NCBI GenBank assembly: GCA_034006985.1
Contig: JAVERT010000021.1
Location: 7,409-31,408, forward strand
Source of the DNA: Gudongella sp.
GTDB lineage: Bacteria; Bacillota; Clostridia; Tissierellales; Tissierellaceae
Direction: 5' to 3'
DNA: 24,000 nt
The notes under the pieces were generated by a model that worked only from the letters and a program-made list of their open reading frames with translations, was not told the DNA's origin and did no database searches. The position numbers and the translations under genes were made by a program. Shown here piece after piece: positions 1-24,000 of the stretch (the stretch's first letter is position 1; every line of letters begins with the position of its first letter).

Positions 1-2030
1 CCTACAAAAGAATAATATTCTCACGACAGGAAGATTTAAAAGAAGCCTTAAGCCTAATGACATCAGATGATAGTACTGTATACGAAATTGGAGATTTACT
101 TAGAAAATCAGTGATGGAGTTAGATGGAGTGTCACTTGATGAATTAGAAAAAAAGATAGATGAAGATATTGAATTAATGTTTAAAAGATGGGATATTGAT
201 AAGGAATATCCTGAAAACAATAGAGGCGTAAATAATCCATACACTAAAGGAATAGGAACAATTCTTGCTAGCTTCTATGAAAAAGAAAAACTAGATAAAA
301 TAAAAAGAGAAACTCAGCTGAAAGAGAAAGAGCTTGAAGATGCATATGAAAGCCTAAAGAAAATAGAGGAGAAGCTTGAAGAATTAAAGATAAGAAAAAA
401 GGAGTTAGAAATAATAGAACCTGATTTAAGAAAAAGAAGCAAACTTGAACCTAAGTTTTTTGAATTAGAAAAAGAAAGTAAAAGCCTTAAGAAAACCTAT
501 GAAGACTGGCCATTGCTGGAACAAAGCCTTGAAGAGGTTAGAAAAAAGCTCTTGTCTATTGACAAGGAATTAAAAATTCTTGATGAAGAAAAAGAACTAG
601 CTGCTAATTCTGAATTAAAGAAAGATATTGAGAATAAAATTGAAAAAGCTAGCATGACTAAAGAGACTATAAAAGCGGCTAAGGAAGAACTAAAGGAAAT
701 GCCTGAAATTTCGGAGGAAGATCTATCTCACTTAGAAAAAATCAACCTGGAAGCAGAGAAGTTACAAGCGACAATAAATGCAGGGTCAATTTCAGGAAAG
801 CTTATAAGACTACCTGATGGAATGGAGATATTTGTAGATAAAGGAAATGAAGGGTCTCAAGAATTATCTGAAGGAGAAGATTTTTTTTCAGAAGGACTTA
901 TTACAATTAAAAGTAATTTAGGCCTTGAGCTAAGGCTTGCATCTGGAAAACAAAACATAGATGAAATAACGCAAATATTAGAAAAGTACTTGGAGGATAT
1001 AAATAAAAAATTAGCTCTATATGGAGTGGATTCTATAGAAGAAACTAAGCACCTATATAAAAGGCTAACTAAGCTTAATAATGATATTTCAACATCCTCA
1101 GCTCAGTTAGAAATTATACTTGGTGATGAGACTCTAGAAGATTTAAGAGCTAAACTTGAAAGTCTAGATAAAGTTGGATACATTAGAAATATTCAAGAAA
1201 TCAAAGATGATATAAATAACAAAACGGAGGAATTGCTGACAAGAAGAGTTGAAGAGAGTAATATTGAAAAAGGGTTAAAGGTATTAATTGAAGAATATAC
1301 TACCAAGGATGTTTTATTTGATAAGATAATTGATTCAAAAGTGGAATTAAAAGAGATTACTAAAGAATTAAGTAGCCTTAAAGAAATACCATTGGAATTT
1401 GACTCCATAGAGAGTTATTTTGAGAAACTTGACGAAAGCAGATCCAAGTTTGAGGAATACAACGAAGATTATCACAAGAAAAAAGATGTTTATTTAGAGA
1501 TTGAAAATGATATGCCCGATACATCATATGAGGAGTTAGAGAAAGATTACCAATATAGTAATGAGCAGTTTGAACGATTATTGAGTAGAGGGAAAAAGCT
1601 ACTGAAACTAAGAGATACCTTTAATTCAGTAAAGGAGAGAATGGACCAAGACACAAACAAACCATTACTAGATTCAATGTCTAAGTATCTTAGTATTCTT
1701 ACAGGCGGAAATTATAAAATTTACAATTTGGATGATTCCCTAAATATGAGATTAATAAACAGTAAAGAATCAGAGATTCCTTTGAATCTCTTATCAACAG
1801 GTACTAAAGATTCTGTGAGCCTTGCAGTAAGACTTTCACTGGCAGAGACACTACAGGAAGAAGAGACAGGATTACTTGTATTAGATGACTGCCTAGTGGA
1901 CATGGATCCAGAAAGAAAGAAACTGGCTATAGATATGATAAAAGAATTTTCACAAAAACATCAGGTGATATTCACAACCTGCAATCCAGTAACAGCGGAA
2001 GAATTGGGTGGTAATGTAATTTTATTGTAA
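1..2030 (+). CDS. SMC/SbcC-like coiled-coil ABC-type ATPase, C-terminal ~675 aa (YhaN-like); 5' end off-window
   Basis: The reading frame is open from nt 3 with no upstream stop, so the Met at 57 is internal. Very long K/E/L-rich coiled-coil region. The C-terminus carries an ABC-signature-like LSTGTKDSVSLAVRLSLAE and a Walker B/D-loop LLVLDDCLVDMD. The Walker A head is not in the window. Confidence 0.7.
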   Translation, partial: YKRIIFSRQEDLKEALSLMTSDDSTVYEIGDLLRKSVMELDGVSLDELEKKIDEDIELMFKRWDIDKEYPENNRGVNNPYTKGIGTILASFYEKEKLDKIKRETQLKEKELEDAYESLKKIEEKLEELKIRKKELEIIEPDLRKRSKLEPKFFELEKESKSLKKTYEDWPLLEQSLEEVRKKLLSIDKELKILDEEKELAANSELKKDIENKIEKASMTKETIKAAKEELKEMPEISEEDLSHLEKINLEAEKLQATINAGSISGKLIRLPDGMEIFVDKGNEGSQELSEGEDFFSEGLITIKSNLGLELRLASGKQNIDEITQILEKYLEDINKKLALYGVDSIEETKHLYKRLTKLNNDISTSSAQLEIILGDETLEDLRAKLESLDKVGYIRNIQEIKDDINNKTEELLTRRVEESNIEKGLKVLIEEYTTKDVLFDKIIDSKVELKEITKELSSLKEIPLEFDSIESYFEKLDESRSKFEEYNEDYHKKKDVYLEIENDMPDTSYEELEKDYQYSNEQFERLLSRGKKLLKLRDTFNSVKERMDQDTNKPLLDSMSKYLSILTGGNYKIYNLDDSLNMRLINSKESEIPLNLLSTGTKDSVSLAVRLSLAETLQEEETGLLVLDDCLVDMDPERKKLAIDMIKEFSQKHQVIFTTCNPVTAEELGGNVILL

Positions 2031-2049
2031 AAAATTATTGTGAAAATTG

Positions 2050-2078
2050 TTGACAAAGAGGTTTTTGCGTACTATAAT
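2050..2078 (+). promoter_or_regulatory. Sigma-A promoter of the met transporter operon
   Basis: TTGACA (2050-2055), exactly 17 nt spacer, TATAAT (2073-2078). Both hexamers match consensus perfectly. It sits just upstream of the T-box leader. Confidence 0.75.
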
Positions 2079-2111
2079 TTCATCTAATGAAGTAAATAAA
2101 TATTTATAAAA

Positions 2112-2389
2112 GACGTTGAAAAGAAGAGTAAGTCTGCGAATGTTTTTACAGAGAGTCCCACCAGGTGAAAAGGGATAAAAAATAGCAAGCTGAATATGGT
2201 CTTGGAGTCTAATTGTTGAAGATTTTAAATAATTACGTGTGCACACGTTATAGTGTTAGAGTATTTAGAGGTTTATACCTTGCGTACTTGATGAGTTATT
2301 CTTCGTGAGAAGAATATAAATTTAGGGTGGTAACACGGAGCTTTAGCTTTCGTCCCTTTGCATATGCAAAGGGATGAGAGCTTTTTTTT
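2112..2389 (+). promoter_or_regulatory. T-box leader (tRNA-sensing transcription attenuator) upstream of metN
   Basis: GA/K-turn-like GAAAAGAAGAGTA (2118-2130). AG-bay AGAGAG (2150-2155). Distal-loop GGTGAAA (2164-2170). Specifier-loop-like GAA-TATG-G (2192-2199). Stem III ATTCTTC-GTGA-GAAGAAT (approx 2298-2315). T-box motif AATTTAGGGTGGTAACACGG (approx 2318-2338). A terminator follows whose 5' arm can alternatively pair with the T-box motif. Confidence 0.8.
2345..2389 (+). terminator. Intrinsic terminator of the T-box leader
   Basis: The arm AGCTTTCGTCCCTTTGCA (2345-2362) pairs with TGCAAAGGGATGAGAGCT (2365-2382). There are no mismatches and only two G-U wobbles. A run of 8 T follows (2382-2389). 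Confidence 0.8.
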
Positions 2390-2418
2390 ATTTAAAAATT
2401 GAGTAATGGAGGAATAAT

Positions 2419-3423
2419 ATGATTAAGTTAGATAGTGTAACAAAGGAATTCTATACAACTGCTTCTCAAATTATAGCAGTAGATAAGGTATCTCTAAATA
2501 TTCAAAAAGCTGAAATCTATGGAATTATAGGCTTAAGTGGAGCTGGTAAATCAACCCTTATAAGATGTCTAAACAGACTAGAAGAACCCAGCTCTGGAAA
2601 GATTGTTATAGACAATGTAGATATAACATCTCTAGGTAAAGAAGATTTAAGAAATCAAAGGAAAGAAATTGGAATGATATTTCAACATTTCAACATCTTA
2701 GCACAAAAAACAGTATATGAAAATATTGCCTTCCCCCTCTACCTAGAAAAGTGGAGCAAAAAAGACATAGAATATCGAATAGAAGAACTTTTAACATTTG
2801 TAGAACTAGAAGACAAAAGAGATAGCTATCCCAGTCAACTAAGCGGAGGACAAAAACAAAGAGTTGCCATAGCTAGAGCGATTGCAAACAATCCAAAAGT
2901 CTTATTAAGCGATGAGGGAACTTCAGCACTAGATCCTCATACTACAAAATCTATATTAAAATTATTAAAGAAAATACGAGATGAGTTTGGATTGACAATA
3001 GTTATGATAACCCATCAAATGGAAGTGGTTAAACAAGTTTGTGACAAAGTAGCAATAATGGAAGATGGCAAAGTAATAGAAGAAAATACAGTGGAAAATT
3101 TATTTAAGAGTCCTAAAACAAAAATAGCTAAAGCCTTTATTTCATCTATAAATCCTAGCATAGATGAAGAAATACTAAATCCAAAAGACTTTAAAGGAAA
3201 GTTAATACGCTTAGCATTTATGGGAGAATCTTCAAAAAAACCTATAGTGTCCAGACTTATAAAAACCTTTGACATAGATGTAAATATATTATCGGGTTCT
3301 ATAGATACCTTGCAAGCAACAAATGTTGGGCATCTCATATTAGAATTAATAGGTGGAGAAAGAGAAGTAGTAAAAGTATTAAATTATTTAGAAAATGAAA
3401 ATGTAAATGTGGAGGTGATATAA
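2419..3423 (+). CDS. metN: Methionine ABC transporter ATP-binding protein
   Basis: GGAGG RBS. Walker A GLSGAGKST, signature LSGGQKQRVAIARA, Walker B LLSDEGTSALD. C-terminal NIL/ACT-like regulatory domain typical of MetN. Followed by metI and metQ. Confidence 0.93.
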   Translation: MIKLDSVTKEFYTTASQIIAVDKVSLNIQKAEIYGIIGLSGAGKSTLIRCLNRLEEPSSGKIVIDNVDITSLGKEDLRNQRKEIGMIFQHFNILAQKTVYENIAFPLYLEKWSKKDIEYRIEELLTFVELEDKRDSYPSQLSGGQKQRVAIARAIANNPKVLLSDEGTSALDPHTTKSILKLLKKIRDEFGLTIVMITHQMEVVKQVCDKVAIMEDGKVIEENTVENLFKSPKTKIAKAFISSINPSIDEEILNPKDFKGKLIRLAFMGESSKKPIVSRLIKTFDIDVNILSGSIDTLQATNVGHLILELIGGEREVVKVLNYLENENVNVEVI

Positions 3424-4064
3424 TGGCAGATTTAATTTTAACCCCAACCCTAGAAACTATATACATGGTTATTGCAGCTACTATTTTTTCCTTAACAATA
3501 GGATTTCCTCTTGGGATACTCTTAGTAGTAACAGAAAAAGGCAGTATCTGGGAAAAACCCTTTTTTAATAAGGTATTAAGTGGAATTATAAATGTATTGA
3601 GATCAATTCCCTTTATTATTCTAATGATTTTGGTTTTTCCCTTAGCTAAGATAATAGTAGGAAAATCTATAGGTACAACAGCTACCATAGTTCCACTTTC
3701 TATAGCTGCAGCTCCATTTGTAGCTAGGATTATGGAGTCTAGCATCAGAGAAATAGATAAGGGAGTAATTGAATCAAGCCTTGCAATGGGGGCTAGCGTA
3801 TGGCAGATCATTAGAAGGGTATTAATACCAGAATCACTACCCTCTATAATATCTGGAATAACTCTAACTATAATAAATTTGATAGGCTATTCTGCCATGG
3901 CAGGAGCTATAGGTGGTGGTGGACTAGGAAACTTAGCTATCAGATTTGGCCTATATAAGTTTGATACAAAAGTTATGCTAGTATCCCTAGCAATTATAAT
4001 AATTTTGGTTCAAGGAGTTCAGTTTATAGGAACTAGATTAACAATAATACTAGATAAAAGATAA
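3423..4064 (+). CDS. metI: Methionine ABC transporter permease
   Basis: The ATG overlaps the metN stop (TAATG). Multi-TM hydrophobic protein with a MetI-type EAA loop region (ESSLAMGASVWQIIRRVLIPE). Synteny metN-metI-metQ. Confidence 0.92.
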   Translation: MADLILTPTLETIYMVIAATIFSLTIGFPLGILLVVTEKGSIWEKPFFNKVLSGIINVLRSIPFIILMILVFPLAKIIVGKSIGTTATIVPLSIAAAPFVARIMESSIREIDKGVIESSLAMGASVWQIIRRVLIPESLPSIISGITLTIINLIGYSAMAGAIGGGGLGNLAIRFGLYKFDTKVMLVSLAIIIILVQGVQFIGTRLTIILDKR

Positions 4065-4092
4065 ATAACTAAAAAAATGGAGGAATAAAAAA

Positions 4093-4905
4093 ATGAAAAA
4101 AATATTATCAATAGCATTAGTAGTGGTATTATCCTTGTCTTTACTTACAGGATGCGGAGGGACATCAGATGTAAATGGTGATGCATCATCAATTATAATA
4201 GGTGTATCTTCAGAACCCCACGCAAGCCTAGTAGAACTAGTAGTTGAAGAATTAAAAGAAGAAGGAGTTGAAGTGCAAATAGTAGAATTTACTGACTATG
4301 TAACACCAAACACATCCTTAGATGATGGCGATATAGATGCAAACTTCTTTCAACACAAGCCCTATTTAGAAGATTTTGTAGAAAATCAAGGAATGAAATT
4401 AAAGTCTTTAGGGGGAGTGCATATAGAACCAATGGCTCTATACTCAACTAGCATAGCTTCAATAGAAGATTTAAAAGATGGAGCAGAAATATCTATACCA
4501 AATGACAATGTAAATGGAGGAAGAGCCCTATTGCTCTTAGAAGCCAATGGTCTTATTAAATTAAGTGCAGATGCAGGCCTAAATGCAACAGAAAAGGATA
4601 TAATAGAAAATCCTAAAAACTTAAAAATTAATCCACTTGAAGCAGCCTTTTTACCTAGAACTCTTGATGAAGTGGATGCAGCAATTATAAATGGTAATTA
4701 CGCCTTGGAAGCGGGTCTAAACCCAGTAAATGATGGCCTAATTATAGAAGATGCAGATTCTCCTTATGTGAATGTTGTAGTTGTAAGAGATGGTGAGGAA
4801 GATGAAGAAAAATTTACAAAACTTTTAAGTGCTCTTCAATCTGATAAAGTAAAAACTTATATAGAAGATAATTACAATGGTGGGGTTGTTGCGGCGTTTA
4901 ACTAG
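4093..4905 (+). CDS. metQ: MetQ/NlpA-family methionine-binding lipoprotein
   Basis: GGAGG RBS. Signal peptide with lipobox LLTGC. NlpA-family core including DANFFQHKPYLEDF. Confidence 0.9.
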   Translation: MKKILSIALVVVLSLSLLTGCGGTSDVNGDASSIIIGVSSEPHASLVELVVEELKEEGVEVQIVEFTDYVTPNTSLDDGDIDANFFQHKPYLEDFVENQGMKLKSLGGVHIEPMALYSTSIASIEDLKDGAEISIPNDNVNGGRALLLLEANGLIKLSADAGLNATEKDIIENPKNLKINPLEAAFLPRTLDEVDAAIINGNYALEAGLNPVNDGLIIEDADSPYVNVVVVRDGEEDEEKFTKLLSALQSDKVKTYIEDNYNGGVVAAFN

Positions 4906-4941
4906 ATTATTTATATAAGAGCCTATGCTAATAATTATAAG

Positions 4942-4975
4942 AAACGCCAACATCTAATAGGGGTTGGCGTTTTTT
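4942..4975 (+). terminator. Intrinsic terminator after metQ
   Basis: A 10-bp perfect stem, AAACGCCAAC (4942-4951) with GTTGGCGTTT (4963-4972), running into a T tract. Confidence 0.8.
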
Positions 4976-5196
4976 ATAATTATACTTTCTACTAATCTTT
5001 AACTTTCTATTATTTTTAACTATAGGTACGCGAACATATTTTGTATACAACATATACCTTTTATCCCTTTAAAACAACATAGCAAACTAAGATAATCTAA
5101 GTGAAATAAACATTCTGTATAGATAATAGTAATAGGATATAATAGAAATATAGAGGCCAATACACAGTATAAATATATAAATACTGGAGGAATAAA

Positions 5197-5822
5197 ATGA
5201 TAAACAAAGAACTAATAAATATATAGAAGAGGAAATAATTCCACGTTATAAAAATAATGATAAAGCTCATAATGAAAACCATGTTAGATTCGTTATAAAA
5301 AACAGTATGCTAATTGCAGAAAACTATGATGTAGATAAAAACATCGTTTATACAGCTGCTGCCTATCATGATCTGGGCTTAGCAGTTGAAAGAGAGAGGC
5401 ATGAAATTTTCTCCAAAGAGATTATGCTAAAAGATAAGAAACTAGATGAATTTTTTAACAAGGAAGAAAAAGAAATAATAGCAGATGCTATACTTGCCCA
5501 TCGTGCTTCTGCTAAAGTTGAGCCAAAAACAATATACGGTAAAATAGTTGCTGATGCTGATAGAGATTTAGTGCCTATTCATATAATTGAAAGAACAGTA
5601 TTGTTTGGCTTGGATAAATATCCACAACTTGATAAAGAGGAACACTTTATAAGAGCTAAAGAGCATATTGAGACTAAATATGGAAAAGTAAGCTACATGA
5701 ATCTATGGTTAGACTTAAAGGTCAACAATGAAAGATTAGAAAAGCTTAGAAATATAATATATGATGAAAATAGGTTTAGAAGAATATTTGATTACTGTTT
5801 TGAAAAACATATAAAAAAATAA
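5197..5822 (+). pseudogene. HD-domain metal-dependent phosphohydrolase, 5' end disrupted by an apparent 1-nt frameshift (intact ORF only from 5307)
   Basis: GGAGG (5186-5190) plus ATG 5197 encodes MINKELINI and then stops at 5224-5226. The frame of the 5307..5822 ORF is open back to 5196 and reads ..KYIEEEIIPRYKNNDKAHNENHVRFVIKNS.. with no start codon. The HD motif (AAAYHDLG) and ADADRD lie downstream. Confidence 0.6.
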
Positions 5823-5830
5823 AAAAATAG

Positions 5831-5870
5831 AATCCTAATTTCAAACTAATAGTTTGAGAGTAGAGTTTTT
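5831..5870 (+). terminator. Intrinsic terminator after the HD gene (module copy 1)
   Basis: AATCCTAATTTCAAACT pairs with AGTTTGAGAGTAGAGTT (17 positions, 2 mismatches, some G-U) and is followed by TTTTT. Homologous to the hairpins at 8574 and 15492. Confidence 0.6.
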
Positions 5871-5890
5871 GAGTAACCCAGTACTAATAA

Positions 5891-5919
5891 TAGATAATGC
5901 AGTGGAAGTACGATATAAT
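5891..5919 (+). promoter_or_regulatory. Promoter (module copy 1) for the HTH/Doc/AbiJ-like unit
   Basis: TAGATA (5891-5896), 17 nt spacer, TATAAT (5914-5919). The 39-nt core is 33/39 identical to the copy upstream of hsdM. Confidence 0.55.
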
Positions 5920-5945
5920 AAATATGTCTGAATAAATAGATAATT
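5914..5945. repeat. Left copy of a 32-nt direct repeat (30/32 identical to 15616-15647)
   Basis: TATAATAAATATGTCTGAATAAATAGATAATT compared with TATAATAAATTTATCTGAATAAATAGATAATT. It covers the -10 box and the early leader. Confidence 0.85.
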
Positions 5946-6073
5946 TAATATTTATTTTGATGCTTATGAATAAATACAATAGAGTTAATTAAAAAGTTTA
6001 TGTAATATAAGTTACCTTTAGTAGGCTATGTTTGTATAGTGGTATTCTGTTTACAAGAATAGGAGGAAAAAGC

Positions 6074-7081
6074 ATGGGTGATTTAACACAATCTTTAATT
6101 TCAAGAAAAAATGTTCTAAATAATGACTATGCAGTTTTTGAAATTCAGGAGCAGTTAAAAGTAGAAGGAATTCTATATGATGATGAGGTGATTTTCACAA
6201 AGCAGCAGATAGCTAGTTATTTTGAAGTGGATACAAGAACAATTGAGCGCTATATGGATAGTAATCAAGAAGAACTTAAAGAAAATGGGTATAGAGTTCT
6301 GCGTGGAGAAGCATTGAAATCACTAAAAAAACAGTCTAAAATGCTATATGGTACCGACATTAATGTCGGTACCACTATATTAGGAATTTTTTCATTTAAG
6401 GCATTTTTAAATATGGCAATGATTATATCTGAAAGTGAAAAAGCCAAAGAGATTAGAAGTGCAATTTTAAATATAGTTATAGATGTTATTAATAAAAAAG
6501 CTGGTGGAAGCACTAAGTATATAAATCAAAGAGACGAAGATTTTTTAAATTCATGGTTTAGTGAGGAAAATTATAGAAAAGAATTTACGGATGCTTTAAA
6601 CTCTTATGTAGACATGGGGAATGTAAAGTATGCTATATACACAAATAGGATATATAAGGATATATTTAAAGAACATGCTCATGAATATAAGCACATTTTA
6701 AGGCTGAGTAACAATGATAGAATAAGAGATACAATGTATTCTGAGGTATTGGATTTAATAGCATCATATGAGGTTGGACTTGCTTATGAATTGAAAATAG
6801 GATTTGAACTAAAAGGTAGCAAACTTAAAAGTAGAGAAGTAGATGTAATCTTTAAAAAATTTCATGACCACCCAAGTAGAAAACCATTATTAGATAAAGC
6901 AAGAAATAAAATGGCAAGTAGAGATTTAGTCTTTAGAGATGCATTACACTTACAATTAGAAAATTATATAACACCTTTAGAGAAAGTTGAATATGAGAGA
7001 TTTCTAGGTGAAAAGAGTAAAGAACTTCAAGACAGGCTAAAAGAAGCTGAAGATGTATTTAAGAGACTAAAGGAGTATTAG
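6074..7081 (+). CDS. HTH / Bro-N (phage antirepressor)-like DNA-binding protein, 336 aa; putative partner of the downstream Doc
   Basis: AGGAGG (6061-6066) plus ATG 6074 is preferred over the TTG at 6032. HTH-like segment FTKQQIASYFEVDTRTIERYM. Antirepressor-like FSFKAFLNMAMIISESEKAKEIRSAILNIV. Its stop lies 1 nt before the Doc ATG. The family assignment (RhuM/Bro-N-like) is from memory only. Confidence 0.6.
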   Translation: MGDLTQSLISRKNVLNNDYAVFEIQEQLKVEGILYDDEVIFTKQQIASYFEVDTRTIERYMDSNQEELKENGYRVLRGEALKSLKKQSKMLYGTDINVGTTILGIFSFKAFLNMAMIISESEKAKEIRSAILNIVIDVINKKAGGSTKYINQRDEDFLNSWFSEENYRKEFTDALNSYVDMGNVKYAIYTNRIYKDIFKEHAHEYKHILRLSNNDRIRDTMYSEVLDLIASYEVGLAYELKIGFELKGSKLKSREVDVIFKKFHDHPSRKPLLDKARNKMASRDLVFRDALHLQLENYITPLEKVEYERFLGEKSKELQDRLKEAEDVFKRLKEY

Positions 7082-7082
7082 T

Positions 7083-7508
7083 ATGATATATCTAGATTAT
7101 GACATTCTGTATGATATATATTTAAATACTGTCGATGTTAGTGGGGGTGGAGCCAAGGGTGTTATAGACAAAGGAAAAGTAGAAGGTATATTAGAACAAG
7201 TTAAGAATGATATGTATTATCCAGAAATAGAAGACAAAGTAACATATTTATTCTTTTCTTTTAATAAATATCATTGTTTTCAAGATGGCAATAAAAGAAT
7301 TGCCTTATCGGCATGTGTTCAGTTTTTAAATTTTAATGGATATATTTATATGCTAAGTAGATTTATTAGGGAAATAGAAAATATAAGTATTCATGTAGCT
7401 TCTGGAAAGATTGATAAAGAATTACTAATAGAGATAATAGCATCATTAATTTATGAAGATGAATACTCTGAAGAATTGAAATTGAAAATTATTGATAATA
7501 CAATGTAA
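7083..7508 (+). CDS. doc: Death-on-curing (Doc) family toxin, Fic/DOC fold
   Basis: Fic/Doc catalytic motif HCFQDGNKR (nt 7272-7298, pattern HxFxDGNKR). Size of 141 aa. AGGAG RBS lies inside the end of the upstream gene, with a 1-nt gap between the stop and the ATG. Confidence 0.85.
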   Translation: MIYLDYDILYDIYLNTVDVSGGGAKGVIDKGKVEGILEQVKNDMYYPEIEDKVTYLFFSFNKYHCFQDGNKRIALSACVQFLNFNGYIYMLSRFIREIENISIHVASGKIDKELLIEIIASLIYEDEYSEELKLKIIDNTM

Positions 7509-7574
7509 AAAGGATTGGAATATGGATATAAAAGATGTTAGCAGAAATTTTTTATATGGAAAGGTGCGGTAAGC

Positions 7575-8486
7575 ATGTCTAAAACACAGACATATTCATA
7601 TAATTTATTAAAGTCAAAAGAGATTATGGCCATTTTAGATGGAGATACGGAATATGGAAATATTGAGATAAACGATGGCAAGGACATTAGAATTGCAATG
7701 CCTTACTTAAGTGGTCCAGATATTTGTAATATTTCCACACTATTTGGGATGCATGTTTCATATAATTGGGGAGGAGTAAATCTAAGCCGTTGGAATTATC
7801 TTGAAAATTTATTTATTTATTGCATGGAAAATGATAAAACTTCTGACTTGCTTGCTTATTTATTTTCTAAGGAACAATTTAGTAAGATGTTATCTGGATA
7901 CTCTGTTAATATTATTGAAGATTCTTACAAACACGTTACTCAAACAGTTATTAAGCAGATAAATGGTTTGTTATATTTTGGTGGAAATGAATTAGTTATA
8001 ATCGACAAGAAATTTGTTGTTAGAGAAATTGGAAGAAAAGTAGAAATTGAGGTACCAAAGATAAATTCTATAGATAGGGAATACATTAAAGATATTTCTA
8101 CCCGTGCAATGAATGATATTGAAAACGAGAATTATGATAGTGCTGTAACAAAATCAAGGACATTGTTAGAAGAGACATTTTGTTATGTAATAGAGAGAAA
8201 AAATGAAATCCCATCCAATGCTGGTGACATAGGGGCACTATACAAACAGGTGAAGGGTTTATATAATATGCATGGTGACAAAGACTTAGATAAACGAATT
8301 AACACACTATTATCCGGATTGGAAAAAATTATATCTTCAATCTCCGAAATGCGGAATAAAGATAGTGATGCACATGGTGTTGGAGCAAAACGTATTAGAA
8401 TCGATGAACACCATGCAAGACTTATAGTAAATTCTTCAATGACAATGGCAGATTTTATTTTGGCAGTGGAAAACAAAAACTACTAA
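7575..8486 (+). CDS. AbiJ-like abortive-infection protein with C-terminal HEPN (Abi_C) domain
   Basis: C-terminal region ..SAVTKSRTLLEETFCYVI..SEMRNKDSDAHG.. carries an R-x6-H HEPN-type motif (R at 8352-8354, H at 8373-8375). The N-terminal MPYLSGPDICNISTLFG resembles AbiJ N-terminal domains. Assignment is from memory. Confidence 0.65.
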   Translation: MSKTQTYSYNLLKSKEIMAILDGDTEYGNIEINDGKDIRIAMPYLSGPDICNISTLFGMHVSYNWGGVNLSRWNYLENLFIYCMENDKTSDLLAYLFSKEQFSKMLSGYSVNIIEDSYKHVTQTVIKQINGLLYFGGNELVIIDKKFVVREIGRKVEIEVPKINSIDREYIKDISTRAMNDIENENYDSAVTKSRTLLEETFCYVIERKNEIPSNAGDIGALYKQVKGLYNMHGDKDLDKRINTLLSGLEKIISSISEMRNKDSDAHGVGAKRIRIDEHHARLIVNSSMTMADFILAVENKNY

Positions 8487-8573
8487 AAGACCAGCTGCAA
8501 TGAGTTGAAAGAGAACTTAATTTTGAAAACACTTTAAGAGGGACATCGTATGATTAAGAATATAAAGATAAAA

Positions 8574-8616
8574 AATTCTATTTTCAGACTAGTCGTTTGA
8601 AAGTAGGATTTTTTAT
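8574..8616 (+). terminator. Intrinsic terminator after the AbiJ-like gene (module copy 2)
   Basis: A 16-bp stem, AATTCTATTTTCAGAC (8574-8589) with GTTTGAAAGTAGGATT (8595-8610), contains 3 G-U pairs. The loop is 5 nt, followed by TTTT. Confidence 0.7.
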
Positions 8617-8663
8617 TCTGAGCAAAATATTATCCATAGGCATTAAATAACCATATATACCAA

Positions 8664-8692
8664 TAGATAATAAAAAGGAAGTAGGATATAAT
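8664..8692 (+). promoter_or_regulatory. Promoter (module copy 2) for the hsdMSR operon
   Basis: TAGATA (8664-8669), 17 nt spacer, TATAAT (8687-8692). It lies about 60 nt upstream of the hsdM ATG. Confidence 0.55.
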
Positions 8693-8751
8693 AAAAATGT
8701 ATATAAATTAACAGAAGAATTTTAAATTATTATAAATCTGGAGGAAGATAG

Positions 8752-10263
8752 ATGGGGAAATTGACTTTACAGACTTTGGAAACGAAATTATGGGATTGTG
8801 CTGATATTTTAAGGGGAACTCTTTCTTCAACTCAATATATGGATTACATATTTGGGATGTTATTTCTTAAGAGAATTAACGATCAATTTGAGATGGAAAG
8901 AAAAGAGAAAAAGACGAAGTTTGCAAAACTTCCAGCCGAAGCGCTTGAAAAAGAGCTAGAGAATGCAAAAGCATTTAAGACATTCTTTATTCCATCAAAA
9001 GCTAGATGGGATAATTTTAAAGACCTTAATTTAAATATAGGAGCAGAGCTTGATAAGGCATTTAAGGCTATAGAAGATGAGCCCAAAAATGCTGAACTTG
9101 TTGGAGTGCTTACAACTGCAAATTACAATGATAAAGAAAGAGTGCCAGATGGCAAACTAAATCAGTTGATTCAAATATTTGATAAGCTAGATTTATCAAA
9201 CGAGAATTTAGAATCTCCAGATATTCTTGGGGATGCATATATGTATCTTATCAAGATGTTTGCAGATGATGGTGGGACTAAGGGGGGAGAATTTTATACT
9301 CCAAAAGAAATTAAAGAAACCATGGTAAAACTATTAAAGCCTCAAGAAGCTATGTCAATATATGATCCCTGTGCTGGTTCTGGCGGGTTTCTAATTAGCG
9401 CTATTGAGTATATAAAAGAAAATGGTGGTAATCATAGAAATCTTCAAATATATGGTCAAGAGATAAACTTATCCACCTGGGCAATTGCTAAACTAAATAT
9501 GCTCCTTCACGATGTATCGGGAGCGACAATTTGGAAAGGTGATACAATAAGAGATCCTAAAAATACAGAAGGAGCAACTCTAAAGACATTTGATATGGTG
9601 CTAAGCAATCCTCCTTTTTCACTTAAAAACTGGGGGAAAGAAGTTGCGGAGAAAAATGAATTTAATAGATTTAATTACGGTATTGCACCTACTTCATATG
9701 GAGATCTTGCATTTGTTCAACATATGCTAGCATCTACTAATTCAAAGGGGATAATGGCTACTGTAGTTCCTCATGGCATCCTTTTTAGAGGAGGAGCTGA
9801 AGGTAGAATTAGACAAGGTTTATTAGAAGATGACCTATTTGAAGCGGTTATTGGTTTCCCACAAAATTTATTTTACGGGGCATCTATTCCTGCATCTGTA
9901 ATTATATTAAATAAAAACAAAAGTGAAGATAAAAAAGGGAAAGTATTATTTATTGAAGCCTCAGATGGTTTTATTAAAGATGGAAATAAGAATAGATTAA
10001 GAACTCAAGATATAGAAAAAATAGTAAGTACATATGATAATTTTAAAGATATAGAAAAATTTGCTAAGGTTGTAGAAATCCAAGAGATTAAAAACAACGA
10101 CTATAATTTAAATATAACCAGATATGTAGACACCTCAGAAGAAGAGGAAGAAATAGATATAAAAGAAGTAATTGCTAGAATTTCTCAAAGAGAAGAAGAA
10201 TTAGAAGAATCAAGAGAAAAGATAAATACATTCCTTCAGCAACTTGGCTTTGAAAGGATTTAG
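8752..10263 (+). CDS. hsdM: Type I restriction-modification system, N6-adenine DNA methyltransferase subunit M
   Basis: HsdM N-terminal helix domain (LWDCADILRG). SAM motif I DPCAGSGGF. Catalytic motif IV NPPF (LSNPPFSL). Followed by hsdS and hsdR. Confidence 0.95.
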   Translation: MGKLTLQTLETKLWDCADILRGTLSSTQYMDYIFGMLFLKRINDQFEMERKEKKTKFAKLPAEALEKELENAKAFKTFFIPSKARWDNFKDLNLNIGAELDKAFKAIEDEPKNAELVGVLTTANYNDKERVPDGKLNQLIQIFDKLDLSNENLESPDILGDAYMYLIKMFADDGGTKGGEFYTPKEIKETMVKLLKPQEAMSIYDPCAGSGGFLISAIEYIKENGGNHRNLQIYGQEINLSTWAIAKLNMLLHDVSGATIWKGDTIRDPKNTEGATLKTFDMVLSNPPFSLKNWGKEVAEKNEFNRFNYGIAPTSYGDLAFVQHMLASTNSKGIMATVVPHGILFRGGAEGRIRQGLLEDDLFEAVIGFPQNLFYGASIPASVIILNKNKSEDKKGKVLFIEASDGFIKDGNKNRLRTQDIEKIVSTYDNFKDIEKFAKVVEIQEIKNNDYNLNITRYVDTSEEEEEIDIKEVIARISQREEELEESREKINTFLQQLGFERI

Positions 10264-11490
10264 GTGGATGGGATGAATAAAAATAGGGATGGATATAAAG
10301 AGACGGAAGTGGGATGGATACCTGAGGATTGGGAAGTAACTAGCATTGGTGATGTAGCTAACTTTCAAGGAGGATTTGCTTTTAAAAGCACTGACTATCA
10401 AGTAGAAGGTACAAAATTATTAAAAATAGCTAATGTTCAGCAGAATAGATTAATATGGAGAGATATTAATTATTTGCCCTCAGATTACTTAGAAAAACAT
10501 TCTGATTTTAGCATTTCGGTGGGTGATGTAATAATCGCAATGACAAGACCAATAATCTCTACTGGAATAAAGGTGTGTAAAGCAAAAGAAATAGATATAC
10601 CATGCTTATTGAATCAAAGGGTTGGTAGATTTATAATCAAAGGGGACCTATCAAATGAGTATCTCTATCAAAGTTGCTTTACAAGATTCTTCACAGAAAA
10701 TGTAAAAAACCTTTCAAACACCACTGGTCAGCCTAATATTAGTTCTGGGCAAATAGAGTCTATAAAAATTCCTATTCCACAACTAAAAGAACAACAAGGC
10801 ATAGCAGAAATCCTATCTACAACCGATAATCATATTGAGAAGCTAGATAAGATTATTGAAGATTATCAGCTTCTTAAAAAAGGGATGATGCAAAAGCTTT
10901 TAACTCAAGGTATTGGTCATAGAGAATTTAAAGATACTGAGATTGGAAGGATACCGAAGGAGTGGGAAGTTAAGAAGTTTTATGATTTATTTAAAGTTAC
11001 AAGTGGTTCTTCTTTATCCCAAAAAAATATTGTTGAAGGGTCGTATCCAGTATATGGTGGCAATGGCGTTAATGGATATCACAATGAATATGAATTTGAA
11101 GAATCAAAATTAGTAATTGGTCGCGTAGGAGCATATTGTGGATGTATTCACAGAACAACTCCGAGGTCATGGATAACAGATAATGCTTTATATATAAAAG
11201 AAAAGAAATATGATTATAATGATGATTTTATGTATTATAAACTGGTATATATTGATTTGAATAAGTATGCTAATCAAAATGCTCAACCAGTAATTTCGGG
11301 AGAAAAGATATATCCATTAGTAATTGGGCTCCCAAGTGTTGAAGAACAAAAACAAATAGCTGATATCCTATCATTAATAGATATTAGAATAGAAAACCTA
11401 CAACAACAACGCACCAACTTTACCCAACTTAAAAAAGCCCTAATGGAACAACTGCTTACAGGAAAAATACGAACTATAGATAACAACTGA
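10264..11490 (+). CDS. hsdS: Type I restriction-modification specificity subunit S
   Basis: Two target-recognition domains, each introduced by GWIPEDWEV or GRIPKEWEV. Two conserved coiled-coil regions (LKEQQGIAEIL.. and VEEQKQIADIL..LLTGKIR). The start is GTG 10264, directly after the hsdM stop, or alternatively ATG 10273. Confidence 0.92.
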   Translation: MDGMNKNRDGYKETEVGWIPEDWEVTSIGDVANFQGGFAFKSTDYQVEGTKLLKIANVQQNRLIWRDINYLPSDYLEKHSDFSISVGDVIIAMTRPIISTGIKVCKAKEIDIPCLLNQRVGRFIIKGDLSNEYLYQSCFTRFFTENVKNLSNTTGQPNISSGQIESIKIPIPQLKEQQGIAEILSTTDNHIEKLDKIIEDYQLLKKGMMQKLLTQGIGHREFKDTEIGRIPKEWEVKKFYDLFKVTSGSSLSQKNIVEGSYPVYGGNGVNGYHNEYEFEESKLVIGRVGAYCGCIHRTTPRSWITDNALYIKEKKYDYNDDFMYYKLVYIDLNKYANQNAQPVISGEKIYPLVIGLPSVEEQKQIADILSLIDIRIENLQQQRTNFTQLKKALMEQLLTGKIRTIDNN

Positions 11491-11503
11491 TAGGAGGAAT
11501 TAT

Positions 11504-14500
11504 ATGGCTGGTCTGGGAAATGAATTTACTTTAGTTGAAAAAGCTGCTTTAGACTATCTTGTTGATATTCTAGGCTATACATATATTGAAGCTTCAAAGC
11601 TGACTCCTTCATTTGGTGAAAGGGAGTCTTTTCGTGATGTTATTTTAATTAATAGACTTAGGACTGTTATCAAAAGACTTAACCCTTGGATAAATGATGA
11701 ATCCTTGGGAACTGCTCTCAAGTTCTTGGTTAACAGTGAATCATTGGGGACTTCATTACTTGAAATTAACGAGCGAATATATAAGGCTATAGTAGATTTG
11801 GATTTTACTGTTTCCCAATCCATTGATGGACAGAAAAAACCTCAGACAGTTCGATTTATAGATTTTGACAATATCGACAATAATGAGTTTATTGTAACAA
11901 ATCAATATCAGGTTCAAGGGATTAATGCTACAATTTATCCTGATATAGTGCTTTTTATAAACGGTATTCCTCTTGTAGTTATAGAAGCGAAATCACCTTT
12001 TAAAGAAGGAGGACTCTTTATAAAGGCTGGGAAAAAGGATGCCTTTGATCAGCTTCAAAGGTATATGGATATCAGAGAAGGTGCTATCTTTGAAGGGGCT
12101 GAAAGACTCTTCCATACAAACTTTATACTTGGAATAATAAATAAATACCATGCCTATTGTGGGACTATCTCCTCGACCTATGATTATTTCTTAGAGTGGA
12201 AGGACCCATATCCATTTAAAAAAGAGGAGATAGAAGATATTGAAAATAATGGACAAAACTTATTTTTCCAAGGTGTCTTAGAAAAAAACAACCTACTTAA
12301 GATAATGCAGTTTTTTATTCTATTTGAAACTGATGGAGATAGGAGAATTAAAAAACTTGCACGCTACCAACAATTCAGAGCTTGTATAAAAGCATTTAAA
12401 AGAATTCAAGAAGGCAAAACTCCACTTGAACGAGGTGGGGTTATTTGGCATACCCAAGGTTCTGGCAAATCTTTATCTATGGTTATGCTTGCAAGGATGA
12501 TTAGAAGAACTCCTTCTTTAAGAGATACTATGCTAGTTGTAATCACAGATAGGGTTGACCTTGATAAACAAATCTATTCGACTTTTTCAAGGGTATTTCC
12601 ATCTGAGTATACTTTGGCTGAAAATAACCTGGATAAGATTTTAACCAGAGCTGAAAGTGTGGAAGAGATGAAAACTCTGCTTAGCGGTGGCCAAGCTAAA
12701 ATTATTTGTACAACTATCCAAAAATTCCAATGCGAATCTGACAATCAAGCAATATTAAGTGATGAAAAAACAGAACTTAAGTTATTTTTTGATAAAGAGA
12801 TTGAAGTTCTAACCAATAAATCTAATGTTATAGTTTTTACAGATGAAGCTCATAGAAGTCAGTATTCAAATCTTTCTATGAATATGAGAAAGACTCTACC
12901 GAATGCTACATTCATCGGATTTACTGGTACGCCAATTGAGAAAGATGATAAGTCTACATATAGAACTTTTGGTCAACTTATAGATAGTTATACCATTTCC
13001 CAAGCAGTTGCTGATGGAAATACAGTAGCTATAATATATGAGGGAAGAAGACAAGACCTTCATATTATCCAAGATGAGCTTGATGAAGACTTCCATAAAT
13101 ACTTTGACAATAAATCTGATGATGAAAAAGAAGCTATCAAATTAAGGTATTTTAATAAGATTGCACTTGCCGAGGCTGAAGACAGGGTGGATGATATTGC
13201 AAAGGATATTCTAATCCACTATAGGGACAATAGTTATAAGCTTGGCTTTAAGGCTCAGGTTGTTTGTGTTTCAAGGCATGCATGTGTAAAATACTACGAT
13301 GCATTTATAAAACATATGGCAGATGTATTCGGGGATAATCCTATTGAAATAAAAGTAGTTTATTCAGCTGATAATAATGATCTTCCATATATAAAAGAAC
13401 ATAGAAGCTCAAAGGGCGAGCAAGATACTATTCTTAGTCGATTTAAAAGAGAAATTGAAAAGGATAGGCTTTGTATTCTAATAGTTAAGGATATGCTCTT
13501 AACTGGATTTGATGCAAAGATTGAAGATGTGATGTATCTTGATAGACCTCTTAAGGAGCATACTTTACTTCAGGCTATAGCAAGAGTTAATAGAACCTAC
13601 GATAAACCATATAAAGTGGTTGAAGATGGTGAGGAAATTGAAAAGTCTAGGACCAAGGCATATGGAAGGGTTGTAGATTACTTTGGAATTACAAGACATT
13701 TAGAAGAGGCACTTAAGGTATTTGACAATGCAGATATTCAGGAGCCAATGGCCAGTATAGATAGTCTTTTTAATAAGATGCTTGATTATAAAGAGGCGGT
13801 TATGAGGATTTTTGCGGGGGTAGACAAACGGGATTTAGATGCACTTATGAATGTATTAAAAGCTGAAAATAAACGAGTGGAATTTGATATGGCATATAGA
13901 AGGTTTGCAATTGCTCTTAATGCTTTAATGCCAACCCACGTTCGAAAAATGGATTTGGATGATTTAAAATGGTTATCCTATATACGGGCTGCAGCAAAGG
14001 TTAGATTTGAGCCTGAAAATGCTATTGATATTTCTGATTGTGGAGAAAAAGCAAAAGAACTTATCTCAGAGCATCTTAAATCCAATGGGGTTTATCAGTG
14101 GATTCAACCTGTTACCCTATTTGACAATGATTTTTCTGATAAAATAAATCATGGTTCAGATGAAGCGATTGCTTCAACTATGGAGCATGCAATTAAGCAT
14201 GCAATAAATGTAAAGATGAAAGATAACCCAGTACATTATCAGTCACTTTTTGAAAGACTTCAAAAGATACTTGAAGAAACAAATATGAATTGGGAAGAGA
14301 GAAGAAAGCAACTAAAAGAGTTTGTTGAAAGAGAGTTTAAAAATAGCGAAGCTGATTTAACCAAAGAACTTGGATTTAAAGAAAAAAGGCAACTTGCAAT
14401 ATTTGAAATGATTAAAGCAGAGATACAAAATAAAAAGGTTGCTGATGGACATATATATTATGCAGGTGATGATGAAAATACTGTATTTAAAGATATAACG

Positions 14501-14716
14501 TATGCAGTAATCGAAACTATAAAGGATAATTGGGTTGTTGGCTTTACCCAAAACCCTACTCGTATAAATGAGATGGAGCAGGCTATACATTCAAAGCTTC
14601 TTCTTAATTATTATGATGATATTGGAGATTATGATAAGATTGGGAAACTGACATCTAGAATTATTGAGCTTGCTAAGATTCATTATTATAAGAACGATTG
14701 GAGCAATAAGAAATGA
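11504..14716 (+). CDS. hsdR: Type I restriction endonuclease subunit R (SF2 helicase/translocase plus PD-(D/E)xK nuclease)
   Basis: AGGAGG RBS. N-terminal nuclease motif PDIVLFINGIPLVVIEAKS. Walker A HTQGSGKS. DEAH box FTDEAHRSQ. Helicase motif VI QAIARVNR. Length 1070 aa. Confidence 0.95.
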   Translation: MAGLGNEFTLVEKAALDYLVDILGYTYIEASKLTPSFGERESFRDVILINRLRTVIKRLNPWINDESLGTALKFLVNSESLGTSLLEINERIYKAIVDLDFTVSQSIDGQKKPQTVRFIDFDNIDNNEFIVTNQYQVQGINATIYPDIVLFINGIPLVVIEAKSPFKEGGLFIKAGKKDAFDQLQRYMDIREGAIFEGAERLFHTNFILGIINKYHAYCGTISSTYDYFLEWKDPYPFKKEEIEDIENNGQNLFFQGVLEKNNLLKIMQFFILFETDGDRRIKKLARYQQFRACIKAFKRIQEGKTPLERGGVIWHTQGSGKSLSMVMLARMIRRTPSLRDTMLVVITDRVDLDKQIYSTFSRVFPSEYTLAENNLDKILTRAESVEEMKTLLSGGQAKIICTTIQKFQCESDNQAILSDEKTELKLFFDKEIEVLTNKSNVIVFTDEAHRSQYSNLSMNMRKTLPNATFIGFTGTPIEKDDKSTYRTFGQLIDSYTISQAVADGNTVAIIYEGRRQDLHIIQDELDEDFHKYFDNKSDDEKEAIKLRYFNKIALAEAEDRVDDIAKDILIHYRDNSYKLGFKAQVVCVSRHACVKYYDAFIKHMADVFGDNPIEIKVVYSADNNDLPYIKEHRSSKGEQDTILSRFKREIEKDRLCILIVKDMLLTGFDAKIEDVMYLDRPLKEHTLLQAIARVNRTYDKPYKVVEDGEEIEKSRTKAYGRVVDYFGITRHLEEALKVFDNADIQEPMASIDSLFNKMLDYKEAVMRIFAGVDKRDLDALMNVLKAENKRVEFDMAYRRFAIALNALMPTHVRKMDLDDLKWLSYIRAAAKVRFEPENAIDISDCGEKAKELISEHLKSNGVYQWIQPVTLFDNDFSDKINHGSDEAIASTMEHAIKHAINVKMKDNPVHYQSLFERLQKILEETNMNWEERRKQLKEFVEREFKNSEADLTKELGFKEKRQLAIFEMIKAEIQNKKVADGHIYYAGDDENTVFKDITYAVIETIKDNWVVGFTQNPTRINEMEQAIHSKLLLNYYDDIGDYDKIGKLTSRIIELAKIHYYKNDWSNKK

Positions 14717-15426
14717 AATTAAGCTATGAATATGGGACACAAACCATAGAATTCGAGGTAATATTTAGAAAAAGAAAGACCATGGCAATTCAGATACAGC
14801 CACCAGATATAGTTACTGTAATTTCCCCTAAAGGTGTAAAAGAAGACGAAATATTAAAAGCAGTTAAGACTAAATCAAAATGGATTACTCAAAAGCTATT
14901 TCAAATTAGAGAAATGGAGTATCTAAAAAGGAATAGAGAATATGTTAATGGAGAGAGTTTTGTTTATATGGGAAGAAACTACTCACTACAAATTATTATT
15001 GATGAATCTTACAAAGTTCCTGAAGCTAAGTTATTTAGAGGAAAGTTTTATGTATATACCCATTCAACGGATGCAGATACTATAAGGAGGGCGCTAGAGA
15101 AATGGTATAAAAAAAAGGCCCTGCAAAAAGTTTTGGAAAGAATCGATTATTACCAAAAATATTTTGATGTATCACCAAATAAGGTAATGATAAAAGAACA
15201 GAAAAAAAGATGGGGATCTTGCAGTAGTCATAGAAATCTCTACTTTAACTGGAAGTGTATTATGGCACCATCTCCAGTTCTTGATTATCTTGTGGTTCAT
15301 GAAATGAGTCATATGGTTCATATGAACCATTCTCCAGAGTTTTGGAACTTGGTGAGGAGTATCATACCAGATTATGAGGAGAGAAGAAAATTGCTTAAAA
15401 ACCAAGGGGTTAAATACGATTTATAG
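14713..15426 (+). CDS. DUF45/YgjP-like (M48/SprT-like) zinc metallopeptidase
   Basis: HExxH motif HEMSH (15298-15312) within VVHEMSHMVHMNHSPEFW. The ATG overlaps the hsdR stop (ATGA at 14713-14716). Size of 237 aa is typical of the YgjP family. Confidence 0.8.
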   Translation: MKLSYEYGTQTIEFEVIFRKRKTMAIQIQPPDIVTVISPKGVKEDEILKAVKTKSKWITQKLFQIREMEYLKRNREYVNGESFVYMGRNYSLQIIIDESYKVPEAKLFRGKFYVYTHSTDADTIRRALEKWYKKKALQKVLERIDYYQKYFDVSPNKVMIKEQKKRWGSCSSHRNLYFNWKCIMAPSPVLDYLVVHEMSHMVHMNHSPEFWNLVRSIIPDYEERRKLLKNQGVKYDL

Positions 15427-15491
15427 ATCGTGGTTTATATTTTAACATAAGAGTATAAGAACAGAGAATATACTGCAGTTATAATACTTAG

Positions 15492-15535
15492 AATCCTATT
15501 TGCAAGCGTAACAGTTTGGAATAGGATTTTTATTT
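15492..15535 (+). terminator. Intrinsic terminator after the DUF45 gene (module copy 3)
   Basis: AATCCTATT (15492-15500) pairs perfectly with AATAGGATT (15520-15528), with further inner pairing, then TTTTATTTTT. The 5' flank TAGAATCCTA is identical to copy 1. Confidence 0.7.
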
Positions 15536-15592
15536 TTAAGTTTTATCTATAAAATGTTGCAAAATAAAATGTGAGCAAGTACATGTTATCAG

Positions 15593-15621
15593 TAGATATT
15601 ATAAGAGAAATATTGTATAAT
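15593..15621 (+). promoter_or_regulatory. Promoter (module copy 3) for the carbohydrate operon
   Basis: TAGATA (15593-15598), 17 nt spacer, TATAAT (15616-15621). Confidence 0.55.
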
Positions 15622-15647
15622 AAATTTATCTGAATAAATAGATAATT
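15616..15647. repeat. Right copy of the 32-nt direct repeat (30/32 identical to 5914-5945)
   Basis: Direct comparison of the two sequences. The only mismatches are at repeat positions 11 and 13. Confidence 0.85.
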
Positions 15648-15792
15648 AGAAATATATGCATGCATAGATTTACAGGAGTGAATGGGTGGCTAAGTTATCT
15701 CTGTATGATATGCAAATAAAATAAATGGTGGTATGAAAAAATATCGTTATATTAGTGTGGTAAAGGGTATCTTGTAAATATGTATAAATAAT

Positions 15793-17247
15793 TTGTTTGT
15801 TTTGGAAGCTAAAGTAATAGCTATCAGAGGAGGGATTGTCATAATATTAAAATCTAGTAGCGATGGATTATCTAATCCTAGAACTTACGCAAAAGAAATT
15901 AGTCAAGCTTTAGAAAAAACAGATTTTGCGGTATTAGATGATATCATCAATGAAATTCTTATTAGCAAAAAAAAGGATCGAACAATATTTACTGCAGGAA
16001 ATGGTGGAAGTTCAGCAACAGCAAGTCACTTTATTAATGATTTGGTTAAAGGTGCCAGAGTTAATAATCGAGAAGGATTTAGAGCACGTAGTCTTAATGA
16101 CTCTACTGCCATGATGACTTGCCTAGCAAACGATTTCTCTTATGAGGAAATGTTTAGTATAATGTTGCGTACTTTCGGCAAGCCAGGAGATTTAATTGTC
16201 GTGTTTAGTGGTAGTGGTAATTCACCTAACATACTTCACGTTTGTGAAACTGCTAAAAAAATGGGCTTAACTGTTATAGGTTTTGGTGGCCGTGATGGTG
16301 GGAAAATGAAAGCATTTTGCGATCATATTCTTATTGCACCTACAGATAATATGGAACAGATTGAAGATTTCCATATGATTTATATTCATGCATTAATTTC
16401 TAGCGTGAGGGAAAAACTTAAAAATATGTGGGATATTGAAATTATAAACTATCCAAATTGTGTAAAGCCTAAAAATGCAATATTTGATTTTGATGGAACT
16501 ATTAGTTTAATTCGTGAGGGTTGGCAACCGATTATGTATGAATATTTCACTCAGGAATTATTAGAATGTCCAAATATGACGGATAAGGAAATAGCTAAAA
16601 AAGTTGTCATGGACTTTGTTGACTATCTAACAGGAAAGCAAACCATATTTCAATGTATGCATTTGAGCGATGAAATAATAAAATATGGTGGAAGGCCAAA
16701 GGATCCATTGGACTATAAAATTGAATATCTAAGGCGATTAAACGAGCATATAAAGATGCGTATTGATAGGCTTAGAAATGGAGGAGACCCTTCAGAATAT
16801 ATGGTTCCAGGTGTTGTAGATTTTCTTGAGAAACTTAAAAATGAGGGTATGGATTGTTATCTTACCAGTGGTACAGATGAAGTAGATGTATTAGAAGAGG
16901 CAGAATTATTAAATGTTGCCCAATATTTTAAAGAAATTCATGGTGCAAGAGATGATAATAGTACTTTGTGTTCAAAAGAAGAGGTTATAAATGATTTAAT
17001 AAAGAGTAAATCTTTGAAAGGCTCAGATTTTATAACTTTTGGAGATGGATATGTAGAGATAGAAATTGCAAAAAATATAGATTCTTATGCAGTAGCGGTA
17101 GCGACAAATGAAGAAGAGAAAGATAGGTCCGTAAATCAATGGAAGAGAGGAAGACTTCTTAAAGCTGGAGCTGATTGTGTTATACCAGACTTTAGTGACG
17201 CTAATCGTCTTTTAGATTTTATGAGGAGGTCTTGGGATGACATTTAA
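15793..17247 (+). CDS. Fusion protein: N-terminal GmhA-like SIS sugar-phosphate isomerase domain plus C-terminal HAD-superfamily phosphatase domain
   Basis: SIS motifs FTAGNGGSSATASHFINDL and VFSGSGNSPNIL. HAD motif I DFDGT (16486-16500), motif II LTSGT, motif III/IV FGDGYVE. The start is uncertain: TTG at 15793 or 15802, or a non-canonical ATT/ATA just after the strong RBS GAGGAGGG at 15827-15834. Confidence 0.75.
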   Translation: MFVLEAKVIAIRGGIVIILKSSSDGLSNPRTYAKEISQALEKTDFAVLDDIINEILISKKKDRTIFTAGNGGSSATASHFINDLVKGARVNNREGFRARSLNDSTAMMTCLANDFSYEEMFSIMLRTFGKPGDLIVVFSGSGNSPNILHVCETAKKMGLTVIGFGGRDGGKMKAFCDHILIAPTDNMEQIEDFHMIYIHALISSVREKLKNMWDIEIINYPNCVKPKNAIFDFDGTISLIREGWQPIMYEYFTQELLECPNMTDKEIAKKVVMDFVDYLTGKQTIFQCMHLSDEIIKYGGRPKDPLDYKIEYLRRLNEHIKMRIDRLRNGGDPSEYMVPGVVDFLEKLKNEGMDCYLTSGTDEVDVLEEAELLNVAQYFKEIHGARDDNSTLCSKEEVINDLIKSKSLKGSDFITFGDGYVEIEIAKNIDSYAVAVATNEEEKDRSVNQWKRGRLLKAGADCVIPDFSDANRLLDFMRRSWDDI

Positions 17248-18220
17248 AAAATTTGATACAAGTAGGTTAAAAACTAAACCACTTAGTGAGCGTATACATG
17301 ATGTAGACTTGCTTAAAGTTTTGGTTCCAGTTGATGACTCTCCTGCACCCTTGCAAAACGCTAAAATAGATGCTGTTGCAGAAGCTATGGTACAGGCTAA
17401 AAAAAACAATGCTGCATCGATGTTGATGTATGGTGGGCATGTTATAAGAACGGGTTGCTCATTATATATGATTGAACTTATGAAAAAAGGACTGGTTAAC
17501 CATTTTGCCACTAATGGTTCTGGAAGTATCCATGATTTTGAATTCTCACTTATTGGACAAAGTTGTGAATCAGTTGCTAAATATGTAAGTGAAGGTCAGT
17601 TTGGACTTTGGCATGAAACAGGGTTAATAAATGATATTTTAAGGGATGGTATTAAAGATGGATTAGGTGCTGGTGAAGCAATAGGAAGGTATATTTGGGA
17701 AAATGATTTACCTTATAAACAGTATAGTGTTCTTGGAAATGCTTATCACCTAGGGATTCCATGCACAGTACACATAGGGATTGGTAGTGACATTATACAT
17801 GAGCATAACAATGCCAATGGTGCAGTCTTGGGAGAAGCCTCATATATTGATTTTTTAATATATGCACAAACAATTACTAAGCTGGAAGGTGGATTATTTT
17901 TGAACTTCGGGTCAGCAGTAACTGGTCCTGAAGTGTATTTAAAAGCACTTGCTATGGCTAGGAATGTTGCTCATCAAGAAGGAAAAAAAATAACTCATTT
18001 TACAACTGCAGTTTTTGATATTCACGAAATACCGGATGTAGGACATGATTTGACACCGCCTAAATCTGATGTAAGATATTACTTCCGTCCTTGGAAGACA
18101 ATACTTGCGCGTACAGTAGCGGATGGCGGCAATAGTTATTATATTCAAGGTCTACACAATCAAACGTTGCCAAGTCTAGCTAAACGTGCAATTGATTTAG
18201 AAATAAAAACAAGGATGTGA
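17237..18220 (+). CDS. Conserved protein of unassigned function (possible deoxyhypusine-synthase-like Rossmann fold)
   Basis: GAGGAGG RBS 8 nt upstream of the ATG. It overlaps the previous gene by 11 nt. Motifs HFATNGSGSIHDFE, IPCTVHIGIGSDIIHEH and LFLNFGSAVTGPE loosely recall the DHS family. That recollection is weak, so function is not assigned. Confidence 0.45.
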   Translation: MTFKKFDTSRLKTKPLSERIHDVDLLKVLVPVDDSPAPLQNAKIDAVAEAMVQAKKNNAASMLMYGGHVIRTGCSLYMIELMKKGLVNHFATNGSGSIHDFEFSLIGQSCESVAKYVSEGQFGLWHETGLINDILRDGIKDGLGAGEAIGRYIWENDLPYKQYSVLGNAYHLGIPCTVHIGIGSDIIHEHNNANGAVLGEASYIDFLIYAQTITKLEGGLFLNFGSAVTGPEVYLKALAMARNVAHQEGKKITHFTTAVFDIHEIPDVGHDLTPPKSDVRYYFRPWKTILARTVADGGNSYYIQGLHNQTLPSLAKRAIDLEIKTRM

Positions 18221-18224
18221 TTTT

Positions 18225-19244
18225 TTGAATTTGAATGAAATTGTTCAAATATTAAAGAGGGAAAAACAGCCTGTGATCACTGTCTTTGGAGATTTTTGCT
18301 TAGATAAGTATTTATATGTAGATCCTAAAAAGGATGAGTTATCTCTAGAAACTGGCTTAACAGCATACCAGATTACACATAAAAAAAATCATGCGGGTGC
18401 TGGAGGTACTATAACTAATAATTTATTAGCGCTTGGAGCAAAAGTATATACTATTGGAATTGTTGGAAATGATGGTGAGGGTTTTGAACTGTTGAAATGT
18501 TTAAAAAAAGAAGGGGCAGATGTTTCTTTAATGGTTCATACTGATGAAAGAAATACAGCAACTTATATTAAACCAATGCGAGTTGTAAAAGACCAGGTAA
18601 CAGAGATGAATCGTTTTGACATCAAGAATTTTACAGCTACACCAATGAATATACAAAAGCACTTGCTAGAAAATTTAGAAAAAGTGCTCCATATTAGCGA
18701 TGCTATAATTATCTCTGATCAATATATTGAAAAAGATTGTGCTGCTATAACTGAGTATGTACAAAAAAATCTTTCAGAGCTTGCGGGTAAATATAAAGAC
18801 ATAATATGGTATGTTGATTCTCGTAGTGATATATACAAATTTAAGAATATGATTTTGAAATGTAATCATAAAGAAATAGCGCAAGTATTTAAGGTAGATG
18901 ATAAAACAGTAAATACGGATGTTGCATTAGGCTACTCCAAGAAATTATACGAAAAGAACGGGGAACCAATTTATGTCACCTTAGGAGAGTTTGGATCAGT
19001 CGTTTATGATGGTCTACATTCTTACAAAATACCAGCTTTTAAAATTACTGGAGAAATTGATGTTGTTGGAGCCGGAGATGCTTTTAATGCAGGCATTATC
19101 TTTGCAATGACTAAGGGTGCAGATTATCAGCAAGCTGCATTAGTTGGGAATGCAGCATCATCAATTGTTATAAAAAAAATTGGACAAACAGGTACTGCAA
19201 ACTTAGATGAAGTAATTTATCTATTAGGTGAAGGAAGCAAATAA
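18225..19244 (+). CDS. PfkB-family sugar(-phosphate) kinase, HldE/RfaE domain-I-like
   Basis: The N-terminus VFGDFCLDKYLY...GGAGGTITNNLLALGAKV resembles heptose-7-phosphate kinases. C-terminal PfkB signature DVVGAGDAFNAG. TTG start with an AAGGA RBS. Confidence 0.75.
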   Translation: MNLNEIVQILKREKQPVITVFGDFCLDKYLYVDPKKDELSLETGLTAYQITHKKNHAGAGGTITNNLLALGAKVYTIGIVGNDGEGFELLKCLKKEGADVSLMVHTDERNTATYIKPMRVVKDQVTEMNRFDIKNFTATPMNIQKHLLENLEKVLHISDAIIISDQYIEKDCAAITEYVQKNLSELAGKYKDIIWYVDSRSDIYKFKNMILKCNHKEIAQVFKVDDKTVNTDVALGYSKKLYEKNGEPIYVTLGEFGSVVYDGLHSYKIPAFKITGEIDVVGAGDAFNAGIIFAMTKGADYQQAALVGNAASSIVIKKIGQTGTANLDEVIYLLGEGSK

Positions 19245-19295
19245 TTATATTATATACAACCAATGTAAATACAATCTTTAGGAAGGGGTCAGTAT

Positions 19296-20270
19296 ATGAA
19301 AGTAGATGCTTTATTTGTAGTGGAACCAAATAAGATTGAAATACTGCCGGTAGAACTTTCTCATCCTAAATATAATGAATTACAAGTGCAGACAAAAGCA
19401 GTGGGGATTTGCGCTTGGGATTCTTATCTTTATAGAGGAATGGATGCACCAGAACCTTGCCCTTATAGAATTGGGCACGAAGGTGTTGGTGTAGTTATAG
19501 ATAAAGGTGACGAAGTTAAGGGCTTTGAAATAGGTGACAAGATTTTTGTAGGCACAGGCGGAGATGAGATGATGGCGACTCATTTTAATGTTGAGTATGA
19601 CTGTGTTGCAAAATTACCTAAAAATGAAACTGATTATGTGAAGTGGGTTGGTGAACCCACCGTATGCGTTGTGAATATATTGAACAAAACAAATGTCCAG
19701 CCAGGAGATAGTGTTGCATTAATTGGGGCTGGATATATGGGGCTATTGACACTACAGGCCCTTATGAGAGGATCACAAGCTGGCAAAGTAACTGTGTTTG
19801 ATATTAATGACCATGCTCTATCTATAGCAAAGGAATACACCGACAATTGCTATAATATAAACTCAGATGAGGGGCAAAACCAAATTGATAAGATTAAGTC
19901 TGAAGGTGGGGTTAACATTGTTATAGAATTTGCTGGTAATCAGCAAGCTTTAGATTTGGCAACTAGTCTTACTGCAAATGCTCAGGGGAAATTAGTTATA
20001 GGTTCGTGGCATCGTGGATTACGAACATATGATGGTACTAGATGGCACACGACAGGTTTAGAAGTATTAAATATTGCTCCAAAGAGTAACTTACACTTTC
20101 GAGAGTTAACTCAAGGAACTGCTAATCTTATAGAAAAAGGTGTATACGATACAAAACGGCTTGTTACTCATACCGCAAAATTTGGTGACATGGAAGGAAT
20201 GAATTCAATCTTTGAGAAATCCATTAAAAAGACAGATGGCTATATCAAAGGTGTTATCATATTTGATTAA
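19296..20270 (+). CDS. Medium-chain (zinc-type) alcohol/polyol dehydrogenase
   Basis: Catalytic-zinc ligand context GICAWD and GHEGVGVV. Nucleotide-binding GAGYMG. The 4-Cys structural zinc loop is not visible. Confidence 0.8.
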   Translation: MKVDALFVVEPNKIEILPVELSHPKYNELQVQTKAVGICAWDSYLYRGMDAPEPCPYRIGHEGVGVVIDKGDEVKGFEIGDKIFVGTGGDEMMATHFNVEYDCVAKLPKNETDYVKWVGEPTVCVVNILNKTNVQPGDSVALIGAGYMGLLTLQALMRGSQAGKVTVFDINDHALSIAKEYTDNCYNINSDEGQNQIDKIKSEGGVNIVIEFAGNQQALDLATSLTANAQGKLVIGSWHRGLRTYDGTRWHTTGLEVLNIAPKSNLHFRELTQGTANLIEKGVYDTKRLVTHTAKFGDMEGMNSIFEKSIKKTDGYIKGVIIFD

Positions 20271-20347
20271 AATCAGAGATACACGAACAGCTAATTTGGA
20301 TAGTACGGCATAGCCGATTATCATAAAAATTTAAAGGGGGACTTAAA

Positions 20348-21433
20348 GTGAAAAAGTTTTTAGCAATATTTTTAGCAGTAGTTATGGTTATGACATTGGG
20401 TGCTTGTTCTACAACAACTGCGCCTGAGGAACCTGAGGCACCTGCAGAAGGTGAAATGGATGGGGACATGTCTTATAAAATTGGTGTAGTTATTCCTTCA
20501 GGTGACCATGGATTTACAGGTGAGAGTGTAGCCCATGCAAAAATGGAAGCAGACGCTCTTATGGAGCAATATGATGGTCTTGAGATAGTTGTTAAGGATG
20601 GATTAGAGGCTTCGGATCAAATCACTTCTATTGAAAACTTATTAGCTGGTAATGATATTGACCTTATTATGTTATGGCCAATGGAAGGTGAAGCGCTTAG
20701 AAGTGCTGCACAAAGTATTTTGGATGCAGGCGTTGAATTAGTTATTTATGACAGATTAATCGATGATTTTGATGGCTTGGTAGGAGAAATTATGGGAGAT
20801 AACTATGGTATTGCTCAAATGATGGGTGAATATCTTAATGAATATTTCAAAGATGCAAGTGATGTTCAATATCTTAGATTTGTAGGGGATAGTTCAACTG
20901 TTACGGGACAACGTAGTGATGGTATGGATGAAGTTATTGATCCTAAATTCGAGCAAGTTGCAAACACAATCGTTACTAATTGGTCAACTGAAAAAGCACA
21001 AACAGAGATGGAAAACTGGTTAAATGCTAAAACTGTAGCAGAAATAGAAGATCTTGATCTTATTGTTACTCACGATGATGAGATTGTTGATGGTCTAATG
21101 AATGCTCTAGAGGCATATTCTGGAGAAGCAAAGATTAACATTCAATTAATAACTTCTGTTGGTGGACGTGAAGGTACAATGGCTAAATTTGAAGAAACTG
21201 ACACTGGAATTAAATTTGCAACATTCTATTTTGCTCCAGCTTTTATACGTGAGGCATTGAGATTATCTGTAACACATCTTTATGATGAGCCATATGACGG
21301 TGCTGTTCTTAAAGACGGACAATACTTGATTCCATCTTTCTCAATTAGTAATGCTGGTGGAGCAGATTATGACTTTGACGAATATAGAGCAAGTGATATT
21401 TACGCAGAAAGATACTCTATTGGTAATTTCTAA
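20348..21433 (+). CDS. ABC sugar-binding lipoprotein (RbsB/periplasmic-binding-protein type I-like)
   Basis: GTG start with a GGGGGA RBS. Signal peptide with lipobox LGAC, followed by a Pro/Glu-rich linker. The rest has a type I PBP fold pattern (KIGVVIPSGDHGF..). Confidence 0.8.
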   Translation: MKKFLAIFLAVVMVMTLGACSTTTAPEEPEAPAEGEMDGDMSYKIGVVIPSGDHGFTGESVAHAKMEADALMEQYDGLEIVVKDGLEASDQITSIENLLAGNDIDLIMLWPMEGEALRSAAQSILDAGVELVIYDRLIDDFDGLVGEIMGDNYGIAQMMGEYLNEYFKDASDVQYLRFVGDSSTVTGQRSDGMDEVIDPKFEQVANTIVTNWSTEKAQTEMENWLNAKTVAEIEDLDLIVTHDDEIVDGLMNALEAYSGEAKINIQLITSVGGREGTMAKFEETDTGIKFATFYFAPAFIREALRLSVTHLYDEPYDGAVLKDGQYLIPSFSISNAGGADYDFDEYRASDIYAERYSIGNF

Positions 21434-21466
21434 TATGATTTGCTAAGAATAATTATATAGTTGATG

Positions 21467-21494
21467 AACCGACCGCATCATCGGTCGGTTTATT
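21467..21494 (+). terminator. Intra-operon hairpin (partial terminator or mRNA stabiliser) after the binding-protein gene
   Basis: A perfect GC-rich 9-bp stem, AACCGACCG (21467-21475) with CGGTCGGTT (21482-21490). The loop is 6 nt. Only a short T tract follows (TTAT). Confidence 0.5.
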
Positions 21495-21542
21495 AAATAT
21501 TCACAATACTTTTACAGATTGTTACAGGAAAGGAGTGAGTAT

Positions 21543-23045
21543 ATGCTTGTAGAAATGAAAGGAATTACAAAAGAGTTTGGTCCTGTTCGTGCTTTAGATA
21601 ATGTTGATTTTAAAATAGATACTGGAGAAATTGTCGGCTTAGTTGGAGAAAATGGTGCAGGCAAGACTACGCTTATGAATATTTTAACAGGAACTTATAC
21701 CGCTACTAACGGGGATGTTTTTATTGATGGGAAAAAAGTACAAATAAGTAATATAAGGGTAGCCAATCAATACGGAATTCGGTTTATACGTCAGGAACTT
21801 AACTTATGTAATGACCTAAGAGTTTTTGAAAATATGTTTCTTGCGGATGAGATAAAAAATAAGTATGGTTTATTAAATAAAAAAGAAATGATAAAACAAA
21901 GCGAAATGGTGTTTAAGCGAATGAATGTGAGGATAGATCCTGAATCAATAATGAGAGATCTTCAAGCAGCTGAAAAACAATTGGTTGAAATAGCCAAAGC
22001 CTTACTGTTTAAATGCGAATTAATAATAATGGATGAACCTACCACAGCTCTATCTACCCATGAAATTGAAGACCTGTTTAAAATAATGCGTCTTTTAGTA
22101 GAGGAAGGTGTAAGTTTTATATATATTTCTCACAAAATGCCAGAGTTATTTGATATATGTGAAAAGTATTATGTTCTTCGAGATGGTAAATTAGTCTCAC
22201 AAGGCGAGTTTGAGGATATTGATGAAAATGACATTACAGAGATGATGATTGGTCGATATCTTCTAGATGAAAAGTTCTCACAGCACACTAATAGTTCAAG
22301 AGAAGAAGTAGCTATTTCAGTAAAAAACCTATCGGGCAGAGGGTTTCATAATATTAGTTTCGATGTTCAGAAAGGCGAAGTTATAGCTATCACAGGACTA
22401 CAAGGCAGTGGACGTGATGAAATTGCTGATGCGTTATTTGGCGAAGAAGCATTTAGTGGTCAATTGATTGTTGGTGGGAAGCAGATAAAACCTGGTTCAA
22501 ATATACGTAAATTTATGAAAAGAGGAATTGGACTTGTTCCACGTATGCGTAAAGAACGTGGGATACACAATGACTTGTCAATATATGACAATATAAACAT
22601 GGCTTATCTTAATACAAAATTTAAAAATATACTAATATCCAATAAAAAAGTTCATTCAAGATATATTAATCATAAGGAAGCTCTAGATATTAGAGCAGGT
22701 AGTCCAAGAAATCCAATTACTTCTTTGTCTGGGGGGAATCAACAGAAAGTTATTTTAGGAAAGTGGTTGGAAACGGATGCAGATATTCTTCTATTTGATA
22801 ATCCTACGCAAGGAATAGATGTTGGAACTAAATTTGAAATTTATCACTTAATTGCTGATCTTGCGGTAGAAGGAAAAGCGATTATCGTTTTTAGTCCCGA
22901 GTTTCCAGAAATATATAAAGTAGCAGATAGATGTATTGTACTATATAAAGGTACAATAAATGCTGTGCTTGGTAGAGAAGAACTGACAGAGAAAAATATA
23001 ATGTACTATTCTACTGGCGCAAATTTGGAGGTGGAAAATGCTTAA
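21543..23045 (+). CDS. Sugar ABC transporter ATP-binding protein with duplicated ABC domains (RbsA/MglA-like)
   Basis: AAAGGAG RBS plus ATG 21543 is preferred over the TTG at 21519. First domain has Walker A GENGAGKTT. Second domain has GLQGSGRDE, signature LSGGNQQKV and Walker B LLFDNPTQGID. Confidence 0.88.
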   Translation: MLVEMKGITKEFGPVRALDNVDFKIDTGEIVGLVGENGAGKTTLMNILTGTYTATNGDVFIDGKKVQISNIRVANQYGIRFIRQELNLCNDLRVFENMFLADEIKNKYGLLNKKEMIKQSEMVFKRMNVRIDPESIMRDLQAAEKQLVEIAKALLFKCELIIMDEPTTALSTHEIEDLFKIMRLLVEEGVSFIYISHKMPELFDICEKYYVLRDGKLVSQGEFEDIDENDITEMMIGRYLLDEKFSQHTNSSREEVAISVKNLSGRGFHNISFDVQKGEVIAITGLQGSGRDEIADALFGEEAFSGQLIVGGKQIKPGSNIRKFMKRGIGLVPRMRKERGIHNDLSIYDNINMAYLNTKFKNILISNKKVHSRYINHKEALDIRAGSPRNPITSLSGGNQQKVILGKWLETDADILLFDNPTQGIDVGTKFEIYHLIADLAVEGKAIIVFSPEFPEIYKVADRCIVLYKGTINAVLGREELTEKNIMYYSTGANLEVENA

Positions 23046-24000
23046 CATCAAGGGCGAAAAATATAAAGACATTACCGCGAAATTTATATTTAAAAAATTA
23101 ATTACAGAATATAGCTTTATTTTATCATTTGTTTTATTAATTGTAATTGCAGGTATTGTAAATAAAAATTTTTTCACATGGACAAATATTTCTAATATAT
23201 TTATACAAAGTTCCATGATTGGACTTATTGCAATGGGTATGAGCATGGTAATATCTGCTGGAGAAATTGATATTTCAGTAGGGTCTCAGGTTGCCTTAAT
23301 CGGAGGATTTGGGATATTGGTTTTAAATTTAACCGGAAGTGCATTACTAATGATACTTTTTTGTGCTGTTTTCGGATTGTTTGTTGGTACAATAAATGGG
23401 TTGTTGATTACCAAAGGTGGGATGCCATCTATGATAGCAACAATGGCTATGATGGGAGCTGCTCGATCGATAATAAACCATTTTGGATCAGGAGGACCAT
23501 TTACAGTATCAAAAGAATTGTTTGGGTCCTTTAGGCTTTTGGCAGTTGGAGGGGTACCACTCTGGGGAAATGTAAAAATTCCTTACCTTATGATTATTTT
23601 TGTAATAGTTGCCATAATATTTGATATTATAATGAAACAAACAAAGCTAGGCAAACATATATATGCAGTTGGTAGTAATGAAACATCAGCGAGATTATCA
23701 GGTGTAAATGTAGATTTAATTAAAATCTTGGTATTTGCAATTACTGGACTAATGTGTGGACTAGCAGCAGTTATATATGCTTCTAGATTGACGGCAGTTG
23801 CAGCTGCGAGTGCTGCGGTGGGATATGAAATGGAAACAATAGCTGCCGTAGCAATTGGTGGTACTGCAATGAGTGGTGGTCGAGGGAAAATACTTGGTAC
23901 TTTTATGGGAGTATTAATGTTTAAAATGATAAGCAATATCTTAACCGCAGCGGATGTTTCCACATTCCTTAATGGTGCAATAAGTGGAGCGATTATTGTT
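23038..24000 (+). CDS. Sugar ABC transporter permease (RbsC/AraH family), 3' end off-window; absent from the supplied ORF track
   Basis: GGAGGTGG RBS. ATG 23038 overlaps the ATPase stop by 8 nt. I translated 321 codons to nt 24000 without a stop. The product is highly hydrophobic, with family-typical segments GEIDISVGS, TLGTxHIYAVGSNE-like KLGKHIYAVGSNETSARLSGV, and AAVAIGGTAMSGGRGKILGT. Confidence 0.85.
   Translation, partial: MLNIKGEKYKDITAKFIFKKLITEYSFILSFVLLIVIAGIVNKNFFTWTNISNIFIQSSMIGLIAMGMSMVISAGEIDISVGSQVALIGGFGILVLNLTGSALLMILFCAVFGLFVGTINGLLITKGGMPSMIATMAMMGAARSIINHFGSGGPFTVSKELFGSFRLLAVGGVPLWGNVKIPYLMIIFVIVAIIFDIIMKQTKLGKHIYAVGSNETSARLSGVNVDLIKILVFAITGLMCGLAAVIYASRLTAVAAASAAVGYEMETIAAVAIGGTAMSGGRGKILGTFMGVLMFKMISNILTAADVSTFLNGAISGAIIV

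Follow-up and report, generated by a model that had tools for sequence, protein, structure and literature searches.

The window, by which we mean the whole 24,000-nt stretch of Gudongella sp. DNA analysed here, carries three co-directional genes on the forward strand at 6074–7081 (gene A, 335 aa), 7083–7508 (gene B, 141 aa) and 7575–8486 (gene C, 303 aa). The ATG of A at 6074 lies 7 nt past an AGGAGG (6062–6067), and the homologues of A share its N-terminal M-x-DLT; on the basis of this spacing and the common start, we place the beginning of A here in preference to the TTG at 6032 given by a mechanical reading-frame call. Gene A closes with a TAG codon whose last base is 7081, which leaves one nucleotide before the ATG of B at 7083, and a 66-nt spacer separates the end of B (7508) from the start of C (7575). 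The initial annotation, made from the sequence alone, had described three same-strand genes with these two gaps, and our coordinates agree with it; the large protein at the front is of the DNA-binding type it proposed, but has 335 rather than 336 residues. The GC content of the trio region is 27–29%, compared with 31–37% across the remaining window.

A complete type I restriction-modification (R-M) operon follows the three genes (8752–15426, forward strand), in line with the type I R-M system first noted beside them, and was assigned from Pfam matches, translation and its layout in relatives. It consists of hsdM (8752–10263, 503 aa; Pfam N6_Mtase/HsdM_N), hsdS (10264–11490, 408 aa; Methylase_S, with two target-recognition domains), hsdR (11504–14716, 1070 aa; from its translation, the counterpart in relatives carrying HSDR_N/SWI2_SNF2 domains) and a YgjP-like metallopeptidase gene (14713–15426; Pfam YgjP-like). 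The three hsd genes are all present and intact, and the order hsdM-hsdS-hsdR-YgjP is common to the relatives.

A promoter at 5891–5919 and a terminator at 8574–8616 had been proposed to delimit the unit. The upstream site (TAGATA-17-TATAAT, forward strand) is a 10/12 consensus match, and such matches are not enriched in the region (34 versus 27.9 ± 6.0 in shuffles), so the match by itself is weak promoter evidence. What speaks for the site is its repetition before hsdM. It lies within copy 1 (5889–5927) of a 39-nt direct repeat, D1, whose second copy (8662–8700, 85% identity) has TAGATA-17-TATAAT at 8664–8692, and the 33-nt stretch over the site recurs (5890–5922 and 8663–8695) against a chance expectation of 0. 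At the downstream end, an AT-rich hairpin of 23 pairs with a U-run within its 3′ arm (inverted repeat I3, 8567–8617, forward strand, −23.8 kcal/mol) is more stable than any of 200 shuffles (0/200 equally stable, z = −6.45) and probably serves as the intrinsic terminator of the unit, as proposed. A terminator scan reported nothing at 8567–8617 because it demands at least 3 G-C pairs. Another copy of the hairpin follows an HD-domain gene on the forward strand at 5829–5868 (−11.1 kcal/mol, z = −2.67), and its core (5839–5863) aligns to 8582–8606, with 0 such matches among shuffles. No hairpin occurs between B and C, which makes co-transcription of the three genes plausible, yet a second promoter-like site lies ahead of C at 7476–7504; that all three are transcribed as one unit is thus plausible, though not proven.

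The encoded proteins and their known counterparts

Gene A matches the PADLOC model PDC-M59A over nearly its full length (E = 5.1e-100, residues 1–334 on model positions 1–334 of 338) and is identical to an NCBI entry named 'DNA-binding protein [Gudongella sp.]'. More than 6120 homologues at 55–86% identity are spread across phyla. The match to Pfam ORF6N (PF10543) scores 22.5 bits, under the cut-off of 27.8, and sub-threshold ORF6N matches occur in 30 of 58 family members (best E = 2.7e-5). In the AF2 model (mean pLDDT 73.8), the N-domain combines helices with a beta-hairpin, as would fit a winged helix. These data point to a DNA-binding protein whose N-domain, at about residues 1–120, is an ORF6N-like winged helix. 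The Bro-N/RhuM label given to A earlier is not borne out, as none of the 58 members matches the Virulence_RhuM or Bro-N Pfam models at E ≤ 0.1. Residues 122–334 form a helical region, and Pfam gives no coverage of residues ∼120–335, two thirds of the length; a short stretch (153–226) matches PDC-S13 with E = 1e-6. The C-terminal ∼50 residues (284–334) are strongly conserved but have low pLDDT. Phd-like similarity was not found in the C-terminal 53 aa, which gave insignificant coiled-coil-type PDB matches only (best E = 0.35), and Pfam and NCBIfam gave no match of A to Phd/YefM, AbrB or MazE. The mechanical list of reading frames of at least 20 aa holds no plausible small antitoxin in the unit or either flank, in keeping with the earlier statement that none is recognisable. 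At 335 aa, with 55–60% identity across phyla and ∼20 full-length clusters at 50% identity, A is atypical as an antitoxin, and it may have a role other than neutralising B.

Gene B exceeds the cut-offs of Pfam Fic (PF02661, 37.5 bits, cut-off 24) and TIGR01550 (DOC_P1, 44.4 bits, cut-off 38.65), matches PADLOC PDC-M59B along nearly its whole length with E = 9.3e-37, and aligns to the P1 Doc structures 3k33, 3dd7 and 3kh2 at E ∼ 1e-7. Its active site, H64-CFQDGNK-R72 (7272–7298, forward strand), fits the Doc motif HxFx(D/E)(G/A)NKR, in which K replaces the second G of the Fic motif, and H[CS]FxDGNKR is present in all 71 of 71 homologues. The Fic/Doc assignment with HCFQDGNKR made at the outset is thereby confirmed, and B is a Doc-type Fic-fold protein with predicted protein kinase activity. 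Its RefSeq name is 'type II toxin-antitoxin system death-on-curing family toxin'.

Gene C matches the PADLOC AbiJ model essentially end to end (E = 1.5e-85, residues 7–302 on model positions 4–280 of 281) and Abi_C (PF14355) with 76.4 bits (cut-off 24). It has an alpha+beta N-domain (1–155), which none of Pfam AbiJ_NTD3/4/5 matches, and a C-terminal HEPN domain (168–301) with the R-x6-H motif R260-NKDSDA-H267 (8352–8375, forward strand); RNxxSDxHG is found in every one of 120 homologues. In the PDB, the AF2 model of C is best matched by the HEPN proteins 1o3u, 1ufb, 4nqf, 1wol and 2hsb, with probabilities of 0.97–1.0 and target TM-scores of 0.56–0.70 but E values of 0.1–1. As first annotated, C is an AbiJ-family HEPN protein and putative RNase. 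The same N-domain plus Abi_C/HEPN architecture with R-x6-H is found in AbiJ (Abi-859) of Lactococcus lactis and in SadR of Staphylococcus aureus. AbiJ functions as a single gene in Lactococcus (PMC13064643), and SadR, an Abi_C protein, has RNase activity (PMC13064643, PMC13590631). These two are the family members for which an abortive-infection phenotype or RNase activity is known.

PDC-M59 is a PADLOC candidate system that was discovered through its embedding in R-M, BREX and DISARM loci, a setting akin to that of the genes here. Unlike the window, it is a three-family cassette (FAM_01085>>FAM_00079>>FAM_00939), whereas gene C is not matched by the PDC-M59 models, its PADLOC matches being AbiJ, Cas11a and mad2 only. 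In Table S8 of Payne et al. (bioRxiv 10.1101/2024.01.29.577857), FAM_01085>>FAM_00079 is marked 'Reject', and the cassette with FAM_00939 as third family is PDC-M59; we infer that the PDC-M59A and PDC-M59B models are FAM_01085 and FAM_00079. Given this mark, it is probable that the curators saw no defence candidate in the two genes by themselves. With A and B matching PDC-M59A/B and C matching AbiJ, the parts have been described before, and neighbourhoods of R-M, HEPN and Doc genes were reported in 2013 as a three-level strategy (Anantharaman et al., PMC3710099). The HEPN partner in those neighbourhoods is an RloC/PrrC-type ABC-HEPN protein, whereas here it is AbiJ.

The A-B pair and its genomic settings

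Gene neighbourhoods were compared in the best-scoring 80 loci seeded on A, together with 8 loci of its closest relatives (88), and in the best-scoring 80 loci seeded on C; neither sample is random. Directly 3′ of A, a same-strand Doc gene is present in 78 of the 80 A-seeded genome loci, from many phyla (78 of 79 evaluable), the exceptions being a contig end (L008) and a NUDIX gene in its place (L071), and in 8 of 8 loci of the closest relatives. Ilyobacter pILYOP01 and a Streptococcus satellite phage show the same order, the spacing between alignment ends is 4–20 nt in 63 of 71 loci, and the pair is present in at least 593 species-representative genomes. A and B are an obligate, strictly conserved and translationally coupled pair.

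In its Doc-type toxin gene and its upstream, translationally coupled partner gene, the pair resembles Phd-Doc of phage P1. It differs in the nature of the partner, as Phd is small (∼73 aa) and labile, and A is a 335-aa ORF6N-like protein. DNA-binding or phage-regulator-type domains are associated with Fic/Doc in other defence contexts, such as RhuM(COG3943)-Doc fusions (PMC1626090), Bro-N/PDC-S13-Fic fusions (the protein at locus L073) and the single-gene SoFic defence. A profile-sequence comparison gave no significant similarity between A and the L073 fusion protein, and PADLOC gave no SoFic match for B.

The immediate neighbours of the pair include type III methyltransferase genes (11 of 65 upstream), type III restriction enzyme genes (8 of 58 downstream) and type I subunits. 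Many loci have A-B placed between mod and res or between hsdS and hsdR, and the pair is often inside R-M operons with gaps of 2–30 nt to the R-M genes; most of the sampled loci have no R-M gene adjoining the pair. Toxin-type modules that nest in or abut R-M operons as layered defence are likewise known from PrrC-EcoprrI and from DarTG2 in EPEC (PMC12255303), though the modules in the window lie upstream of hsdM and not between hsd genes. The pair is also found at the edges of mobile elements, beside rlmH with phage-like genes downstream and beside the integrase of Streptococcus satellite phages, and in Ilyobacter it is within prophage-like DNA.

With adjacent same-strand genes, conserved pairing and a tightly coupled upstream gene, A-B has the generic layout of a type II toxin-antitoxin system. 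It could accordingly be a classical addiction module that stabilises mobile islands or R-M operons and does not sense phage, which would leave AbiJ and R-M as the sole true defences. The antitoxin-first gene order, the RefSeq name of B, the positions at rlmH, integrase and prophage-like DNA, and the rejection of the two-gene cassette by Payne et al. all agree with such a role. The frequent location within R-M operons is instead typical of cargo like PrrC and DarTG2, the pair is rare on plasmids (1 full-length match in 72,556 records), and addiction and defence roles can coexist. On balance, we consider a pure addiction role unlikely, if still worth serious attention. Somewhat more doubtful is that A-B alone is a widespread anti-phage system, in which A would be a sensor gating the Doc kinase in response to DNA ends, nicks or restriction-enzyme status, and in which one promoter here would couple the kinase to the AbiJ RNase and so shut translation at the protein and RNA levels.

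The location between mod and res or hsdS and hsdR, the fusion of one homologue (P0243) to a C5 DNA methyltransferase, and the multi-level R-M/HEPN/Doc coupling proposed by Anantharaman et al. could also be taken to mean that A-B guards restriction enzymes in the manner of PrrC/EcoprrI, where A and/or the R-M complex would keep Doc latent until a phage anti-restriction factor frees it. We find this improbable, as most sampled loci have no adjoining R-M gene, and the range of enzymes with which the pair associates (types I, III and IIG-like) speaks against a specific protein-protein partnership.

The AbiJ gene and its relation to the pair

Around the homologues of C the neighbours vary, and the sole recurrent context is R-M genes: hsd genes lie upstream in 37 of the 63 C-seeded loci (of 80) that have at least 3 kb of upstream DNA. 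The homologues stand by themselves, whether behind hsdR, behind type III-like R-M genes or within other islands. Like these relatives, C is a single gene appended to an R-M locus, but it lies upstream of hsdM behind the Doc pair, whereas most of the sampled relatives directly follow hsdR. None of the 88 A-seeded loci contains AbiJ (tblastn/phmmer in 80, and the 8 close relatives). Conversely, A-B is present in only three of the 80 C-seeded loci (L139, L144 and L150), which share 97–98% nucleotide identity and thus represent one independent element. Its order is hsdS-A-B-hsdR-C, so the pair and AbiJ are not contiguous there but separated by hsdR.

These results bear directly on the two possibilities raised at the outset. 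The neighbourhoods uphold the pairing of A and B but not a conserved trio, and a fixed sensor with two effectors is contradicted by them, while the alternative of a toxin-antitoxin pair plus an independent Abi gene is backed. A single integrated system, with the HTH protein A sensing infection and controlling both the Doc kinase and the AbiJ RNase, is largely refuted and seems to us extremely unlikely: the shared strand, the lack of a B-C hairpin, the one promoter-like site and one strong hairpin flanking the genes, the existence of a three-gene cassette in PDC-M59 and the second R-M locus holding both modules favour it, but set against these are the missing AbiJ at the A-seeded loci and missing PDC-M59 match of C, the intervening hsdR, the solitary AbiJ homologues, the single-gene function in Lactococcus and the promoter-like site before C.

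The position just upstream of the R-M operon is a variable cargo slot. In relatives whose HsdM is 84–86% identical, CBASS, a pEK499_p136 HEPN gene or unknown genes replace the trio. We therefore think it likely that A-B and C are two separate, catalogued defence-type modules that lie side by side in a defence island of the ordinary kind, rather than a novel system of three genes. Functional cooperation between them may still occur, given the possible co-transcription and the second independent R-M locus that holds both.

Proposed action and significance

The most likely arrangement is one of stacked defences, with a Doc kinase restrained by A, an independent AbiJ RNase and the R-M system. The segment at 5.9–8.6 kb would then be defence-island cargo, made up of two autonomous modules upstream of the type I R-M operon. 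According to a passage of PMC13645617 that cites Castro-Roa 2013, the Doc kinase targets EF-Tu; by homology with P1 Doc, B would phosphorylate EF-Tu, stop translation and be toxic. A would neutralise B by keeping it inactive, and its ORF6N-like N-domain would contact DNA; the best candidate segment for folding on B is the last 50 residues of A. Loss of A, or an infection cue sensed by A, would release B and halt translation, with abortive infection or post-segregational killing as the outcome. C would act as a single-gene module whose N-domain senses phage infection and whose HEPN domain cleaves RNA, and either module may confer a phage-defence phenotype. In the present genome, one promoter may drive both, while the placement of A-B beside C would be an accident of island assembly, both families being independently drawn to R-M loci.

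The locus is a clean case of adjoining defence-island genes that resemble one system and yet are separate, and the slot beside this R-M operon family holds CBASS, HEPN genes or the present genes, depending on the genome. Of scientific interest is the A-B pair, in which A is conserved across phyla and yet has two thirds of its sequence outside any Pfam model. If the control of a Doc kinase by a DNA-binding protein of 335 aa were explained, this would represent a new regulatory logic for Fic/Doc toxins, and the same demonstration would decide whether the cassette rejected by PADLOC's curators is a defence system.

Composition of the three-gene unit

The unit consists of three plus-strand genes: gene A (6074-7081), encoding a DNA-binding protein, gene B (7083-7508), encoding Doc, and gene C (7575-8486), encoding an AbiJ/HEPN protein. 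The co-directional layout and the motifs described in the initial annotation are confirmed, and the 1-nt gap between A and B and the 66-nt spacer between B and C are both exact in the sequence. The mechanical ORF of A begins at a TTG at 6032; homologues begin at the point of the ATG at 6074, which sits 7 nt past an AGGAGG, and from this start and spacing we assign A a length of 335 aa. A search of the unit and both its flanks turned up no plausible ORF for a small antitoxin, and an Rfam search of the 150-nt leader of A and the rest of the unit returned no match.

The assignment of B as Doc holds, as the protein passes the curated thresholds of both Pfam Fic/DOC and TIGR01550 DOC_P1. It aligns with P1 Doc crystal structures and carries the Doc-type motif H64-CFQDGNK-R72, in which lysine holds the position that in AMPylating Fic proteins is occupied by a second glycine. 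The PADLOC-DB model PDC-M59B matches it nearly end to end (E = 9.3e-37), and RefSeq names for the pair are 'DNA-binding protein' and 'type II toxin-antitoxin system death-on-curing family toxin'. Likewise, C is an AbiJ/HEPN protein: it scores above the Pfam Abi_C threshold, and the PADLOC AbiJ model aligns with it over its whole length (E = 1.5e-85). Its HEPN motif is R260-NKDSDA-H267, and AlphaFold (mean pLDDT 78.9) predicts an N-domain of alpha+beta type followed by a helical C-domain, for which the top PDB matches are classical HEPN proteins. In Lactococcus, AbiJ works as a system of one gene (PMC13064643), and SadR, an Abi_C protein of S. aureus, is reported to be an RNase (PMC13590631). 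AbiJ has been classed as a HEPN family, with AbiJ solos found in R-M operons (Anantharaman et al. 2013, PMC3710099).

The RhuM/Bro-N label proposed for A did not survive: neither Pfam model matches A or 58 family members, and hhalign of the A profile against a Bro-N/PDC-S13/Fic fusion from locus L073 gave a probability of 0.6%. A short PDC-S13 match is all that remains of the idea. The sole Pfam match is ORF6N, below threshold (22.5 bits vs 27.8), and residues 120-335 are covered by no Pfam model. The PADLOC-DB model PDC-M59A, in turn, matches A nearly end to end (E = 5.1e-100). The AlphaFold model (mean pLDDT 73.8) predicts a winged-helix-like N-domain (residues ~1-120) and a helical body; residues 284-334 are modelled with low confidence, yet they are among the best-conserved parts of the family. 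A Phd-like Doc-binding helix at the C-terminus was sought by comparing the last 53 aa with all PDB chains, and none of the matches was to Phd; they were insignificant and of coiled-coil type only (best E = 0.35). The idea of such a helix is rejected on this result. A weak PDB profile match (E = 0.005) between the MNDA pyrin domain and residues 205-281 was not reproduced by Foldseek and is treated as chance. The likeness of the model to Deinococcus DdrC (Foldseek E = 7e-4, TM-score 0.29/0.42, rmsd 16 A) is too weak to be used; at best, the two would have a winged helix and a helical bundle in common.

The family of A is compact: clustering of 1.84 billion proteins at 50% leaves only ~20 full-length representatives of it, and identity across Firmicutes, Planctomycetota, Desulfobacterota and others is 55-60%. 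In an alignment of 58 sequences from many phyla, 63 columns are invariant. The length of 335 aa, the cross-phylum identity and the compactness are atypical of antitoxins and would allow A a role as a sensor. Among the 150 best cluster representatives there are no A-Doc fusions and only a C5-methyltransferase-A fusion. This homologue, P0243 (639 aa), has an N-terminal C5 DNA methyltransferase-like domain (GLRVLDLFSGIGG...); the two parts may be genuinely fused or joined by read-through in gene calling, and the protein is a further tie of the family to DNA modification.

Neighbourhoods of the A-Doc pair and of AbiJ

The initial annotation had proposed that the three genes form one composite defense system, with a toxin-antitoxin pair beside an independent Abi gene as the fallback. 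A search seeded on A, with one genome per species, gave at least 593 confirmed relatives, from which 80 loci from many phyla were kept. In 78 of these, A is followed directly by Doc on the same strand. One of the two remaining loci ends at a contig end; in the other, L071 (8001-9442), a NUDIX hydrolase gene stands in the place of Doc, the sole such arrangement among the 80. By tblastn and phmmer, AbiJ is found in 0/80 A-seeded loci. The eight loci with the closest relatives of A (73-86% identity) repeat the pattern, with A-B in 8/8 and AbiJ in 0/8.

The reciprocal search, seeded on C in metagenome contigs, likewise yielded 80 loci. In 63 of them the sequence extends 3 kb or more upstream, and at least 37 of these 63 have type I hsd genes on that side of the C homologue; the count is a minimum, since tblastn with a single query set has low sensitivity. 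The usual place of C homologues in these loci is right after hsdR, and individually inspected relatives agree. A-B is present in only three C-seeded loci (L139, L144 and L150), which are 97-98% identical to each other and therefore count as one independent element. In this gut metagenome element (L139:1352-6888), hsdS-A-B-hsdR-C lie in one operon, so that the Doc pair and AbiJ meet a second, independent time with hsdR in between. Co-occurrence in a second lineage without adjacency is the pattern expected of modules independently attracted to R-M loci. The neighborhood data thus speak against a composite three-gene system and favor a toxin-antitoxin pair with an independent Abi gene.

R-M operons frequently enclose the A-B pair itself: its immediate upstream neighbor is a type III methyltransferase in 11/65 loci and its immediate downstream neighbor a type III endonuclease in 8/58, and the neighbors also include type I subunits and SNF2/DUF4391 sets. 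Other settings were seen as well. In Clostridia (L081, L083, L085, L086 and L088; A at ~6642-8014), a SPOUT methyltransferase gene (PF02590) often comes immediately before A-B, and in three of these loci the pair stands at the edge of phage-like DNA. We take the PF02590 gene to be rlmH, the SCCmec/sadR integration neighborhood in S. aureus. In Streptococcus satellite phages (Javan742 and others; L097:4001-5457), A-B adjoins an integrase and is annotated 'CiaB protein'. In L073 (4034-5794), a 586-aa protein with Bro-N, a PADLOC PDC-S13 region and a SoFic-like Fic domain is encoded just downstream of A-B, so that two different Fic/Doc modules are stacked in one locus.

The cargo slot beside the R-M operon

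The type I R-M system noted beside the unit is borne out, and the hsdM-hsdS-hsdR-YgjP-like layout recurs in its nearest relatives, whose HsdM is 84-86% identical and whose cargo is different. In L181 (2181-5864) and L182 (266-1297), a complete CBASS operon (SMODS, E1/E2, JAB, Cap15) lies directly upstream of hsdM; L180 (449-2611) has two unknown genes upstream of hsdM, and in L179 (7149-7589) hsdS and hsdR are separated by a pEK499_p136-type HEPN gene. The YgjP-like metallopeptidase gene closes the operon in all these relatives and in the window (14713-15426). The window is low-GC Firmicute DNA, with 27-29% GC in the three-gene region vs 31-37% over the remainder. With the differing cargo and the lower GC, the place that A-B-C occupies is a variable slot for defense cargo.

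The promoter-like site TAGATA-17-TATAAT (5891-5919) is a 10/12 consensus match, a class that is not enriched in the window (34 vs 27.9 +/- 6 in shuffled sequence). The site stands above chance because a 39-nt element over it (5889-5927) recurs before hsdM (8662-8700) at 85% identity. A 33-nt degenerate pattern derived from both copies matches only 5890-5922 and 8663-8695, with 0 matches in shuffles. The downstream hairpin at 8567-8617 folds with high stability for a sequence of its composition (-23.8 kcal/mol, z = -6.45), and the terminator scan misses it because it is AT-rich. Hairpin and promoter-like site together form a module of ~100 nt that flanks the three genes as direct copies (5820-5930 and 8565-8705), with hairpin cores at 5839-5863 and 8582-8606, where chance expectation is none. 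As for a role as the native R-M promoter, the closest R-M relatives show no conserved copy of the module before hsdM; an insertion scar, exchange of a cassette or a shared operator might account for it. Upstream of a gene for a 171-aa HD-domain protein (5307-5822), the -10 region occurs a third time (TAGGATATAATAGAAATATA, 5133-5152). This protein begins at Pfam HD position 14 and PRK10119 position 40, and from this late start the gene may be 5'-truncated.

Further upstream, 57-2030 encodes a 657-aa coiled-coil ABC/SMC-type ATPase C-terminal region with Rad50, LmuB and mad3 matches. As the ATPase matches are confined to the C-terminal part, this may be the distal piece of a split or truncated Lamassu/MADS-like gene that starts beyond the window. 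A T-box leader (2107-2360; Rfam RF00230, 111.7 bits) precedes an ABC transporter operon (2419-4905) that looks methionine-type, with an ATPase, a permease and a lipoprotein-like binding protein.

Probable stacked defenses and catalogued relatives

Payne et al. 2024 (bioRxiv 10.1101/2024.01.29.577857) list 145 untested 'phage defence candidates', taken from genes that lie inside BREX, DISARM and type I R-M systems. Within its Table S8, FAM_01085>>FAM_00079>>FAM_00939 (46 occurrences) is PDC-M59, and FAM_01085>>FAM_00079 (414 occurrences) is marked 'Reject'. From these family numbers and the names of the models that match A and B, we infer that the rejected pair in this table is the A-B pair. 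PDC-M59 comprises three families, whereas the window has those of A and B without the third, since C matches no PDC-M59 model. PADLOC scans of 58 downstream neighbors and 10 selected small downstream genes likewise gave no PDC-M59C.

Stacked, independent defenses are the best-supported account of the locus. B would act on EF-Tu in the manner of P1 Doc, which phosphorylates it (Castro-Roa 2013, as cited in PMC13645617). A, which is encoded first, coupled to B and found with it in 78/80 loci, is the presumed inhibitor and regulator of B, and its conserved, poorly predicted C-terminal tail is the best candidate for a segment that would fold on Doc. C may act alone as a phage-triggered RNase. For neighborhoods in which R-M occurs together with a HEPN protein and a DOC toxin, Anantharaman et al. 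spoke of a three-level defense (PMC3710099). The locus is a representative of already known kinds of element within a defense island, and what is still of interest in it is the uncharacterised A-Doc pair.
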